A stretch of 64,000 nucleotides of DNA, from contig DAOUOW010000001.1 in assembly GCA_030626475.1 (NCBI GenBank), positions 108-64,107 of the forward strand, in the 5' to 3' direction. The notes below the pieces were generated by a model. It was not told the DNA's origin. It was given only the letters and a program-made list of their open reading frames with translations, and did not search any database. The translations under genes were made by a program, and so were the position numbers. Every line of letters begins with the position of its first letter. Within the stretch, counting starts at the first letter, position 1. Source of the DNA: Chloroflexota bacterium (GTDB taxonomy: Bacteria; Chloroflexota; Dehalococcoidia; E44-bin15). Shown here piece by piece: positions 1 to 64,000 of this stretch.

Positions 1-812
1 ACCTGGAGGTCATCGCCAAGCAAACGGTGGGATTCAGCGGTGCTGACCTTGCCAACCTGGTGAACGAGGCAGCTATCCTGGCTGCCAGACGCAATAAGAA
101 GGCCATCGGCCTTGCCGAACTGGAGGAATCCATTGACCGGGTGATGGCTGGCCCAGAGAGGAAGAGCAGGGTCATAAGCCACAAGGAGAAGGAGGTCACC
201 GCTCACCATGAGGCTGGCCATGCTTTGGTAGCAAGGATGCTGCCCCATGCCGACCCGGTGCACAAGGTTACCATCGTCACCCGAGGGATGATGGCGGGTT
301 ATACCCGCTTCCTGCCGGCCGAGGACCGCTCTCTATGGACGCGTTCCCAGCTCAACGACCAACTGGCAAGCATGCTGGGTGGTCATGCCGCTGAGGACCT
401 TATCTTTGGCGAAATGACCACCGGAAGCCGCAGCGACATCGAGCAGGCAACGAAAATTGCGCGCAAGATGGTCACCGAATGGGGGATGAGCGAGAGGCTA
501 GGCCCACGCACTTTTGGACGCAGGGAAGAGCTGGTATTCCTGGGCCGAGAGGTGGCGGAGCAGAAAGACTATAGCGAGAAGACAGCCCAGAAGATCGATG
601 AGGAGGTTAACGCCGTTATCCAGCATGCCCATGATGTAGCTACAGAGATCCTCACCAAGAATAGAGCCAAGCTGGTGCAGTTAGCGGAGGCATTGATCGC
701 TGAAGAGACCCTAGAGGGTAAAGATCTGGAGGCGCTGTTCAATGCCCCCGTTCCCTCGCCTGCTGAGGAGCAGGCATCCGAAGAGCAGAAGCCATCCGAC
801 TTGCCTGATTAG
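1..812 (+). CDS. ftsH: ATP-dependent zinc metalloprotease FtsH, C-terminal part; the 5' end lies beyond the window edge
   Basis: HEAGHALVA zinc-binding HEXXH motif, an AAA lid segment (GFSGADLANLVNEAAI) and a typical acidic tail. The reading frame runs open to position 1. Stop codon at 810-812. Confidence 0.85.
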   Translation, partial: LEVIAKQTVGFSGADLANLVNEAAILAARRNKKAIGLAELEESIDRVMAGPERKSRVISHKEKEVTAHHEAGHALVARMLPHADPVHKVTIVTRGMMAGYTRFLPAEDRSLWTRSQLNDQLASMLGGHAAEDLIFGEMTTGSRSDIEQATKIARKMVTEWGMSERLGPRTFGRREELVFLGREVAEQKDYSEKTAQKIDEEVNAVIQHAHDVATEILTKNRAKLVQLAEALIAEETLEGKDLEALFNAPVPSPAEEQASEEQKPSDLPD

Positions 813-813
813 T

Positions 814-1200
814 ATGTTTGAAGCGACGCAAAACCCTATCGATCCCCATCTTGTCCTGGACAGCCTGAAAAGGGATACCCACGGTGCTCTGGTAAGCTTC
901 ATCGGGACGGCACGGGGATATTCCGCAGACGGAAAGAGGGTCCTCTTTGTCGAGTGTGAAGGGGACAAGGAAGTGGTGGAGCAGAAGTTGCAGGAGGTGG
1001 GTGATGATATTCGTAAGCGGTGGCAGCTTGAGGATATAGCTCTTTGCCACCGGCTGGGTCGGATCGGAGTGGGGGAAACCATCCTAGTTGCTGCTGTTGC
1101 CGCCCCTCACCGCCAGGAAGCCTTTGAGGCCTGCCAATACGCAATCGACCGCGTCAAAGAAAGGGTTCTGCTAAGGGAGGTTTTAGCTGAAGGGGCTTAG
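814..1200 (+). CDS. MoaE-like molybdopterin synthase catalytic subunit
   Basis: About 128 aa, with a GALVSFIGTAR segment resembling the MoaE GxVxxFxGxVR region. The ATG at 814 lies directly after the ftsH stop; the ORF-track start at 742 overlaps ftsH and is probably not used. Confidence 0.45.
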   Translation: MFEATQNPIDPHLVLDSLKRDTHGALVSFIGTARGYSADGKRVLFVECEGDKEVVEQKLQEVGDDIRKRWQLEDIALCHRLGRIGVGETILVAAVAAPHRQEAFEACQYAIDRVKERVLLREVLAEGA

Positions 1201-1210
1201 CCCCTATTTT
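1191..1210 (+). terminator. Candidate intrinsic terminator: AGGGGCT-T-AGCCCCT hairpin followed by ATTTT
   Basis: A 7-bp inverted repeat overlapping the moaE-like stop codon, then a short T-run. It lies between convergent genes. Confidence 0.3.
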
Positions 1211-1230
1211 GGCTATATGCTCAGGGTTAG

Positions 1231-2223
1231 TTAAAAGAGCTCGCCGAAGGAGATAAGGAGCCAACTGATCCCGGCGCATATAGGAAAGGTCAGCACCCAG
1301 GCGAGAACGATGTTTCCAGCGACACCCCAGCGCACTGCGGAAAGCCGTTTTGTCGCCCCCACCCCCATAATGGAGGTGCTGATGCAATGGGTGGTGCTCA
1401 CCGGGATGCCAAAGCTAGAGGCAACCTCGATAACCGCTGCCGCCGAGCCTTGGGCGGCAAAGCCGTGAACCGGGCGCAGGGCGGTGATCCTTGTCCCTAC
1501 AGTCCTTACAACGCGCCAGCCGCCAAGTAAAGTGCCCAGAGCGATGGCCGAGCCGGAAAGGACCCACATCCAGGGGTCAATTTGAAGCTGATCCGTGCCG
1601 CGATGGATCATAAGGGCCAGAGCGATGATGCCTATGGGCATCTGGCCATCGTTCTTGCCATGGCTGTAAGCTAAAAAAGCAGCGGTGAGGATCTGGAGGC
1701 GACTGAAAAGGCCTTCCACCCTGAGCGGAGCAGCACGCCGAAGTATCCAGGATAAGCCAACCATCACGGTTAGGCCTCCGGCAAAGCCTAAGAGAGGGGC
1801 GATACCTACTGCCGAGAGCACCTTGCCAAAACCACTCCACATAATAACCCCGCTCCCCTCAGCGGCAAACCCTGCCCCCACCAGCCCGGCAATAAAGCCG
1901 TGGCTTATGCTCACGGGAAGACCCAAGAAGGTTGCTGCCGCTCCCCAGATAATCACCGCAGCCAGGGAGGCAAATATGATGTCATAGCCCTCGCTGAGCA
2001 CACCTGGGTTGATGATCTTGGTGCCTATGAATATAGCTACTGCTGTTCCGGTGGCTGCGCCGGCGAAGTTCATAACGGCAGCCATGCCTACGGCACGGAG
2101 AGGAGAGAGAACGCGGGTACTTACTACAGTGGCGATAGCATTAGCGGCGTCGTTGAAACCATTAACAAGAGCAAAGCCGATAGCGAAAATTATGACAAAA
2201 ATGAAAAGCGCCGACTCAGGCAC
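1231..2223 (-). CDS. pit: Inorganic phosphate transporter, PiT family
   Basis: NGFNDAANAIATVV PiT signature. Multi-pass hydrophobic protein of 330 aa. Confidence 0.85.
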   Translation of the reverse strand: MPESALFIFVIIFAIGFALVNGFNDAANAIATVVSTRVLSPLRAVGMAAVMNFAGAATGTAVAIFIGTKIINPGVLSEGYDIIFASLAAVIIWGAAATFLGLPVSISHGFIAGLVGAGFAAEGSGVIMWSGFGKVLSAVGIAPLLGFAGGLTVMVGLSWILRRAAPLRVEGLFSRLQILTAAFLAYSHGKNDGQMPIGIIALALMIHRGTDQLQIDPWMWVLSGSAIALGTLLGGWRVVRTVGTRITALRPVHGFAAQGSAAAVIEVASSFGIPVSTTHCISTSIMGVGATKRLSAVRWGVAGNIVLAWVLTFPICAGISWLLISFGELF

Positions 2224-2845
2224 GCTTTATCATTACCCCTTCGAGGATATCAGCGATGTCCTCGCATCTGTCGACGGCGTTCTCCATGTTTTCATAGATC
2301 TCCATCCACTTGATCACATTAGTGACGTCCACCTGCTCATGGAAAAGCTCTGCCAGGGCGGAGCGTCTCACAGCGTCAGCCTCATTTTCCAGTCGATTTA
2401 TCTCGATGCAGTGCTCTCTCATGTGGCTCAGCTCACGGCGGTGGCGCAGCCGGGGTATTGCTTTGCTCACCTCGGTAGTCACCGTGACCAGGATATCGGC
2501 TATCTCCTTCGCCCTCTCCGTAGGTTTTTCAATGCCGTAGAGTACCATGCGCACAGCAGCAGCTTCGATGAAGTCCATCACATCGTCCATACGATTGGCA
2601 AGCAGGGCAATGTCCTCCCTGTCGATGGGGGTAACAAAGGTGCCATGAAGTTGGGCAATGATGCGGTGGGTGATGTGGTCCCCGTGGTGTTCCAGCTCAG
2701 TGATTTGCCCTATCTTTCCCTCCACATCCTCCCAATTATGCAGCAGTTCAGCGAGGAGACTGGCCGCCTTTACGAAGTTATGGGTGCTCTCCTCAAAGAG
2801 GTCGAAGAACTTTGCCTCCCGTGGCAGGAAATGGAATCTACGCAA
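2216..2845 (-). CDS. PhoU-like / DUF47 family Pit accessory protein
   Basis: A 209-aa helical protein immediately upstream of pit on the same strand, overlapping it by 8 nt. This is the usual DUF47–Pit pairing. Confidence 0.7.
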   Translation of the reverse strand: MRRFHFLPREAKFFDLFEESTHNFVKAASLLAELLHNWEDVEGKIGQITELEHHGDHITHRIIAQLHGTFVTPIDREDIALLANRMDDVMDFIEAAAVRMVLYGIEKPTERAKEIADILVTVTTEVSKAIPRLRHRRELSHMREHCIEINRLENEADAVRRSALAELFHEQVDVTNVIKWMEIYENMENAVDRCEDIADILEGVMIKRA

Positions 2846-2959
2846 GGGCTATCTCCTTTTATATCAGCTTAAATTAGCAGAGAGGAGCCGCATTGTCAAT
2901 ACAATTCTCTTTAAGCCAGCAATCTGATATAATAATTGAATGCGCTAAAGGGAGGCTGT

Positions 2960-3376
2960 TTGAGCAAAAGGTTTGAGGTCATCGAACATACGGCAGATGT
3001 GTGCATTGCCGCCTATGGCTCAGACGTAAAGGAGGCGTTCGCCAACGCTGCTTATGCCCTCTTTAGCCTGATGATTGACCTTAAGCATGTCAGCGATAAC
3101 CTTGACCGCGAGGTGGAGGTGACGGCGGAGAATCAACAGGACCTTCTTGTAGCCTGGCTCAACGAGCTGATCTATCTTTTTGAGGTGGAGGGCATCCTGT
3201 TTAAGAGGTTTAGGATTGATGAGCTCACCGAGACCAAGCTTAAGTCGAGGTGCTATGGGGAGAAGGTGGACCCGGTGCGACATAAGATAAGGGTGGGGGT
3301 CAAGGCAGCTACCTACCATATGCTCAAGGTAGAGAAGAACAACGGATTTAGAGTTCAGGTGCTGTTCGATATTTAG
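2960..3376 (+). CDS. Archease (RtcB activator)
   Basis: EHTADV motif near the N-terminus and a C-terminal KAATYHMLKVEK...VLFDI region typical of archease. Probable TTG start at 2960, 4 nt after AAAGGGAGG; the ORF-track start at 2936 would precede the RBS. Confidence 0.8.
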   Translation: MSKRFEVIEHTADVCIAAYGSDVKEAFANAAYALFSLMIDLKHVSDNLDREVEVTAENQQDLLVAWLNELIYLFEVEGILFKRFRIDELTETKLKSRCYGEKVDPVRHKIRVGVKAATYHMLKVEKNNGFRVQVLFDI

Positions 3377-3381
3377 AGGGG

Positions 3382-4848
3382 GTGATGGCGATGCCGCGTT
3401 GGCAGGGAACATTAAAGAAAATAGATGATTATCGCTGGGAGATCCCTCAAAGCTACAAGGCGGGTATGAGCGTGCCCGGGCTTATTTATGCCGACGAGGC
3501 CATGCTAGAGCATATTCGGGAGGACCAGACCCCAGAGCAGGTGGCCAACGTTGCTTGCCTCCCCGGGATCGTCGCCAAGTCCCTGGCTATGCCCGATATC
3601 CACTGGGGCTACGGTTTCCCCATAGGGGGGGTTGCTGCTACCAGGGTTGAGGATGGCGTGATCTCTCCTGGAGGGGTGGGCTATGACATTAACTGTGGGG
3701 TGCGCCTCCTCCGCACTAATCTGATGAAGGAGAAGGTCAGCCCCAAGATTGAGGAGCTGGTATCCGAGCTTTATCGAGCTATCCCTTCAGGGGTGGGCTC
3801 TCAGGGAAGATTGAGGTTGGGCCAGAAGGAAATAGACAAGGTTCTGGTCATGGGCGCCAGATGGGCGGTGGAGCAGGGATATGGGGAGGCGAGGGATTTG
3901 GAGGTCACTGAGGCCAACGGGAGTATGCCTGGTGGTGATCCCCAGTGTGTGAGCACTAAAGCGAAGCAGCGAGGCGGTCCCCAGCTAGGGACCTTGGGCG
4001 CGGGGAACCATTTTCTGGAGGTTGAGGTAGTGGAGGAGATCTACGAGCCTGCTATCGCTGCGGTCATGGGGATTGAAAAGGTGGGGCAGGTGCTGCTCCT
4101 GATTCACACCGGCTCGCGAGGCTTTGGTCATCAGGTTTGCACCGACCATTTAGTGACTATGGGAGCGGCGGTGCAGAGATATGGCATCCACCTACCCGAC
4201 CGCCAGCTTGCTTGTGCCCCGGTGAAATCCCCGGAGGGCAAGGACTACTTTGCCGCTATGGTCTGCGCTGCCAACTATGCCTGGGCCAATCGCCAGTGCA
4301 TCACCCACTGGGCACGGGAATGCTTCGTTAAGGTCTTTGGCCAGAGCCAGCGTGAACTGGGCCTGGAGATGGTATATGATGTGGCGCACAATATCGCCAA
4401 GATGGAGGAGCACGAGGTAGATGGGAAGAGGGTTTCCCTCTGCATCCATCGCAAGGGGGCAACCAGGGCCTTCCCCACGGGACATCCGGAGGTTCCCGCT
4501 ATCTATGCCGAGATTGGGCAGCCAGTGCTCATCCCTGGCGATATGGGTCGCTACTCCTACGTCCTGGTAGGCACACAGAGGGCGATGGAGGAAACCTTTG
4601 GTTCCACCTGTCATGGGGCAGGCAGGTTGCAGAGTCGCACGGCAGCCAAGCGAAGCCAGCGCGGGGTTGATGTTGCCCGAAGGCTCGCTCAGAGGGGAAT
4701 TACAGTCAAGACAGGAAGCATGGCGTCCCTCGCTGAGGAGGCATCAGAGGCATATAAGGATGTCACTGCAGTGGTGGAGGTAACCCACAGGGCAGGGATC
4801 TCACGTAAGGTGGCCAAAGCAAGACCCCTAGGGGTAGTCAAGGGCTAG
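3382..4848 (+). CDS. rtcB: RNA-splicing ligase RtcB
   Basis: HWGYGFPIGGVAA and GYDINCGVR metal-site motifs with a C-terminal HGAGR region. 488 aa, directly downstream of archease. Confidence 0.9.
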   Translation: MMAMPRWQGTLKKIDDYRWEIPQSYKAGMSVPGLIYADEAMLEHIREDQTPEQVANVACLPGIVAKSLAMPDIHWGYGFPIGGVAATRVEDGVISPGGVGYDINCGVRLLRTNLMKEKVSPKIEELVSELYRAIPSGVGSQGRLRLGQKEIDKVLVMGARWAVEQGYGEARDLEVTEANGSMPGGDPQCVSTKAKQRGGPQLGTLGAGNHFLEVEVVEEIYEPAIAAVMGIEKVGQVLLLIHTGSRGFGHQVCTDHLVTMGAAVQRYGIHLPDRQLACAPVKSPEGKDYFAAMVCAANYAWANRQCITHWARECFVKVFGQSQRELGLEMVYDVAHNIAKMEEHEVDGKRVSLCIHRKGATRAFPTGHPEVPAIYAEIGQPVLIPGDMGRYSYVLVGTQRAMEETFGSTCHGAGRLQSRTAAKRSQRGVDVARRLAQRGITVKTGSMASLAEEASEAYKDVTAVVEVTHRAGISRKVAKARPLGVVKG

Positions 4849-4978
4849 CTGTATAGTAATTGCGCATCCAGATTTCAACTCTGCCCTGGCTCGTTGACAG
4901 CAGGGAAGCAATGGTGATAAACTGGGCAAAGTTTTTTGCAACGCTTTGATAGCATAGGTCGTAATCTAAGGAACAAAG

Positions 4979-5272
4979 GTGAGCGAAGCTTATAGTGATG
5001 CGTTGGCAATAACCATAATAGCTGTGGGAGCCCTCATTGTTATTTCCTTCTTTTTTATCGGGGTAACCCGCGTCCTGGAATGGGTGGCGAGGCGTGGTGT
5101 CAATGAGGTAGAGGTCAGCGCCCCAGCAGAAGCAGCGAGGAGGAAAAGGGCGCTAATCGCCGCTGCAGCCATAACTCGTTACCTGAAGGCGGAGCGGCGC
5201 GGCACTCCAGGAAGATCCAGAGAAAGCACAGCCGCTAAACCTGAGCCCAGTGAACAAGATGAGGAAAAATGA
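4979..5272 (+). CDS. Small membrane anchor subunit of a Na+-translocating biotin decarboxylase (OadG/MmdD-like)
   Basis: 97 aa with a single N-terminal TM helix and an Ala/Arg-rich tail. GTG start. Overlaps the downstream biotin-carrier gene by 4 nt. Confidence 0.45.
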   Translation: MSEAYSDALAITIIAVGALIVISFFFIGVTRVLEWVARRGVNEVEVSAPAEAARRKRALIAAAAITRYLKAERRGTPGRSRESTAAKPEPSEQDEEK

Positions 5273-5676
5273 AGCGGAAATTCAAGATCACCATAGAGGG
5301 TGAGAGCTACGAGGTAGAGGTGGAGGAGATTGAGGAAGCGGGGCCTAAAGCTCCGCCGTCGCCGGCTAAGGCTCCTCCCACTACTCCAGGGAGGCCCCCA
5401 GCAGACCCTAGAGCGTCATCCTCTTCGGTAACAAAGCCACCACCAGCCAAGGTTGCGGCTGAGGAAGTGGTTACCTCTCCCATGCCGGGAACAATTGTCT
5501 CCATCAAGGTCAAAACTGGCGATGTGGTGAAGACAGGCGACATTCTGCTCATATTGGAGTCGATGAAGATTCAGAACGAGATACCCGCTCCTCGGGATGG
5601 GAAGATAAAGCAAATATTTGTAGCTGAAGGTAAATATGTCAGGAGAAGGGAGCCGCTGGTAGCTATCGAGGGATAA
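5269..5676 (+). CDS. Biotin carboxyl carrier protein (biotinyl domain with an Ala/Pro linker)
   Basis: C-terminal biotinyl domain with LESMKIQNEI around the biotinyl-lysine, preceded by a Pro/Ala-rich linker. Confidence 0.8.
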   Translation: MKRKFKITIEGESYEVEVEEIEEAGPKAPPSPAKAPPTTPGRPPADPRASSSSVTKPPPAKVAAEEVVTSPMPGTIVSIKVKTGDVVKTGDILLILESMKIQNEIPAPRDGKIKQIFVAEGKYVRRREPLVAIEG

Positions 5677-5679
5677 AGA

Positions 5680-6810
5680 GTGCTAGACAAAGTCGTCGAC
5701 TTCTTTCAATTCAGCGGTTTTGCCAATTTCCATTGGGGCAATCCGCTGATGATTTTAGTTGGCTGCGTGCTCATCTATCTCGCCATCCGCAAACAGTATG
5801 AACCCCTGCTTCTAATTCCAATAGGTTTCGGTGTCATCCTCGCCAATCTGCCCGTTACCGGTTTGATGGGGTCAGGTACCGAAGGAGGGCCCGAGGGACT
5901 CCTTTCCTATCTTTACCTGGGGGTAAAGTTTGCCATATTCCCCCCTATAATCTTCCTCGGCATCGGGGCGTTAACCGACTTCAGCCCCCTCCTCTCCAAC
6001 CCCAAGACCTTTTTCCTTGGGGGTGCCGCTCAGCTAGGCATCTTCGCTGCCCTCTTTTGCGCTCTGGCTGCTGGCTTCACCTTAAATGAGGCGGGGAGCA
6101 TTGGCATCATCGGCGGTGCCGATGGCCCTACGGCGATCTATACTTCAGCCCTGCTTGCTCCTAATATATTGGGTCCGGTGGCCATTGCTGCCTATTCCTA
6201 TATGTCTCTGGTACCCATTATTCAGCCGCCGATAATGAGGCTCCTCACCACAAAGAAAGAGAGAGCCATTGTCATGGAGGAGTCCCGCACCGTCTCCAGG
6301 CAGGAGCTCATCCTGTTCCCCATCATCGTTACGGTGATGGTGATCCTGTTGCTGCCTAAAGCGGCACCACTAATCGGGATGTTGATGTTTGGCAATCTAC
6401 TCCGGGAGAGCGGGGTTGTGGAGAGATTGGCGAGAACAGCGGGGAATGAGCTCATAAATATCATCACCATCTTTCTGGCGCTGTCTATCGGGGCAACGAT
6501 GGCTGCGGATACGGTGCTCACCTGGAAGGTCATCGAGATATTTGGCTTAGGTCTCTTCGCCTTTGCTTTCGGGACGGCAGGGGGTGTTTTGATCGGGAAG
6601 GTGATGTGCAAGCTGACCAAGGGTCGGGTCAATCCCCTCATCGGTGCTGCCGGGGTTTCTGCAGTTCCTATGTCCGCTAGAGTGGTCCAGGCTGAGGGGC
6701 AGCGAGAGAATCCACAGAATTTCCTCCTCTATCATGCCATGGGACCAAATGTTGCTGGAGTCATCGCCTCTGCTACCGTGGCCGGATTACTGATAAGCTT
6801 CTTAGAGTAG
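5680..6810 (+). CDS. Na+-transporting oxaloacetate/methylmalonyl-CoA decarboxylase beta subunit
   Basis: 376-aa polytopic membrane protein whose conserved segments match the OadB/MmdB/GcdB family. Confidence 0.85.
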   Translation: MLDKVVDFFQFSGFANFHWGNPLMILVGCVLIYLAIRKQYEPLLLIPIGFGVILANLPVTGLMGSGTEGGPEGLLSYLYLGVKFAIFPPIIFLGIGALTDFSPLLSNPKTFFLGGAAQLGIFAALFCALAAGFTLNEAGSIGIIGGADGPTAIYTSALLAPNILGPVAIAAYSYMSLVPIIQPPIMRLLTTKKERAIVMEESRTVSRQELILFPIIVTVMVILLLPKAAPLIGMLMFGNLLRESGVVERLARTAGNELINIITIFLALSIGATMAADTVLTWKVIEIFGLGLFAFAFGTAGGVLIGKVMCKLTKGRVNPLIGAAGVSAVPMSARVVQAEGQRENPQNFLLYHAMGPNVAGVIASATVAGLLISFLE

Positions 6811-6832
6811 TGGGAAATAGGGGCGGAGCTTT

Positions 6833-7933
6833 TTAGATATTAAAGAGGAAGGTGCTCACATCACCATCACGCACGATGTAGTCCTTTCCCTCCACATGGA
6901 GCAGACCCTGTTTCCGTGCCTCAGCGATGCTGCCGCATTTCACTAAATCGTCAAATGCAATGACCTCCGCCCTGATGAATCCCCGTTCCATATCGGTGTG
7001 GACCTTCCCCGCTGCCTTCACTGCCGGTGTTTGGCGGTGAATAGTCCATGCTTTTACCTCATCGGAGACCACAGTGAAGAAGGAGATAAGCCCTAATAGC
7101 TCATAGGAGAGCCTGATCATCAAGTTTAGCGCCGCTTCTTCCAGACCCAGGGCAGAGCAAAACTCCTGGGCATCGGCATCTTCAAGCTGGGATAGCTCCA
7201 TCTCAAGCTTGCCACAGAGGACAACAGCTTGAGATTGTGAGCGTTGATATTTGGCCCGCCACTCCTGCTCCAGGGAGGAGGTTTGAGATAGCCTGTCCTC
7301 CCCGATATTGAACACCAGAAGCAGGGGCTTGGCGGTGAGAAACTGGTAGCTCAGGATCGCCTTTTTCTCCTCCTCAGTCAATTCCTGCTCCCGAATCGGC
7401 ACCTCATTTTCCAGGGCGCTCCTGATGTTAGCCAAAAGGGCTTTCTCCCTGGAGAAAGCCTCGCGCTCGTGGGGCTTCGCTGCTTTGAGGGAGGTCTCTA
7501 TCCGCTGCAGCCTCCTTTCGATGATGGCAAGGTCAGAGAAGGCAAGCTCCAAATCCAAATTGGCGACGTCTCTTTCTGGGTCGATGCTGCCATCAATATG
7601 GGGCACCGTTTCATCTTCGAAGGCACGCACCACATGGAGCAGGGCATCTGCTTTGCTCAGGTGGGCAAGGAACTGACCGCCAACCCCCTCACTCCGCCCC
7701 CAACCTTTAGGAGGCGCTGCCAGGTCCACATAGGTTACTTCAGCCGCGACTTTCCTCTTGGGGTGAAACATCTGATCCAGGACTTCGAGTCTGGGATCGG
7801 GCACCTTGGCCACCCCCATATTGGGCCCCGCAGCTGCGGGGGTATAGACGCCGACCTCGGCCTTGCCCCTGGTCACGGCATTGAACACTGTTGTCTTGCC
7901 GCTTTTTGGCAGCCCAATGATGGCAATTTCCAT
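6833..7933 (-). CDS. ychF: Ribosome-binding ATPase YchF
   Basis: GLPKSGKTT P-loop at the N-terminus and a C-terminal TGS domain (GKDYIVRDGDV). 366 aa. Confidence 0.9.
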   Translation of the reverse strand: MEIAIIGLPKSGKTTVFNAVTRGKAEVGVYTPAAAGPNMGVAKVPDPRLEVLDQMFHPKRKVAAEVTYVDLAAPPKGWGRSEGVGGQFLAHLSKADALLHVVRAFEDETVPHIDGSIDPERDVANLDLELAFSDLAIIERRLQRIETSLKAAKPHEREAFSREKALLANIRSALENEVPIREQELTEEEKKAILSYQFLTAKPLLLVFNIGEDRLSQTSSLEQEWRAKYQRSQSQAVVLCGKLEMELSQLEDADAQEFCSALGLEEAALNLMIRLSYELLGLISFFTVVSDEVKAWTIHRQTPAVKAAGKVHTDMERGFIRAEVIAFDDLVKCGSIAEARKQGLLHVEGKDYIVRDGDVSTFLFNI

Positions 7934-8036
7934 CTTTTCGCCCTGTTGCCACTAAGGCTATCATACCATATTCTGAATGATGGCTCTAGCCTGATGTTGA
8001 GCCATGCGCTAGAATAGAGGCGGAAAAGGAGGGCTG

Positions 8037-8993
8037 TTGCTCTACATACTTTTTGGCGCTGATGATTTCTCCCTTCGAGAAGAGCTGAAGAGGATCGAAG
8101 AGGGCCTGGGTGAGGGTGAGCTACTGGCATCCAACATCACGCTCTTTGACGGACGCCAGTTACGGTTAGGTCAACTCACGGATGTCTGTTATGCGGCGCC
8201 CTTTTTAGGTTTTCATCGCCTGGTCATCGTGGAGGGGCTTCTGGCCCGTGTTGAAGCGAGCGCCGACGATTGGCTGGCACTCAAAGACGCTGTCGCTGCT
8301 ATGCCACCGACCACGGTGCTGGTGCTTATCGATGGTCAACTGAAGAAGAATAACCCCTTGCTCCGTGAGCTTAGACCCCTAGCCACGGTGAAGGAATTTC
8401 CCCTGTTGCGCGGGGCAGCACTGAGGCAATGGATTGAGGAGCGAGTGACACGGGAAGGGGGCACCATCTCCCCCCAGGCGCTGAGGCTGCTTGCGGCGCT
8501 GGTGGGGAACAACCTCTGGGTTTTGGCCAGCGAGATCGAGAAGTTGCTCCTCTATGCCTCAGGACAGCGTATCGAAGAGGAAGATGTGAAGCGAGTGGTG
8601 AGCTACGCTCAGGAGGCGAGCGTCTTCACCATGGTTGACGCCCTCATCGAGGGCAGAGCCTCGACTGCAGCGCGATTGCTGCACCAGATGCTCGAGGAGG
8701 GGGCAACAGCACCCTATCTTCTAGTCATGATCACCAGGCAGCTTCGCCTTCTGCTTCAGGTAAAGGAGCTTGTCCTCAGCGGGGTTTCCCCTTCTGCGAC
8801 TAAGGGCCGGCTGGGTTTAGCCTCGGAGTATAGCCTGACCAAGGCGCTGGAGCAAAGCAAACGCTACTCCATGAAAAGGCTGGAGCAGGTGTATAAAAAG
8901 CTCCTGGAGACGGATTTGGCGATCAAGACCGGGATGTGGAAGGGGGAGCTTGCCCTCGACATCCTCATTGCCGAGCTCTGCGGTGTGCCCTAG
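8037..8993 (+). CDS. holA: DNA polymerase III delta subunit
   Basis: N-terminal YILFGADDFSLRE delta-subunit signature, 318 aa. TTG start. Confidence 0.75.
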   Translation: MLYILFGADDFSLREELKRIEEGLGEGELLASNITLFDGRQLRLGQLTDVCYAAPFLGFHRLVIVEGLLARVEASADDWLALKDAVAAMPPTTVLVLIDGQLKKNNPLLRELRPLATVKEFPLLRGAALRQWIEERVTREGGTISPQALRLLAALVGNNLWVLASEIEKLLLYASGQRIEEEDVKRVVSYAQEASVFTMVDALIEGRASTAARLLHQMLEEGATAPYLLVMITRQLRLLLQVKELVLSGVSPSATKGRLGLASEYSLTKALEQSKRYSMKRLEQVYKKLLETDLAIKTGMWKGELALDILIAELCGVP

Positions 8994-9136
8994 ATTTCAG
9001 GTTTGCCACCCTGAACCGACCCTCATTTGACTGGACGACCAAGTGCCCTAACCCACCCTTGCCCCAACCACAAACCCCAGAATAGCACCCACTGTAACAC
9101 AAGCCCCGCCTGATGATGACAGCTCCAACTCCCCGC

Positions 9137-9165
9137 TTGACAGCGAGCGAGCAGGGGTTTAGCAT
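9137..9165 (+). promoter_or_regulatory. Sigma70-like promoter candidate: TTGACA, 17 nt, TAGCAT
   Basis: A consensus -35 hexamer, a 17-nt spacer and a near-consensus -10, about 75 nt upstream of the DUF169 start. Confidence 0.3.
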
Positions 9166-9239
9166 AGTCACATTCAGTTGAAATGGGAAATCCCGGTTAA
9201 CGTATGAAAAACAATCGAAAAGGCAAAGGAGAAAAGAAG

Positions 9240-10025
9240 ATGGCAAAATGGGCAGAGTTGGGGCGTGATTTGAGGGACCAATTTCGGTTGAAGGCGTATC
9301 CGATAGGCTTCAAGCATTTTGACACTCCAGAGGAGCTTGACCAGATACCGAACCTGAAGCGGATGGAGCACTATTTTGTCTTTTGCCAGATGCTAGCTCA
9401 AGCACGTAACTGGGGGATTACGGTGGGGGCTAAGAATAGAGATAAGATGTTCGCCCACTGCCAGATGATCCATGGTCTGAGACCGGTGCGCCCTGAGATG
9501 TTTGAAATACCACCTGCTGGTACGGAGATGCCGGAGGGCATGGCCAGATATGTGAGCAGTTGGGAGGATAACGTGAAGCGAAATACAGCCTTCCCTCGAA
9601 TACCGGTGGGGGGTGCAGTGGCGCTGGCTCCTCTGGCAACGATAACGTTTGACCCTGATGTCATCATTGTCTATGGTGACCCTTCTCAGATCGTTCTGAT
9701 GATCCAGTCTATGCAGAAAATCGAGTTCGAACGTTTTGAGTTTGCCTGCATTGGTGAGTCGTCTTGTGCTGACTCACTGGTGGAGTGCTACTTGACGGGG
9801 AAGCCAAAGGTCGGACTGCCCGGTTACGGGGAGCGTGCGCTTGGACACGTGAGGGATGAAGATCTGGTACTCGCGCTTCCACCTTCTTACTTAGACAGGG
9901 TACTGGATGGGTTCCGTGAACTGCGTAAGACGGGCGTAAGTTATCCGGTTGCCCTTGCCGGCATTGATATAGATATCGCAGCTCCTACCTCAAATATCTA
10001 TGATAAAGCTGTAAATATATCGTGA
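9240..10025 (+). CDS. DUF169 family protein
   Basis: PIGFKHF, DPDVIIVYGDPSQ and CIGESSCADS...GYGER segments match the DUF169 (COG2043) pattern. The ATG at 9240 follows AAAGGAG; the ORF-track start at 9204 is less likely. Confidence 0.6.
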   Translation: MAKWAELGRDLRDQFRLKAYPIGFKHFDTPEELDQIPNLKRMEHYFVFCQMLAQARNWGITVGAKNRDKMFAHCQMIHGLRPVRPEMFEIPPAGTEMPEGMARYVSSWEDNVKRNTAFPRIPVGGAVALAPLATITFDPDVIIVYGDPSQIVLMIQSMQKIEFERFEFACIGESSCADSLVECYLTGKPKVGLPGYGERALGHVRDEDLVLALPPSYLDRVLDGFRELRKTGVSYPVALAGIDIDIAAPTSNIYDKAVNIS

Positions 10026-10323
10026 TACGACCTGTTGAAGAAGTAGGCGTGATTTCTTGTGTGAATTGTCAGCGAAAATGGGACACATTTGGGACAAGAG
10101 CTAATGGACACTCTGGGGCTTGTTCCTGCTCTCCGAAGAAAGTAGAGCATCGTCTGAAGAAAGGCAGGACGTCGATTGCACAAACGTCCATCTTGTTCAG
10201 CTAGAACAAAAAGGCTTGACCACGCTATTATAGCCAGCCCTTTCTCTGCTCCAGGCCCCTAGCTCTAAAAGCGTGCAAGCTGCCCTGCTGCTTTGGTTCT
10301 AGCTTTGGCTGTGCTCCTAGCCC

Positions 10324-11778
10324 CTATGCCTGGGCCCTCCTCTCATAATATTGAACCACCTTGGCTATCGCCCTGGCGGCCCGCTCCAGGCTGGGATACA
10401 CGGGAATGCCATTACGCAAGTAGAAATCGCGAAATTGCCGCCTCGCCTTTTCTGCCTCCAGCATGTCCACATCGGTGCCCCCCACGGGCAAGACCATTAT
10501 CACTGGCTTTCCAGAGTTGGTCTTGATATCCACCGGGATTTGAAGGGAATCAGAGATGGAACTTCCCTTGGTATCGAAGAAGTGTCTCCACCTCTCCCCT
10601 CTGAACAGGTGCAGGGCCTGGGTAGCAATGATGGTATCTACTCCTTCGGCGGCGGCCACCTTTTGCCAAATCCTGTGCCATATTCCAGCGGGGACCACTG
10701 GTGCCCCCACGTCCACTGGGTTGCGCACCGCTGTCCCTGCTGGGGGCAGGATTTGCTTTAGCTCCCGCTGCAGCGGCTCGTTGAAAGCCGGGATGTGGAG
10801 ACCCGCCTGGTTGCAGGCGTCGGTGGCGGCTACACTGATACCACCCCCACCCCCAATCACCGCCACCCGCCGACCTGTGGAGACGGGCAAATGCATGAGG
10901 GCAACCGCAGTATCGATGATCTCCTCCAGGCTGCCCACTCGAAGGGCACCCGTTTGCTTGAAAAGAGCATCCCAGGTGGTTTCCTCGCCACTGAGGGAGG
11001 CGGTGTGGGAGTTCACCGCCCTGGCGCCATCCTGGGTAAGCCCTGCCTTCCAGATAAGGACGGGCTTGGTCTGTGAGACCACCTGAACCAGGTGGCGGAA
11101 ACGTTCCCCCTGGCGGGGACCCTCGATATAAGCGGCGATGATCTTGGTATCCGAATCCTGGGCTAGGTATTCCAGCAGGTCTGCTTCGTTTATATCGCAG
11201 GCGTTGCCGTAGCTTATGACCTTGCTGAAGCTGATGCCCCATCCTCTGGCCTGCCGCGCCAGCTCCACAGCGTGGCCTCCGCTCTGGGAGATGAAGGCTA
11301 TGGGCCCAGTCTCCTTGGGGAAGTCGGCACCGGGAAGCAGGGTCATGCCCCCGCCAGGACAGTAGACTCCGAAGCAATTGGGTCCGATGACGCGGATGCC
11401 CCTTCTGGCAATCTCCGCCAGCCGGGCCTCTAGTTGGCGTCCTTCCTCTTCACCTGTTTCCCCGAAGCCAGCAGTGAAAATCTCGGCGGCTTTGACTCCT
11501 CGGGCCAAGCAATCCTCCAGCACCTGGGGCACGACCGGCGCCGGAACGGTGATAGCGGCGAAATCCACGGGTTGGGGGACGTCCCTTACCGTGGGATACG
11601 CCTTCAGCCCAGAAACCTCCACCTGCCGGGGGTTGATGGGATAAAGCGCCCCCCGATAGCCAAATTCCTGGAGGGTCCTCAAGAACCGGGCCCCAAATTT
11701 GCGTTCATCGTTGGAGGCCCCGATCACAGCCATGGATTTGGGATAGAAGATGGGCTCAAATTCCTTGAGCTTTTCCAT
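10324..11778 (-). CDS. Acyl-CoA synthetase (NDP-forming), alpha-type CoA-binding/ligase-CoA protein
   Basis: MAVIGASNDERKFG CoA-binding N-terminus, succinyl-CoA-synthetase-like flavodoxin and ligase-CoA domains, and a GISVAATDAC stretch. Start taken at MEKLKEF (11778); the longer ORF-track extension lacks an RBS. Confidence 0.7.
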   Translation of the reverse strand: MEKLKEFEPIFYPKSMAVIGASNDERKFGARFLRTLQEFGYRGALYPINPRQVEVSGLKAYPTVRDVPQPVDFAAITVPAPVVPQVLEDCLARGVKAAEIFTAGFGETGEEEGRQLEARLAEIARRGIRVIGPNCFGVYCPGGGMTLLPGADFPKETGPIAFISQSGGHAVELARQARGWGISFSKVISYGNACDINEADLLEYLAQDSDTKIIAAYIEGPRQGERFRHLVQVVSQTKPVLIWKAGLTQDGARAVNSHTASLSGEETTWDALFKQTGALRVGSLEEIIDTAVALMHLPVSTGRRVAVIGGGGGISVAATDACNQAGLHIPAFNEPLQRELKQILPPAGTAVRNPVDVGAPVVPAGIWHRIWQKVAAAEGVDTIIATQALHLFRGERWRHFFDTKGSSISDSLQIPVDIKTNSGKPVIMVLPVGGTDVDMLEAEKARRQFRDFYLRNGIPVYPSLERAARAIAKVVQYYERRAQA

Positions 11779-12031
11779 GCTTTCGGATTTTCTCTTCTGT
11801 TTCATTCCTTGACTTGGACTGCTGGCGACCTGCTTGGGATATTGACCTGCCCCCAGTAATTGTACCACTTGTTAAGTTAGAGTTGAAGGTATTAGAGCCG
11901 GCTGTATAGCCTCAGGAGCTGGAGGTCGGTACCCAAGAGGCATTGGCAGACATCTAAAGGCGAAGGTAAAAGCCATCCCAACTTGTGGGAGATTAGAAGC
12001 ACTCTTTAGGTCCTCGCCAGCACCATCTCTC

Positions 12032-12670
12032 TCACAATTGTGATTGTATTCGGAACCTCCCCGCTTTTAGCTCGGTTATCAGCTCTTGAACATTCCTAAT
12101 CCGCCGTTGGAAAAAAGTGGCGCAGGAGCCAATGTCCGAAATCTCATGAGCATCGCTTGAGGCCACGCCCCTGAGGTCTAGTTCCCTGCTTATCTTGATG
12201 GAAAAGGCGTTCTCCTCCTCCGAGCCCCTGCCGTTCAATACTTCGATCGCATCTGCAATCTCGAAAACGGGGTTGTTGCAGGCGCGGGTGAGCGCCGGAT
12301 AATACCGCTCATCTTCGGGCTCGGAACCGATGGGAAAGTGGCGGCGGTAAGGATGGGCGATAATAATGGCACCGCCAGCCTCATCCGCCAACTTCCTGAC
12401 AAAGGAGGCATGGTGCATGCCGAAGACATACTTCTTCAGCCCGAAGACCAGCAGGTGTGCTTCCTCGGTGGTTATCTCCACGCCAGGAAGGACGAGGAAA
12501 TTGTGCCTTTGGCACAACTCCCTTATCTCCTCATCCTCCCAGAACCAGTCGTGCTCGGTGAGGCAGATAGCATCGAGACCAGCGCGTTTGGCCTGAGCGA
12601 TAAGCTCGTCAGGCTTCAGGTAGCTATCGTCTGACCTCGGGGTAGTGTGGGTATGAAGATCAATGAGCAT
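12032..12670 (-). CDS. PHP-domain metal-dependent phosphoesterase
   Basis: MLIDLHTHT N-terminus and further His/Asp metal ligands. 212 aa. Confidence 0.75.
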   Translation of the reverse strand: MLIDLHTHTTPRSDDSYLKPDELIAQAKRAGLDAICLTEHDWFWEDEEIRELCQRHNFLVLPGVEITTEEAHLLVFGLKKYVFGMHHASFVRKLADEAGGAIIIAHPYRRHFPIGSEPEDERYYPALTRACNNPVFEIADAIEVLNGRGSEEENAFSIKISRELDLRGVASSDAHEISDIGSCATFFQRRIRNVQELITELKAGRFRIQSQL

Positions 12671-12686
12671 TTTTCTGACTTCCGCC

Positions 12687-14420
12687 TTATCGCCCCCTCA
12701 CCAGGGACCAAAGGGTGTGTAGCGGCCTTAGCGTGATCAAGGCTGTAGGCAGCTCCAGCTCCCGTTTCTCACACACCGTGGAGATGCTCACCCGGTCGAT
12801 GGTGGGTTTAAGCTGAGACAGTTGCTCCTCGGGGCTTGGTTGGCCGTCGCAAACTATGTCATCGATGCGATGGAGCATTTCCAGGGCTGTGTTTATGCGC
12901 TCTTCTGTGGCTTCAGCCACCTTCCTGGAGATCAGGTCATGCTTTGCCTTGAGCCGATTGAGGCGTAGCCCTGCCTCATAGGAGGTGTCGACGATGTCCT
13001 GGCGGCTCATCCACTGCGTCTCGTAGTTGAGGGTATACTTCCAGCTGGGCTCAAGCAAAGCCTGGCGATGCTCCTCCAGACTGCGGAAAAGAACTCGGTA
13101 GCCATGGCGCTCGGATTCTTCAAAGGCGAGGCTGCCGGGGTCGAGAAAGGGCGCCAGGGGGGAGATGAAGGGGGAAAATCGCTCGTCCCCGCTGAACTTG
13201 TCAAGCAGATAGCCGCAGTAGTCGATGGTATCCAGCACCGATTTCGGCGTCTGTTGAGGGATGCCGATCATGTAGAAAACATCCAGCCGGCCACAGCCTG
13301 CTGACAGGGCAGCCTCCAGGGTTTCCTCCAGATCCTCGTTGGAGTAATGCTTGCCTGTAGCCTTTCGCACCTCGGGGTCGTGGGTTTCGGGCGAGATTTG
13401 GAGGCAGAATCCAGGGCAGGCCTCGCCAATTTTGCTCAAGAGTTCCCTGGGCACAGGGCGGAATAACTCAAAGATAATCTGGTTTTTCACTCGCTCCTCG
13501 GCCAGTAGCTGGAGAAGATGATGCGCATATTCCTCCCCTGGCTGGCGGATATCGCCCAGGATGAAGATTGGGCCTCTGCTAATGAGGCTTATCCTTTTCA
13601 CATCATAGGCCACTGCCTCCGCACTGCGGAAGGCGGGGTAGTCTCGATTAAACTTTCGACGGAAGGCGGCAGCAGAGCCGCCGCAAAAGACGCAGTTCTG
13701 GGTGCAGCCGCGACAGGTGAGCACTGCGGTGATGGGATAGCGCAGCCAGCGCCTGAAGGGAAGGTAACTGGCAAGGTCGCGGTATCTGATTACTGATTGC
13801 ACCGTATAGTCATAATAACGAACCATGACATCGCTGAGCTCACTAGGCACATGTGAAAGCGGGTTTTGGTGCACCTCACCCTTCTCGTCGCGCCAGGTAA
13901 GATTGGGCACTTGTTGCAGTTCTTTCCCCTTCAGGATGCAATCCATCAATTGGCGGAAGGGCTCCTCGGTGGTATCGCCGCGGAGGACATAATCGACCTC
14001 GGGATAATTCATTAGCTCCTGATGGTAGCAAGAGGCGCTGAGGCCGCCGATAACCAATTTTGATTCCGGGTGATGGCTTTTCACCAGGCGGGCGATCTCG
14101 ATGGCACCGTGGGCGTGGGGGAGCCAGTGGAGATCGATGCCATATACCGGCGCATTTAGATTCTGGATCAGCTTTGGGACGTCAAAATTTTGGTCTCTGA
14201 GCATCCGCACCGCCAGATTGAAGATGCGCACCTGGTAGCCAGCGCGCTCCAGATACTCAGCGATGCTGGTAAATCCTATGGGATACATTTCGAAGATGGG
14301 AGATGGAGGAATGAGGTCGCTTATGGGGCCATAGAGAATCGTCCGCTGGCGGAAGTCATAAACAGTGGGAGGGTGAAGCAGAATTAGGTCCGGTTGGGGC
14401 AATGAAAAGGCTCCTTTCAA
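12687..14420 (-). CDS. B12-binding-domain radical SAM protein
   Basis: N-terminal cobalamin-binding-like Rossmann region. CTQNCVFC (CxxxCxxC) radical SAM cluster motif. 577 aa. Confidence 0.8.
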   Translation of the reverse strand: MKGAFSLPQPDLILLHPPTVYDFRQRTILYGPISDLIPPSPIFEMYPIGFTSIAEYLERAGYQVRIFNLAVRMLRDQNFDVPKLIQNLNAPVYGIDLHWLPHAHGAIEIARLVKSHHPESKLVIGGLSASCYHQELMNYPEVDYVLRGDTTEEPFRQLMDCILKGKELQQVPNLTWRDEKGEVHQNPLSHVPSELSDVMVRYYDYTVQSVIRYRDLASYLPFRRWLRYPITAVLTCRGCTQNCVFCGGSAAAFRRKFNRDYPAFRSAEAVAYDVKRISLISRGPIFILGDIRQPGEEYAHHLLQLLAEERVKNQIIFELFRPVPRELLSKIGEACPGFCLQISPETHDPEVRKATGKHYSNEDLEETLEAALSAGCGRLDVFYMIGIPQQTPKSVLDTIDYCGYLLDKFSGDERFSPFISPLAPFLDPGSLAFEESERHGYRVLFRSLEEHRQALLEPSWKYTLNYETQWMSRQDIVDTSYEAGLRLNRLKAKHDLISRKVAEATEERINTALEMLHRIDDIVCDGQPSPEEQLSQLKPTIDRVSISTVCEKRELELPTALITLRPLHTLWSLVRGR

Positions 14421-14534
14421 TAACCATGATACCTAACCTGAACGGGAGAGGTCAATAGCCAAAGGGCTATTCGCTCGCTTTCCTCCCTAATCATCATATG
14501 TTATTATTATGCACAGAGTCAAAGGAGTAAGCAT

Positions 14535-14906
14535 TTGCTGGAGAACTTCGGTTACATCGGGATTTTTCTCGTTGCCGCCCTTCTTTTCACCTTCACCATG
14601 ATAACGCTTCCCCTTCTCCTCAGGCGTTTCCGTATCGTCCCCAATAAGCCCAACCCGGTAAAGAGCTCCACCTATGAATGTGGCATGGATACCGTGGGCA
14701 AGTCCTGGATTCAATTCAACTTCCGCTACTATTTTTACGCCCTGCTCTTCGTGATCTTTGATATCCAGGTGGTTTTTGTCTATCCCTGGGCGGCAGCCAT
14801 GGGAGAGCTTAAGCTCTTTGGCCTAGTAGTGATGGCGGCTTTCTTTTTGATCGTGATTGTCGGCTTTGTCTATGCCTGGAGAAAGGGGGTTCTGGAATGG
14901 AAATAG
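14535..14906 (+). CDS. nuoA: NADH-quinone oxidoreductase subunit A
   Basis: 123 aa with 3 TM helices and a YECG motif. TTG start after AAAGGAG. Confidence 0.9.
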
Positions 14907-15493
14907 AGATACCCTACTCCAGCAGCAAGCTCGATCACGCCGAGGGTCTTGAGATCGAGGCCCTGATTGAAGTTTCCCAGGAGCCTTACCCCGATCCGGT
15001 CGCCTGGCTGGAGGAGGAGGTGAAGAGGAATGTCCTGGTTACCTCCATTGATCACATCTTAGATTGGGGCCGACGCTACTCAGTCTGGCCGATAAACTTC
15101 GGGCTAGCCTGTTGCGCCTTCGAGATGATCGCCACCGCAGTATCCAGGTTTGACATCGCTCGCTTCGGCATGGAGCTTCTGCGCCCCTCGCCGCGCCAGG
15201 CAGACCTCATGATTGTAGCCGGAACCGTGACCTGGAAGATAGCGCCAGCGCTGAAGCGAATCTATGAGCAGATGCCAGAGCCAAAGTGGGTCATCGCCAT
15301 GGGGGTATGTGCCATCAGTGGCGGGCCTTTTCGCGACTCCTACAGTGTAGTGCCGGGGGTGAACCGCATCGTGCCCGTGGATGTCTATGTCCCCGGATGC
15401 CCACCGCGTCCCGAGGCGCTTCTCCACGGGATTATCATGCTTCATGAGAAGATTAGCAGGGAGACTTTGGCGAAGGGCAGGGAGGATGACTAA
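14897..15493 (+). CDS. nuoB: NADH-quinone oxidoreductase subunit B
   Basis: [16 protein letters not shown] and VPGCPP motifs, which are the N2 cluster ligands. Confidence 0.9.
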
Positions 15494-15941
15494 GCCCCTT
15501 TCCCCCTCAGAGGTCGCCAGGCAAATAGGGGAGCACATCCCTGATGCTGTCACCGATTCCAATGAAAGCGCCGTCTATGTCAAGGGTGAAGCCCTTTTCG
15601 AGGTGGCGCGCCTGCTTAAAGAGAATCTTGACCTCGACTACCTCGCCACCATCACCGCTGTAGACTTTTTGGAACATTTTGAGCTGATTTATCACTTGAC
15701 CTCGATTACAAAAAACCACAGCGTTATCCTAAAGACACGGTGCGAAAAGGGCGAAAAGGGCGAAAAAGTGCCTTCGGTGGTCAGCTTATGGCAGGGTGCC
15801 GATTTACAGGAAAGGGATATCTTTGACCTCATGGGAATCGCCTTCACCGGGCATCCCAATCTCAAGCGCATCTTCCTCTGGGATGGATATAAGGGGCACC
15901 CGCTGAGAAAGGACTGGTCGAAAAATGGCGCTCAAGACTGA
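15486..15941 (+). CDS. nuoC: NADH-quinone oxidoreductase subunit C
   Basis: NuoC 30-kDa family pattern ([10 protein letters not shown]). The ATG at 15486 follows GGAGG and overlaps the nuoB stop; the ORF-track start at 15381 is internal to nuoB. Confidence 0.85.
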
Positions 15942-17028
15942 GCCAGTAATGATCAACTTCGGTCCCCAGCACCCTTCAACCCACGGGGTGTTTCGAATGA
16001 GGATAACCTTTGATGGCGAGGTGATCGTCGATCTGGAGCCGGTATTTGGCTACCTCCATCGCGGCATTGAGAAGCTGGCCGAGTCCAAGACCTATACCCA
16101 GGTCATTCCCTATACCGATAGGCTGGACTACCTTGCTTCCATGTCCAACAACTTCGCCTATGTGATGGCAGTGGAGAAGCTGGCCGACATCGAGGTTCCG
16201 GAGCGGGCCCAATATCTGAGGGTGATCATGGCCGAGCTAATGCGCATCGCCAGTCACCTTATCGCCGTGGGCGCCTTTTTCAACGACCTGGGTGCCTTCT
16301 TCACCCCCTTTATGTACATGTTCCGCGAGCGTGAGAAGATCCTGGACCTGTTTGAGATGGTATGCGGGCAGCGCCTGACCTATAACTATATGCGCATTGG
16401 CGGGGTGAGCCACGACATTCCCGAGGAATTCTTGCCCGCTCTCAGGCGGTTTATCGATGAAATGCCCGGTTTCATTGAGGAATACGATTGGCTCCTCGCT
16501 GAGAACGAAATCGTGCTGGCGCGCACCAAGGGGGTGGGGGTTTTGCCTCCCGAGAAGGCGATCAATGCCTCGGCCAGCGGTCCCATGCTGCGTGCCAGCG
16601 GGGTGAAATGGGATATTCGCAAGGCTGACCCCTATTCGGTATATGATCGCTTCGACTTTGCAATCCCGGTGGGCACGATGGGCGATGCCTATGACCGCTA
16701 CTGGGTGAGGATTCAGGAGATCACGCAGAGCACGCACATCGTGAAGCAGGCTATAGAGCAGCTTCCAGTAGGGGAGATTCGAACTAAGGTTCCCACCATG
16801 CTGCGACCGCCCAAAGGGGAGGCTTATGCCCACATCGAGTCGCCGAGGGGTGAGCTGGGTTTCTACCTGGTGAGCGACAACTCCCCCTACCCCTATCGGT
16901 TCAAGGTCCGCGCCCCATCGCTGATAAACCTCACCGTGCTCCGCGACCTGTGTGTCGGCTGGAAGCTGGCTGATGCCATCGCCATCTTGGGCAGCATTGA
17001 CATCGTTTTGGCCGAGGTGGACCGCTAG
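15925..17028 (+). CDS. nuoD: NADH-quinone oxidoreductase subunit D
   Basis: [14 protein letters not shown]-terminus, 367 aa. Confidence 0.9.
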
Positions 17029-20000
17029 TGAATGTTCTGGAGCAATTTCACGATTGGCTCATGAACTACTGGCCCTCCTGGGCAGCTTACCTGGTGCCGG
17101 CGCTGGTTGCCTTCGTCGTCCTCTCCGCCTTCATCACACTGGTAGTGATGGCCTTTATCTATATCGAGCGTCGGGGAATAGGCAGGTTCCAGATTCGCCG
17201 TGGCCCCAACCGTGCCGGCCCCTTTGGCATCCTGCAACCGGTGGCGGATGCGATAAAGGTGCTGGTAAAGGAAGACATTATCCCCGCCGCCAGCGATCGC
17301 TGGATTCACTGGCTAGCTCCAGTCATCGCCTTCGTCCCCGCTATGGCAATCTTTGCTGTTATACCCTTTGAGGGGAGGGCAATCTTTGCCGACCTTAACA
17401 TCGGCATTCTTTACATAATCGCTATCTCCTCCCTGGGCGTGATCGGGGTTTTTATGGCCGGCTGGGGATCCAATAATAAATTTTCGATGATCAGCGCCAT
17501 GCGCTCCATAGCCCAGATGGTAAGCTATGAAATCCCACTGGTGCTTTCCATTGCCGGGGTGCTCATAATCGCCGGATCCCTCTCCATGACGAGCATCGTA
17601 GAGGCACAGAATGTCCCCTTCTTCCTGCTCCAACCCCTGGGATTCCTGATCTTCTTCATCGCCGCTGCCGCCGAGCTCCAGCGCACCCCTTTCGACCTCC
17701 TGGAAGCGGAGTCCGAGATCGTCGCCGGCTACCATATCGAATACTCGGGGATGAAGTTCGCCCTCTTCTACCTCGGGGAGTACACCCATGCCTTCGCCAT
17801 TTCTGCCATCGTGGCCACCCTTTTCCTCGGTGGCTGGCACGGCGTGCTGCTGCCCGGCGCCCTGTGGTTCATGATAAAGGTATTTTTGGTCTTTGGTGCT
17901 CTTATCTGGGTTCGCAGCACACTGCCCCGACTGAGGGTGGACCAACTGATGGCCTTTGCCTGGAAATGTCTTTTCCCCCTGGCGGTGATCAACCTCTTTG
18001 TCACCGCAATCGAGGTTGTCATTTGGCCTGAGTTTCCATGGCAGCTTATGATCCTCAATATCCTCATTGCCGCCCTGTTGATAGTCCTGTGGTCGGGCTT
18101 CTTCAGGGTAGCAGGGGAGAGGGTGCGCTTCAAAAGATACGGGCGAGGCATTGGCAAGGGCATGACGGTAACCTTCGGGCATCTCTTTCGCCCCCCGATC
18201 ACAGTACAGTATCCAGAGCAGAGGCTCACCGTTTCCAAGCGGGCCCGAGGTAACCGGTTTATTTGGGATGATAGTAAGCGTGCCCCCTGTGTGTTGGCGT
18301 GTCCTGCCAGGGTGGATGCTCAGGGCTATGTCACCCTTATTTCCCAGGGCAAGTTTAAGGAGGCACTTGAACTCGTCAGGCGAAATCTTCCTTTCCCAGC
18401 CGTCTGTGGTAGAGTTTGCACTCATCCGTGCGAAACAGCATGCAATCGGGGGAAGATAGATGAACCCATCGCTATCCGCGACCTCAAGCGCTTCCTGGCT
18501 GACTACGAAATGAGAGCGGAGGAAGAAGAGATAACCCCTGCTCCACGCACCAAAGAGGAAAGGGTGGCTATTATTGGCTCAGGTCCAGGAGGTTTAACTG
18601 CAGCTCGTGATCTGGTAAACATGGGCTATGGGGTGACCGTCTTTGAAGCGCTCCCTATTCCTGGCGGGATGCTGGCTGTGGGTATTCCAGAGTATCGCTT
18701 GCCCAAGGACATACTTCAAAAAGAGATCGAGGCTATTCAAAAACTCGGTGTCGAGATAAGGCTGAACAGCCCTGTAGGCAAAGATGGCCTGACCCTGGAG
18801 GCTCTTTACAAGCAGTATGAAGCAATTCTTGTGGCTGTGGGTGCCCACGACAGCATGAGACTGAATATCCCCGGTGAGGAATTTGAGGGCGTGTATCACG
18901 GTGTTTCCTTCCTCAGAGATGTAAGCCTGGGTAAAGAGGTCAAGGTGGGGGAAAGGGTGGCCATAATTGGCGGGGGTAACGTAGCTATCGATGCTGCCAG
19001 AACAGCCCTCCGACTTGGCTCCAAGGAAGTAATCATTGTCTATCGGAGGTCAAGGCAGGAGATGCCCGCCAGCGAGGAGGAGATAGAAGAGGCTGAGCAT
19101 GAGGGGATCAAGCTCAATTATCTGGCGGCGCCGGTCAAAGTCCTGGGCAAGCAAGGAAAGGTAGTGAGCTTGGAGTGTATTCGGATGGAGTTGGGCGAAC
19201 CTGATGACAGCGGCAGAAGGCGCCCAATACCTGTTGAGGGGTCTGAATTTGTCCTTGACATCGACATGCTCATCCCGGCCATCGGTCAAACCCCTGACCT
19301 CGCCTTCCTACCAGGGGACCATGAATTCCTCATAACAGCTAGAGGAACGTTTGAGGCCGATCCTGCCTCTTTAGCTACTAATATACCTGGCATATTCGCC
19401 TGCGGCGATGCCGTAACCGGACCGGCTACAGCTATTGAGGCGGTAGCAGCTGGAAGCAAAGCCGCCATCGCCATTGATATCTACCTCCGTGGGGAAGAAG
19501 TGGTGCTAGAGGAAAGGCTACCGCTACATGAGGTAGTTATTGAGGATATGGATACCAGTGACATAGTGAGTAAGGATAGGCAGCCTCTGCCTCATCTCTC
19601 CCTCAGGGAAAGAACCCCCGGATTTAAGGAAGTAAATCTCGGCTTTACAGAGGAAATGGCTGCAGAAGAAGCCAATAGGTGCCTCAACTGTGGTGTTTGC
19701 TCTTGGTGTCAACAGTGTGAAAAGGCATGCCCCCAGGGGGTTATCAAGATAGAATGGGACCGCACTCAGGAGGAGGAGCTAGGGGTGAAAAGGTTTGACA
19801 TCGACCTTACAGCCTGCATATTCTGTGGCCTGTGCATCGAGGCATGCCCCGCCCACAGGCTTTATTTCGAGAGAGGCTATGAGACATCCACCTACTGCTT
19901 CGGAGACATAGCGCTGGATAAGGAGGGGCTAAGACCATCCCCCCAGAAGCAGCCGAGCGCCTATGCCCGACCCGAGCTTGAGCCGACCTTGCCCCAACAG

Positions 20001-20039
20001 ACCCTTCTCGTAGACCGCACCAAGGTGAGGAAAGGATAG
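17028..20039 (+). CDS. nuoH/nuoI: NuoH fused to a NuoI carrying an embedded GltD/NfnB-like Fe-S/FAD/NAD(P)H oxidoreductase module
   Basis: Residues 1 to about 330 are a complete NuoH (RRGPNRAGPFG...RVDQLMAFAWK). An extra hydrophobic helix and a basic linker follow. The NuoI N-terminus (MTVTFGHLFRPPITVQYPEQ) then leads into a GltD-like module with an Fe-S region (CVLACP...CGRVCTHPCETAC), two Rossmann motifs (IIGSGPGGLTAA, IIGGGNVAIDAA) and FACGDAVTG. The ORF ends in a canonical NuoI 2x[4Fe-4S] core (CSWCQQCEKACP...CIFCGLCIEACP). There is no stop codon anywhere in this frame; an in-frame ATG at 18162 could also give a separate 625-aa NuoI-GltD product. Confidence 0.8.
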   Translation: MNVLEQFHDWLMNYWPSWAAYLVPALVAFVVLSAFITLVVMAFIYIERRGIGRFQIRRGPNRAGPFGILQPVADAIKVLVKEDIIPAASDRWIHWLAPVIAFVPAMAIFAVIPFEGRAIFADLNIGILYIIAISSLGVIGVFMAGWGSNNKFSMISAMRSIAQMVSYEIPLVLSIAGVLIIAGSLSMTSIVEAQNVPFFLLQPLGFLIFFIAAAAELQRTPFDLLEAESEIVAGYHIEYSGMKFALFYLGEYTHAFAISAIVATLFLGGWHGVLLPGALWFMIKVFLVFGALIWVRSTLPRLRVDQLMAFAWKCLFPLAVINLFVTAIEVVIWPEFPWQLMILNILIAALLIVLWSGFFRVAGERVRFKRYGRGIGKGMTVTFGHLFRPPITVQYPEQRLTVSKRARGNRFIWDDSKRAPCVLACPARVDAQGYVTLISQGKFKEALELVRRNLPFPAVCGRVCTHPCETACNRGKIDEPIAIRDLKRFLADYEMRAEEEEITPAPRTKEERVAIIGSGPGGLTAARDLVNMGYGVTVFEALPIPGGMLAVGIPEYRLPKDILQKEIEAIQKLGVEIRLNSPVGKDGLTLEALYKQYEAILVAVGAHDSMRLNIPGEEFEGVYHGVSFLRDVSLGKEVKVGERVAIIGGGNVAIDAARTALRLGSKEVIIVYRRSRQEMPASEEEIEEAEHEGIKLNYLAAPVKVLGKQGKVVSLECIRMELGEPDDSGRRRPIPVEGSEFVLDIDMLIPAIGQTPDLAFLPGDHEFLITARGTFEADPASLATNIPGIFACGDAVTGPATAIEAVAAGSKAAIAIDIYLRGEEVVLEERLPLHEVVIEDMDTSDIVSKDRQPLPHLSLRERTPGFKEVNLGFTEEMAAEEANRCLNCGVCSWCQQCEKACPQGVIKIEWDRTQEEELGVKRFDIDLTACIFCGLCIEACPAHRLYFERGYETSTYCFGDIALDKEGLRPSPQKQPSAYARPELEPTLPQQTLLVDRTKVRKG

Positions 20040-20041
20040 CG

Positions 20042-20527
20042 TTGGAAGTAGCCTTCTGGATTCTGGCAGTAATTAGTGTAGCCTCAGCCCTGGCGGTGGT
20101 TTTCCTCCGCCATATCTTCCGTGCTGCCCTATTTCTGGTTCTGTGCTTCTTCGCCATAGCTGGAATCTACGCCACCCTTAATGCCGATTTTCTAGCCGCA
20201 GCCCAGGTGCTGATCTATGTCGGCGCAATAGCGGTACTTATCATCTTTGCCATCATGCTCACCAGAGAGACTCAGCAGGGAAGTCCTTCAGGCAGGTTTC
20301 GCCTTATCGCCTTTCTGGTGGGGGCTATGTTCCTGGTCACCATGATCCTGGTGGTGACCGGCACTGACTGGCAAGTGATCACCGAGGCTCCCACTGAGCC
20401 CACAACCTCATCCCTCGCTCAGGCACTTTTTAGCCGCGAGGAGGGCTTTGTCCTCCCCTTTGAAATAGTGGCAGCGCTTTTGCTGGCGGCGGTGATCGGA
20501 GCCATCGCCCTGGTTAGGGAGAAATAG
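20042..20527 (+). CDS. nuoJ: NADH-quinone oxidoreductase subunit J
   Basis: 161 aa with the NuoJ TM pattern. TTG start after AGGAAAGGA. Confidence 0.85.
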   Translation: MEVAFWILAVISVASALAVVFLRHIFRAALFLVLCFFAIAGIYATLNADFLAAAQVLIYVGAIAVLIIFAIMLTRETQQGSPSGRFRLIAFLVGAMFLVTMILVVTGTDWQVITEAPTEPTTSSLAQALFSREEGFVLPFEIVAALLLAAVIGAIALVREK

Positions 20528-20833
20528 ATGACTGTCGGACTTGAGCATTTTCTCATCCTTTCCGCAATCCTTTTCTCCATAGGTTTATATGGCGCTCTGG
20601 CGAAGCGGAATGCGGTGGTCATTCTGATGTCCATCGAAATCATGCTCAATGCAGTGAATATCGCCATGGTTGCCTTCTGGCGGTATGGCCATCTCATCAC
20701 CGGCCAGGTGTTTGCCATCTTCATTATGGTGGTGGCCGCCGCTGAGGCTGCTGTGGGCTTGGCAATAATAATTTCCATTTATCGCAGTCGGGAAACGGTG
20801 GATGTGGAGAAAATTGACCTGATGAAATGGTAG
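20528..20833 (+). CDS. nuoK: NADH-quinone oxidoreductase subunit K
   Basis: 101 aa, 3 TM helices, conserved Glu-containing helices. Confidence 0.9.
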   Translation: MTVGLEHFLILSAILFSIGLYGALAKRNAVVILMSIEIMLNAVNIAMVAFWRYGHLITGQVFAIFIMVVAAAEAAVGLAIIISIYRSRETVDVEKIDLMKW

Positions 20834-20851
20834 CATATTGAGGAAGGACTG

Positions 20852-22786
20852 ATGCCATCTGGTGTACCGTTAGCTATTTTCCTTCTCCCCTTCTTCTCGT
20901 TCATTGTTATCTCTTTTGTCATCAGGCCCTTCCTCAACAGCAAGCCGCAGCTCAGTGGGTACATCACCATTACCTCCATTGGCACCTCTCTAATTCTTTC
21001 CCTTTGGGTCCTGGCTGAGGTAAGCAGTGCTCCGGGGCACATGCTCTCCATGCCCGACTACGAGTGGCTGGTCATCGGCGATACCGTAATTCGGTTCGGG
21101 GTAACCGTAGATGCACTGGCTGCGATTATGCTCATCGTGGTCACCTCAGTCAGCTTGCTGGTTCAGGTCTACTCCCAGGGTTACATGCATGGCGACCCCG
21201 GCTATTCCCGCTACTTCGCCTTCATGTCGCTATTCACCGCCTTCATGCTGGGGCTGGTCTTGGCCGATAACCTCATCATACTCTATGTATTCTGGGAGGG
21301 GGTGGGACTCTGCTCCTATCTCCTTATCGGCTTCTGGTTCCACCGACCGGCGGCAGCAAGGGCGGCGACCAAGGCGTTTATCGTCACCCGCATTGGCGAT
21401 TTCGGCTTCTTGGCCGCCATCCTTTTCCTCTACTTCAAGACGGGCACTTTCGACATCGGGGAGCTCCACCACCTGGCCCTGGCGGGCGCCATTGGGGGCA
21501 CAGTCCTCACCTGGGCTGCAATCGGCGTCTTCTCCGGGGCAATAGGCAAGTCAGCGCAATTCCCGCTCCATACCTGGCTTCCCGATGCCATGGAGGGTCC
21601 GACCCCGGTGAGCGCCTTGATCCATGCAGCCACCATGGTGGCTGCCGGCATATATCTGGTGGCTCGCATGTTCCCTATATTTGCCTCCTCCCTTACAGCA
21701 GTAACCACAGTGGCGGCAATCGGAGGCTTTACCGCTATCTTCGCTGCCACCATGGGCCTGGTGATGAACGATATTAAGCGGGTACTGGCCTACTCCACCA
21801 TCAGCCAATTGGGCTACATGATGCTGGGTTTAGGAGTGGTAGGCATAGGCGTGGCCAACGATGCCATTTCCTTAGAGGTTGGTTTGGGGCTAGGTGTGGC
21901 AGTAGGCATTTTCCATCTGTTCAATCACGCCTTCTTCAAGTCGCTCCTCTTCCTGGGCGCAGGGAGTGTTAATCATGCCACCGGCACCTTTGACATTCGG
22001 GAGATGGGCGGACTGAGAAAGGTGATGCCCTGGACTTATGCCACCTTCCTCATCGCTTCCCTCAGCATCGTCGGTATCTGGCCTCTGGCCGGGTTCTGGA
22101 GCAAAGAGGGCATCCTGGACCATGCCTGGGACCATCAAACCGCATTATTCTTCCTGGCTATGATCACGGTCTTCATGACCGCCTTCTACATGTTCCGCCT
22201 AGTCTTCCTCACCTTTGCTGGAGAGTATCGCGGTGGCAATGCTGGCCACGGTGGGGCAAGCGCCCACGCTCCCTCACTTCGGGAGTCACCCCTGATGATG
22301 GTGGCGCCCATGGGCTTATTGGCCATCCTCGCCGTGATCTCGGGGTGGCTGCCGGTAAGCAGCTTCTTAGGCGGGAAATCGGAGAGCTTCTTCGGTGCCC
22401 TTGCCCACCCTATGGCCTGGGTCTCCATGGTATTGGCTGGTTTGGGCATCCTTCTTGCCTACGCCCTGTATAGCGCAAGATGGCTTTCTGTGGAATCATT
22501 GCGGCGGCGCTTTGCCCCTCTTCATACGCTCTTTTCCCGGAAGTACTGGTTCGATGAGCTCTACGAGAGGGTGATCGTGGTCAGGGTTCTGGTGGACGGG
22601 ATTTTCGCTCTCCTTAACTGGTTTGATACCCGCATTGTCGATGGCGTGGTGAACGGCGTGGCTGGTGGCACCATAGCGGCGGGTAGAGTGATAAGAAGAC
22701 TGGAGACAGGACAATTGCAGGTCTATGGGATTGCCATCTTTATCGGCGTCTTGGCTATTGTCGCCTGTTTCTTAATCTTTGGTTAG
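20852..22786 (+). CDS. nuoL: NADH-quinone oxidoreductase subunit L
   Basis: 644-aa antiporter-like subunit with a C-terminal long-helix region. Confidence 0.9.
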   Translation: MPSGVPLAIFLLPFFSFIVISFVIRPFLNSKPQLSGYITITSIGTSLILSLWVLAEVSSAPGHMLSMPDYEWLVIGDTVIRFGVTVDALAAIMLIVVTSVSLLVQVYSQGYMHGDPGYSRYFAFMSLFTAFMLGLVLADNLIILYVFWEGVGLCSYLLIGFWFHRPAAARAATKAFIVTRIGDFGFLAAILFLYFKTGTFDIGELHHLALAGAIGGTVLTWAAIGVFSGAIGKSAQFPLHTWLPDAMEGPTPVSALIHAATMVAAGIYLVARMFPIFASSLTAVTTVAAIGGFTAIFAATMGLVMNDIKRVLAYSTISQLGYMMLGLGVVGIGVANDAISLEVGLGLGVAVGIFHLFNHAFFKSLLFLGAGSVNHATGTFDIREMGGLRKVMPWTYATFLIASLSIVGIWPLAGFWSKEGILDHAWDHQTALFFLAMITVFMTAFYMFRLVFLTFAGEYRGGNAGHGGASAHAPSLRESPLMMVAPMGLLAILAVISGWLPVSSFLGGKSESFFGALAHPMAWVSMVLAGLGILLAYALYSARWLSVESLRRRFAPLHTLFSRKYWFDELYERVIVVRVLVDGIFALLNWFDTRIVDGVVNGVAGGTIAAGRVIRRLETGQLQVYGIAIFIGVLAIVACFLIFG

Positions 22787-22808
22787 AAAATAATAGGAGA
22801 GAAGGCTT

Positions 22809-24293
22809 TTGGACTTTCCTTATCTCTCAATAATCGTCTTTCTCCCCATAATCGGGGCTATTCTCATTGCCCTTCTGCCTCACGCTGATCCGAGGCGGAT
22901 AAAGCTCACTGCGGCCTTTTTCACCCTGGTCACTTTTGCCCTGTCTTTGTCTTTGTTCTTCATGTTTGACCAGTCACTGGAAGGCGCCCAGTTCGTGGAA
23001 AGGGCATCGTGGATTCCCCCCCTCGACGCTCAATACTTCCTCGGCATCGATGGGCTGAGCCTGCCGATGCTTATTCTGGCCACATTCCTGGGCTTCATCG
23101 CTGTCCTCGTCTCATGGAAGATTGACCTCAGGGTTCGGGAATACTTTGCCTGGCTCCTGGTGCTTGAAACCGGTGTCCTGGGTGTCTTTTGCTCCCTGGA
23201 CCTGCTGCTCTTCTTCCTCTTCTGGGAAGTGGAGATCCTGCCCATGTATCTCTTGATCTCCATCTGGGGCACGGGGAGGAAAGAGTATTCAGCAATGAAA
23301 TTCGTTATTTTTACCCTTGCCGGCAGTGCCATGATGCTGGCTGGAATTCTGCTCCTCTATTTCCATGGCGGCACCTTCGACATGATGGAGCTGGCCGGGA
23401 TGGGGCTTGAGGGAGCCATAAGCACCCTGCTGGCCACAGCGATCTTCTTCCTCCTCTTCATCGGCTATGCGGTTAAGCTGCCTGTTTTCCCCTTTCACAC
23501 CTGGCTGCCGGATGCCCATACCGACGCTCCCACGGCGGTAAGCGTCATCCTCGCCGGGATACTGCTCAAGATGGGTGGCTACGCCATTATTCGCGTCTGC
23601 GTCAGCATATTCCCCGGCGTATCGCAAGACTATGCTGTGCTTCTCGTGGCTTTAGCTTTGGTCAATATTCTTTATGGGGCGGCAGTAACCTTTAGACAGC
23701 GGGACCTGAAACGGCTGATTGCATATAGCAGCATCAGCCATATGGGCTATGTGCTCTTGGGCATCTTTGCCCTGAGCCAGGTGAGCATGACCGGTGCCAC
23801 CCTCCAGATGTTCAGCCATGGCCTGATTACCGGGCTTCTCTTCGCCCTTGTCGGGCTGGTCTACAACAAGACGCATGTCAGGGATATCACCCAGCTTGGC
23901 GGTCTTGCCCGCCGCATGCCAATCATTGCTGTCGTCTTCAGTGTCGCCGGGCTTGCTGCCCTTGGGCTTCCCGGCACCAGCGGCTTCGCTGCTGAGTTTC
24001 TGGTATTCCTCGGCAGCTTCAAGAGCACATTGGTTGATGGCATCCAGACCTATGCCATCCTTGGCATCGTGGGCATCGTGCTCACCGCAGGATATATCCT
24101 TTGGCTATTGCAACGAGTTTTCTATGGCCCAGCCAAGGCCCAGTATGATGGGGTGCCCGATGCCGATAGGCTTGAGCGGTTTACCATCTTCTCCATGGTG
24201 GCGGTGATCATGCTCATCGGCATCTATCCCGCAGTGCTAACCGATATCATCAAGACGGGGGTGTCGCCAATAATGGCCTCTTTGGGCCTGTGA
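22809..24293 (+). CDS. nuoM: NADH-quinone oxidoreductase subunit M
   Basis: 494-aa antiporter-like subunit with a WLPDAH motif. Confidence 0.9.
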   Translation: MDFPYLSIIVFLPIIGAILIALLPHADPRRIKLTAAFFTLVTFALSLSLFFMFDQSLEGAQFVERASWIPPLDAQYFLGIDGLSLPMLILATFLGFIAVLVSWKIDLRVREYFAWLLVLETGVLGVFCSLDLLLFFLFWEVEILPMYLLISIWGTGRKEYSAMKFVIFTLAGSAMMLAGILLLYFHGGTFDMMELAGMGLEGAISTLLATAIFFLLFIGYAVKLPVFPFHTWLPDAHTDAPTAVSVILAGILLKMGGYAIIRVCVSIFPGVSQDYAVLLVALALVNILYGAAVTFRQRDLKRLIAYSSISHMGYVLLGIFALSQVSMTGATLQMFSHGLITGLLFALVGLVYNKTHVRDITQLGGLARRMPIIAVVFSVAGLAALGLPGTSGFAAEFLVFLGSFKSTLVDGIQTYAILGIVGIVLTAGYILWLLQRVFYGPAKAQYDGVPDADRLERFTIFSMVAVIMLIGIYPAVLTDIIKTGVSPIMASLGL

Positions 24294-24348
24294 CAAGGTG
24301 TCTTATGCAGGAAAACGATTTATGGGCTAATTATCGAGAGGTCTTGAA

Positions 24349-25764
24349 TTGAACGTTTATCTGCTATCGCCTGCGATGAGCCTCTGTGGCCTGGCCATAG
24401 TGGTGATCCTGCTCGACCTCGTCCTCAAGCGGAAGTGGATCCTGGGAGCAGTGAGTGTCGCTGGACTCATTGTCCCCGCCGCCTTTACCCTTGCCCTGTG
24501 GGGAAGAGAGGAGACCTCCTTTAATGGAATGCTGGCGGTGGACGAGTTCTCCCTGTTCTTCAACCTCTTTTTCCTGGTGTGCGCGGCATTGGTCATCCTC
24601 TCCTCTATGGATTATGTATCCAAATTCAAGGCGTTTCAGGGAGAGTACTATGCCCTTGTTCTCCTCGCTGCTACGGGGATGATGCTTATGGCATCCACCA
24701 GGGAGTTGATCTCGGTCTATGTTGCCTTGGAGTTAACCGCCATTTCCCTTTATGCCTTGACTGGCTTTTTGAAGGACCCCAAGTCCAGCGAAGCGGGGAT
24801 AAAATATCTCCTCCTCGGGGCGGTGGCCAGCGCCGTTTTGCTCTACGGCATGGCCATGGTTTTCGGACTCAGCGGCAGCACCCATTTTAAGGATATCGCT
24901 GCGGCAATCCCGGGAGGGGTGTTGGATAATCCAGCACTGCTCATGGGAATGGTGTTATTGGTGGCTGGCTTTGGCTTTAAGATTGCTACCGTCCCCTTCC
25001 AGATGTGGGTCCCCGATGTCTACGAAGGAGCGCCGACGCCGATAACCGCCTATCTCTCCGTTGCCAGCAAGGCTGCCGGGTTTGCCGTAATCCTCAGGGT
25101 TTTCTATGAGGCCCTGGGGCCGGTGAGCCTGGACTGGGGGATAATGTTTGGTGTCCTAGCCGCCATTACCATGACCCTGGGCAACGTGGTGGCTATCGCC
25201 CAGACGAACATAAAGCGTATGCTGGGGTATTCCAGCATCGCCCAGGCGGGCTACCTGATGATAGGACTGGCTGCCGTCAGCGCCCTCGGTCGCAGCGGCC
25301 TGGTCTTCTTCCTCATTGCCTATGCTCTTACCAATCTGGGAGCATTTATCGCCATCATCGCCATCTCCAACAAGACCAATAGCGACCTCATCAGCGACTA
25401 CTCAGGAATGGCAAAGCGGGCCCCGCTTCTGGCATTAGCCCTTGGCCTGTGCCTCATCTCCCTTATCGGCATCCCGCCCACGGCTGGGTTCATGGCCAAA
25501 ATATACATCTTCAATGCCGCGGTAGACCACGACCTGATGTGGCTGGTGATCGTGGCTGTAATTAATACCGCCATTTCCGCCTACTACTATCTAAGGGTGG
25601 TCAGGGTAATGTTTCTTGGCGCCCCCACATCAGAGGAGGCGATTCCCTCCTCAGGGGCGCTTCGTACCGCCCTCTCTGTTGCCTGCCTTGGTGTCCTCTT
25701 GCTCGGTGTTTACCCCTGGGCACTGCTGAAAATTGCTGAAACCGCTGTTAACGTGTTTCCTTGA
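24349..25764 (+). CDS. nuoN: NADH-quinone oxidoreductase subunit N
   Basis: 471-aa antiporter-like subunit with MWVPDVYEGAPTP. Confidence 0.9.
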   Translation: MNVYLLSPAMSLCGLAIVVILLDLVLKRKWILGAVSVAGLIVPAAFTLALWGREETSFNGMLAVDEFSLFFNLFFLVCAALVILSSMDYVSKFKAFQGEYYALVLLAATGMMLMASTRELISVYVALELTAISLYALTGFLKDPKSSEAGIKYLLLGAVASAVLLYGMAMVFGLSGSTHFKDIAAAIPGGVLDNPALLMGMVLLVAGFGFKIATVPFQMWVPDVYEGAPTPITAYLSVASKAAGFAVILRVFYEALGPVSLDWGIMFGVLAAITMTLGNVVAIAQTNIKRMLGYSSIAQAGYLMIGLAAVSALGRSGLVFFLIAYALTNLGAFIAIIAISNKTNSDLISDYSGMAKRAPLLALALGLCLISLIGIPPTAGFMAKIYIFNAAVDHDLMWLVIVAVINTAISAYYYLRVVRVMFLGAPTSEEAIPSSGALRTALSVACLGVLLLGVYPWALLKIAETAVNVFP

Positions 25765-25853
25765 CAGCCTTAAATGGTGGTGATAGACTTCGCAATGCAC
25801 GCTATAGCTCTCGCACTTGTTGATTTATTGGCCCAAAACCCGGTGATAACAGC

Positions 25854-26669
25854 TTGAAAAAGGTTGGAATTCTCTACCATCCCAAGATCGCCGCTGCTGG
25901 TGCCCTGGCAGAGGAGTTAGCGAGCTTTCTGCCTTCCCTTAAGACCTCAGTTTGGCTCTGCTCCGCCTGGGAGGAGGAGAAGGTCAAGACACAGGTAGAA
26001 GGTACAGAACTGATCCTCAGCGTTGGCGGCGATGGCACCATCCTCAGGGCTGCCCGCGCCGTTGTCCCCCGGGCTATTCCCATCGTTGGCATAAATCTGG
26101 GTAGGCTCGGATTTATGACTGAGCTCAGCGCCGATGAGGCGCAGGAAAAGATTCCCGCTTTTTTGGCCGGAGAAGGCTGGATCGATGAACGGGCTATGCT
26201 CCAGGCCGAGCTAGAGGGCAAAGCTCCCCTCCATGCCTTGAATGACGTGGTTGTAGGGCGGGGAGCCATATCCCGGGTGGTGTGGGTGGATGTCACTATC
26301 GATGGTGCCCCTCTAACCACTTATAAGGCCGATGGGGTTATCGTGGCCACTGCCACAGGGAGCACGGGCTACTCTCTGGCTGCTGCTGGCCCCATTCTCT
26401 ACCCCTCTTCCAGGGATATATTGCTCAACCCTGTTTCTCCTCACCCTATCTATGCCAACCCGACCTTGGTTCCACCAACGGCCACCGTGGAACTGAAAGT
26501 GCATACTGACTATCAGGCGATGCTCAGCATCGATGGCCAGATAGATATCGAGCTGAAGAGCGGGGACAGCATCCTGGTCAGGCTTAGCCCTCATGTTACC
26601 CGTTTTCTCAGGGCCCAGCCGCCCACTTTTTTCTATAGTAGTTTGATGGAGAGATTGCTACAGAGGTGA
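25854..26669 (+). CDS. nadK: NAD+ kinase
   Basis: GGDGTIL and NDVVVGRG motifs. TTG start. Confidence 0.85.
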   Translation: MKKVGILYHPKIAAAGALAEELASFLPSLKTSVWLCSAWEEEKVKTQVEGTELILSVGGDGTILRAARAVVPRAIPIVGINLGRLGFMTELSADEAQEKIPAFLAGEGWIDERAMLQAELEGKAPLHALNDVVVGRGAISRVVWVDVTIDGAPLTTYKADGVIVATATGSTGYSLAAAGPILYPSSRDILLNPVSPHPIYANPTLVPPTATVELKVHTDYQAMLSIDGQIDIELKSGDSILVRLSPHVTRFLRAQPPTFFYSSLMERLLQR

Positions 26670-26673
26670 TGAA

Positions 26674-27147
26674 ATGAAGGTGGAAAAGGCGCGCATCGAC
26701 GACATACCTCAAATTCATCGGCTGGTCAATCACTTTGCCGATAAGGGGGAGATGTTGCCCCGCGCCATAAGCGAGCTCTATGAGAACATCAGGGACCTAT
26801 TTGTGGTCAAAGATGGCGACCAGCTAATTGCCTGTGCTGCGTTCCATATATTCTGGTCCGATCTGGCCGAGATCAGGTCCGTCGCCGTTGTCGAGGAGAA
26901 GCAGGAGCAGGGGGCTGGTGCCTTGCTCATTCAGGCCTGCCTTGAGGAGGCGAGAGACCTGGGCCTTGAGACTGTCTTTTGCCTTACCTATAAGCCAGAT
27001 TTCTTCGAGCGCTTTGGTTTTCATCGAGTGGACGTTATGAACCTGCCGCGCAAGGTCTGGGGGGAGTGCCAGCGCTGCCCCAAGTTCCCCAACTGCGATG
27101 AGATCGCTCTGGTCTATAAGCTGGAGCACCCCAGGAGCAGCCCTTAA
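26674..27147 (+). CDS. GNAT family N-acetyltransferase (ArgA-like acetyl-CoA domain)
   Basis: 157 aa with a GNAT fold pattern (RSVAVVEEKQEQGAGALL). Confidence 0.65.
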   Translation: MKVEKARIDDIPQIHRLVNHFADKGEMLPRAISELYENIRDLFVVKDGDQLIACAAFHIFWSDLAEIRSVAVVEEKQEQGAGALLIQACLEEARDLGLETVFCLTYKPDFFERFGFHRVDVMNLPRKVWGECQRCPKFPNCDEIALVYKLEHPRSSP

Positions 27148-27689
27148 TGAAGGAGCGAACCCTGGAGAGCGAGCGAATCTATGAAGGACGTGAGGTCTCC
27201 CTTAGAGTGGATACCGTTGAGTTGCCGTCCGGCAGGAGGACGACGCGAGAGGTGGTGGAGCACGTTGATTGTGTCGCCGTTGTCGCCCTGGATTCTGAGG
27301 ATAATGTTATCCTGGTGCGCCAGTTTCGCCACCCTGCGGCGAGGGTGCTTCTGGAGATTCCAGCAGGGGGGATTGAGCCCGGTGAGAAGCCCTCAGATAG
27401 CGCAATCCGAGAGCTGGAGGAGGAGACCGGCTACCATGCCCGTAAGCTGGAGCATCTTGGCGGGTTCTACAGTAGCCCCGGCTTCTGCACCGAATATTTG
27501 CATCTCTTCCTCGCCACCGAGCTTGGCCAGGCTAAACCCCTTGCTCACCAGGACGAGATTATCGAGGTGGTGCGCCTCCCCTTAAGGGAGATGCCAAATC
27601 TTATAGCATCGGGCGAGATCTGTGATGCCAAGAGCATCGCTGGTCTTCTCAGTGTTCTAATCCGAGACTTAAGTTATAAAGGGGTATAG
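27147..27689 (+). CDS. NUDIX hydrolase (ADP-ribose pyrophosphatase-like)
   Basis: Nudix box GGIEPGEKPSDSAIRELEEETGY. Confidence 0.8.
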   Translation: MKERTLESERIYEGREVSLRVDTVELPSGRRTTREVVEHVDCVAVVALDSEDNVILVRQFRHPAARVLLEIPAGGIEPGEKPSDSAIRELEEETGYHARKLEHLGGFYSSPGFCTEYLHLFLATELGQAKPLAHQDEIIEVVRLPLREMPNLIASGEICDAKSIAGLLSVLIRDLSYKGV

Positions 27690-27700
27690 AAGGGAAAAGA

Positions 27701-28921
27701 GTGAGGATATGCCTCTTATGCAATAGAGGTAACATGTACTGCGGAGGGCAGGGAGTTTACCTCTATTATTTGTCCCGCGAGTTGCAGCGGCTGGGTCATG
27801 AGGTCGATGTGGTTGTCGGCCCCCCTTATCCTGATATTGCCCCCGGGGTAGAGGAACATAGAGTTGAAAACTTGAACTTCTTTGAGAATCGATTCCCCAA
27901 AAAGACACCGTTCAGGGTCTTCACCCCCCTTAACCTCTACGAGCTGGCAGTGACCCGGGTGGGGATGTTCCCCGAGATGTTCGCCTTCAGCATGAGAGCC
28001 TACGAGAAGGTGCGCCAACTCCTTTGCCAACGTCGATTCGACATCATCCACGACAATCAGACCCTGGGCTATGGGATACTGCTGATGAAGGCGTTCAAGA
28101 TTCCCATCGTCGCCACGGTGCACCATCCCCTGCCTATCGATAGGAAGACCGACCTTGCCTATCTGGAGAGTGTAAAGGATAGATTGTGGCGCATAATGTT
28201 CTACCCGTTCCTGATGCAGCATGTGGTGACGAAGAGGATGGATCGGGTGATCACTGTCTCGGCGAGTGCCGCCGAGGAAACAAAGAATGTATTTAAGGTG
28301 CCCACCCAAAAGATGAGGGTGATTTACAATGGCATTGATACCACCATCTTCAGGAAACTGGATGGCGAGGGCAAGCAGCACGGGCACCTCATTATGGTGG
28401 GCAATACCCAGGACCGCAAGAAGGGGCTCGTCTATCTGCTTGAGGCCCTCCGCTTGCTCCAGAGGAAGAATGATGTCAAATTGACCATTGTCGATCGGGG
28501 ACTGCCCGATAATGAGTATGCCCCCCAATTGGTGAACAGATATAGCCTTGATGGGAGGGTCAATTTTACCGGCAAAGTAGGCCTGGAGGAACTGGTTAAG
28601 CATTATGCCCGGGCGGAGGTGGCAGTGGTTCCCTCCCTCTATGAGGGCTTTGGTCTCCCCGCTGCCGAGGCCATGGCCTGCGGCCTGCCCGTGATCGCTA
28701 CCAGTGCCGGGGCATTGCCTGAGGTAGTGGAGGATGGCAAAAGCGGCATCCTGGTGCCGCCCCAGGATGCTCATGCCTTAGCTAAGGCGATTGAGCAACT
28801 GCTCAGTGACGAGCAGTTGCGGCGGGTGATGGGGGAGGAGGGGAGGAAAAGAGTGCAAACGCATTTTACCTGGGAGCAGGCAGCGAAGAAAACGCTTGAG
28901 GTATACCAGGAGGTCTTGTAA
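27701..28921 (+). CDS. Glycosyltransferase family 4 (GT-B, group 1), paralog A
   Basis: C-terminal GT1 motif (EGFGLPAAEAMACGLPVIAT) and an N-terminal CGGQGVY region. Confidence 0.75.
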   Translation: MRICLLCNRGNMYCGGQGVYLYYLSRELQRLGHEVDVVVGPPYPDIAPGVEEHRVENLNFFENRFPKKTPFRVFTPLNLYELAVTRVGMFPEMFAFSMRAYEKVRQLLCQRRFDIIHDNQTLGYGILLMKAFKIPIVATVHHPLPIDRKTDLAYLESVKDRLWRIMFYPFLMQHVVTKRMDRVITVSASAAEETKNVFKVPTQKMRVIYNGIDTTIFRKLDGEGKQHGHLIMVGNTQDRKKGLVYLLEALRLLQRKNDVKLTIVDRGLPDNEYAPQLVNRYSLDGRVNFTGKVGLEELVKHYARAEVAVVPSLYEGFGLPAAEAMACGLPVIATSAGALPEVVEDGKSGILVPPQDAHALAKAIEQLLSDEQLRRVMGEEGRKRVQTHFTWEQAAKKTLEVYQEVL

Positions 28922-29629
28922 GTGCTAACCGTCAATTTCAAGCTCCTCCCCGTAGATAGCGGCAATAGGGTCTTGGATGTTGGCTGCGGTGAGGGAAGGC
29001 ATAGCTATGAGGTTTGCCGCTTGAACCATTGCGCCCTATGTGCTCTGGACATGGACTTCCAGTGCGTGAGGAAGACCCGCTACGTTCTACTCCACATGGA
29101 TTCGCAGCGCGTTTCAAAAGGGTATTGGAATGTAATGCGCGCCGATGCCCTCAGCCTCCCGTTCAAAGATGCCTCCTTCGACAGGATAATATGCTCTGAG
29201 GTGCTGGAGCACGTGGCGGATGATGAGCTGGGGATCAGGGAGCTGGTGAGGGTACTGAAGCCTGGCGGGGCGATGGCCATCACCGTTCCCACTTACCTCA
29301 CTGAAACAGTCTACTGGACCCTGGATCAAGACTATTATAACCATCCCGGCGGTCATGTGAGGAAGTATAAGACCCAAGAACTTTTGCGTTCTCTGGCAAG
29401 GAATCACATGGCTATTTACGCCATTCATCATGAGCATGCCTTCCATTCTATATATTGGCTGCTGCGCTGTATCTTCAGACTTAAGAATGAGGAGGCCCGA
29501 ATTCCAGCTCTATACTTCAAACTGCTGGAGTGGCATATATTAACCAAGTCCAGGTTCATTAGCCTTATGGAGCGGATCTTAAACTTCGTCTTCCCCAAAA
29601 GCGTAGTTATTTACGCCAGGAAATTGTAA
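28922..29629 (+). CDS. Class I SAM-dependent methyltransferase
   Basis: VLDVGCGEGRHS motif I and LPFKDASFDRIIC. Start is immediately adjacent to the upstream GT4 stop. Confidence 0.75.
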   Translation: MLTVNFKLLPVDSGNRVLDVGCGEGRHSYEVCRLNHCALCALDMDFQCVRKTRYVLLHMDSQRVSKGYWNVMRADALSLPFKDASFDRIICSEVLEHVADDELGIRELVRVLKPGGAMAITVPTYLTETVYWTLDQDYYNHPGGHVRKYKTQELLRSLARNHMAIYAIHHEHAFHSIYWLLRCIFRLKNEEARIPALYFKLLEWHILTKSRFISLMERILNFVFPKSVVIYARKL

Positions 29630-29642
29630 CTATTGGGGGATT

Positions 29643-30899
29643 ATGTTGAAAATATGCCTTCTTTGCTATCGGGGAAACAAGTACTGCGGCGGTCAGGGGA
29701 TTTATCTCTATTACCTCTCCCGTGAATTGCAGCGCATGGGGCATGAGGTGGATGTAATAGTGGGACCTCCGTACCCCGATATTGCCGAGGGCATCAGGAT
29801 GCACAGGTTGGAAAGCCTGAACCTCTACGATCGGCTAATTGAAGGGAAGAAGGGTTTTCTCCCCCAGGACAACCCGCTGCATATTCTCACTCCCCTCAAC
29901 CTCTTCGAACTCGGGGCGACCTCCCTAGGTATGTTCCCGGAGATATTTACCTTCAGCATCAGAGCCTATCTCAGGATTCGCCAGCTTCTTCCCCATCATC
30001 GCTTCGATATTGTCCATGATAACCAGTGCCTGGCCTATGGTTTACTCCAGATAAGAGCCTCGGGGCTGCCTGTGGTGGCCACCATCCATCATCCACTGCC
30101 TATCGATACTAAGGCTGACCTGGCTCAGACATCAAGTATCCGAAAGAAGATCAGGCGCACCCTTTTCTATCCCCCGTTTATGCAGGGCATCGTCGCCAGA
30201 AGGCTGGATGGAGTGATTACCGATTCTGAGAGTTCGGCGCAGGAGATAAGGAGGATATTCAAGGTGCCCCCGGGCAAAATGAGAACCGTTTATCTCGGCG
30301 TGGATACCAACGTCTTCCGCAAACTGGACGGGCATAACAAGGAGTCCAATAGCCTGATAATGGTAGGCAGAACCGAGGATCGAAAGAAGGGCATCATCTA
30401 CTTGCTTCAGGCCCTCAGACTGCTCAAGGGGGATGACCTCCGTCCCAAAGTGACCATTGTCGATCAGGTGAACTCAGGAAGCCTGGCCCTGGATTTGGTC
30501 AGTAAGTATGCACTACAGGATATGGTTAGCTTTACCGGGAGGTTAACCACAGAGGAGTTGGTGAGCCACTATTCAGCAGCGGAGGTTGCTATAACCCCCT
30601 CTGTTTATGAGGGTTTTGGGCTTCCTGTTGCCGAGGCTATGGCCTGCGAGGTCCCTGTGATCGCTACCCGTGCCGGGGCTCTTCCCGAAGTGGTGGGAGA
30701 AGGGGAGACCGGGATTTTGGTGCCTCCCCAGGACCCCCATGCCCTGGCCAGCGCTATCAAGCGCCTCCTTGCGGATGAATCTATGCGCCGCAGGATGGGC
30801 AGTGAGGGCAGAAGACGGGTACAAAAGCACTTCTCATGGCCAGAGGCGGCAAGTAAAATGCTTCAGGTATATGAGGAGGTTTTATCTCAGCGTCGCTAG
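29643..30899 (+). CDS. Glycosyltransferase family 4, paralog B
   Basis: N-terminus nearly identical in pattern to paralog A (MLKICLLCYRGNKYCGGQGIYLYYLSRELQRMGHEVDV). EGFGLPVAEAMACEVPVIAT motif. Confidence 0.75.
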   Translation: MLKICLLCYRGNKYCGGQGIYLYYLSRELQRMGHEVDVIVGPPYPDIAEGIRMHRLESLNLYDRLIEGKKGFLPQDNPLHILTPLNLFELGATSLGMFPEIFTFSIRAYLRIRQLLPHHRFDIVHDNQCLAYGLLQIRASGLPVVATIHHPLPIDTKADLAQTSSIRKKIRRTLFYPPFMQGIVARRLDGVITDSESSAQEIRRIFKVPPGKMRTVYLGVDTNVFRKLDGHNKESNSLIMVGRTEDRKKGIIYLLQALRLLKGDDLRPKVTIVDQVNSGSLALDLVSKYALQDMVSFTGRLTTEELVSHYSAAEVAITPSVYEGFGLPVAEAMACEVPVIATRAGALPEVVGEGETGILVPPQDPHALASAIKRLLADESMRRRMGSEGRRRVQKHFSWPEAASKMLQVYEEVLSQRR

Positions 30900-31663
30900 C
30901 TCTTTGGGGTGCACTTGATAACGATGACATCGCTCAGCGAGGGAAATCTGCGAGCAATCCTATCCCCGAAGGCTAATATGATTGCTGAAATCCTCCGCGG
31001 CAAGAGGGCCAGTATCTTCCCCCAATAAGGAGCCATCCACAGCAAAGAGATGCCGAGGGTCTTTTTGACCTCAAAATGGCGACTGACCACGCTTTTGAGC
31101 AACTGGTAATCGAATTTGTAGGTATGGTCCGGAGGGGGCTGCCAAGGCTGCCTCTCATTCTTCTCCCGAAAGGGAAGCCTCTTGCCTATAGGATACCAAA
31201 GCCTCCCCAGGCGGCAGCTGAGGCTTTCGAAATTGGCGACAGCGATTATCGCCTCCCCATCGGGCTTGAGAACATGATGCATCTCCTCCACCGTCTTTTC
31301 CGGATCGAGGAAGTGGTCCAGGGAACCCTTGCACATGACTTTATCCAGGGAGTGCTTTCTGAACGGGAGTGCCTCACCAATCCCGCGTACCAGGGAAACA
31401 TCGCTTTCGCCTACATGCCCTTTAGCCGCGGTGAGCATTTTCCTTGAGGGATCAAGTCCTATCGCCTTTCCCCCCTTTATCGCCAAATGGATGATGCCCA
31501 TCGCCCGGCCACAGCCGATATCGAGAACAATCTCCCCCGGGGTGAGAGAAACCATGCCCAGGGTTTTCTCATCCACCTTGGAAAAGACGAAAGCGGTATC
31601 AGGATAAACCTTTTCTGGAACTACCCCGGCGTCATCCCACTCCAGGTCAACCCCTCTCTCCAT
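30896..31663 (-). CDS. Class I SAM-dependent methyltransferase
   Basis: LDIGCGRAMG motif I, 255 aa. Convergent with GT4 paralog B, overlapping it by 4 nt. Confidence 0.7.
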   Translation of the reverse strand: MERGVDLEWDDAGVVPEKVYPDTAFVFSKVDEKTLGMVSLTPGEIVLDIGCGRAMGIIHLAIKGGKAIGLDPSRKMLTAAKGHVGESDVSLVRGIGEALPFRKHSLDKVMCKGSLDHFLDPEKTVEEMHHVLKPDGEAIIAVANFESLSCRLGRLWYPIGKRLPFREKNERQPWQPPPDHTYKFDYQLLKSVVSRHFEVKKTLGISLLWMAPYWGKILALLPRRISAIILAFGDRIARRFPSLSDVIVIKCTPKS

Positions 31664-31674
31664 TGGCCCTCCGC

Positions 31675-32223
31675 TTATCTGCCGTACTTTGCTTTCCCTT
31701 CCTGGTAGAGGTCGCCTCCGTGGGCGTCATTGACCACAGTAGCGGGGAAATTCTCCACCTCAAGGCGCAGGACAGCCTCGGCGCCCAACTCCTCATAGGC
31801 CACCGTATCCGACTTCTTGATCGCCCTGGCGATAAGGGCACCGGCACCGCCGATGGCGGCGAAATAGACCGCCTTGTGCTTTTTGATCGCCTCCTTCACC
31901 TCCTGGGAGCGAGACCCCTTACCTATCATCCCCTTAAGACCCTCGGTCAGCAAACGCGGTGAATAGGCATCCATGCGCCCACTGGTGGTGGGGCCAGCGG
32001 CACCGATAACCTGCCCCGGCTTGGCCGGTGAGGGGCCCATGAAATATATTGTCTGCCCCCGGACATCAAATGGCAAATCCTGTCCCTGATCCAGGGCCTC
32101 GACCATTCTCTTATGGGCTGCATCACGGCCAACATACATGACACCAGTAAGCAAAACGTTGTCCCCGGCTTTGAGGTCTCTTATGGCCTCGTCTGTCAAA
32201 GGTAGTGTAACTTTCTTCTGCAT
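31675..32223 (-). CDS. fumB: Class I fumarate hydratase / Fe-S hydro-lyase beta subunit
   Basis: 182 aa matching the tartrate/fumarate hydro-lyase beta family (GPTTSGRMD, AIGGAGA). Confidence 0.8.
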   Translation of the reverse strand: MQKKVTLPLTDEAIRDLKAGDNVLLTGVMYVGRDAAHKRMVEALDQGQDLPFDVRGQTIYFMGPSPAKPGQVIGAAGPTTSGRMDAYSPRLLTEGLKGMIGKGSRSQEVKEAIKKHKAVYFAAIGGAGALIARAIKKSDTVAYEELGAEAVLRLEVENFPATVVNDAHGGDLYQEGKAKYGR

Positions 32224-32319
32224 TGCTATCCTCCTTAGACCGAAGCGAGAACAATCGAAAGACTACCCCCGCGCCAGTTCGAATATCCTCTAGCTCCCTC
32301 CCAAATTTAGTGAAACCTA

Positions 32320-33162
32320 TTAGCGTTTCGCTGTAAATTCTGGCACTGGCAGCTTGGGTTTTTCCTCTGCTGGAGGCGGAGCTACAAGAGACGGCTCTTT
32401 CTTTTTGCGCAATCTCAAAGTTTGTGCCAGCACTGTCCTCTTGAGCAATTGAATAGCCAAGGCGGGGTCCACCCCCTTAGGGCAAGCCTCAGAGCAAGCT
32501 CCGGCAAGGTGGCAAAGCCAAACGCCATGCCCAGAGTCAACTATAGCAGTCCTTTCCCTTACCCCCTCATCTCGACTATCTGCGCAATACCGATAAGCCT
32601 GAGCCAATGACTGAGGTCCTAAGAAGAGCACATCTGTAGCTGAAGTAGGGCAAGCCGCCAGGCATATCCCACATTTCACGCAATAGCTAAACTGCAAGTA
32701 TTCCTCTAGCTCTTGAGGCGACTGGGTATATTCAGCAGTAGGCTCCTCCATCTCCTCACTATCCGAGCGCAGGATGTAAGGCTTTATTGCCTTGTGGCTC
32801 TCAAATAGTGGGATGAGATCAGGGATGAGGTCTTTTATGATGCCATAATTAGGCAGGGACTTGATTTCTACTACATCTTTCCCCAGCTCCTCCACCGGCG
32901 TGTGGCACGCGAGCTTGGGCAAGCCATTAATCAGCATGCCACAGGAGCCACAAATACCCATCCGGCACGAGGTGCGAAAGGCGAGGGTGTTATCTATCTT
33001 TTCCTTGATGTAGTTAAGACCATCAAGCACTGTCATACCTTTGGTGAAGGGGATGACAAACTCCTGCAAATGAGACTTCTCATCACGAGTGGGCTCATAC
33101 CTTTGAACCCTGAACGTCAGTTCTTCCGCAGTTAAACTTTTCTCTTTCTCTGTCATAACCAT
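32320..33162 (-). CDS. sdhB: Succinate dehydrogenase / fumarate reductase iron-sulfur subunit
   Basis: CRMGICGSCGML [2Fe-2S] motif, plus CVKCGICLAACP and CHLAGACSEACP Fe-S motifs. Confidence 0.85.
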   Translation of the reverse strand: MVMTEKEKSLTAEELTFRVQRYEPTRDEKSHLQEFVIPFTKGMTVLDGLNYIKEKIDNTLAFRTSCRMGICGSCGMLINGLPKLACHTPVEELGKDVVEIKSLPNYGIIKDLIPDLIPLFESHKAIKPYILRSDSEEMEEPTAEYTQSPQELEEYLQFSYCVKCGICLAACPTSATDVLFLGPQSLAQAYRYCADSRDEGVRERTAIVDSGHGVWLCHLAGACSEACPKGVDPALAIQLLKRTVLAQTLRLRKKKEPSLVAPPPAEEKPKLPVPEFTAKR

Positions 33163-33167
33163 CTCTC

Positions 33168-33530
33168 CTAGGAATAATAGGCATTAAGCGCAATAAAAGT
33201 TCCATATCCAAAGACGGCAATCCCGATTCCCATCATAATGTAATTAAGCGAACGGGCGATAACAGGCGGCCAAGGTAGCTCCATAAGAACAACCCTCAAA
33301 CCATAAAGCGCGTGGTAAATAGCCACCGCCAAAAGGATAATGTAGAAGCTGGCCCAGCCGGCGCTGGTTGCCCTGTCCATTACACTGCCCCATGATGTTG
33401 GCTCCTCTATATGTACGCCAAAGACGCCAGCGAAATCATCCAACCGTAGCGCTGTGACATGTGCCGCGATAAGGAAAAACACAGCAACCCCGGTAATCAG
33501 CTGTAGAACACGAAAGTAAGATTGACGCAT
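33168..33530 (-). CDS. Succinate dehydrogenase / fumarate reductase membrane anchor subunit (small)
   Basis: 120-aa, 3-TM protein located between sdhC and sdhB. Confidence 0.5.
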   Translation of the reverse strand: MRQSYFRVLQLITGVAVFFLIAAHVTALRLDDFAGVFGVHIEEPTSWGSVMDRATSAGWASFYIILLAVAIYHALYGLRVVLMELPWPPVIARSLNYIMMGIGIAVFGYGTFIALNAYYS

Positions 33531-33539
33531 TGCACACCT

Positions 33540-33983
33540 CTATACTACAAAGTCAATTAGGATAAGGAGCAGAAGAATCGCTCCCAGCGCACCCATTGCC
33601 AATACGATGGGGCGCCTTCGTTGCAGAGCATGACTATAAGGATATATCGGTGGTTTGGGAGCACCTAAGGTGTAACCCAGTTGCTGCAGAATGAGCCTTA
33701 GCCCGTTAAGGGCATGGATGAGAAAGGCGGCAATAACAAGGTACTCCCCGACTGCGAATACCGGGTTCTCAAACAGGCTCATGGTGTCTTCCCAAAGCCC
33801 CTCTCCGCTAATGCGCATACCATTGGCTGTGAGGTGGAGGATGCCGTATAAAATTATGCCGAGCCCGGTCACCCTCTGGAGAGTATAGAGATAGCGCTCC
33901 ACATTATATCTGCCAGCCCATACCCAACCCCAGATACCCAGGTAATTCTTCAACGGTTTCTTCTTCACTTCTGCCACGTTCAT
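33540..33983 (-). CDS. Succinate dehydrogenase / fumarate reductase cytochrome b subunit
   Basis: 147-aa TM protein with His residues, immediately downstream of sdhA. Confidence 0.55.
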   Translation of the reverse strand: MNVAEVKKKPLKNYLGIWGWVWAGRYNVERYLYTLQRVTGLGIILYGILHLTANGMRISGEGLWEDTMSLFENPVFAVGEYLVIAAFLIHALNGLRLILQQLGYTLGAPKPPIYPYSHALQRRRPIVLAMGALGAILLLLILIDFVV

Positions 33984-33986
33984 AGG

Positions 33987-35702
33987 TCAATACTTCCTTT
34001 CTACCGGCTGCCACATCGTAATGGTCATCGGAATATAGTCAAGCCGTGGTCCTTCTGGGGTATAGTAAGCCAAGGTATGTTTGCCCCAATTAACATCGTC
34101 TCTCTGGGGGCAGTCCCTCCGGGAATGAGACCCCCGAGATTCAGTGCGTGCTATTCCTCCGACTACGATCGCTTCTGCTATATCGAGGAGGTTAGCCACT
34201 TCCAAAATATTGAGAAGGTTAGTATTGTACACCCTGCTTTCGTCCTTGACCCGCACCCTCTTCATTCGCTCTCTTAATTCCCTTATTTTCTCTAGCGCCT
34301 TCTCCATCTCCGGACCGGTGCGGAAAACCCCCACCTGACGATCCATGGCGCTTTGCAGTTCGCTTCTGATGACGTAAACGTCTTCCTCGCCGCTCTGATG
34401 GCGGTACTGGTCAAATATGAGCGCCTCCTCCTGACGCACCCTTTCTTGAGAAACCGAAACCAGAGCTTTTTGTTCTCGGGCAAATTTAGCTGCTTTTTCA
34501 CCGGTGATCTTCCCCCAGAGCAAGCACTCAGCAGTGGAATTGGAGCCGAGACGATTTGCCCCATGTAACGAAATACAAGCAGCCTCACCTGAAGCCCAGA
34601 TTCCTTGTATTGGGGTTGCGCCATCGATATCGACATGGATACCACCCATGAAATAATGAGCCGCTGGTCGAATGGGGATAGGCTCATCAATAGGGTCGAT
34701 GAAAGCCAACTTTATCGCCACCTCCCTTATTAAGGGCAGGCGCTCATTGATCTTCGCCGCACCGAGATGGCGCAGGTCTATGTGTAAGTAGTCCAGGCCG
34801 TCAGGTCCTGGGAATCCCCTTCCCTCCTCGATCTCAGTTATCTCGGAGCGAGACACGATATCCCTGGGAGCTGTTTCCTTTCTCTCAGGGGCATACTTTT
34901 CCATAAATCTTTCGCCCTTGTTATTTCTCAGATAGCCTCCTTCACCCCTCGCTGCTTCGGTAATTAGGATGCCGGAGGGTATCAGCCCAGTAGGATGAAA
35001 CTGGACGAACTCCATGTCCTTGATTGGGAACCCAGCCCTGTAGGCCATGGCCAGGCCATCCCCGGTAGCGGTGAGGGAATAAGTGGTAAAACCAAACATA
35101 CGACAGGCACCACCGGTAGCGATAACCAAAGCCTTCGCCCTGATCACGAAAAACTCGCCACTTGTCAAATCCCACACCGTTACCCCTTGAAAGGAATTGT
35201 CGCCCACCAAGATTGAGGTCACATAGCACTCATCATAACGGGTGACAGAGGCATACTTTTGGAGGATATCATAGAGGGTCTGCATCTCAAAGAAGCCGGT
35301 TTTATCGGCGGCGAAAACAGCTCGGTCGAAGGTATGACCACCAAAGGCTCGTTGGTCGATGCGACCATCAGGACGGCGCGACCAGGGGATACCCCAGTGC
35401 TCTAGCTGCAGGATCTCTTGCGGCATTTCTTCGACGAAGCGCTGCACAACATCCTGGTCAGCCAGGAAGTCGCTTCCCCTCACTGTGTCCCAGGCATGCA
35501 GCTCGAAGCTATCGCCCTCTTCGGGGCGCATCATTGCCGCTGTACCGCCTTCGGCACAAACCGAGTGGGAACGCATTAGCTGAACTTTGGAAACGATGGC
35601 AATATCCAGCTCCCCTTTGCTCACCCGGGCTGCCTCAACCGCCGCTCGCAGTCCTGCTATCCCAGAGCCTAAAACTAGCAGATCGTGACTAACACCATTC
35701 AT
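33987..35702 (-). CDS. sdhA: Succinate dehydrogenase / fumarate reductase flavoprotein subunit
   Basis: GSGIAGLRAA FAD-binding motif and RSHSVCAEGG covalent-FAD histidine motif. 571 aa. RBS AAGGGGG. Confidence 0.9.
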   Translation of the reverse strand: MNGVSHDLLVLGSGIAGLRAAVEAARVSKGELDIAIVSKVQLMRSHSVCAEGGTAAMMRPEEGDSFELHAWDTVRGSDFLADQDVVQRFVEEMPQEILQLEHWGIPWSRRPDGRIDQRAFGGHTFDRAVFAADKTGFFEMQTLYDILQKYASVTRYDECYVTSILVGDNSFQGVTVWDLTSGEFFVIRAKALVIATGGACRMFGFTTYSLTATGDGLAMAYRAGFPIKDMEFVQFHPTGLIPSGILITEAARGEGGYLRNNKGERFMEKYAPERKETAPRDIVSRSEITEIEEGRGFPGPDGLDYLHIDLRHLGAAKINERLPLIREVAIKLAFIDPIDEPIPIRPAAHYFMGGIHVDIDGATPIQGIWASGEAACISLHGANRLGSNSTAECLLWGKITGEKAAKFAREQKALVSVSQERVRQEEALIFDQYRHQSGEEDVYVIRSELQSAMDRQVGVFRTGPEMEKALEKIRELRERMKRVRVKDESRVYNTNLLNILEVANLLDIAEAIVVGGIARTESRGSHSRRDCPQRDDVNWGKHTLAYYTPEGPRLDYIPMTITMWQPVERKY

Positions 35703-35975
35703 TCTACCCCCTTATCGACATCAGCAAAATGGCTCCGAATGAAATATGAGACTACACTGAGCCCTGGAGCCATCTCGCTGAAAGCTCGACGGTCATAATT
35801 TTGCCTTTTTCTTCACACCCTGTGATTTTGGCGGGGGGAGTTCCATGGCAAAGGACATAAGATACCTTGGAGAGCATTGACCACGCTAATAGTACAAGGA
35901 CATGATCTCCCCCCATCTCCTTAACCTTTGCCACAAATTCGCTTTGCAGCCTGTTACTGGAAATGGTGAGCGCCT

Positions 35976-36821
35976 CTAAAGCACCGCCTCCTTGTGCCGA
36001 GCAGCGTGGCATTGCAGGTTTACCGCCACGGGAAGGCTGGCTATGTGCGCAGGGAAGACCTCAGCATGCACCGCTAGGGCAGTAATTCTTCCCCCGAAGC
36101 CTTGCGGTCCAACGCCGGTATTATTAACCCGTTCCAGGATTTCCCGCTCTAGCTCCGCCACCTCAGGGTCAGGATTAGGCTCTCCCACCCGGCGCAGCAG
36201 CACCTTCTTGGCCAGGATCATTGCCTTGTCTGCCGTGCCTCCAATCCCCACCCCGACAATCACCGGAGGACAAGGATTGCTTCCCGCCTCGTCAACCGCC
36301 CTCACCACGAAGTCGACGACCCCCTGGCGACCTTCCGCCGGCTTGAGCATGGCAAGGCGGCTCATATTCTCACTGCCGCCTCCTTTGGGCATCACCGTGA
36401 TGTGGAGCTTATCGCCGCTCACCACTTCGGTGTGAATAACAGCAGGGGTGTTATCCCTGGTGTTCACCCTTGCCGAGAAGGGCTGGCGCGCTATCGACTT
36501 TCGCAGATAACCCTCGTTGTAGCCCTGGCGTACCCCCTCCTCCACCGCAGCGTAAAGGTCGCCGCCGACGATGTGAACATCCTGGCCCAGCTCGAGATAG
36601 ACCACAGCGAAGCCACAGTCCTGACAAATAGGAATGCGCTCCTTAGCCGCAATATCCGCATTTTCCAGAATCTGCTCTAAGACCTGGCGTCCTAAAGGGG
36701 ACTCCTCCCTCTCTATCCCCTGCTTCAGGGAATCCAAGACATCATCCCCAAGAAAGAAGTTTGCCTCCTGAAACAGGCGAGCCACGGTTTCGGTCACTTT
36801 CTTGGCATCAATCTCTCTCAT
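35976..36821 (-). CDS. fumA: Class I fumarate hydratase / Fe-S hydro-lyase alpha subunit
   Basis: CQDCGFAVVYLELG cluster-ligand region, 281 aa. Confidence 0.85.
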   Translation of the reverse strand: MREIDAKKVTETVARLFQEANFFLGDDVLDSLKQGIEREESPLGRQVLEQILENADIAAKERIPICQDCGFAVVYLELGQDVHIVGGDLYAAVEEGVRQGYNEGYLRKSIARQPFSARVNTRDNTPAVIHTEVVSGDKLHITVMPKGGGSENMSRLAMLKPAEGRQGVVDFVVRAVDEAGSNPCPPVIVGVGIGGTADKAMILAKKVLLRRVGEPNPDPEVAELEREILERVNNTGVGPQGFGGRITALAVHAEVFPAHIASLPVAVNLQCHAARHKEAVL

Positions 36822-36836
36822 AGCCCTTACCCTTAA

Positions 36837-37763
36837 TCAGAGCTTCATAATGTTGACCAGCTCCCTCACCGCCTCAGCTGACTTCTTCAGCGCAGCATCC
36901 TCCTCAGAGTCCAGCTTTATCTCGATGATTTGCTCGACCCCATTCGCCCCCACCTTTATCGGGACGCTCAAAAATACCCCCTTGATGCCATATTCGCCAT
37001 CGAGATAAACGGCGCAAGGGAGTATCCTCTTCTTATCGAGGAGGATTGAATCCACCATCTGGGCCACCGCCGCCGATGGGGCATAGTAAGCACTGCCAGT
37101 CTTGAGCAGGCTAACGATCTCGCCGCCGCCCTTCACCGTGCGCGTGACGATACGCTCGATGGTCTCTGGGGGCAGAATATTGGTTATCGGCACGCCGCCA
37201 ACAGTGGAGAGTCTGGGGATGGGCACCATGCTATCGCCATGTCCCCCCAGGACACAGGCAAAGACATCCTCCACCGAGACATCGAGTTCCGCAGCGAGGA
37301 AGGTTCTAAATCTGGTGGTATCGAGGATGCCTGACATGCCTATAACACGGTTCTTGGGAAACTTACTCACATGAAGCGCGAGTTGAGCCATAGCATCCAG
37401 GGGGTTGGTAACCACGATAATGATGCAATTAGGGGAATACTTCACCACGCTCTCGGTGACCCCTTTAATGATCTCCATATTGGTGAACAGCAGGTCGTCC
37501 CGGCTCATCCCTGGCTTTCTCGGCACACCAGAGGTGATGACAGCGATGTCGGAATCCGCCGTCTCCTCATAGCTGTTGCTGCCGATGAGGCGGGCATCGG
37601 AAGAAACCACAGGGCCGCTCTCGAGCATGTCCAGGGCCTTCCCCTGGGGTAGCCCCTCGATAATGTCCACCAGCACCACATCGGCATGTCCCCGCTCAGC
37701 GAGCCTTTGGACGCAACTAGCGCCTACATTCCCGGCACCAACAACTGTTACTTTTTTGCGCAT
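36837..37763 (-). CDS. mdh: Malate dehydrogenase (LDH-like family)
   Basis: [13 protein letters not shown]-binding motif and an Arg-containing substrate loop ([13 protein letters not shown]). 308 aa. Confidence 0.9.
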
Positions 37764-37767
37764 CGTC

Positions 37768-38850
37768 CTACTCCTCCATTTTTTCTATTACTGCGTCAGC
37801 TACCTCGGAAGTGCTCACCGCTGTGGGGTCGTTGCGATCGGGCTTCATGTCGTAGGTAACCGACTTTCCTTCGACGATAACCTTTGCTACCGCCCTTTCC
37901 ACCCGATCGGCGACTTCTTTCTCCCCCAGATAGCGCAGCATCATCACCCCTGAGAGCATCATGGCCATAGGGTTTACCTTGTTTTGCCCCGTATATTTTG
38001 GGGCGCTGCCGTGCGTGGGTTCAAATACAGCGATATCGTCCCCTATGTTGGCACCAGGGGCAAGGCCGAGGCCACCGATGAGACCAGCACAAAGCTCGGA
38101 GACGATGTCCCCGTAGAGATTGGGCAGAACGAGGACGTCGTGTCGCTGGGGGAAGCGCGCCAGTTGCATGCAAAGGCTATCGACGATTATGGTTTCAAAA
38201 TCTATATCGGGGTATTCCCGGGCTACCTTGGAGGCAGTGGAGAGGAACAGGCCATCAGTGTATTTCAGGATGTTTGCTTTGTGAACCGCGGTCACCCTTT
38301 TCCTGTTATTGGCACGAGCGTAGTCGAAAGCATACTTCACAATCCTTCTCGTGGCGCTTTCGGAGATGGCCTTGATGCTAAAGTTCGAATCGTCCCTGAT
38401 CCCATCAGCGCCGGACTCGATGATGAAACGAGCAAGCATCTCCCCTTCCACGGTCTCCCTTTCGAACTCGATCCCAAGATAAAGGTCCTCCGTGTTCTCC
38501 CTAATGACCACAATATCCACATCTGGGTGCAAAGTGGGGGCCCCGGGGTAGCTCTTACAAGGGCGGAGGCAAACATAAAGGTCCAGCTCTTTGCGCACCG
38601 CTACGTTGACGCTTCTAAAGCCAGAGCCTATGGGGGTAGTGATGGGGCCTTTAAGGGCTACCTTGTGTCTCCTGATCGAGTCCAGCACATAACCGGGGAG
38701 AGGAGTGCCATATGTGTCCTGGGCACGGTCGCCGGCGTAGGCCATATCCCAGTTGAACTTGACCCCCGTGGCTTCCAGCACCCTCACCGCAGCCTCGGTA
38801 ACCTCAGGACCGATGCCATCGCCAGGGATCAGGGTAACATCATAGGCCAA
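37768..38850 (-). CDS. icd: Isocitrate dehydrogenase (isocitrate/isopropylmalate dehydrogenase family)
   Basis: GDGIGPEV motif. [31 protein letters not shown] closely resembles the IDH phospho-serine loop region rather than LeuB. 360 aa. Confidence 0.65.
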
Positions 38851-38864
38851 GTCGCCGCTCCTTT

Positions 38865-39362
38865 CTAAGAGATGTCGAAGTCTTTGTGCTTCTTAATATA
38901 CGGGATAAGCCCGCCTTCATCAATAATGCTGAGCATTACCTCGGGGAATTTGCCTGAGGTAAGCTCTGACCCGGTGGTAACATTCTTAACCTTACCTCCC
39001 TTGAGATCAACCTCAAGCTCATCCCCATCCCTTATTTTATCACTATCACAAATCAAAACGGGAAGCCCCACATTTATTGCGTTTCTAAAGAAGATTCGTG
39101 CCACCGATTTTGCCACGATGGCGCTCACCCCGGCCATCTTTATGATGACCGCAGCATGCTCTCGGCTAGAGCCTTGACCAAAGTTCCTGCCGGCAACAAT
39201 GAAGTCTCCGGGCTTCACCCGGGAAACAAAATCAGGGTTAACATCCTCGAGAAGATGCTTCGCCAGCTCAGGCAAGTTGCTCCTGAGGTGAAACCACCTC
39301 CCGGGCGCGATGTCATCTGTGGAGATATTATCCCCGAACTTAAACGCTCTTCCCCTAAGCAT
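38865..39362 (-). CDS. leuD: Archaeal-type 3-isopropylmalate dehydratase / homoaconitase small subunit (LeuD-like)
   Basis: 165 aa, FGDNISTDDI motif. Confidence 0.75.
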   Translation of the reverse strand: MLRGRAFKFGDNISTDDIAPGRWFHLRSNLPELAKHLLEDVNPDFVSRVKPGDFIVAGRNFGQGSSREHAAVIIKMAGVSAIVAKSVARIFFRNAINVGLPVLICDSDKIRDGDELEVDLKGGKVKNVTTGSELTSGKFPEVMLSIIDEGGLIPYIKKHKDFDIS

Positions 39363-40616
39363 CTACAATAGCTCCCTGGGGTCAGTGATTTCGCCAGCGA
39401 TGGCAGTGGCAGCAGCGGTAGCTGGACTTCCCAGATAGATAAAACTCTGGGGATTGCCCATGCGCCCCCTAAAATTGCGGTTGGCGGTAGAAAGGCAGCG
39501 CTCCCCATCGCCTAGGACTCCCTGGTGGATTCCCACGCACGGGCCACAACCAGGAGGCAAAACTGTTGCCCCTGCCTCGAGGAAGTCCGTGATATAACCA
39601 GCATTCATCGCCGCCATAAGCACCTTTCTGGAGGCGGGGGCAATTATCAGCCTGGTGGTAGGATGGCGTTTTCGTCCTTTTAGCATTTTGGCGGCAATCG
39701 CCATATCCTCCAACCGACCATTAGTGCAGGTGCCGATAAATACCTGCTCGATTTTTTCGCCCTTTAGGTCTTTGGCTAAGGCGACGTTATCCACAGCATG
39801 GGGCATGGAAACCGCAGGCTCCAGAGAAGTGACATCGATTTCGATAGTTTGTTCATACTCGGCATCGGGATCAGGTTGAAAAGAGCGAAAAAGATCGCCC
39901 CGACCTCGAAATTCCAGATAGCGGCGGGTGATGTCATCGGAGGAGAAGATCCCTGCTTTGGCCCCTGCCTCCACCGTCATATTAGCTAGAGTGAAACGCG
40001 CAGACATATTCATATTATCAATGGTTGGACCACAAAACTCCAGTGCCTTGTAGGTAGCGCCATCGGCACCGATGATCCCGATAAGGTGAAGACTGAGGTC
40101 CTTAGCATACACCCCTTCTTTAAAGCCGCCGCTCACCACTACCTTGAAGCTCTCCGGCACCCTGAGCCAGGTCTTCCCCAGGGCGATGGCAATGGCGACA
40201 TCGGTAGAGCCCATCCCGGTGGCGAAGGCACTCAGCGCCCCAGCGGTGACGGTATGAGAGTCAGCGCCAATTATTACCTCGCCAGGGTTGGCATAGGATT
40301 CCACAACGATCTGGTGACAGATACCCTCCCCGATGTCACAAAGCTGGGCACCATTCTTCACCGCGAAGTCGCGGATAAGGACATGGTCGTTAGCTAGCTC
40401 TGGGGTTGGGCTCGGCGAAGCATGGTCGATAAAAAACACCACCCGTTTGGGGTTGGCCACCTGCTCAAGCCCGCTCGCTGCAAGCTGCCTCAACGCCAGA
40501 GGCGCAGTGCCATCTTGAAGGAAAGCCAGATCGACCTTGGCAATAACTATGTCTCCGGCGCGGGCATCACTCCCCGAATTCTGGCTCAGTATCTTCTCAG
40601 CGAGGGTTTTCCCCAT
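39363..40616 (-). CDS. leuC: 3-isopropylmalate dehydratase / aconitase-family large subunit (LeuC-like, archaeal type)
   Basis: 417 aa with aconitase-family Fe-S ligand regions (GTCTNGR, PGCGPCVG). The gene pair is directly abutting leuD. Confidence 0.8.
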   Translation of the reverse strand: MGKTLAEKILSQNSGSDARAGDIVIAKVDLAFLQDGTAPLALRQLAASGLEQVANPKRVVFFIDHASPSPTPELANDHVLIRDFAVKNGAQLCDIGEGICHQIVVESYANPGEVIIGADSHTVTAGALSAFATGMGSTDVAIAIALGKTWLRVPESFKVVVSGGFKEGVYAKDLSLHLIGIIGADGATYKALEFCGPTIDNMNMSARFTLANMTVEAGAKAGIFSSDDITRRYLEFRGRGDLFRSFQPDPDAEYEQTIEIDVTSLEPAVSMPHAVDNVALAKDLKGEKIEQVFIGTCTNGRLEDMAIAAKMLKGRKRHPTTRLIIAPASRKVLMAAMNAGYITDFLEAGATVLPPGCGPCVGIHQGVLGDGERCLSTANRNFRGRMGNPQSFIYLGSPATAAATAIAGEITDPRELL

Positions 40617-40623
40617 GGCAGCG

Positions 40624-42576
40624 CTAACCGATTACCGCTAAGACATCGTCTTTCGCCACCCGATCCCCTGATTTGAACCTCAGTTCCTTGATTGTTCCAT
40701 CGATAGGGGCAGGGATGGTGGTCTCCATCTTCATCGCCTCTAATATAACCACTGTATCGCCAGCTTTAACCTGTTGTCCCACCTCCGCCTCGTATCTGAT
40801 GATCATCCCAGGCATGGGGGCGAGGACGGCTCCCTCTACGGCGACTGCTGGTGCCGCCTTTGGCGGGGCTGCGGGAGCGGAAGCGGTGGCAGGTCGGTTG
40901 GCAGGCATTGCAGAAATGCGCGTCCCTCCTGTCGGCTCTACCTCCACCTGGTAGTACTCATCGCCGACAAAGACGTTGTAAACTCGGAGCCCTGGCCCCT
41001 TGGCCGGAACCGGTTTCTCCACCTTCTCCACCAGCTTGCCCGCTTTCGCCTTGGCAATGAGCTCATCCTCCCGCTTTATCTCCTCCATGGTCTTGGGGGC
41101 ACGGGGAGGCTTCCAATCCGATGGGATCTCCTTGTCCAATCCATACTTGTATCTCAGGAAGCGCATCCCGGTGGTAGGATAGAGGGCGTAGGTTAACACA
41201 TCCTTGTCATCTTTGGCGATGTCTTTGGCAGCCTCTCTCGCTTTTTCCAACTCGGGCTCAACCATATCTGCAGCACGACAGGTGATCGGCTCCTCGCCAC
41301 GCTCATAGCCTTTAAGAACCATCTTCTGGATCTTAGGGTCAATGGGAACTGGTGGCTTGCCATATAGGCCCCAACAGTAGTCCTTCACCTCTTTCGAGAT
41401 AAACTTGTAAGGCCCGAGGAGGGTGTTCTGAACCGCTTGAACCCCCACAATCTGGCTTGTAGGAGTAACCAGAGGAGGAGAACCAAGCTCCGCTCGAGTT
41501 TTGGCCGTCATTGCCCGGCATTCATCCAACCTATCAAGTGCATCAGCCTCCCTTAGCTGTGACACCAGGTTGGTGGTCATCCCACCAGGGATCTGGTGGA
41601 CGAGGACGCCAGCGTCGATAACCGACATCCGCGAGGTGTCCAGGAAATCCCTGTACTTGGGGGCTATCTGCTCAAGCATCTGACCACAGTTGAATAGCTG
41701 CTCGATATCAAGCCCGGTATCCCTATCAGTCCCATAGAGAGCCACCACTAAAGGCTCGATCGCCGGCTGTGAAGACCTTAAGGCAAAGGGGGATAGAGCG
41801 GTATCGATGATATCAACCCCGGCCTCGATTGCTTTTAGCAGAGACATGGAACCCTGCCCGCTAGTGTAGTGGGTATGGAGCTCGATAGGGACATCTAATG
41901 CCTCCTTTAGAGCTTTGATTAGCTCATAGGCATCATATGGGGATATCAGCCCTGCCTGGTCCTTAATGCAGATGCTATCAGCACCCAAATCCCGCAGGGT
42001 GAGGGCCTTCTTGACATAATAATCCATGCTATACACCGGTCCACCCATCCTGGGCTGTGTGAGGGAATAACATATAGCCCCTTGGTAATGCTTTCCCGTT
42101 TTCTTGATTGCCTTAGCGGCGCGTTCGTGATTGCGCTCATCATTCACGGCATCAAAGACGCGGAAGATATCAATCCCGGCATCGGCAGCATTCTCAACGA
42201 AGCAATCGACCAAGTCATCAGGGTGGTTTCGATAGGCAACCAGGTTCTGCCCTCTGAGAAGCATCATAAGCGGGGTGTCGGGCATGAGTTTTTTTAATAT
42301 CCGAGGCCTATCCCAAGGATCCTCACCCAAAAAGCGGTGTGGGACATCAAAGGTTGCCCCTCCCCAAACCTCCATGGAATAGAAGCCACACTTATTCATC
42401 TCCGCAGCCATCCATTCCATATCCTCGGTTCGCATCCTGGTAGCGAGACAGGACTGGTGTCCATCCCGAAAGGTAGTATCACAGACCTTAACCGGATTTG
42501 CTGCTTTTGGCCTTTCCTTTACCTTTTCAGTGGTCAACTCGCTTGCCTTATATGGGCCCTCTCCCATGCCAGTCAT
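40624..42576 (-). CDS. Carboxyltransferase 5S subunit with C-terminal biotinyl domain (pyruvate carboxylase subunit B / oxaloacetate decarboxylase alpha / transcarboxylase 5S-like)
   Basis: TTFRDGHQS TIM-barrel carboxyltransferase N-terminus and a C-terminal biotinyl domain (LEAMKMETTI). 650 aa. Confidence 0.85.
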   Translation of the reverse strand: MTGMGEGPYKASELTTEKVKERPKAANPVKVCDTTFRDGHQSCLATRMRTEDMEWMAAEMNKCGFYSMEVWGGATFDVPHRFLGEDPWDRPRILKKLMPDTPLMMLLRGQNLVAYRNHPDDLVDCFVENAADAGIDIFRVFDAVNDERNHERAAKAIKKTGKHYQGAICYSLTQPRMGGPVYSMDYYVKKALTLRDLGADSICIKDQAGLISPYDAYELIKALKEALDVPIELHTHYTSGQGSMSLLKAIEAGVDIIDTALSPFALRSSQPAIEPLVVALYGTDRDTGLDIEQLFNCGQMLEQIAPKYRDFLDTSRMSVIDAGVLVHQIPGGMTTNLVSQLREADALDRLDECRAMTAKTRAELGSPPLVTPTSQIVGVQAVQNTLLGPYKFISKEVKDYCWGLYGKPPVPIDPKIQKMVLKGYERGEEPITCRAADMVEPELEKAREAAKDIAKDDKDVLTYALYPTTGMRFLRYKYGLDKEIPSDWKPPRAPKTMEEIKREDELIAKAKAGKLVEKVEKPVPAKGPGLRVYNVFVGDEYYQVEVEPTGGTRISAMPANRPATASAPAAPPKAAPAVAVEGAVLAPMPGMIIRYEAEVGQQVKAGDTVVILEAMKMETTIPAPIDGTIKELRFKSGDRVAKDDVLAVIG

Positions 42577-42653
42577 TTGCTTTCACCTCCCAAAAACTTT
42601 TAATCTAAAGACGAACTGCTGCGCTTACTTTCTATCGCCTCCTTCTTGAATGG

Positions 42654-42848
42654 CTAGCGAGCTTGCGCCCTTCCTATTCTCATTTGCCATAACACCCGCA
42701 TACTCATCATTTCTTCTAGCCCGGCATATTTCCAAAAACTGAGCTCATAGCGAGGCCTGGGTGGCACTGCTAGAGCTTGAGCTTCCTCTTCCATAAGGTG
42801 GTCTATGGCCACCATGATCGCAGCCATGACCCCTGCTTTATCGCTCAC
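42654..42848 (-). CDS. Small subunit, possibly an acyl-CoA carboxylase/decarboxylase epsilon-like protein
   Basis: 64-aa ORF sitting between the 12S and 5S genes on the same strand. Its helical N-terminus loosely resembles ACC-epsilon/MmdE small subunits. Confidence 0.25.
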   Translation of the reverse strand: MSDKAGVMAAIMVAIDHLMEEEAQALAVPPRPRYELSFWKYAGLEEMMSMRVLWQMRIGRAQAR

Positions 42849-42857
42849 TTTTCACCT

Positions 42858-44408
42858 CTAAAGTGGTATGTTCCCATGCTTCTTAGGCGGATTGGTATCC
42901 CGCTTGTTTTGTAGCATCTCTAGTGCTTTAATCAACCTGGGGCGTGTCTCCCTGGGGTCGATGACATCATCAATATAGCCCAAGGAAGCAGCCACATAGG
43001 GATTGGCAAATTTCTCCACATATTCAGCCACAAGCTGGCTGCGGGTCTCATCTGGCTTATCCGACTTGGTGATGGTTTCCCTGTGGATGATGTTCACCGC
43101 ACCCTCAGGGCCCATGACCGCGATCTCAGCCGTGGGCCAGGCATAATTGATGTCGGCTCGCAGGTGCTTACTGCTCATCGCAATATAGGCACCGCCATAG
43201 GCTTTCCTGGTGATCACGGTTACTTTGGGGACCGTGGCTTCCGAATAGGCGTAGATCATCTTGGCGCCATTTGAGATGATTCCTCCGTATTCTTGATCCA
43301 CCCCGGGCATATATCCCGGGACATCGGTAAAGGTGATTATGGGGATATTGAAGGCGTCGAGGAAGCGAACAAAGCGGGCTGCTTTGTTTGAGGCGTCAAT
43401 ATCGATAACCCCTGCCGACATCAAGGGCTGCTGGGCAACAATGCCCACCGAGCGCCCATCGAGCCTGGCAAAGCCGGTGATGATGTTGGGGGCATAATAC
43501 TCGTGGACCTCCAGGAATTCGCCGTTATCCATCAACCGCCCGATGATCTCCTTCATATCGTAGGCTTTGGTGGGGTCATCAGGAACGATGTAAAGAAGTT
43601 CCTCATCCATCCTTTCAGGGTAATCGCTGGGCTCCACAAGAGGGGTCTCCTGCATATTGTTCTGCGGCACGTAGCTTAGGAGCAAGCGCACCTTATCCAG
43701 GCAGTCCTGATCATTCTCGGCGACGAAGTGGCAAACACCGCTGTTAGAGGCATGAACCATCGCTCCGCCCAGTTGCTCATGGGTCACCTCCTCGCCAGTC
43801 ACCGCCTTAATCACATCAGGGCCGGTAATATACATCTGCCCCGTCCCTTTCACCATAAAGACGAAGTCAGTTAGTGCCGGGGAGTAGACGGCGCCTCCGG
43901 CACAGGGACCCATGATCACTGAGATCTGGGGGATAACCCCCGAGGACAGGGTATTGCGGAGGAAGATGTCGCCATATCCAGCGAGGCTGAGCACCCCCTC
44001 CTGGATCCTGGCCCCTCCGGAATCATTGAGCCCGATGAACGGGGCCCCATTTTTCACCGCCAGGTCCATGACCTTGCAAATCTTCTGCGCCACCACCTCC
44101 GATAGCGATCCGCCAAAGACGGTGAAATCCTGGGCGAAGAGGTAAACCGTCCTGCCATTGACCGTGCCGTACCCGGTGACTACAGCATCGCCCGGGAATT
44201 TCCTGTCGGCGAGACCGAACTCCGTGGCGCGATGGGTGACAAAAGCATCCATTTCCTCGAAGCTGCCTTCATCGAGGAAATAAGAGATGCGCTCTCTAGC
44301 GGTAAGCTTGCCCCGCTCATGCTGAGCTTCGATGCGCTTGGCTCCACCCCCCAGCTTTGACTCCTCCCTCCGTTTGCCCAGTGCTTCTATCCTATCTTCA
44401 ATTGCCAT
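42858..44408 (-). CDS. Acyl-CoA carboxyltransferase, 12S type (propionyl-CoA carboxylase beta / methylmalonyl-CoA decarboxylase alpha)
   Basis: 516 aa from [10 protein letters not shown], preceded by AAAGGCGGGG. The crotonase-fold carboxyltransferase halves are conserved. The 20-aa ORF-track extension is unlikely to be real. Confidence 0.85.
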
Positions 44409-44445
44409 TTCCCCGCCTTTAGTTTGTGATGATATGCACATTCTT

Positions 44446-44475
44446 ATTTTACCACCCCCCTTCCCCAAAATGCAA
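44446..44475 (-). promoter_or_regulatory. Sigma70-like promoter candidate on the minus strand: TTGCAT, 18 nt, TAAAAT
   Basis: Found by reading the minus strand upstream of the 12S gene, about 35 nt before its start codon. Confidence 0.3.
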
Positions 44476-44537
44476 GGAAAAAGGGAGTGAAGTTGAACTG
44501 GTGATCCTATCTCGGGATGCGATTTGAAGTCGATTTT

Positions 44538-45428
44538 TCAGCGGGGGTTGTCCTTTTCTCTCTGGGCAATGGACTCCGCCATCGCCAACAGCCTCTGAGC
44601 TCTTCGGGCTTGGGGTATGTCGATCATCTTTCCCTCAAGAGAGGTAGAGGCGAAGCCCTGGGCTTCAGCGGTGGCAAAGGCCTCCACGATCCCCCTCGCT
44701 TGAGTTATCTCCTCCGGAGTAGGGCGGAAGACCTGATTAACCGGGTCTACCTGGCTGGGGTGAATCAGGAACTTGCCCTCAAAGCCGAGGCTTCGGGCAA
44801 GCCTCGCCTCTTTAATCAGCCCTTCTTCATCCCTGAAATTGTTATACGGGGTATCTATGGCGATTACATCGGCAGCCTTGGCAGCGAGGACTACCATGAT
44901 GCGGGGGAAGAGAAGCTCGTTCCCCTCCTCGGTGCGCTCCATGCCGGTGTCCAAGGTTAAGTCCTCAGCACCCAAGGAAACGCCCACCACCCTGGGGGAG
45001 GCGCTGGCGATATCGAAGGCATTGAGAAGCCCCTTTGCTGTCTCAATCCAGGGGATGAGCTTGACGTGACCATGCTTGATCCCCCTTTCCATTTCTAATC
45101 TCTCGATGATAGCCTCCACCTGCCTTACCTCGTCCCCGGAGCTGGGCTTGGGCTGGTTGATGCCATCGATGCCATCGGTGATCACAGCCTCCAAATCCTG
45201 CTGGCCATAGCCGCTGAGGATGGAGTTAATACGCACAAAAACCTTCTGCCCCTTAAGCGCCAGTCCGGCTATGGAGTCGGCTACTATGGCTCTGGCCTTG
45301 GCTTTCTCCGCCGCCGGTACCGAGTCCTCAAGGTCAAGCACGAGGACATCAGCAGGAAGGGAGCGCGCCTTCTCGATCATGTTCTGCCTGATTGCAGGGA
45401 CAGAGAGGAGTGTTCTCAGTGGCTCCAT
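44538..45428 (-). CDS. CitE-like lyase (citrate lyase beta / citryl-, malyl- or citramalyl-CoA lyase family)
   Basis: LDLEDSV motif and an HpcH/HpaI TIM-barrel pattern. 296 aa. Confidence 0.75.
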   Translation of the reverse strand: MEPLRTLLSVPAIRQNMIEKARSLPADVLVLDLEDSVPAAEKAKARAIVADSIAGLALKGQKVFVRINSILSGYGQQDLEAVITDGIDGINQPKPSSGDEVRQVEAIIERLEMERGIKHGHVKLIPWIETAKGLLNAFDIASASPRVVGVSLGAEDLTLDTGMERTEEGNELLFPRIMVVLAAKAADVIAIDTPYNNFRDEEGLIKEARLARSLGFEGKFLIHPSQVDPVNQVFRPTPEEITQARGIVEAFATAEAQGFASTSLEGKMIDIPQARRAQRLLAMAESIAQREKDNPR

Positions 45429-45546
45429 TTCTTGCCTCCGCGATGCTCAGGCTAGTATGCTTTTTTCTGCTGCTGGTTGTCAAGCGCATATGATACCTCG
45501 AGCAAGTATTCTCAAAGGCATAGCCATGTGCTAGAATCTGAGGGCG

Positions 45547-46383
45547 ATGAGCACTATTCTTGGCGTTACCCGATGCGGCAAAATGGAGTTCAGATGGGGG
45601 GAGAAGACCTATATCATGGGCGTGATCAACCTCACCCCCGATTCCTTCGCCGGCGATGGGCTGGGGGGCGATGTTGAGGCTGCGATGGCCCAGGCAAGAC
45701 GCCTAGTGGAGGAGGGGGCTGACATTCTGGATGTCGGCGGTGAGTCCACGCGCCCGGAATCCAGTCCCACAGCAGTGGATGAAGAGCTGCGGAGGGTGAT
45801 ACCGGTGATTGAGCGGTTAGCTGCCGAGGTCAGCGTGCCCGTGAGCATTGACACCTACAAATCGGCGGTGGCGCGGCACGCCCTGGATGCGGGGGCGAGG
45901 ATGATTAACGACGTCTGGGGATTGAGACGCGACCCCGAGCTTGCCTGGGTCGCTGCCGAGGCGGGGGTCCCCATTGTTATCGTGGCCAATCAGCGGGAAA
46001 CAACCTATCAAGAGGTTGTGCCTGAGGTTATGGCCGCCTTGAAGAGTGGCATAAGGCTGGCACTGGATGCCGGGGTAGCCTGGGAGAACATCATCATTGA
46101 CCCCGGCATCGGTTTTGGCAAGACACTGGAGGGAAATCTGGAGCTCATCCACCGCCTCGGGGAGCTTAGGGCGCTGGAGAGACCAATCCTGCTCGGCACA
46201 TCACGCAAATCGATGATTGGCCTGGTGCTAGACCTGCCCGTGGATCAGCGATTGGAAGGCACGGCAGCTACCGTGGCTCTGGGCATTGCCAACGGCGCCG
46301 ATATGGTGCGGGTGCACGATGTCTTGCCCATGGTGCGCGTCTCAAGAATGACCGACGCCATCGTCAGGGGACAAGCGAAATGA
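45547..46383 (+). CDS. folP: Dihydropteroate synthase
   Basis: IMGVINLTPDSFAGDG pterin-binding motif. The start may instead be at M13 (45583). Confidence 0.85.
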   Translation: MSTILGVTRCGKMEFRWGEKTYIMGVINLTPDSFAGDGLGGDVEAAMAQARRLVEEGADILDVGGESTRPESSPTAVDEELRRVIPVIERLAAEVSVPVSIDTYKSAVARHALDAGARMINDVWGLRRDPELAWVAAEAGVPIVIVANQRETTYQEVVPEVMAALKSGIRLALDAGVAWENIIIDPGIGFGKTLEGNLELIHRLGELRALERPILLGTSRKSMIGLVLDLPVDQRLEGTAATVALGIANGADMVRVHDVLPMVRVSRMTDAIVRGQAK

Positions 46384-46913
46384 GGGTGAGGCATCATCTG
46401 CCGCCGGGGCCAGTGACCATTTATCTTGGTCTGGGGTCCAATCTGGGAGACCGAAAGGCAAACCTGGAAAAGGCGCTCCAATTTCTTGGTCAGACGCTCT
46501 CTGTAGAGCAAATCTCCTCCGTCTATGAGACCCAGCCGGTGGGAAACGAGGACCAACCCCTGTTTCTCAATGCCGTTTGTCGTGCCGCCACTGATATCGG
46601 CCCCTTCCAGCTTCTCTCCCTGATTAAGGGGATCGAGGTCGCCCTGGACAGAGTGCCGAGCTTCCCCAATGCCCCCCGCACCATCGACATCGACATCCTT
46701 CTTTATGGCAATCTGGTAATAGAGGCACCAGAACTGGTCATCCCCCATCCTCGTTTGGAGGAGAGGGCCTTTGCCCTTGTTCCCCTGGCTGAGATCGCCC
46801 CCGACCTCATCCACCCCATAAGCAGTCGCAGCATCCAGGAGCTGGCGACCAGGGTTCAGGGAAGGGATGAGGTGGTGAAAGTAGGTAAGCTTGATGATGA
46901 ACTTAGGAAATAA
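46380..46913 (+). CDS. folK: 2-amino-4-hydroxy-6-hydroxymethyldihydropteridine pyrophosphokinase
   Basis: YLGLGSNLGD and QPLFLNAV motifs. Overlaps folP by 4 nt. Confidence 0.85.
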   Translation: MRVRHHLPPGPVTIYLGLGSNLGDRKANLEKALQFLGQTLSVEQISSVYETQPVGNEDQPLFLNAVCRAATDIGPFQLLSLIKGIEVALDRVPSFPNAPRTIDIDILLYGNLVIEAPELVIPHPRLEERAFALVPLAEIAPDLIHPISSRSIQELATRVQGRDEVVKVGKLDDELRK

Positions 46914-46924
46914 AGGGAGACACT

Positions 46925-47893
46925 ATGCCAGAACCCGCGAAGGATAGCGCTGCGGATGCCAGAGCGTCACTCTGGGGGCCTCTAGGCCATGCTATGCGCT
47001 CTCTATACCAATACAGTAAGAGATCGTCGGTTCAGTCCCTTAGAGAATTGGCAGATAGACTATGGGACACTATTGGTCGCATTTGGTTTATGGTAATCAT
47101 ACCCGAGCAATTTTTAATCCACGAGCAAAGCAACTTACGGTTTTACTGGCATCACCTCGTGGCTGCACTGAAAACTGGAACACTAGGATCCACAGACACT
47201 CTAACGGACGATGAAAGAGAAGCATATGAAGCGGCGATGAAAGAATTATACGAAAAAACCGCTAGCGATGTAGAACAGGAGAAGTTATTTGAAGAGTGGC
47301 TCAGCAAGGCTATGCGAGAGAAACCCCACGTCATCGAAATGCTCCAGATGGATGAACCATACAAATCTCTGCTTTATTCAGGATTAATATGGGCATGGAT
47401 ATCTTTTGAGGTGTTCGCTAGCGACTTGTGGGAAGCAGTGGTTAATACGGCTACAGGGAAAGTTAGATCAAGGATACTGCATTCTATTAGTGCTGCCAGA
47501 CCCTCAGTAAAGATAGACCACATTGCAAAATACGATTATGACGTTAGAGGTCACCTAGGAACAATCATGAAAGATAGCTGCGATTTTACGTCATTGGATG
47601 GTATTCAGAAAGCCTATAAGGTGATATTTCCGAAAAGCCAAAGTATTTCAAAGGCTCTAGGCAAGAGAGAGTTACTCGAACTGGAGGCAAGCCGCCATCT
47701 AATCGTGCACCGGTCTGGAATAGTAGATGATGAATTTCTCCGAAGGACAAAACTGAAACTGAAAAAAGGAGATGAGTTGCCTGTCACTGATAAACAGGTG
47801 CGTGATTATTGCACTCTGACCGTGGAAGTTGCGCTTATTCTGCTGGCAGCAGCAGAATCGCTAGTCGGAAGAAAGTCGCCAAAAAATAAATGA
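46925..47893 (+). CDS. Hypothetical protein with low GC and a C-terminal Rx4H (HEPN-like) motif
   Basis: 322 aa. RBS AAGGGAG lies 6 nt upstream. The GC content is markedly lower than in the flanking genes. No family recognised; SRHLIVHRSG carries an Rx4H motif. Confidence 0.5.
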   Translation: MPEPAKDSAADARASLWGPLGHAMRSLYQYSKRSSVQSLRELADRLWDTIGRIWFMVIIPEQFLIHEQSNLRFYWHHLVAALKTGTLGSTDTLTDDEREAYEAAMKELYEKTASDVEQEKLFEEWLSKAMREKPHVIEMLQMDEPYKSLLYSGLIWAWISFEVFASDLWEAVVNTATGKVRSRILHSISAARPSVKIDHIAKYDYDVRGHLGTIMKDSCDFTSLDGIQKAYKVIFPKSQSISKALGKRELLELEASRHLIVHRSGIVDDEFLRRTKLKLKKGDELPVTDKQVRDYCTLTVEVALILLAAAESLVGRKSPKNK

Positions 47894-47916
47894 GTCCTCC
47901 CCAAACCCCCTCTGCT

Positions 47917-48675
47917 TTACCAGGCGATCGAAATCTCTTTGACTACGCCTTCCATGGGCAACAAGTAAAAGTCGGAACAAGAAAATACAAGTTCGAATGT
48001 GATTTGCTTGCCCTTTCTCAGTGTAACTATTTTATCTGAGGAGCAACGACCCATATCCGCATTGCCTACATCAATAAAAACCAGTCCTTGGTCTATCGTG
48101 TTAAAGGCGTTTACGGCATGACCTACATCGTTGTAATAGAAAGCAATGCCCACCCAGGCAGCACGTATCCCCGCTGATTCAGCATTATTATGCAGCATCT
48201 CTGCATAGTCGCCGCAGACAAATATTTCCTCCCTATATGGAATTTCATCTGTCTTATCTTGCCGAAGGAAGTCTTTCAGCTCAGACCAAGTAACGTCAGT
48301 GGCCTCAGGATTATCGCATAATCTTATCTTGTGGCCATCTGCTCCTGTCTGTATGTAAGTGATTCCGTTTTCTCTGGTCTCTACAAACTTGCATTCAAGA
48401 GCAGGACTATGCCCGGGTGTAGGTGTCGGTGTCGGTGCTAGCGAAGATATATGCGAACTTCCACCTTTTTCCTGAAACAATTCTTGTGGGTCAACGATGC
48501 CCTGTGAATATAAAGAGGCCAGGCATAATATGGGAATAAAAACGAGGACAAATAATATCGCTAAAGATGGCCGAACTAGCCTTGCCTTTTTCGTTCTTGC
48601 GAGGGGCCACCCACATTCCGTGCAGAACCTGGCATTTTCGTCAACTTCACTACCGCAACTGGGACACAATCGCAT
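47917..48675 (-). CDS. Hypothetical zinc-ribbon membrane protein
   Basis: N-terminal CPSCG...CTECG zinc ribbon, one TM helix and a TPTPTP linker, then a 150-aa domain with a conserved-looking Cys/His pattern. Low GC. Confidence 0.5.
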   Translation of the reverse strand: MRLCPSCGSEVDENARFCTECGWPLARTKKARLVRPSLAILFVLVFIPILCLASLYSQGIVDPQELFQEKGGSSHISSLAPTPTPTPGHSPALECKFVETRENGITYIQTGADGHKIRLCDNPEATDVTWSELKDFLRQDKTDEIPYREEIFVCGDYAEMLHNNAESAGIRAAWVGIAFYYNDVGHAVNAFNTIDQGLVFIDVGNADMGRCSSDKIVTLRKGKQITFELVFSCSDFYLLPMEGVVKEISIAW

Positions 48676-48945
48676 ATTCGAAACCCGTTTGGCCTTTATC
48701 TCTATCCGCAGATGACTCTAGCATCTTCACAGGGCAAGCACAAGACCCAAAAGTCCTATTAGCCCAGTCCTATCTAACCCGCTATTTCAGACTGTGCAAT
48801 ATTATACCATTTTATACTATTTTTGACAATGCGGGGAGCACGGCTGCGACTTTGGCCATAGCTAAAAGCCATCCTTATCACCGGGCTCAATTCAAAGGGG
48901 CTAAGCCCCGCCCACGCTTCTACAGTTTCTCGGTTTAGGTTATAA

Positions 48946-49344
48946 TTGGTGAAGATAGGGAAGGAGGACTTTGTGTTCGAAGTATCAGTGCGAGAGCACT
49001 TTGATGCCGCGCACTACCTGAGGGGCTACCGCGGGAAGTGTGAGAACCTTCATGGACACCGCTTTCAGGTGATGGTCACGGTGCGGACTGCGGATGTTGA
49101 CGAAATCGGGCTGGCATTTGACTTTGTCGAGCTGAAGAGGCATCTCAGGGAGATTCTGGAGCGCCTGGATCACACCTGCCTCAATGAGGTGCCGCCCTTT
49201 GACAGTATAAACCCCTCGTCGGAAAACATCGCTGCTACCATCTGTAACGAGCTTGAGAAAAGGCTGACCGGGATATCCATCTCCAGCGTCCAGGTGTGCG
49301 AATCCCCTGAGGCTTGTGTCACCTATTTGCCTGAGGATGGTTAG
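48946..49344 (+). CDS. queD: 6-pyruvoyl-tetrahydropterin synthase family protein (QueD/PTPS)
   Basis: CENLHGHRF zinc-binding motif, and EHFDAAHYL. 132 aa. GTG start after GGAAGGAGG. Confidence 0.8.
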   Translation: MVKIGKEDFVFEVSVREHFDAAHYLRGYRGKCENLHGHRFQVMVTVRTADVDEIGLAFDFVELKRHLREILERLDHTCLNEVPPFDSINPSSENIAATICNELEKRLTGISISSVQVCESPEACVTYLPEDG

Positions 49345-49580
49345 TCCTTGGCCTCCAATGAGGCGCTTTCCTCGGTCAGTTCAGGCTTTGGGGCCTCGAT
49401 CTCGGTTACCGCTAATGTCCAACCGATCCAGAATGACAGTGCCAGCACTGCCAGGAAGCCGATCGCTACCGGAATCGCAACCGCCCAGTAGTTGCGGAGA
49501 GCAATCCCCCAGATGAAAGCGACCCCCACCAAAACAGTTCCCAAACAGATCACAACGCCTACTGTTCGAGACTTCTCCAT
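49341..49580 (-). CDS. Small membrane protein (2 TM helices)
   Basis: 79 aa with two hydrophobic helices and an acidic tail. Confidence 0.4.
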   Translation of the reverse strand: MEKSRTVGVVICLGTVLVGVAFIWGIALRNYWAVAIPVAIGFLAVLALSFWIGWTLAVTEIEAPKPELTEESASLEAKD

Positions 49581-49600
49581 GCTTTATCATACCTCCTATT

Positions 49601-49783
49601 CTAACTGTGGAGCTGTGGCGGAAGCAGGTTGGGAATGCTATCCTCTATGGGATAGCTTACCAAGCATTTATTGCAGTAAAGAGAACCCTTGATCACTTCT
49701 CTTTCATCTTCTTCTTCAATGCTAAGTTCAAGGGAGCCCTTGCACAGCGGGCAAGCCAGGGTCTCCATGAGGTCTTTTTTCAT
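49601..49783 (-). CDS. Trm112-like protein (UPF0434/DUF343)
   Basis: ACPLCKG...YCNKC...YPIEDSIPNLL zinc-ribbon pattern. 60 aa. Confidence 0.65.
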   Translation of the reverse strand: MKKDLMETLACPLCKGSLELSIEEEDEREVIKGSLYCNKCLVSYPIEDSIPNLLPPQLHS

Positions 49784-49928
49784 TATCCCTCCTGTGTTAA
49801 AGGCTTAGGGCAAATAGAATTCTACTTGATAGGGACTCGCCCCGTCAATATCGGCTCTCTCTGCCTTGACATTGCACTTCCCACACCGATAGAATGCCAG
49901 GGCTAGCATGGATTAAAAGGGGGACAAC

Positions 49929-50891
49929 GTGAAAAGGACGAGGGTCTGCGATCTGCTGGGCATCGACTATCCCATCATCCAAGGGGGGATGGCATGGGTT
50001 GCCAACGCTGAACTCGCTGCCGCCGTTTCCAACGCCGGGGCGCTGGGGATACTCAGTCCCAATGCTGGCATGAAGCTTGAAGCGGATGTGGTAGAGCATC
50101 TCAGGAGCCAAATAACAAAGACGAAAGGACTCACCGATAAGCCTTTTGGGGTGAACCTGCCGGTGCTGATTCCCGAGATCAAGGAGCTGATCGATGTACT
50201 GGTGAGCGAGGGGGTAAAGGTGGTCACCACCTCAGCGGGCAGCCCTGCCCCTTATACCGGCCTGCTGAAAGAGGGTGGGGTCACGGTTCTCCATGTAGCA
50301 GCCTCGGTGAGGCATGCCCTGAGCGCTGAGAGACAGGGTGTGGATGCCGTTATCGCCGAGGGGTATGAAGCTGGGGGGCACAACGGCTTCGATGAGCTGC
50401 CGACCATGGTCCTGGTCCCCCAGGTGGTGGACGCAGTGAGCGTTCCTGTGATAGCGGCGGGGGGCATCGCCGATGCCCGAGGCGTTGTCGCCGCCCTGGC
50501 TCTGGGTGCTGAGGGGGTTCAGATAGGCACTCGCTTTGTCGCCACCCATGAATGCATCGCCCATCAGAACTTCAAGGATGGCGTTGTGAACGCCAGCGAC
50601 ACCGGCACCATCATCACAGTGCGAAAGCTCGGTCCCGCCAGGGTATTAAAAGGCGAGTTTGCCTCCAAACTACAGGAGATGGAGGGCAGGGGGGCAACGC
50701 CTGAGGAGTTTCTGGCCTTCATAGGCATTGCCCGGGCGCGAACCGGGGAACTGGACGGCAACTTGATCGATGGCGAGGCATATTGCGGTGCCATAGCCGG
50801 GATGATCAAGGAGATCGTGAGTGCCGGCGATGTGGTGCGTGACATCGTGGAAGGCTATGCACAGGTGGTGGCAGGGCTAAAGGCGGATTAG
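49929..50891 (+). CDS. Nitronate monooxygenase family / enoyl-ACP reductase FabK-like FMN oxidoreductase
   Basis: DYPIIQGGMAWV motif and a TIM-barrel FMN pattern. 320 aa. Confidence 0.75.
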   Translation: MKRTRVCDLLGIDYPIIQGGMAWVANAELAAAVSNAGALGILSPNAGMKLEADVVEHLRSQITKTKGLTDKPFGVNLPVLIPEIKELIDVLVSEGVKVVTTSAGSPAPYTGLLKEGGVTVLHVAASVRHALSAERQGVDAVIAEGYEAGGHNGFDELPTMVLVPQVVDAVSVPVIAAGGIADARGVVAALALGAEGVQIGTRFVATHECIAHQNFKDGVVNASDTGTIITVRKLGPARVLKGEFASKLQEMEGRGATPEEFLAFIGIARARTGELDGNLIDGEAYCGAIAGMIKEIVSAGDVVRDIVEGYAQVVAGLKAD

Positions 50892-50913
50892 CGCAGATTC
50901 GTCCTTCTCCTGC

Positions 50914-52143
50914 CTACTGCTCTGCCTTGCTTTCCTGAATCAGACTCTCTCCATATTCCAGGAGCACCTTGCCATCCAGGCGCGTCTTCTTCGAATCCAG
51001 ATAGACCTTGAGCGCCTCCAATGGTGTCATCGCCTCGGCAGACCAGCCTGCCATCCGCGTACGGCGTTCTCGCTCCACTCCCCTGGCGATGGCGGCGATG
51101 AAGTGAGCATCTTTGAGCGCCTTGCGGACCTCCCCCTCCTGCAGCATCCCCTCCAGCCGCTCCGGGATTTTCACCTGAAGGCGCACTACGGCGTCCTTGA
51201 TCTCTCGCTCGCGGCGTTCGATGGCGCGCAGCACTGCCTGGGTGGGGTCTTGCTCCTCGGGGCTGACATCAACCTTGATGGTGAGAAACGGGCGCGCCTT
51301 CACCGCGTGGAAGTCGAAGGACACTTCCCCTTTTCGCTCTATCTCCACCAAGAAGAACCCCTTATCATCCTCCTCCTCGCTGAAGTCGATGCATTGCAGG
51401 CTGCCGGGGTAGACCACCGGCGGATTGTCGGAGAGGACCTGCTTCCTGTGGATGTGTCCCAAAGCAACGTAGTCAAAGGCGGGGTTGGCAACAACGCTGT
51501 GGAGCAGCACGTAGTCGTGGCCCATTATCATGCTCCGCTCCGAACCATACCTGGCATTGGACAGGGAAACATGGGCGGCAAGGATGGCGGGCAAGTTTGA
51601 GTCCAGCGTCTCGACCTCCACCCTGAGGCGCTCGGTCAGTATCTGCTCCAGCCTGTCATTGATCTCATCGAGGGTGAGATTCTTTGTCTCCTCCCTGGAG
51701 AGCAGGGCGCTTCTCCTCGCCCAGGGCAGGGCCACGATCTGGATAACCCCACCCTTTGTTTCCGCGCGGTAAGTCCCGGCGGTATTGGCCACGATAACAT
51801 TTTCAATCTCCAGCGTGCGGAAAATCTCCATCGTTGTGGCGCGGCCGAAGGCACTGGGGAGGTCGTGGTTGCCGATGAGAAGGAAGACGGGGATGCCGCC
51901 CGATGCCAGCCTCCAGATGCGGCGGGCAAACTCTCGCTGGTGGGTCTGGGAGGGCTCGCGGCTCTTGTAAGCATCGCCGCAGAAGAGCACCAGGTCAACA
52001 TCCTGGCTCAGGGCGTATTCCACCACCTCATCGAAGGTGGAGAGGAAGTCGTGGAAGCGCCACGAGAGCCCGGTCTCGGTGTTGACGCCCCCGCTGTAGT
52101 TCTCCACCCCGAGGTGCAGGTCGGCGAAATGAAGGATTCTCAT
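50914..52143 (-). CDS. sbcD: DNA repair exonuclease SbcD / Mre11 family
   Basis: MRILHFADLHLG calcineurin-like phosphoesterase N-terminus, with GDAYKS and GNHD motifs. 409 aa. Confidence 0.8.
   Translation of the reverse strand: MRILHFADLHLGVENYSGGVNTETGLSWRFHDFLSTFDEVVEYALSQDVDLVLFCGDAYKSREPSQTHQREFARRIWRLASGGIPVFLLIGNHDLPSAFGRATTMEIFRTLEIENVIVANTAGTYRAETKGGVIQIVALPWARRSALLSREETKNLTLDEINDRLEQILTERLRVEVETLDSNLPAILAAHVSLSNARYGSERSMIMGHDYVLLHSVVANPAFDYVALGHIHRKQVLSDNPPVVYPGSLQCIDFSEEEDDKGFFLVEIERKGEVSFDFHAVKARPFLTIKVDVSPEEQDPTQAVLRAIERREREIKDAVVRLQVKIPERLEGMLQEGEVRKALKDAHFIAAIARGVERERRTRMAGWSAEAMTPLEALKVYLDSKKTRLDGKVLLEYGESLIQESKAEQ
52093..52143. repeat. 51-bp perfect direct repeat, copy 1 (the native sbcD start region)
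   Basis: gctgtagttctccaccccgaggtgcaggtcggcgaaatgaaggattctcat is identical to 52667..52717. Confidence 0.8.
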
Positions 52144-52173
52144 TGTCTCAAGCGAAGAGAGGCATTATAGGAA

Positions 52174-52406
52174 TTACGTTCGACCGATAGATTGCAAAAA
52201 CTCTTCCTCGGCAATCTCAAGCTGTCTTAGGATGTCGGAGAGCAAGTAACGGCTGATAGTCTTAGCAGGGTGAATGGGAATCGGGGCGCGGCGACAGTCC
52301 CGATGATGAAATATTGCTGACCACCCTTTTGTCGCACCCTCTCGAACCCCAGCGCCTGAAGTCCCCTGATAACTTCTCGAGTTTTAAGTGAGGGTGGCTT
52401 TGTCAT
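52174..52406 (-). pseudogene. hicA: hicA-like toxin gene, apparently frameshifted
   Basis: The ATG overlaps the hicB stop in an ATGA arrangement. The N-terminal half (MTKPPSLKTREVIRGLQALGFERVRQKG) is in one frame. The HicA-like C-terminal half (FHHRDCRRAPIPIHPAKTISRYLLSDILRQLEIAEEEFL) lies in the adjacent frame, switching near an AAAAGGG run. Confidence 0.5.
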
Positions 52407-52615
52407 ACCGCAATAGTAACCTGTCTGGTACCAACTTCCTGCGGGATTTCCTCGCCGCGGTCTTTGCGGTATTCAAGGCAAAGCTCGAGCGCCTCTTTAA
52501 TATTAGCCAGGCATTCTTCATAGGTCTTGCCCTGGGCGTGGGCTTCCGGAATAAGAGGGCAGCTAGCTATATAGAATCCGTCGGGTGCCTTCCTGATGAT
52601 GACAGTGTATTCCAT
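52403..52615 (-). CDS. hicB: HicB-family antitoxin (UPF0150)
   Basis: MEYTVIIRKAPDGFYIASCPLIPEAHAQGKTYEECLANIKEALELCLEY is a HicB N-domain. The six-frame ORF continues upstream in-frame to 52717, where it borrows the duplicated first 17 codons of sbcD. Confidence 0.65.
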   Translation of the reverse strand: MEYTVIIRKAPDGFYIASCPLIPEAHAQGKTYEECLANIKEALELCLEYRKDRGEEIPQEVGTRQVTIAV

Positions 52616-52666
52616 ACCCACCTCTACAGCGTATATTATAGCACAGTTGCGGTGAAGGTGCCCAGA

Positions 52667-52717
52667 GCTGTAGTTCTCCACCCCGAGGTGCAGGTCGGCG
52701 AAATGAAGGATTCTCAT
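52667..52717. repeat. 51-bp perfect direct repeat, copy 2 (duplicated sbcD 5' end fused to hicB)
   Basis: Identical to 52093..52143, and includes the sbcD ATG plus 16 codons. Confidence 0.8.
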
Positions 52718-52721
52718 GCGG

Positions 52722-53108
52722 TCAATCCAAAAGCCTCTTCTCGCCCTCTATGGTCTTGATGTCCGTTATATCCTGGGTGACCTCAAGGCAACCGATGTAG
52801 CTCCCCGACTTGTCCCTGACGGGGAAGTAGCGTATCAATATCATCCGCCCCTTGAGGTTGATCCAGAACTGGGCAACATCCCTTTTCCCTGCCTTAAAAT
52901 CGTCAAGTATTTGCTGTACCTTATGCACGCTTTTCTGGGGATGGCAGTTCTGGACCTTCATGCCGATGACCGAAGGGGTCCTCCTGAAGATGCGCGCCTC
53001 TCCCTTGCTGTAGTACATTACAATGTCGTCCTTATCGACAAAGGAGCATTCAATCGGCAGCGCATCGAAGATGTTGGCGATGGTCTCAGTTGACAGTTTG
53101 TCCAGCAT
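52722..53108 (-). CDS. PAS-domain protein (stand-alone)
   Basis: 128 aa with a PAS-like core (FVDKDDIVMYYS...NCHP...LEVTQDIT). Confidence 0.55.
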   Translation of the reverse strand: MLDKLSTETIANIFDALPIECSFVDKDDIVMYYSKGEARIFRRTPSVIGMKVQNCHPQKSVHKVQQILDDFKAGKRDVAQFWINLKGRMILIRYFPVRDKSGSYIGCLEVTQDITDIKTIEGEKRLLD

Positions 53109-53400
53109 GGTCCTCCTCCTTTGGTGATTGAGCCGCCAGCCGCTTCGAGACCTCGGCCTGGCTCAGCCCGCTGACGCCGATGACCTTCCTCCTGCTGGCA
53201 GCGCCCTTCTCCAGCGTTATGCTGCCCCTGCTCACCTTCAGAAGCTGGCTCAGGAACTCGATAAGCTCCCTGTTTGCCCTGCCCTTCACCGGCGGCGCTG
53301 CGATTTTGACCTTCAGCACGCCATCCTCAAACCCCAGCACCTCATTGCACCTGGCGTTGGGCTGGACCTGGACGGTGATATTAGTCTCCTTCAGCCTCAA
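53086..53400 (-). CDS. DUF167 (YggU/UPF0235) family protein
   Basis: ITVQVQPNARCNEV...GVLKVKIAAPPVKGRANRELIEFL...ITLEKGAASRRKVIGV matches the DUF167 pattern. Confidence 0.65.
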   Translation of the reverse strand: MRLKETNITVQVQPNARCNEVLGFEDGVLKVKIAAPPVKGRANRELIEFLSQLLKVSRGSITLEKGAASRRKVIGVSGLSQAEVSKRLAAQSPKEEDHAGQTVN

Positions 53401-53447
53401 ATCCTATGATACCCCCTTGAGCGGAGGCCTGCCGAATGAGAAAGTTG

Positions 53448-54545
53448 TCACAGAATTCTTCCAAACCGAAACAGAGTGCCCACGGTCATGACTTTATTCT
53501 GCAACTCAACAGACTTACCTGTGAGCACATCCTCGAAAATGTATCTATCAATGTTGTTTTCACCAATTAGGTCTGTACCCACCCGCCTAAGTTCAACTAT
53601 TATAAATAGTGCCCTTCGCACAATATCTTCCAGTTGAAGCACGTTAGAGATAAACCACTGCCTAGCTTCGTTCCTAGTCCTTCTTGCACCATGTACCAAG
53701 TTACTTCGGTGCCCGTACGCCTCCTTGATGAAACCGACAGTTTTGTACAGATTTGCGCTACCAAATTCCAATATACAGCTTGTCCTATATGCCAACTTGA
53801 AACGAATACTTTCTGGACCTTGGCTAAATAAAGACTCGAGGCAGGTGATAAGGTTCAGACCCCTCTCAATAGCATCAGCCTTGTAAAATGAGTCTCGGAA
53901 TATCTCCATGGGAACCTGATAAGGAGCTAAATCCGCAGTAGATACTTCATCTGCCAACCTAGTCAGAAAATCGCAGTCCTGCTCTGTAAGTTTAACTATA
54001 ACGCTCTCCCCATAAGGCTCAGGCATTGGCTGATCAAGCCCGCTCCGGGATACCGCATTTCTATCGCCCCCTTGAAGTTTAGCAGGGAGCATTATGATTC
54101 TCGCTTTCGTGCCAAGCCGCAGTGGTAGGATGGCTCTTTCGAGTTCATCTCTTGCTTGACCACGGAAGACGCTCAGTGCAGCAGCGCCAGTAGCAACTAC
54201 CGATCCCGACCCAGATACAGCAACTCCCCCGGTATCTCCTTCGAGTGCACCACTCAGGCTATCCACTTCAATGTCAACAAGGTATTTGACAACATCTCTA
54301 TCAATTTGTCGCTGTCCTCCAACATCTTTGTACAAAGTAATATTCGCACCCGGGCTATGCCCAAAATCCTCCCCCGCGACGATCGGATTTTTGAAAACCC
54401 TGCCATCCCCCAAATACAGCTCATTAATGGCGGGAGGCAATTCTATTCCGAAGAGAGTTCCTATCAATGTCAGCCTCACCAAACCGCTCCCCTCTACGTT
54501 ATTCCAATAACAGCCCCGGGCCAGATTCAACGTCTCTCCACTCAC
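53448..54545 (-). CDS. Hypothetical protein with low GC, translationally coupled to glyQS
   Basis: 365 aa with no recognisable motif. The start overlaps the glyQS stop in an ATGA arrangement. GC is lower than in the neighbouring genes. Confidence 0.45.
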
Positions 54546-55942
54546 CCCTCAAATCCAAGCCAGTAGCTGCCGCCGGGGGGGAGGACTTCCAGGGGCTCGC
54601 CGGCAAGCTTGGCTGCCAGGCTGTTCCTTAGCTCGGCTACCGGCACCCTTATCTGCTTCATGCTGTCGCGGTCGCGGATGGTTACCTGGTTGTCTTCCAG
54701 CGATTGAAAGTCTATGGTGACGCACAAGGGGGTGCCGATCTCGTCCTGCCTGCGGTAGCGCCTGCCAATGCTCTGGGCATCATCGTACTGGGTCATGAAG
54801 CGCTGGCGCAGGTCGGCGTAGACTTCACTGGCCATGGGGAGCAGCGCCTCGTTGCGGCTCAAGGGGAGGATGGCAACCTTCACCGGCGCCAGGTCGGGAT
54901 GGAGGCGGAGGAGGACCCTGATCTCATCCTTGTCCGGCTCCTCATCGTAGGCATCGACGAGGAAGGCGAGGGCAGAGCGGTCCACTCCCGCCGAGGGCTC
55001 GATGACATAGGGGATGTAGCGCTCCTCGCTGTCGGGGTCAAAGTAGCTGAGGTCGCGGCCGCTGGATTGCCAGTGCTGGGTGAGGTCGAAATCGCCCCTG
55101 TTGGCGATGCCCTCCAGCTCCGCCCACCCCATGGGGAAAAGGTAATCGATATCGTAGCAATCGCGGGCATAGTGGGCTAGCTCATCCTTGGCATGCTGGC
55201 GGAGGCGGAGGTTCTCCTTGCTGATGCCCAGCTTGACATACCAGTTCAAGCGCTCCTCAAGCCAGTATTTGAGCCACTCCTCATCAGTTCCCGGCTTGAC
55301 AAAGAACTCCACCTCCATCATCTCAAACTCGCGGCTTCTGAAGATGAAGTTGCCGGCGGTGATCTCGTTCCTGAAGGCTTTGCCGATCTGGGCGATGCCG
55401 AAGGGCAGCTTCTTCCTCGCCGTATCCAGTATATTGGCGAAGTTGACGAATATGCCCTGCGCCGTCTCCGGGCGCAGATAGACCACCTGCGCCTCCTCCT
55501 CAACGGCGCCGAAGAAGGTCTTGAACATCAGGTTGAACATGCGCGGCTCGGTGAGCTCGCCGCCACAGTCGGGGCATTTGCCATCCTTGGCTTCGTCGGC
55601 GCGCCACCGCTGATGGCAGGCCTTGCATTCCACCAATGGGTCCTTAAACCCCTCCACGTGCCCGCTGGCAACCCATGTCCTGGGGTGCATCATGATGCTG
55701 GAGTCCAGACCCACCATGTCATCCCTTTCCTGAACCATAGAGCGCCACCAGGCGTCCTTAATATTACGCTTTAGCTCGATTCCCAGCGGTCCATAGTCCC
55801 AGCAAGCGGAGAGCCCGCCATAAATCTCGCTGGAAGGGAAGATAAAGCCCCGCCGCTTGCAAAGTGAGACCAGCTTCTCCATATCAACCTTGCTTGTCAC
55901 TCCATGCTCCTGAGGTAAGGTTTTTGCAGATGGGCTTAGCAA
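54542..55942 (-). CDS. glyQS: Glycine--tRNA ligase, dimeric (archaeal/eukaryotic-type GlyRS)
   Basis: Class II aaRS motifs and [25 protein letters not shown]. 466 aa. Confidence 0.85.
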
Positions 55943-56010
55943 AAGTTACCAGTTTTGCCGTCAAATGTCAAAGACTTGACACGGGCAGTGGAAATAGCCA
56001 AAAATAGGGG

Positions 56011-56643
56011 TTGATGATTTTAAGAGCGCTAGAACTGGGCATGTTCGCCTCCAACTGCTATATTGTGGGGTCGGAGGCGACCAAGGAAGGCATGATCATC
56101 GACCCCGGCGCTGAAGGCGATTCCATACTGGAGCATGTGACAGAGCTTGGACTTGACATAAAGCTCATCGTGGTTACCCATGCCCATATCGATCACATTG
56201 GGGCGCTGCGTGCGGTCAAGGAGGCCACCGGGGCCACATTCGCCATCCATGAGGCAGACGCTAACCAGAAAGTATTGCAGGGCATGGCTCGCATGATGGG
56301 GATGGTGTCTCGCTCCTCTAGTCCGCTGCCGAAGCCAGATAGATTGCTTAAGGAAGGCGACACTTTAGAGATTGGTGACCTGAGCTTCACCGTTATCCAT
56401 ACGCCGGGTCACAGCCCTGGGGGGATTTCCATTTACGGGCATGGTATAGTCTTCACCGGCGATACCCTGTTCAATTTTGGTATTGGCAGGACAGACTTCC
56501 CCGGCTGCAGCCATGAAAAGCTGATGGACAGCATCAACAGCAAACTTATGACATTGCCCGATGAGACCGCAGTTCTCCCCGGTCACGGGCCGCACACCAC
56601 CATCGGCACCGAGCGCCGGTATAACCCCTTCCTGCGGGATTAA
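56011..56643 (+). CDS. MBL-fold metallo-hydrolase
   Basis: VVTHAHIDHIGA motif, and HTPGHSPG. 210 aa. Confidence 0.8.
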   Translation: MMILRALELGMFASNCYIVGSEATKEGMIIDPGAEGDSILEHVTELGLDIKLIVVTHAHIDHIGALRAVKEATGATFAIHEADANQKVLQGMARMMGMVSRSSSPLPKPDRLLKEGDTLEIGDLSFTVIHTPGHSPGGISIYGHGIVFTGDTLFNFGIGRTDFPGCSHEKLMDSINSKLMTLPDETAVLPGHGPHTTIGTERRYNPFLRD

Positions 56644-58685
56644 CCAAGGAGTCCGGTCACATCCACCAGGACCGGAGCCAAGACCAGCGATACTATGGAC
56701 ATCAACTTTATCATTATATTCAGGGACGGCCCCGAGGTATCCTTGAACGGGTCTCCCACGGTGTCACCGACCACTGCTGCCTTATGAGCATCCGACCCCT
56801 TCCCCCCGTAGCTACCCCTCTCTATCCACTTCTTGGCATTATCCCAGGAGCCGCCAGCGTTGGCCATCATTACCGCAATCAGGAATCCGCTAGCGATGGC
56901 CCCAATTAGAAACCCGGCTAACGCCACTGGCCCTAATACAAAGCCGATAATGATAGGAGCGGCCACGCACATCAAGCCAGGAGCGAGCATCTCCTTCAAA
57001 GCTGCCTTGGTGCAGATATCAACACACCTGCCATACTCAGGCCTGGCCTCACCTTCCCACAGCCCCTTTATCTCGCGGAACTGGCGGCGCACCTCATTTA
57101 TTATGTGGAACGAGGTTCTGCCCACCGCATTGAGGGTCATGGCACAGAAGACCGCCGGCAGCATGACACCCAGAAGTAGCCCCGCTATCACCCCGATATC
57201 CAATAGCTGGATCTCTTCGATGTCAATCCCCACTGCTTGAGTATAGGCTAACATGAGGGCCAGGGCGGTAAGGGCTGCTGACCCGATGGCAAATCCCTTG
57301 CCCGTTGCCGCAGTGGTATTGCCCAGGGAATCCAGGGCATCGGTGCGCTCTCTGATCTCCGGCGGCAGCCCTGACATCTCCACGATTCCACCAGCGTTAT
57401 CGGCCACAGGTCCGTAGGCATCGGTGGCTAGGGTGATGCCCAGTGTGGAAAGCATGCCGATGCCAGCAATGGCGATGCCGTAGATGTCGGCGAATTCGTG
57501 GGCCACGATGATGGCGATGACCACTATGATAATAGGGGGCATGGTGCTCAGGAGGCCATTGGCAAATCCTCTGGTTATATTCGTTCCCGCCCCTGTCTGG
57601 GAGGCCTCCGAGATGCGGCGCGTCGGCGAGTAGCTGTAAGAGGTGAAGTAGTTGGTGCTCTCCCCGATGAGGACGCCAGCAATGAGACCGGCGAGAACAG
57701 CCCACAGTATCCCCCAGTTAGCATCAAGAATATGTATCGCTAGCGCGGCAAAGCCGGCAGTCATAATCGATGCCGCAAAGGTGCCACGACGAAGGGCACC
57801 GAGCAGCGCCCTCATCTCCGGCTTTTCGCCCACCCGGACCAGGAAGACCCCGATAATCGAGGCTATTATCCCCCCTGTCGCTATCATCATCGGCAGCCAC
57901 CATGCCGTCTCCGCATCGGGAACCAGGGATTTATCCAAAGTGGTGGAGAAAACTGCTATCATGCCCAGCGCCATAGTAGCAATGATGGCGTCCACATAAG
58001 ACTCAAAGAGGTCGGCACCCATGCCAGCCACATCCCCCACATTATCGCCGACAAGGTCGGCGATGACAGCAGCATTCCTGGGGTCGTCCTCGGGGATACC
58101 CTTTTCCACCTTCCCCACCAGATCAGCCCCGGTATCCGCTGCCTTGGTATAGATGCCGCCGCCGACCCGGGCGAAGATAGCCACTGCTGACGCGCCGAAG
58201 CCAAAGCCGGGGATGATCTCAAGGAAATCGACTCTGTTATTGAAGGCGAAGTAAAGGATGCTCAAGCCCACGATGCCTATGCCGACGACGGTGATCCCCA
58301 TCACCGCGCCGCTGCGGAAGGAAACCCTCAGCCCCTGGTTCAGGCTAGTCTGGGCGGCGGCAGCCGTTCTGGCATTGGACCTTATCGCCATGTTCATTCC
58401 GATAAATCCAGCAAGCCCGGAACAGAGGGCGCCGAAAACGAAGGCTAAGGAAACCCACCAACCAAGATGGGGGATGAGTCCAAGAGCGATGGCCACAACC
58501 ACTACAAATACGGCCAGAGTTCGATATTCCCGCCCCAGGAAAGCCAGGGCGCCTTCCTTGATCGCCGCCGATATCTCCCTCATCCGCTCTGAGCCCTGAT
58601 CCTGCCTTAAGACGTAGGATGCCAAAAAGGCAGCAAAAGCAAGCCCCAGAACCCCTGCTATCACTGCCAGAAATATAGCATCCAT
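56640..58685 (-). CDS. hppA: Membrane-bound H+/Na+-translocating pyrophosphatase
   Basis: [19 protein letters not shown], and [17 protein letters not shown]. 681 aa, polytopic. Confidence 0.9.
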
Positions 58686-58714
58686 ATATCGACCTCCTTA
58701 TACTTTTCTCGGTG

Positions 58715-59410
58715 CTAATCCCCCCTTTTTCGCCTACCCCCTCGAGGTGGCTTTTCGGGTTCTGGGAAAGGCTCCAGCCTCTGATTAAAGGAATCCAGTT
58801 TTTGCTCCAGTTCTCTCTGTCTCAAGCTGACGGTGAGGTCACCGCGGGTCCTCTCCAGAATGCCACGCACGATGTCAGTGGTTCTTCTCAGCCCCCCGGT
58901 TACAGCATCGGGGAAGTCCATGGTCACCAGCACCCCGTAGACGTCATCCATGATCGAAAGTAGCTCCTCGCAACGGGAGATCTCCCCCCTCCTGGTGCAA
59001 TCGAGGAGATGGCGGCGCAGTTCACCCACTGCTTCCCCCATCCCGTTGAGGTAAGAAGCGTAGCTCACGCCCAGCTCATCGGGGTCAGGAAAATCGCCTC
59101 CGGCGATCAGGGCGTGCGTGACGCAGCCCTCGACATATTCCTTCTGGGCATTGTAGACAAAACCAGCATCCAAGAGCTCCTGGTGCTTGCTCAGGGTCTT
59201 GTCTAGATCCCTAAGCAGGAGGCGGGCCGACGCCAGCAGGTTTTGAGACTCTTCATACTGGCCGCGGTGGACGGCGCGGATGGCGTTGGTAGAGTAGCGC
59301 AGAACCTCCCGGCACAGCTTAAGGGACTTCTCCCGGGCAGCATCCTTAGCAGCCAAATTTTTTCGCGCCTTCTCCCCGATTAGATCCAGCCTTTCTGTTA
59401 GTGTTCCCAT
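58715..59410 (-). CDS. Translin-family protein
   Basis: VSYASYLNGMGEAVGELRRHLLD...IMDDVYGVL aligns by eye to the translin SYSDYLLGVSDLTGELMRF...NELDSGFRLL region. 231 aa. Confidence 0.6.
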   Translation of the reverse strand: MGTLTERLDLIGEKARKNLAAKDAAREKSLKLCREVLRYSTNAIRAVHRGQYEESQNLLASARLLLRDLDKTLSKHQELLDAGFVYNAQKEYVEGCVTHALIAGGDFPDPDELGVSYASYLNGMGEAVGELRRHLLDCTRRGEISRCEELLSIMDDVYGVLVTMDFPDAVTGGLRRTTDIVRGILERTRGDLTVSLRQRELEQKLDSFNQRLEPFPEPEKPPRGGRRKRGD

Positions 59411-59414
59411 TTAT

Positions 59415-60443
59415 TTAACTCCCTATCTTATTTACCAGCTTCCGAGTTGCCCTTTCTGCATCATCAGCCCCTAAAACGGCGCTAATCACCGCTAGGGAAT
59501 CCGCCCCCGCCTCAATGACCGCAGCGGCATTCCCCTCATTGATGCCGCCGATGGCAACGATGGGCAGCGATACCACCTGCCTGATCTGACGCAACATTTC
59601 CAATCCCACCCCTTTAGTTCCCTCTTTTGAGGTGGTGGGATAAATGGAACCCACAGCGATGTAATCGGCACCCTCAGCCTGAGCCTGAAGCGCCTCTTGG
59701 GAAGAGGTTGTGGAGCAGCCCAAAATCTTGTCCCCGGGCAGTAAGCAGCGCGCTGCCGAAAAGGGCAGGTCACCTTGCCCCAAGTGGAGGCCATCGGCAT
59801 CTGAGGCAAGGGCGATATCAAGGTGGTCGTTGACGATGAAAAGCACTTCAGATCGGGAACAAAGCTGCCTTAACTCAGTCGCTGTGGCCAGTATCTCTCG
59901 CTTTTCCCGCTGCTTGTCCCGCAGCTGGATCGCCTTTGCCCCACCGCTGATCACCTTGCCGGCTACCTCCACTTCCTCTCGTCCCTGCAGCGCCTCATAG
60001 TCGAGGATTACATAGAGACCTGCTACCCTCTCTCTCTTGTCGCGGCGAAGGAGGCTGAGGGTGAGTTTCTGCTCTATTTGATAGAGATCAAACCGTGCCT
60101 TCTTGAACCTCGCCGAGTCCAGTGCCTGATCAGGGAGCTTGGCAAACTCTTCCACCACCCTGAGCGATTCTTCAACCCTCTTGGCGTTGGCAGTAACGAG
60201 GGAGGGGATGTCCTCCCGCTGGAGCTCACCGGAGACCTCAGCGAAGGCACCGACATCGGCTGCTGAATCTCGGGCCGAGAGCAGCTTCCTTTGTAGCGAG
60301 GGGTCATCTGCCGCCAGGTCATGGCGCAGGGATTTTAATTGCTCGCTTAGTGCGGCATCATTGAGGAGAAAGCGGGCCACATCCTCGAGGAGGCGAAGCC
60401 CCTCGCTGATGCGGTTGAGGTTGGCATCGATGAGGCGTAGCAT
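59415..60443 (-). CDS. thiE: Thiamine-phosphate synthase with an ~140-aa N-terminal extension
   Basis: C-terminal ThiE TIM barrel (GLYVILD, HLGQGDLP, IAVGSIYPTTSK, IVAIGGIN). The N-terminal domain is unassigned. Confidence 0.8.
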   Translation of the reverse strand: MLRLIDANLNRISEGLRLLEDVARFLLNDAALSEQLKSLRHDLAADDPSLQRKLLSARDSAADVGAFAEVSGELQREDIPSLVTANAKRVEESLRVVEEFAKLPDQALDSARFKKARFDLYQIEQKLTLSLLRRDKRERVAGLYVILDYEALQGREEVEVAGKVISGGAKAIQLRDKQREKREILATATELRQLCSRSEVLFIVNDHLDIALASDADGLHLGQGDLPFSAARCLLPGDKILGCSTTSSQEALQAQAEGADYIAVGSIYPTTSKEGTKGVGLEMLRQIRQVVSLPIVAIGGINEGNAAAVIEAGADSLAVISAVLGADDAERATRKLVNKIGS

Positions 60444-60453
60444 TGAAAATAGC

Positions 60454-60822
60454 CTAAATGTCCTTGAGCGACTCTGGCATTTCTCCCTCTCGTGCAGCGT
60501 CGATCATCTCACGCACTTCGGAAAAGGTATTCCGGTATTCCTCGCTGCGCATATCCATCCCCACCTCCTTGAGCCTGTGCTCAGCCCACCTGCCGATATT
60601 GCGCGGGTCTTTGTAGTAGTCGGGGCCAGGGTAAGACTGTGGCGGGCCAGCTTCCTCAAGGCGCGCGTGCTCCGATTTGTGATGAGCAAAGCTGGAGATC
60701 AAACGGCTGAGCTCCTCACCACCGCAGTGAGGGCACCGCGGGGATGGAGAATCGCTTATGCTCCTCACAAGCAGGCTCAGCTTACTATGGCAATTATGAC
60801 AGCTGAACTCGTAGATAGGCAT
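60454..60822 (-). CDS. FmdB-family zinc-ribbon protein, paralog 1
   Basis: MPIYEFSCHNC...CPHCG pattern. 122 aa. Confidence 0.7.
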   Translation of the reverse strand: MPIYEFSCHNCHSKLSLLVRSISDSPSPRCPHCGGEELSRLISSFAHHKSEHARLEEAGPPQSYPGPDYYKDPRNIGRWAEHRLKEVGMDMRSEEYRNTFSEVREMIDAAREGEMPESLKDI

Positions 60823-60828
60823 AGCACA

Positions 60829-61185
60829 TCACTCTGGCTCTTCCCCGGCCATCTCGGGCCCCTCGGGCATCTCCCCGTGCTCCATCTTCTTAAGCATTTC
60901 CTTATGTTCAGGGGAGACATCCTCATCCATTCCCCGGCTCATCCTTTTGTTCCACTCCGCCAGAGCCCTGGGGTCATTTCGCATCATGGCATCTGACAGG
61001 CGCTGGTCACTAAGGATATCCTCGTAGATCTCCTTATAGCCTCCTCTACGCATGGCGAAGGAGGAGAACAGCCGCACCAGCTCCTCACTGCCGCAGAAGG
61101 GGCACTGGGGCGATGATGCGGGGTCTCGAAGATAGATAGAAACCCTACGTTGACAGCTTTGACACCGATACTCATAGATCGGCAT
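60829..61185 (-). CDS. FmdB-family zinc-ribbon protein, paralog 2
   Basis: MPIYEYRCQSC...CPFCGS pattern and an acidic C-terminus. 118 aa. Confidence 0.7.
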   Translation of the reverse strand: MPIYEYRCQSCQRRVSIYLRDPASSPQCPFCGSEELVRLFSSFAMRRGGYKEIYEDILSDQRLSDAMMRNDPRALAEWNKRMSRGMDEDVSPEHKEMLKKMEHGEMPEGPEMAGEEPE

Positions 61186-61243
61186 AAAGCCTCACCTCTG
61201 GGTGTAATTTTAACATATCAGGTGCAATAGGTAAATGCGAAGC

Positions 61244-61603
61244 TCAGCTTGTGGCATCCTCAATGAGCTCGATGCGGGAAACCTGCCCCCGAGGCGTCAG
61301 TTCCACAACGACGACATCGATGCGCCACGAAGGCGGCAGGTCCTCGTGGCTCTGAATATAGCTTTGAGCTATGGCGATGAGCCTCTCTATCTTGTTAGGG
61401 GTCACTGATTCCTCGGCGGTGCCGAAGGATGAGCTTATCCTGGTGCGCACCTCGACGAAAACGAGGAAATCATCCTTTTCGACGATGATATCGATCTCCC
61501 CCTCCCGCAAGCGGAAGTTTCGCTCCCGGACACGGTAGCCCTCCTTCTGGAGATAATCCGCCGCTATCCTTTCACCCAGGGCACCAACTTCTCTGCGATT
61601 CAC
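61244..61603 (-). CDS. yraN: YraN family endonuclease (UPF0102)
   Basis: GEIDIIVEKDDFLVFVEVRTR motif. Probable GTG start overlapping the rnhB stop; the ORF-track start at 61660 is internal to rnhB. Confidence 0.7.
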   Translation of the reverse strand: MNRREVGALGERIAADYLQKEGYRVRERNFRLREGEIDIIVEKDDFLVFVEVRTRISSSFGTAEESVTPNKIERLIAIAQSYIQSHEDLPPSWRIDVVVVELTPRGQVSRIELIEDATS

Positions 61604-62271
61604 CGGATGCACTCCATGACCGGGGCAAAGCACCTTCTGTGAATGGGGCATGCCCCCCATCGCTGCAGGTTCAAAAGATGTTCTCTGGTAGCATAACCCT
61701 TGTGCCTGGCAAAGCCATAATCGGGATACACCTCATCAAGCGCCATCATAATGCGATCCCGGGTCACCTTGGCAACAATGGAGGCACAGGCGATTGAAAG
61801 GCAGAGGCTATCTCCCCGGGTGATGTTCTTTTGGGGTACATCAAGCTCAGGCAGTCTGATGTGGTCAATAAGGAGGAAATCGGGGGGATGGGGGAAATGC
61901 TCTACTGCGGAGCACATTGCCAGCCTTGTCGCCCTCATAATTCCCTGAGCATCTATGGCATCCGGTGGCGAGAGGCCAATGCCAATGCCGATAGCTGCCC
62001 CCTCGATTAAAGGAAAGAGGAACTCTCTCCTCTTTGGGGTCAGCTGTTTGCTATCGCGCACCAGGGTCAGCCAGCGGGCGTCGAGATTGGGGGGCAATAT
62101 CACAGCAGCAGCAACAACAGGCCCCGCTAATGGACCACGTCCCACCTCATCGATGCCGGCGATGAAGCAGTAGCCTTGCTCCGCCAGCTTTCGCTCTTCA
62201 GCAAAATTTGGTTTGGTAGCTATCCTACGCCGCACTTTCAATGATTCCTCCTCCCAAGACCTCATCCCCAT
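61600..62271 (-). CDS. rnhB: Ribonuclease HII
   Basis: IAGIDEVGRGPLAGPVV active-site motif. The start is uncertain: M25 (62271) is used here, and candidates run up to 62343, overlapping the end of mnmA. Confidence 0.85.
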   Translation of the reverse strand: MGMRSWEEESLKVRRRIATKPNFAEERKLAEQGYCFIAGIDEVGRGPLAGPVVAAAVILPPNLDARWLTLVRDSKQLTPKRREFLFPLIEGAAIGIGIGLSPPDAIDAQGIMRATRLAMCSAVEHFPHPPDFLLIDHIRLPELDVPQKNITRGDSLCLSIACASIVAKVTRDRIMMALDEVYPDYGFARHKGYATREHLLNLQRWGACPIHRRCFAPVMECIR

Positions 62272-63256
62272 GGTAAAAAACGACCGCCTGGCCTGGTGTG
62301 ATAGCTCGCTGGGGCTCATAAAAGCGAAGCTCACAGCGCTCACCTTGCGGCGAGAGCACCGCCCTTGCCTCCGCCGACCGATAGCGGATCTTAGCCCCGA
62401 CCTCGATATCCCCCCGGGAAACCTCTCCTAAGATGAAATTGACCCTGCTTGCCACCAGGGTATCGCTGAAAAGCTCATCCTCTAATCCCACGACCAAGGT
62501 GTTAGTCGGAGCATCGATCCTTAGCACATAGAGAGGCTCCATGGAGGCGATACCCAAGCCCCGCCTTTGTCCGATGGTGTATAAAGCGATGCCCTGATGT
62601 CTCCCCAGCACCTTTCCCTCAAGGTCTACGATCTCCCCCAGCGCAGGAGGGAGACGCTGAACGAGGAAGCTACCGTAGTTTCCATCAGGAATGAAACAGA
62701 CCTCCTGACTCTCGTCCTTATCGTAGGTGTGAAGCCCCCTCTCTGCCGCCATGTGCCGCACTTCATCCTTGCAGTATTCACCCAGGGGAAATAGGAGATG
62801 CTTTAGCTGAGCCTGTCCCACGGTATAGAGGAAGTAGGACTGATCCTTAGCTCGGTCGATGCCCTTGAGCAAGCGATATCTCCCCCGAGAGCGGTCGATT
62901 CTGGCATAGTGACCGGTGGCCAAATAGTCCGCCCCCAATGCCAATGCCTTTTTGAGGAGGAGTTCAAACTTTATCCTCTCGTTACAAGCAATGCACGGGT
63001 TTGGTGTTCTGCCACGACCATATTCTTCACAGAAGTAATCGATGATGTAGTTTTGGAACTCTGGGGCAAAGTTGAGCACATGAAAGGGGATGCCAAGGTC
63101 GTGGCACACTCGCTTGACATAATCAGCACCCTGCTGAGATTCAGGCCACAACTGCATGTTGACGCCGCTGACCTCATGCCCTTTCTCCTTTAGCAGCGCC
63201 GCCGCAAGCGAGGAGTCAACACCACCGCTCATAGCGACAAAAACGCGACCGCTCAT
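62225..63256 (-). CDS. mnmA: tRNA-specific 2-thiouridylase MnmA
   Basis: VAMSGGVDSS PP-loop motif. 343 aa. Confidence 0.9.
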   Translation of the reverse strand: MSGRVFVAMSGGVDSSLAAALLKEKGHEVSGVNMQLWPESQQGADYVKRVCHDLGIPFHVLNFAPEFQNYIIDYFCEEYGRGRTPNPCIACNERIKFELLLKKALALGADYLATGHYARIDRSRGRYRLLKGIDRAKDQSYFLYTVGQAQLKHLLFPLGEYCKDEVRHMAAERGLHTYDKDESQEVCFIPDGNYGSFLVQRLPPALGEIVDLEGKVLGRHQGIALYTIGQRRGLGIASMEPLYVLRIDAPTNTLVVGLEDELFSDTLVASRVNFILGEVSRGDIEVGAKIRYRSAEARAVLSPQGERCELRFYEPQRAITPGQAVVFYHGDEVLGGGIIESAA

Positions 63257-63382
63257 CTTTCTCCGCCAAACTGAAGTCTAGCATAAAGCTTTATTCACTA
63301 TCAACATTCACGATCCCGATTGCGGACCGAAATACCAGGGCAGGATGCTCTTTGTGGTGCAAGAGATTGACCCCTCTAGACC

Positions 63383-63411
63383 TTGACACAGCATTTTTGT
63401 GGTATTATATA
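63383..63411 (+). promoter_or_regulatory. Sigma70-like promoter candidate: TTGACA, 17 nt, TATATA
   Basis: Consensus hexamers in the divergent mnmA/rsfS intergenic region. Its position conflicts with the TTG start assumed for rsfS, so either the start or the promoter call needs revision. Confidence 0.3.
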
Positions 63412-63412
63412 G

Positions 63413-63775
63413 TTGAGAAGAGGTGGGTCTCTGGAAACAATCGAGCTGGCAAGGAAGGCTATAGAAGCGGCCTCAGACAAACAGGCGATAGACGTTGTAA
63501 TGCTGGATATGAGAGAGGTCTGCAACTTTGCCGATTACTTTGTCATCTGCAGTGGCGACACCAAGCGCCAGATGGAGGCCATCTGTGATGAGATCCACGG
63601 GGTGCTGGAAAAGGAGGGAATAACGCTGCGGCGCCGCGAGGGCGCTACGGGCTCAGGCTGGATACTGATGGATTTTGGCGATGTTATCATTCATGTCTTC
63701 GCCCCCAGGGATCGGGAGTATTACCAGCTAGAAAGGCTATGGAGCAAAGCTACGCCGCTGGTCAGGATTCAGTGA
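63413..63775 (+). CDS. rsfS: Ribosomal silencing factor RsfS (Iojap)
   Basis: IDVVMLDMREVCNFADYFVICSG motif. 120 aa. Confidence 0.8.
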   Translation: MRRGGSLETIELARKAIEAASDKQAIDVVMLDMREVCNFADYFVICSGDTKRQMEAICDEIHGVLEKEGITLRRREGATGSGWILMDFGDVIIHVFAPRDREYYQLERLWSKATPLVRIQ

Positions 63776-64000
63776 TCCACCTTTCTATCTCTCTCGAGTA
63801 GTGAAATATTTCCTCTTCTGAGAAAAATATATCGATCTCCTCTTCTGCGGTCTGCTCCGAATCGGAGCCATGAATCAGGTTGCGCCCAATATCTAAAGCC
63901 AGGTCTCCCCTTATCGTTCCTGGCAGCGCAAGAGCAGGGTCGGTCTCCCCCATAGTCCGGCGCACTACATCGACAGCATTTTCCCCTTCAAAAATGGCGG
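63762..64000 (-). CDS. ndk: Nucleoside diphosphate kinase, C-terminal part; the 5' end lies beyond the window edge
   Basis: PGTIRGDLALDIGRNLIHGSDS NDK motif. The frame runs open to the end of the window. Confidence 0.8.
   Translation of the reverse strand, partial: AIFEGENAVDVVRRTMGETDPALALPGTIRGDLALDIGRNLIHGSDSEQTAEEEIDIFFSEEEIFHYSREIERWITES

Follow-up and report, generated by a model that had tools for sequence, protein, structure and literature searches.

A variable folK-PTPS junction in a Chloroflexota lineage carries a gene for a probable HEPN protein and an independently gained membrane protein gene

In the DNA analysed here, a stretch of 64,000 nucleotides from a Chloroflexota bacterium (hereafter, the window), the junction between folK and a PTPS/QueD-family gene is an accessory-gene hotspot of this lineage, where an insertion, its mosaic character and the independence of the two genes it contains (X and B) can be directly observed. 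The explanation that best accounts for the locus as a whole, to which we assign a probability of around 0.6, is that of a hotspot with two independent cargo genes, X encoding a probable HEPN RNase and B being a later and unrelated gain. The accessory-gene islet is of a familiar kind; what stands out is the large unannotated protein family to which X belongs.

An insertion site within a folate operon

The elements of the locus, with the evidence for each, are the following:

45547-46383, forward strand: folP, dihydropteroate synthase (Pfam Pterin_bind, 1.2e-78; GC 0.605, GC3 0.71)
46380-46913, forward strand: folK, HPPK (Pfam HPPK, 5.5e-38)
about 46885-46913, forward strand: left boundary of the variable segment, the last ~5-10 folK codons (tails differ by cargo)
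46914-46924, forward strand: folK-X spacer of 11 nt, AGGGAGACACT, containing the Shine-Dalgarno sequence GGGAG (sequence)
46925-47893, forward strand: gene X, 322 aa, all-helical in the model (open reading frame, AF2, profile search)
47917-48675, reverse strand: gene B, 252 aa (Pfam Zn_Ribbon_1, 8e-8; GC3 0.43)
48801-48829, reverse strand: promoter-like site for B, TTGTCA-17-TATAAT with extended TG (11 of 12 consensus positions)
48903-48972, forward strand: right boundary, a block of ~68 nt with the PTPS promoter-like site and RBS, GGAAGGAGG (blastn breakpoints, six-configuration alignment)
48973-49344, forward strand: PTPS/QueD-family gene, 123 aa (PF01242, 4e-39; TIGR03367, 100 bits vs a cutoff of 89.25)

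The ancestral operon order is folP-folK-PTPS, with folP as the first gene and PTPS as the third, and in the window the distance from folK to PTPS is now 2,059 nt. The initial annotation had proposed that a low-GC segment of foreign composition (46925-48940) splits folP-folK from the PTPS/QueD gene, and base composition, synteny and the identities of the flanking genes all bear this out. The 1-kb windows over 47001-49000 (GC 0.438-0.461) are the lowest among 127 (mean 0.547, sd 0.030; about -3.6 sd), making this the deepest GC trough of the stretch. By segment, GC is 0.56-0.60 in folP and folK, 0.45 in X, 0.455 in B and 0.46 in the spacer at 48676-48945. The compositional signal resides at synonymous sites: GC3 is 0.43 in both X and B, and 0.64-0.79 in eight of the nine neighbouring genes measured, the short Trm112 gene giving 0.56. 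Homologues of X in place in relatives do not match their surroundings in composition either, but keep an aberrant GC of 0.443-0.448. As for synteny, 13 more distant Chloroflexota/Dehalococcoidia genomes (L008-L018, L020, L022; HSP gaps ranging from a small overlap to ~50 nt) have PTPS directly next to folK, and in three further distant genomes the two genes lie no more than 160 nt apart; direct adjacency in at least 13 distant genomes means that the window holds a true insertion site. The start of PTPS is most likely the GTG at 48973, as in all relatives, which corrects an earlier call of TTG at 48946. Both inserted reading frames are as they had been described, a 322-aa X and a convergent 252-aa zinc-ribbon/TM protein B, with 23 nt separating their stop codons.

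Six cargo sets were found at this one junction among the window and its close relatives:

window: folK-X-B-PTPS
L001-4: folK-X-HTH17-PTPS
L006: folK-X-HTH17-Lar-45aa-PeriplaBP-PTPS
L089/90: folK-B-PTPS
L091: folK-526aa-350aa-B-PTPS
L088: folK-B-protease-PTPS

The HTH gene of L001 and L006 resembles excisionase/MerR-type regulators of mobile elements (PADLOC mad1, 9.5e-8; Pfam MerR_1/HTH_17), and the remaining cargo includes a homologue of the anti-restriction protein Lar and a trypsin-like protease resembling the protease domains of defence systems. Low-GC accessory and defence-like genes are common at variable hotspots, and the locus bears three marks of a genomic islet: its relatives have an empty site, the boundaries stay identical while the cargo changes, and the composition is atypical.

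Both edges of the variable segment could be placed. On the left, the C-terminal tail of folK varies with the cargo configuration (...DDELRK*, HGELSK*, EAENV*, KVTR*, RAKDVQDIGSS*). On the right, the ~68-nt block is conserved in the six configurations, blastn breakpoints fall at 48903 and 48913, and a promoter scan located the PTPS promoter-like site (TCTACA-16-TATAAT) at 48919-48946; an Rfam scan of the region from 44 to 52 kb, aimed at any riboswitch or ncRNA in the spacer ahead of PTPS, gave no match. X starts 12 nt past the last base of the folK stop codon with its own RBS, just as the initial annotation had it, and this 11-nt spacer and its RBS are conserved in L001 and L006, that is, in three lineages including the window. 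Neither a promoter nor a terminator was predicted in the spacer, so the fol transcript probably includes X; its co-transcription with folK is plausible from the sequence. The promoter-like sequence of B belongs to the B cassette and is conserved ahead of this gene in both L089 and L091.

The mechanism behind the hotspot is not accounted for by an integrase, a tRNA gene or flanking repeats. No tRNA genes were found within the window, att-like direct repeats at the island borders were only short and at chance level, and none of the six cargo configurations contains an integrase or recombinase, only L001 and L006 having an excisionase-type HTH gene.

Gene X and its relation to HEPN domains

X gave no match against Pfam, NCBIfam, PADLOC, PHROGs or the sequences in PDB. 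An exhaustive profile search recovered 1,998 representatives at E<=1e-3, i.e. about 2,000 protein clusters, mostly from uncultured soil and sediment bacteria, and this family is unannotated, with no Pfam, NCBIfam or PADLOC model. On average its genes are 4.5 points lower in GC than the contigs that carry them, and their neighbours are ArgG-like, ScpA-like, kinase, glycosyltransferase and other genes, never fol genes. No neighbour family occurs in more than two of 33 non-redundant loci, which rules out a conserved partner gene. A search by peptide patterns in 185,579 representative genomes returned no relatives of X, and a second open reading frame of the window with an Rx4H motif (53448-54545) was discarded as a member of the family (hhalign probability 0.4%).

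The AF2 model obtained from 78 family sequences, which supersedes a first one built from seven (pLDDT 65), is all-alpha, with a pLDDT of 92.7 and a pTM of 0.88. The parts of X on which its assignment turns are these:

47267-47869, forward strand: predicted HEPN-like core, residues ~115-315 (DSSP of the model; best-conserved part of the family; counterpart of the stretch that gives sub-threshold HEPN_RiboL-PSP matches in members)
47408-47410, forward strand: Glu162 (codon GAG), in a W-x-x-F-E motif within the long helix 143-175 (invariant in 78 sequences)
47693-47710, forward strand: R257-H-L-I-V-H262 (Rx4H motif), at the C-terminal end of helix 248-263 (alignment, model, codons)

In the model, the core consists of helices 115-139, 143-175, 248-263 and 289-315, with a 72-residue insert (176-247) after the second of these and a loop with a short helix between 248-263 and the long last helix. 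Residues W158, E162, G212, R257, H262 and D268 are invariant among the 78 sequences, which share ~20-30% identity with X, and the invariance of R257 and H262 recurs in a C-terminal sub-alignment. The residue following the arginine is H or N in 77 sequences and S in the other one. In HEPN domains, which are four-helix up-down bundles, the acidic residue of helix 2 typically has an Ex3[KR] context and a position near the motif in space; the context of Glu162 is not Ex3[KR]. The RHLIVH motif noticed initially is indeed present, at residues 257-262, and the suggestion then made that it recalls HEPN nucleases can be weighed against the published description of these domains, in which the motif ends helix 3, a polar residue follows the arginine, helix 2 carries an acidic residue and an insert separates helices 2 and 3 (PMC3710099). 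The model and the alignment agree with that description in the position of the motif at a helix end, the polar H/N and the insert, and Glu162 may be the counterpart of the acidic residue. In addition, when 24,736 Pfam models were searched with the 78 members, the only recurring families were two HEPN ones, HEPN_RiboL-PSP (PF18735; 6/78, best 1.1e-3) and HEPN_Cthe2314 (PF18730; 2/78). The matches to PF18735 are all under the gathering score (12.8-19.3 vs 28.4 bits), as are those to PF18730; they cover 125-146 residues per member, and the four longest of the five read in detail are collinear over profile positions ~13-162 of 191, spanning the Glu helix through the Rx4H motif. The invariant motif, its helix-end position and these recurrent sub-threshold matches lead us to regard X as a probable solo RNase of the HEPN superfamily and of Abi/toxin type, on the basis of the alignment and the predicted structure. 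The suggestion thus stands as to the motif, its setting and the kind of profile matched; it does not extend to a profile match above threshold or to a fold match with a solved HEPN structure. X itself has no HEPN match in Pfam at E<=1, a whole-chain Foldseek search of the model against PDB gave nothing significant (the sole HEPN chain was Csm6, with E=1.7 and TM 0.14), and PDB profile searches with the full family or with the C-terminal domain alone returned nothing relevant.

These negative results, along with the lack of sequence relatives in PDB, are points in favour of a rival reading, in which X would not be a nuclease but some other all-helical protein (a scaffold, a sensor, or a ligand- or nucleic-acid-binding protein), its Arg, His and Glu residues would bind a ligand and its likeness to HEPN would be convergent or superficial. 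Some HEPN-like domains are in fact non-catalytic (PMC3710099). The history of the gene would also suit a non-toxic protein: between X and its homologue in L001, dS is 0.65, near the 0.38-0.59 of the flanks, and dN/dS is 0.27, values indicating that X has been inherited vertically under purifying selection during a long and stable stay at one locus (dS ~0.6); a domesticated housekeeping role would fit such a stay as well. However, HEPN-like domains without catalytic function have usually lost their Rx4-6H motif (PMC3710099), and in this family R and H are invariant at ~20-30% identity, the polar residue after R is of the catalytic type, and both recurring Pfam models are HEPN ones with collinear matches. 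We consider this rival reading unlikely.

In another reading, X would be the toxin of a toxin-antitoxin (TA) pair; HEPN toxins are common in such systems (PMC3710099). The antitoxin would then be the small HTH_17/MerR-type gene that follows X at a distance of 400-520 nt in L001-4 and in L006, and its replacement by B in the window would have left an orphan, possibly inactive toxin. This HTH gene is 96-100% identical between L001-4 and L006, vs only 81% for X. Nevertheless, a gap of 400-520 nt is far from the typical arrangement of TA operons, the HTH gene looks like a regulator of mobile elements and does not recur across the 33 X-family loci, and X in the window, where the HTH gene is missing, retains all the invariant residues and the signs of purifying selection. 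Nor was any adjacent, co-oriented antitoxin of the HEPN-MNT or type II kind found conserved across those 33 loci, and in the window neither the folK-X nor the X-B interval contains a small gene. That X is the toxin of such a pair is in our opinion very improbable.

Gene B and the separate histories of X and B

B has an N-terminal CxxC...CxxC zinc ribbon and one TM helix (residues 37-55, Kyte-Doolittle hydropathy 2.8), followed by a PT-rich linker and a C-terminal domain (residues ~95-252). A candidate catalytic triad is formed by C154 and H186, conserved in at least 90% of 37 sequences, and D202, present in all of them. Pfam recognises only zinc ribbons in B itself; among the 37 members, Gln_amidase (7/37, best 7e-4) and DUF553 (3/37) were matched, all below threshold, and a PDB profile search with the family gave nothing relevant. 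B is predicted from its sequence to be anchored in the membrane, with the zinc ribbon on the cytoplasmic side and a Cys-His-Asp domain of the papain/transglutaminase-like type on the extracytoplasmic side, and to be functionally unrelated to X.

The initial annotation had taken X and B for a single horizontally acquired module; such a module might comprise e.g. a toxin and a membrane effector inserted in one event. In its favour are the adjacency of X and B, their convergent orientation with only the 23 nt between the stops, and their common aberrant composition (GC 0.45, GC3 0.43). Synteny and the flank tree contradict it, and we give it hardly any credence. At the same junction, L001-L004 and L006 have X but lack B, and L088-L091 have B but lack X. 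The flank tree is (L001,(window,(L089,L091))); X is present in L001 and the window, and the window shares B with L088, L089 and L091. This distribution implies different times of acquisition: as read from these sequences, X is the older gene, common to the window and the basal relative, and B was gained later (its dN/dS is about 0.5). Moreover, none of 33 other X-family loci has a B-like neighbour, and B has its own conserved promoter-like site. Least credible of all is a recruitment of X to folate/pterin metabolism or its regulation, an idea derived from its position within, and probable co-transcription with, folP-folK and favoured by the conserved spacer and RBS and the retention of X over dS ~0.6 under purifying selection, but at odds with the foreign codon usage of X, with the unrelated genes that adjoin its family elsewhere, and with the persistence of folP-folK-PTPS without X in L088-L091, which are sister lineages, and in every more distant relative.

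Proposed scheme and comparison with known systems

In the scheme we favour, that of a hotspot with two independent cargo genes, interchangeable low-GC cargo fills the gap between the last folK codons and the ~68-nt PTPS promoter block in the close clade of the window. X would have been acquired first and then inherited vertically, probably being transcribed through read-through from folP-folK, and B would have arrived later with its own promoter. The C-terminal half of X would most likely be the HEPN domain, and its helical N-terminal half a regulatory or sensing part. HEPN RNases act in a metal-independent manner and leave a 2',3'-cyclic phosphate. By analogy with characterized HEPN enzymes, X probably has RNase activity, and Arg257 and His262, aided by Glu162, would constitute a metal-independent endoribonuclease site. 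X would most likely work on its own, as an RNase of the abortive-infection/toxin type that is normally held in check. This defence or toxin role is a putative one: PADLOC-DB v2 defence models matched neither X nor B (0 families), family members gave only weak PADLOC matches (e.g. PDC-M34B, 4/78, best E=1.7e-3) and none was found on annotated plasmids, on phages or in IMG/VR, so the family has no independent link to defence or mobility.

A broader and more speculative proposal, which we regard as possible but rather doubtful, is that the X family is a clade of solo HEPN ribonucleases, both new and widespread, whose members typically settle immediately behind housekeeping genes and in the same direction (behind folK in the window, behind ArgG-like and ScpA-like genes elsewhere). 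By borrowing operon transcription, they would tie the expression of an immunity or toxin function to an essential operon and make the gene hard to silence or lose, and the folK-PTPS junction would be a lineage-specific defence islet with no visible recombinase. Should X be a HEPN RNase, its family would form a large branch, so far without annotation, within a superfamily that is central to toxin-antitoxin, abortive-infection and CRISPR-associated immunity. The branch occurs mostly in uncultured bacteria of soil and sediment, and the defence repertoires of these have been little explored. The junction also offers a clean natural case of accessory genes repeatedly colonising the interior of a biosynthetic operon, where PTPS retains a dedicated promoter-like block and the newcomer X appears to ride the operon transcript. 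A profile of the X family could be added to annotation resources.

Defence and accessory-gene hotspots between conserved core genes are known from the pan-genomes of E. coli and Pseudomonas. The folK-PTPS junction shares with them a fixed pair of core genes, an empty site, alternative cargo, sharp boundaries, and the presence of an excisionase-type HTH, a Lar homologue and a trypsin-like protease among the cargo. It differs in its location, inside a biosynthetic operon and not beside a tRNA or integrase gene, in having no visible recombinase or att repeats, and in that no cargo is a recognised complete defence system. With respect to B, the papain-fold glutamine deamidases (PF15644) and the transglutaminase-like DUF553 (PF04473) are the most recurrent matches of its family outside zinc ribbons, and B has Cys, His and Asp in the same order (VCxDFAExL ... 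GHAxNAF ... GLVYID). Here, however, the matches are sub-threshold and the domain would be displayed outside the membrane on a zinc-ribbon/TM anchor.

Among HEPN families, RiboL-PSP-HEPN (PF18735) is the sole curated one matched repeatedly by the X family, with which it shares the Rx4H motif and the polar residue after R. It is defined by a fused endoRNase L-PSP domain or an operon with ParB (PMC3710099). In contrast, X and the 78 members lack the L-PSP domain, the ParB operon is absent, X instead has a helical N-terminal extension of ~110 residues, and scores reach at most 19.3 bits, vs the gathering score of 28.4, with X itself unmatched. This family is a distant relative of AbiD/AbiF (Anantharaman et al. 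2013, PMC3710099), and close parallels to X may lie in the single-gene HEPN abortive-infection proteins AbiD/AbiF (Pfam Abi_2), AbiJ and AbiU2. X differs from these in that neither Abi_2 nor any PADLOC Abi model matches it or its family and in the absence of the family from the plasmids and phages searched, and it is not known to confer phage resistance. AbiD/AbiF proteins are similar in size to X (~300-350 aa). Like these systems, X is a stand-alone gene with no conserved partner, sporadic between close relatives and AT-rich with respect to its host, both here and family-wide, and it has a conserved Rx4H motif, the nearest Pfam relative of its family being itself related to AbiD/F (PMC3710099).

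Two low-GC genes in an ancestral folate operon

In the window, folP and folK are separated from the PTPS/QueD-family gene, third gene of the ancestral operon, by two convergent open reading frames, here termed X and B.

Genes at the folK/PTPS junction
folP, upstream flank: Pterin_bind, 1e-78
folK, upstream flank: HPPK, 5e-38
46925-47893, + strand: X, ORF of 322 aa
47917-48675, - strand: B, ORF of 252 aa
PTPS/QueD-family gene, downstream flank: PF01242, 4e-39; TIGR03367, above cutoff (100 vs 89.25 bits)

The initial annotation had placed both ORFs in a sharp drop of GC content, and coordinates, GC windows and GC3 values all agree with this. The 1-kb windows over 47001-49000 (0.438-0.461) are the minimum of the 127 analyzed (mean 0.547, sd 0.030), and GC3 is 0.43 in both X and B, as compared to 0.64-0.79 in eight of nine neighbouring genes measured, the ninth being the short Trm112 gene (0.56). 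Since the anomaly is found at synonymous sites, it reflects foreign codon usage and not amino-acid composition. A mild dip (0.486-0.495 at 32.5-34 kb) within 32320-35702 corresponds to ordinary genes and not to an islet, their translations indicating a succinate dehydrogenase/fumarate reductase flavoprotein, two small membrane subunits and an Fe-S subunit.

As had also been proposed, X starts 12 nt past the folK stop with a ribosome-binding site of its own, GGGAG, in the 11-nt spacer AGGGAGACACT. Conservation of this spacer and an empty terminator prediction make co-transcription of X with folP-folK plausible. No terminator-like hairpin was predicted in 47894-47916, between the stop codons of X and B, and with these only 23 nt apart, transcripts of the fol operon plus X and of B would collide as antisense. 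The PTPS gene most likely starts at GTG 48973 (123 aa, as in every relative) and not at TTG 48946.

That an insertion splits the folate operon was borne out by comparison with other genomes. A scan of one genome per species with FolK as query (top match 64%) indicated an uncultured bacterium of Chloroflexota/Dehalococcoidia-like affiliation. folP-folK-PTPS are contiguous in 13 more distant genomes (L008-L018, L020, L022), usually followed by a Trm112-like gene, with folK and PTPS matches ranging from slightly overlapping to around 50 nt apart; in three further genomes the distance was 160 nt or less. The ancestral state is thus a compact folP-folK-PTPS operon, and the 2,059 nt between folK and PTPS in the window are derived. 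Although the NCBIfam label of the third gene is QueD (TIGR03367), its operonic position with folP-folK in at least 13 Chloroflexota genomes suggests a role in folate synthesis, possibly as a PTPS-III-type FolB substitute.

X as a probable member of the HEPN superfamily

X itself matched nothing in Pfam, NCBIfam, PADLOC, PHROGs or PDB sequences, and only six close homologues were obtained by word-indexed search of a 5.8-billion-protein database. An exhaustive profile search gave 1,998 cluster representatives at E<=1e-3 (952 of them at <=1e-10), most of which are unannotated proteins of 300-330 aa with the best match over residues ~140-315. Alignment of 78 members, 74 of which share 19-31% identity with X, left only six invariant columns: W158, E162, G212, R257, H262 and D268. 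R257 and H262 are the ends of RHLIVH (residues 257-262), the Rx4H motif that had raised the possibility of a HEPN domain. The consensus around it is LEA-x-R-[H/N]-L-I-V-H-R-x-G-x-V-D, with W-[T/S]-x-F-E some 95 residues before. AlphaFold2, run on this alignment, yielded a confident, all-helical model (pLDDT 92.7, pTM 0.88) with Glu162 within a long helix (143-175), an insert of short helices (176-247), and the motif at the end of helix 248-263, after which come a loop and a long terminal helix (289-315). By the published definition of catalytic HEPN domains (PMC3710099), Rx4-6H closes helix 3, its Arg is followed by a polar residue (N/D/H), helix 2 bears a conserved acidic residue, and an insert separates helices 2 and 3; sequence and predicted structure of X largely agree with this definition, Glu162 lying outside the typical Ex3[KR] context.

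When 24,736 Pfam models were scanned against the 78 members, the only two recurrent ones were both HEPN: HEPN_RiboL-PSP (six members, best E=1.1e-3) and HEPN_Cthe2314 (two members). Four of the five RiboL-PSP matches read in detail are long and collinear, starting ahead of the Glu helix and ending 3-4 residues beyond the motif His; in the family member P0108, for instance, profile positions 13-162 of 191 are covered by residues 138-274. These matches are weak but coherent as sequence evidence. With the invariance of R257 and H262 and the position of the motif in the model, they lend support to the HEPN proposal, and X is probably a distant member of the superfamily, nearest to the RiboL-PSP-HEPN/AbiD-AbiF branch. 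It falls below the curated thresholds of PF18735 (RiboL-PSP-HEPN) and has neither the L-PSP fusion nor the ParB operon typical of that family. The most fitting description is a new family of a known kind, as yet unannotated; none of the findings is categorically new. In a Foldseek search of the model against BFVD, the only matches with probability 1.00 were A0A8S5LJP3 (E=0.035) and A0A8S5NVI2 (E=0.11, rmsd 4.3 A over 171 columns), uncharacterised proteins of metagenomic phages, where X-like folds may therefore exist.

If X works as characterised HEPN enzymes do (PMC3710099), His262 would activate the ribose 2'-OH, with Arg257 stabilising the transition state, and RNA cleavage would be metal-independent. 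The family is a solo gene: among 33 non-redundant metagenome loci, no neighbouring gene family occurs in more than two. The few recurring neighbours are housekeeping-looking (ArgG-like, ScpA-like), upstream and on the same strand, and the remaining contexts are unrelated to each other. With crude ORF calling, 21 of 28 loci had their upstream neighbour in the same direction. The GC content of family genes is on average 4.5 points under that of their own contig, and lower by more than 3 points in 12 of 22. Members of the family in unrelated bacteria lie directly 3' of, and co-directional with, ArgG-like (L098, L101) or ScpA-like genes (L100, L104), so named from reading N-terminal sequences, which echoes the folK-X arrangement; the gap upstream of the X-family genes in these four loci depends on the start codon chosen (51-69 nt, or -1 to 186 nt in an ATG-only recount). 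As a solo, sporadic, AT-rich gene whose HEPN motif is of the catalytic type, X fits best with a single-gene abortive-infection or toxin-type RNase in which the helical N-terminal half would be the regulatory part; half of a two-gene toxin-antitoxin pair does not fit the solo status. The defence- or toxin-related function suggested earlier is thus putative, and a direct defence link was not obtained: no PADLOC model matches the family and no member was found on annotated plasmids, phages or in IMG/VR.

B and its separate history

B has an N-terminal CxxC...CxxC zinc ribbon (Pfam 8e-8). A single strong transmembrane helix follows at residues 37-55 (Kyte-Doolittle hydropathy 2.8), and the basic stretch in front of it implies N-in orientation. 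A Pro/Thr-rich linker leads to a C-terminal domain with an invariant D202 and nearly invariant C154 and H186 (VCxDFAExL...GHAxNAF...GLVYID). Besides the zinc ribbon, the top recurrent Pfam matches among 37 family members, all sub-threshold, were the papain-fold Gln_amidase (7/37, best 7e-4) and the transglutaminase-like DUF553 (3/37). This layout, the three residues and these matches indicate that B is probably a hydrolase or amidase of the papain/transglutaminase-like type, anchored in the membrane and facing outward. B also has a strong promoter-like site to itself (48829-48801), which is conserved in the relatives' loci L089 and L091.

A single two-gene module, as initially envisaged, is not supported, since X and B occur apart at the junction and their histories differ. 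In a neighbour-joining tree of flanking genes, rooted on L008, the topology is (L001,(window,(L089,L091))). X occurs in L001 and the window but not in the L089/L091 group, and B occurs in the window, L088, L089 and L091 but neither in L001 nor in L006. Most simply, the clade ancestor already had X, which was lost once, and B arrived later. In agreement with this, dS between window and L001 is similar for X (0.65) and for the flanks (0.38-0.59). The dN/dS values correspond to purifying selection on X (0.27) and more relaxed selection on B (around 0.5). X homologues share the position but keep the aberrant composition (GC 0.443 in L001, 0.448 in L006), so that the matching composition that would have spoken against the initial reading was not found. 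Nothing links X and B functionally.

Gene turnover at the junction and elsewhere

Metagenomic contigs of close relatives align collinearly with the window for ~21 kb (80-92% nucleotide identity), and six gene sets, that of the window included, occur at exactly this junction.

Configurations between folK and PTPS
window: folK-X-B-PTPS
L001-L004: folK-X-(74-aa HTH_17/MerR gene)-PTPS
L006: folK-X-HTH-(Lar-like, 74 aa)-(45 aa)-(periplasmic binding protein)-PTPS
L089/L090: folK-B-PTPS
L091: folK-(526 aa)-(350 aa)-B-PTPS
L088: folK-B-(625-aa trypsin/Tricorn-like protease)-PTPS

All six converge sharply around 68 nt 5' of the PTPS start, and this conserved block holds a promoter-like TCTACA-16-TATAAT and the PTPS ribosome-binding site. 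On the left, homology fades in the final 5-10 codons of folK, whose C-terminal tail varies with the cargo. Neither a tRNA gene nor an integrase nor flanking repeats were detected at the hotspot. Part of the cargo has a mobile-element or defence flavour. The HTH_17/MerR-type gene (L001:11384-11608, L006:1613-1837), of an excisionase/MerR type, matches PADLOC mad1 (9.5e-8); it is 96% identical between L001 and L006, as compared to 81% for X and around 83-86% for flanking housekeeping proteins relative to those of the window, which suggests recent exchange or strong constraint. L006:1837-2061 encodes a homologue of the restriction-alleviation protein Lar (PF14354, barely reaching the cutoff), and L088:947-2824 the 625-aa Tricorn/PD40/trypsin protease, whose trypsin domain resembles those of the defence proteins RT-Protease, LmuA and HamA (PADLOC, down to 4.6e-20). 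The 526-aa and 350-aa proteins of L091:8757-11530 had no Pfam or PADLOC match.

Two other variable sites were observed in the window.

Features at the other variable sites
52093-52143 and 52667-52717: 51-nt perfect direct repeat
52227-52406, - strand: hicA-like ORF, named from reading of the sequence
52403-52717, - strand: hicB-like ORF, named likewise
53448-54545, - strand: 365-aa ORF with R-x4-H and a polar residue after R

The repeat brackets a ~574-bp insertion within 52093-52733, absent from L001, and duplicates the 5' end of a Mre11-like phosphoesterase gene, so that the hicB-like ORF appears to begin with the first 17 codons of that gene. The 365-aa ORF forms a second low-GC islet (~0.45-0.47) between the genes of a class II tRNA synthetase and a YggU/PF1765-like protein; its position is taken by a 200-aa unknown protein in L001, a 156-aa gene in L091, and 156-aa, 151-aa and NYN-nuclease genes in L089. 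It gave no match in a PDB sequence search, and a relationship with the X family was rejected (hhalign probability 0.4%).

The initial reading of the locus is thus partly supported: the observation is confirmed, and the insertion and the HEPN-like nature of X are supported, but the single two-gene module is not. Of most value are the HEPN-like family, which is large and uncharacterised, and the locus as a clean example of accessory-gene turnover within an operon. Accessory and defence-gene hotspots between core genes occur in well-studied bacteria, and the folK/PTPS locus behaves in the same way, although it differs from them in having no visible recombinase and in lying inside a biosynthetic operon.

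Follow-up and report, generated by a model that had tools for sequence, protein, structure and literature searches.

Genes and repeats at the sbcD locus

The window, by which we mean the whole 64 kb stretch of metagenome-derived DNA analysed here, carries an sbcD gene (50914-52143, minus strand) encoding 409 amino acids, with a Pfam Metallophos match and a score of 143.3 bits against TIGR00619 "exonuclease subunit SbcD", which passes the cut-off of 77.65. It is the conserved anchor gene of the locus, all genes of which lie on the minus strand. No sbcC partner adjoins it, the downstream gene being of the NMO family and in opposite orientation, and the window's 10 largest ORFs include no SMC/SbcC-like protein.

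The ATG and following 16 codons of sbcD (GCTGTAGTTCTCCACCCCGAGGTGCAGGTCGGCGAAATGAAGGATTCTCAT) occur twice, at 52093-52143 and 52667-52717, with 51/51 positions identical and a start-to-start spacing of 574 bp. At up to three mismatches, the window contained only these two matches to the 51-mer, where 0 are expected from 100 shuffles, and the pair was its sole long perfect direct repeat. The preliminary description of a perfect 51-bp direct repeat at the start of sbcD was accurate in these respects. In the 16 bases adjoining the repeat upstream of both ATGs, 10/16 positions also match. Copy 1 (52093-52143, minus strand) is the true 5' end of sbcD, with its ATG at 52143, and matches the sbcD start of L030/L031 at 50/51 positions. 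Copy 2 (52667-52717, minus strand) is a partial sbcD 5' copy located 4 nt past the stop codon of a PAS_10 gene, which is where sbcD itself starts in relatives with an empty site.

Upstream of copy 2 lie this PAS_10-domain gene (52722-53108, minus strand; Pfam PAS_10, 104 bits) and a DUF167 (YggU-like) gene (53086-53400, minus strand; Pfam and NCBIfam matches), both of which occur as modules in relatives. In L009 a 46-nt sbcD copy precedes the former, and many relatives have a 38-nt copy before the latter; the window's own DUF167 junction type is shared with L014, L069, L033, L037, L052, and L043. The stretch at 53403-53445 (minus strand) is probably a third sbcD 5' copy, heavily decayed and cut by the upstream ORF; it has no significance standing alone and was assigned by positional homology, as its junction GGGGGTATCATAGGATTTG is common to the clear 38-nt copies of relatives. 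Among the other reading frames, orf365 had no match in Pfam, NCBIfam, or PADLOC. The best-ranked literature on Dehalococcoidia, genomic islands, and toxin-antitoxin systems contained nothing on this locus.

The hicBA module and its 104-codon reading frame

The 523 bp between the repeats (52144-52666) contain hicB and a frameshifted hicA, and both ORFs and profile matches agree with the earlier reading of a HicB antitoxin followed by a HicA-like remnant. The native hicB coding sequence (52403-52615, minus strand) encodes 70 amino acids. It was assigned from homologues and from Pfam matches of the UPF0150/HicB_lk_antitox type that fall below threshold (PF21748, 24.4 bits with a cut-off of 27.3; PF15919, 23.1 bits with a cut-off of 27). 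Homologues 81-91% identical have precomputed Pfam hits and, for some, the NCBI name "HicB family antitoxin", including proteins 91% identical. A total of 588 homologues was retrieved, and in about 105 of the 120 best clusters listed the protein is exactly 70 amino acids long.

The hicA toxin pseudogene (52175-52406, minus strand) was delimited from its reading frames and by alignment to the intact 77-amino-acid hicA of L024, L025, L027, and L029, which located the loss of 1 nt between 52318 and 52317, within the His codon of the KGGH motif. The remaining N-terminal ORF of 59 amino acids matched only positions 2-25 of PF07927 (19.8 bits, cut-off 27), while the intact, orthologous HicA of L025 passed with 57 bits. 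Judged from its sequence, hicA is dead in the window. Across the clade, hicA carries independent frameshifts in two lineages and is deleted in others.

As a small, adjacent, and co-oriented hicB-hicA pair with a 4-nt overlap (ATGA, 52403-52406) and its own promoter, the module resembles type II HicAB systems. It differs from them in that the window's toxin gene is a pseudogene, without an intact HicA domain and its catalytic His, and in that the antitoxin is a short 70-amino-acid form with no recognisable DNA-binding domain. The hicB expression signals (52619-52664, minus strand), identified by promoter scan and conservation, comprise a -35 TGGGCA (52659-52664) starting 2 nt off the junction, a TG-extended -10 TATAAT (52635-52640), and a Shine-Dalgarno sequence GAGGTG (52619-52624). 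The promoter scored 10/12 plus the TG, and TGCTATAAT together with GGAGGTG was unchanged in 7/7 aligned cassettes, some of them from unrelated contexts. The hicA stop is separated from the sbcD ATG by a 31-nt spacer (52144-52174, minus strand) that is part of the module, being 100% identical in L074 and similar in L038; it contains a TATAAT at 52164-52169 and no terminator-like site.

The hicB frame is open as far as the ATG at 52717, which yields a 104-amino-acid ORF labelled hypothetical protein in the public record. Its 34-codon N-terminal extension (52616-52717, minus strand) consists of 17 sbcD codons and 17 leader codons, so that, at the level of the ORF, the upstream repeat copy is indeed joined in frame to hicB. 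This fusion is found in the window lineage only and depends on a 1-nt difference in the leader. We regard it as highly improbable that the captured cassette gave rise to a chimeric 104-amino-acid HicB, made from the sbcD start signals, that matters to the cell. The frame is open, and the ATG at 52717, 4 nt past the PAS_10 stop, stands in a context identical to that serving sbcD in L030/L031, so that the long form could plausibly be translated to some extent from operon transcripts. However, the cassette has a conserved promoter and ribosome-binding site of its own, HicB homologues are 70 amino acids long, and the corresponding mini-ORF is not in the hicB frame in either L074 or L024, has no ATG in L049, and contains an indel in L038. 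Given this independent promoter and ribosome-binding site, the length of the homologues, and the out-of-frame mini-ORF in L074 and L024, the suggestion that the insertion hijacked the expression signals of sbcD is unlikely to be the point. The 104-amino-acid "chimeric HicB" is probably a lineage-specific reading-frame accident and no meaningful gene fusion, and the cassette would, if anything, give sbcD a promoter.

Occupied and empty sites in close relatives

Two assemblies, L001 (JGI) and L002 (ENA), were 100% identical to the window. L074, obtained from another run, is laid out in the same way, with two 51-mers that differ from each other by 3 mismatches and an sbcD gene 8% diverged from that of the window. 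In L030/L031, the closest relatives, with flanks 96% identical at the nucleotide level, PAS_10 is followed directly by sbcD and exactly 574 bp are absent; L075-78 likewise have PAS_10 directly before sbcD and lack the 574 bp. Comparison with orthologous sbcD loci, which had been proposed as a check, thereby revealed a precise empty site and confirmed an insertion or deletion with a clean footprint. It also answered the doubt that the repeat might be a collapsed or chimeric assembly product. While the repeat is perfect and the window is of metagenome origin, the JGI and ENA contigs are identical, L074 shows this architecture with two copies that are not identical, and over 10 diverged loci have the junction in common. 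The repeat length of 51 bp also falls below the largest k that metagenome assemblers commonly use. An artefact is very unlikely, to a degree that allowed us to exclude it.

Between the window and L074, 2/60 four-fold degenerate sites (3%) differed in the module, a small count from 60 sites, against 72/395 (18%) in the flanks (Fisher p = 0.002), which suggests that the module was exchanged recently. Moreover, the two 51-mers of the window had 0 differences, while about 3.1 would be expected of a duplication older than the split from L030 (P = 0.04). Both results support the earlier view that the event is recent in this lineage, and in our best reading the lineage of the window has recently either gained the hicBA module or had it homogenised.

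The opposite polarity is also conceivable, in which PAS_10-[51]-hicBA-sbcD would be old in the clade, gene conversion would have homogenised the 51-mers, and recombination between the repeats would have removed the module from L030/31 and L075-78. The same layout in L074 and in L054, which has an sbcD of only 74.5% identity, is consistent with this order of events; deletion between perfect 51-bp repeats would yield exactly the observed empty site, and with a dead toxin the barrier to loss would be gone. However, module and flanks have not diverged together between the window and L074, as the four-fold sites indicate, and at least two independent losses would be required among close relatives. 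We therefore consider this polarity unlikely, although not negligibly so; it invokes the same machinery as the gain that we prefer, and direction alone differs.

Several more specific exchange scenarios were considered. Identity between the window and L074 was 96-99% in the module and 93-96% beside it, and no sharply bounded tract of near-identity was seen around the module. Compared to L030, the 5' end of sbcD had 1-2 mismatches per 100 nt, fewer than the gene has on average, with no donor-derived patch, and a long double crossover at sbcD was rejected because such a patch would be expected. A single reciprocal crossover with an L074-like donor, or the reverse, was incompatible with the variants at nt 5, 18, 21, 33, and 48.

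sbcD-tagged modules across a clade of Dehalococcoidia

The window's locus belongs to an array that a clade of uncultured Dehalococcoidia carries between glyS and sbcD. Using a profile of true sbcD starts, we detected extra partial sbcD starts in 13 lineages (E<1e-4) and weak ones in about 5 more; all of them were upstream of sbcD on the same strand as the gene, and 0 hits were obtained from a shuffled control. Modules with fixed junctions were of the types 38 nt plus DUF167, 46 nt plus PAS_10, and 51 nt plus hicBA. Their order varies, with hicBA followed by DUF167 in L043 and DUF167 followed by hicB in L014. The junction between sbcD nt 51 and the hicB promoter recurs, in decayed form, in at least 8 diverged Dehalococcoidia lineages, with PAS_10, DUF167, glyoxalase, or Mrr-like genes upstream, and also directly after another hicA. 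Going by this distribution, the junction is old. The event initially described as single was not, given that this junction, in which sbcD nt 51 is followed by TCTGGGCA, is common to diverged lineages and that there are at least three module types.

The flank upstream of each partial copy equals the flank of the true sbcD start in genomes without that module. At the other end, in L038, L049, and L054, sbcD itself has GGG at nt 49-51 while the upstream copy ends in xGC, and therefore the 3' end of the copy travels with the module and is not duplicated from the target. Upstream copies elsewhere are mostly decaying, with indels or a lost ATG. The HicB subfamily (at least 83% identity) was found only beside sbcD or a partial sbcD copy in all contexts examined. 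An ORF beside the L009 copy looked like a GIY-YIG protein, an identity that we dismissed as it had no match in Pfam or PADLOC.

Two conventional origins of the repeat were rejected. Simple local tandem duplication does not agree with the upstream copy, which joins PAS_10 exactly as the true sbcD start does in empty-site genomes. A transposon-type target duplication does not agree with the upstream 3' ends in L038, L049, and L054, which differ from the local sbcD; the module ends have no terminal inverted repeats, the 523 bp contain no transposase ORF, and the duplication measures 51 bp compared to the 2-15 bp expected of a transposon.

Proposed mechanism and comparison with known systems

We favour, as likely though well short of certain, an additive array whose modules are gained, lost, and shuffled by means of partial sbcD 5' copies serving as portable homology. 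The 574-bp unit would consist of the 51-nt sbcD 5' copy, hicBA from promoter to hicA stop, and the 31-nt spacer. Each junction would have formed once, by illegitimate or homology-facilitated illegitimate joining, after which the partial sbcD copies would provide homology that moves with the modules. Any two copies, whether both in one genome or one of them on DNA from a relative, could then recombine, resulting in insertion next to sbcD (Campbell-like or short-patch), precise deletion, duplication, or reordering. In the window lineage, a recent gain or homogenisation of hicBA would have been followed by the 1-nt deletion that killed the toxin gene, leaving an orphan antitoxin with its own promoter, probably reading through into sbcD.

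Some observations run against this explanation. A single reciprocal crossover in the 51-mer should leave donor variants in one copy; given that both copies in the window equal the inferred native sequence, a conspecific donor or later gene conversion must be added. Three independent junctions, all at sbcD nt 38-51, are not obviously explained by either homologous or illegitimate recombination. The modules are tight, running from promoter or ribosome-binding site to stop, and recall dedicated cassette systems.

Arrays of orphan modules have been described for the immunity genes of the Vibrio cholerae T6SS and for orphan Rhs/CDI tips, where they are attributed to sequential displacement by homologous and homology-facilitated illegitimate recombination (PMC5361080). 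Similarly, the sbcD array has sequential additions beside a conserved gene with a trail of its fragments, and co-oriented fragments of one gene stand between heterologous modules in an order that varies by strain. In contrast to orphan arrays, the fragments here are 5' ends upstream instead of 3' ends downstream, are very short (38-51 nt), and accompany unrelated single genes (DUF167, PAS_10, hicBA) instead of effector-immunity pairs. In Dehalococcoides, tandem genomic islands at ssrA span kilobases, use the 3' end of an RNA gene and a 20-bp repeat, and mostly carry a serine-recombinase integration module, although some units have no integration genes (PMC3146451). They share with our locus the class of organism, a single-copy conserved gene, and direct repeats of the gene end between units, whereas the units here are 0.3-0.6 kb and no recombinase was seen at any locus examined.

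The pdif modules of Acinetobacter are Xer-dependent, located on plasmids, and bounded by 28-bp XerC/D sites with dyad symmetry and alternating orientation (PMC6449649, PMC13141974). They too are small and recombinase-less, often encode toxin-antitoxin pairs, are bounded by a repeated short site, and are shuffled between replicons; the site here is coding sequence without symmetry, always direct, at one chromosomal locus. Neither inspection nor a dyad-symmetry test of the 51-mer found two inverted 11-bp arms around an AT-rich spacer. Integron cassettes are likewise tight single-gene units beside a fixed point with the newest nearest, but here an attC hairpin is absent, and neither IntI nor attI was seen around at least 10 arrays. 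Chromosomal integron arrays often include toxin-antitoxin cassettes that bring their own promoters.

These resemblances raise the question of whether the sbcD 5' copies serve as attachment sites, with the initial ~38-51 nt of the gene being the site of an integron-like or dif-module-like system whose recombinase is encoded elsewhere in the genome. Single-gene modules running from promoter to stop, recombinase-less and site-tagged, would then be captured, excised, and reshuffled in trans. Consistent with this, no more than 51 nt are reused by three module types, the modules are tight and variable in order, one was exchanged between lineages, and recombinase-less modules are a known paradigm (PMC6449649, PMC13141974), with cis-mobilisable islands described in Dehalococcoides (PMC3146451). 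However, the called genes of at least 10 arrays examined and the window's 10 largest ORFs included no integrase or recombinase family. Neither a hairpin nor dyad symmetry was detected in the 51-mer (z -0.26, +0.81), and by inspection it has no dif-like AT-rich core. The homology ends differ (38, 46, and 51 nt), and the upstream copies decay freely. An attC-like repeat structure was rejected, as the 51-mer did not fold better than shuffles on either strand. We find such a system, in all its parts, distinctly unlikely; if it exists, a dedicated recombinase acting at this site would define a new kind of cassette system.

Under the additive array that we prefer, short copies of a highly conserved gene start would serve as reusable landing pads, maintaining a small flexible gene stack at a fixed chromosomal point of a streamlined uncultured bacterium without visible mobile-element machinery. 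The locus also corrects a database annotation, the 104-amino-acid "hypothetical protein" probably being HicB with an accidental extension, and offers a dated example of a toxin-antitoxin module that seems to have been exchanged and then disarmed.

Results

The 51-mer GCTGTAGTTCTCCACCCCGAGGTGCAGGTCGGCGAAATGAAGGATTCTCAT occurs at 52093–52143 (copy 1) and 52667–52717 (copy 2) with 0 mismatches, the starts of the two copies being 574 bp apart. The 64-kb window contains no other long perfect direct repeat, and it held no further match to the 51-mer with up to three mismatches, none being expected by chance. All genes around sbcD are on the minus strand, in the transcription order glyS (54542–55942), a 365-aa low-GC ORF (53448–54545), a DUF167 gene (53086–53400), a PAS_10 gene (52722–53108), repeat copy 2, whose ATG at 52717 lies 4 nt past the PAS_10 stop, hicB and hicA between the two copies, and copy 1, the 5′ end of sbcD (50914–52143). 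The sbcD product passed the curated SbcD model TIGR00619 (143 bits, cut-off 77.65), and the preliminary description of a perfect repeat bounding an insert at the sbcD start was confirmed in its repeat (51/51), layout, and sbcD identity. The public record MBA7597964.1 names this product CpdA phosphodiesterase, though the SbcD model was passed; no sbcC adjoins the gene, the neighbor being an NMO-family gene in opposite orientation. Elsewhere, a 238-nt direct repeat of 71% identity (27921–28158 and 29887–30124, 1966 bp apart) is probably the product of paralogous genes.

We compared the window with relatives' genome and metagenome loci (L-numbers), 19 genome and 44 metagenome loci being fetched via SbcD and more via HicB and SbcD relatives. 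An assembly artefact was rejected, given that contigs of JGI sample 3300030655 and ENA assembly ERZ3612387 matched the window at 100% identity across 13.2 and 7.8 kb and, more decisively, that L074 (run SRR7042271; sbcD 91.6% identical) has the order DUF167–PAS_10–51-mer–hicB–hicA–sbcD with the same spacing. The 51-mers of L074 are not identical to each other (3 differing positions), which rules out a collapsed perfect repeat as the origin of its layout. A total of five contigs encode this SbcD together with the 104-aa ORF that results when the upstream ATG is read into hicB. The comparison with orthologous sbcD loci that had been proposed as a check found the insert present in L074 and precisely absent from other relatives: L030 and L031 match the window at 96–97% identity across PAS_10, sbcD, and the gene beyond, except that the insert and one of the repeat copies, together exactly 574 bp, are missing and sbcD starts 4 nt after PAS_10, with no mismatch cluster flanking the insertion site, and in L075–78 (sbcD ~91.5% identical) the site is likewise empty.

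Native hicB (52403–52615) encodes 70 aa, and ∼105 of the best 120 hicB homologue clusters have exactly this length and start with MEYTV. Directly upstream lies a GAGGTG ribosome-binding site, and a promoter scan placed TGGGCA-18-TG-TATAAT (10/12 consensus positions) at 52635–52664. The element TGCTATAAT and the ribosome-binding site were invariant in 7/7 aligned cassettes, two of these from unrelated genomic contexts. Given a spacing of 2 nt from the repeat junction to the predicted −35 box, the module appears trimmed from promoter to stop. The sequence context of the upstream ATG is still the one used by sbcD in empty-site genomes, which makes it possible that the 104-aa form is translated to some extent from operon transcripts. 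However, the functional emphasis initially put on a chimeric HicB read from the sbcD start signals was misplaced: hicB has its own promoter and ribosome-binding site, its homologues have 70 aa, and the fusion frame rests on a single-base leader difference, one extra T (L074, L024) putting the mini-ORF out of frame. No sign of selection on the fusion was found. The opposite effect is more likely, as sbcD now lies behind a strong-looking predicted cassette promoter and a scan detected no terminator-like site between hicA and sbcD. The module's 31-nt spacer includes a TATAAT at 52164–52169 (minus strand), which precedes the sbcD ATG by 20–25 nt. This element is unchanged in L074 and conserved in L038; no −35 element to pair with it came up in the scan, and it could yield a short-leader sbcD transcript.

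The hicA gene overlaps hicB by ATGA and is one base short of its intact 77-aa counterparts in relatives (GGTGGTCA-GCAATA versus GGTGGCCACGCAATA), the deletion falling in the His codon of KGGH (52317/52318). An intact orthologue passes PF07927, the window fragment fails, and the window's hicA is predicted to be dead. Immediately before the frameshift, the sequence A_AAG_GGT (52322–52328, minus strand) resembles a slippery site, and slippage by −1 there would restore a full-length product of 77 aa; since GWS would then replace the catalytic GGH, programmed frameshifting is less likely than a pseudogene. L074 has a different 1-nt deletion, in a G run (L074 ∼4775–4785) with the His codon intact, which indicates that the toxin was inactivated independently after exchange. 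In L012, L014, and L049, hicA is partly or wholly deleted and hicB kept, a pattern that suggests repeated toxin loss after acquisition.

The insertion polymorphism is real, recent, and clean, as first interpreted; it had been treated as a one-off event, yet its junction recurs across lineages. The hicBA junction, sbcD nt ∼51 joined to TCTGGGCA...TGCTATAAT, is found in L074, L038, L049/L079–81, L054, and L012 (hicBA reduced to a relic, then an alcohol dehydrogenase gene), as a relic in L014, 30 nt shorter in L024–27, and in L042/45/48 directly after another hicA, 4.8 kb upstream of sbcD. A second junction type joins a 38-nt sbcD copy to the DUF167 start (GGGGGT/ATCATAAGATTTG) in L014, L069, L033, L037, L052/53, L043, L032, and L035, and in L030/31, where DUF167 was later deleted; a third joins a 46-nt copy to the PAS_10 ribosome-binding site (L009). 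Searching with a profile of true sbcD starts, we detected further copies in 13 lineages (E<1e-4) and weak ones in ∼5 more, all on the sbcD strand and upstream of sbcD, with 0 matches in the shuffled control. Most upstream copies are in decay (indels or ATG loss), and each partial copy has on its upstream side the sequence that, where the module in question is absent, lies ahead of the true sbcD start. Module order varies: DUF167–PAS_10–copy–hicBA–sbcD in the window, L054, and L074, copy–hicBA–copy–DUF167–sbcD in L043, and copy–DUF167–relic–hicB–sbcD in L014. On these alignments, the hicBA junction is judged to be old and the sbcD-start site to have been used repeatedly.

In the window itself, a badly degraded sequence at ∼53403–53445 (minus strand) is probably a third sbcD 5′ copy, a relic of the second junction type; it lies immediately 5′ of DUF167 and is truncated by the preceding ORF. 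Only its position identifies it, through the junction GGGGGTATCATAGGATTTG common to clear 38-nt copies in relatives, its score not being significant alone (equaled by 100/2000 shuffles). A promoter-like TCGGCA-18-TATCAT (9/12; 53406–53435, minus strand) straddles this copy and the DUF167 junction, and in relatives with an intact 38-nt copy a TTTGCC occupies the −35 position relative to this TATCAT, a putative promoter. In L042 (1–260), L045 (1–240), and L048 (1–240), an intact-looking hicA precedes a 51-nt sbcD copy in decay and a hicB-promoter relic, followed by ∼4.5 kb of methylmalonyl-CoA-mutase-like and B12-binding genes, then DUF167 and sbcD, an arrangement suggestive of hicBA units in tandem that later took in a large block. 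Short palindrome-rich, MITE-like inserts lie within the arrays of L014 (5040–5400) and L043 (1490–1720, e.g., TCATTGCGAG...CTCGCAATGA). The 365-aa ORF (GC 43–47% versus ∼60% around it) had no match in Pfam, NCBIfam, or PADLOC and is confined to contigs of the window's strain; in relatives its position is taken by an unassigned 266-aa ORF (L031), an NYN-domain gene (L075), an Mrr-like nuclease (L079), or a TIR-like effector (L010). Between glyS and sbcD there seems to be a small, flexible island of partly defence-like character.

Four-fold sites differ by 8.7% between the window and L030, and the window's 51-mers show 0 differences against ∼3.1 expected (P=0.04) if the duplication were older than the L030 split and free of gene conversion. 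Between the window and L074, 72/395 four-fold sites differ in PAS_10, sbcD, and the next gene versus 2/60 in hicB and repaired hicA (Fisher p=0.002), and identity is 97.3% for the whole module and 91.6% for sbcD. The module being far less diverged than its flanks, its copies in the window and L074 share an ancestor much younger than that of the flanks, and on this comparison the hicBA module is an element exchanged between lineages. Transfer between the window and L074 by a single crossover was rejected, as the variant pattern fits neither direction.

Discussion

We infer that recombination via partial sbcD copies shaped the array. In L038, L049, and L054, the local sbcD has GGG at nt 49–51 but the upstream copy ends in xGC, indicating that this 3′ end was carried by the module, and the 5′ part of upstream copies tends to match the local sbcD. 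The module-borne 3′ end, the absence of dyad symmetry or hairpins from the sbcD copies, and the absence of recombinase genes from the arrays examined and from the window's 10 largest ORFs (housekeeping genes) favor such recombination over cut-and-duplicate insertion. The first ∼50 nt of sbcD encode phosphoesterase motif I, its best-conserved stretch at the nucleotide level. Each junction type would have a single origin in illegitimate joining anchored on sbcD homology, and this conserved stretch would now act as portable homology, through which modules may be inserted, precisely deleted, duplicated, and reordered.

The weak point of this homology model is that the window's two 51-mers are both native and identical, an outcome not expected from one reciprocal crossover if the donor is diverged; the model would need gene conversion or a conspecific donor in addition. 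The model also gives no explanation for the clustering of the three junctions at nt 38–51 of sbcD or for the tight trimming of the modules. On account of these three features, we leave some room for a trans-acting site-specific recombinase moving the modules, an explanation we consider improbable.

By family, the gene pair belongs to HicAB, here with an apparently dead toxin. In how it works, the sbcD array is comparable to sequential-displacement arrays at T6SS, Rhs, and CDI loci (PMC5361080), but is mirrored to the 5′ side of its anchor gene and built of unrelated single genes. The tandem ssrA islands of Dehalococcoides combine repeated target-gene ends with an integration module (PMC3146451); the sbcD array shares the former and lacks the latter. 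Its units are similar in size to pdif modules and integron cassettes and likewise have no recombinase of their own, whereas the sbcD copies lack the site features that define either system. A targeted full-text literature search returned no description of sbcD-start-tagged modules in the titles and abstracts of its top-ranked results. The sbcD array, shaped in our reading by homology, is a new variation on known additive arrays; the minority reading of a trans-acting recombinase, if true, would make it a new cassette system and would deserve more interest.
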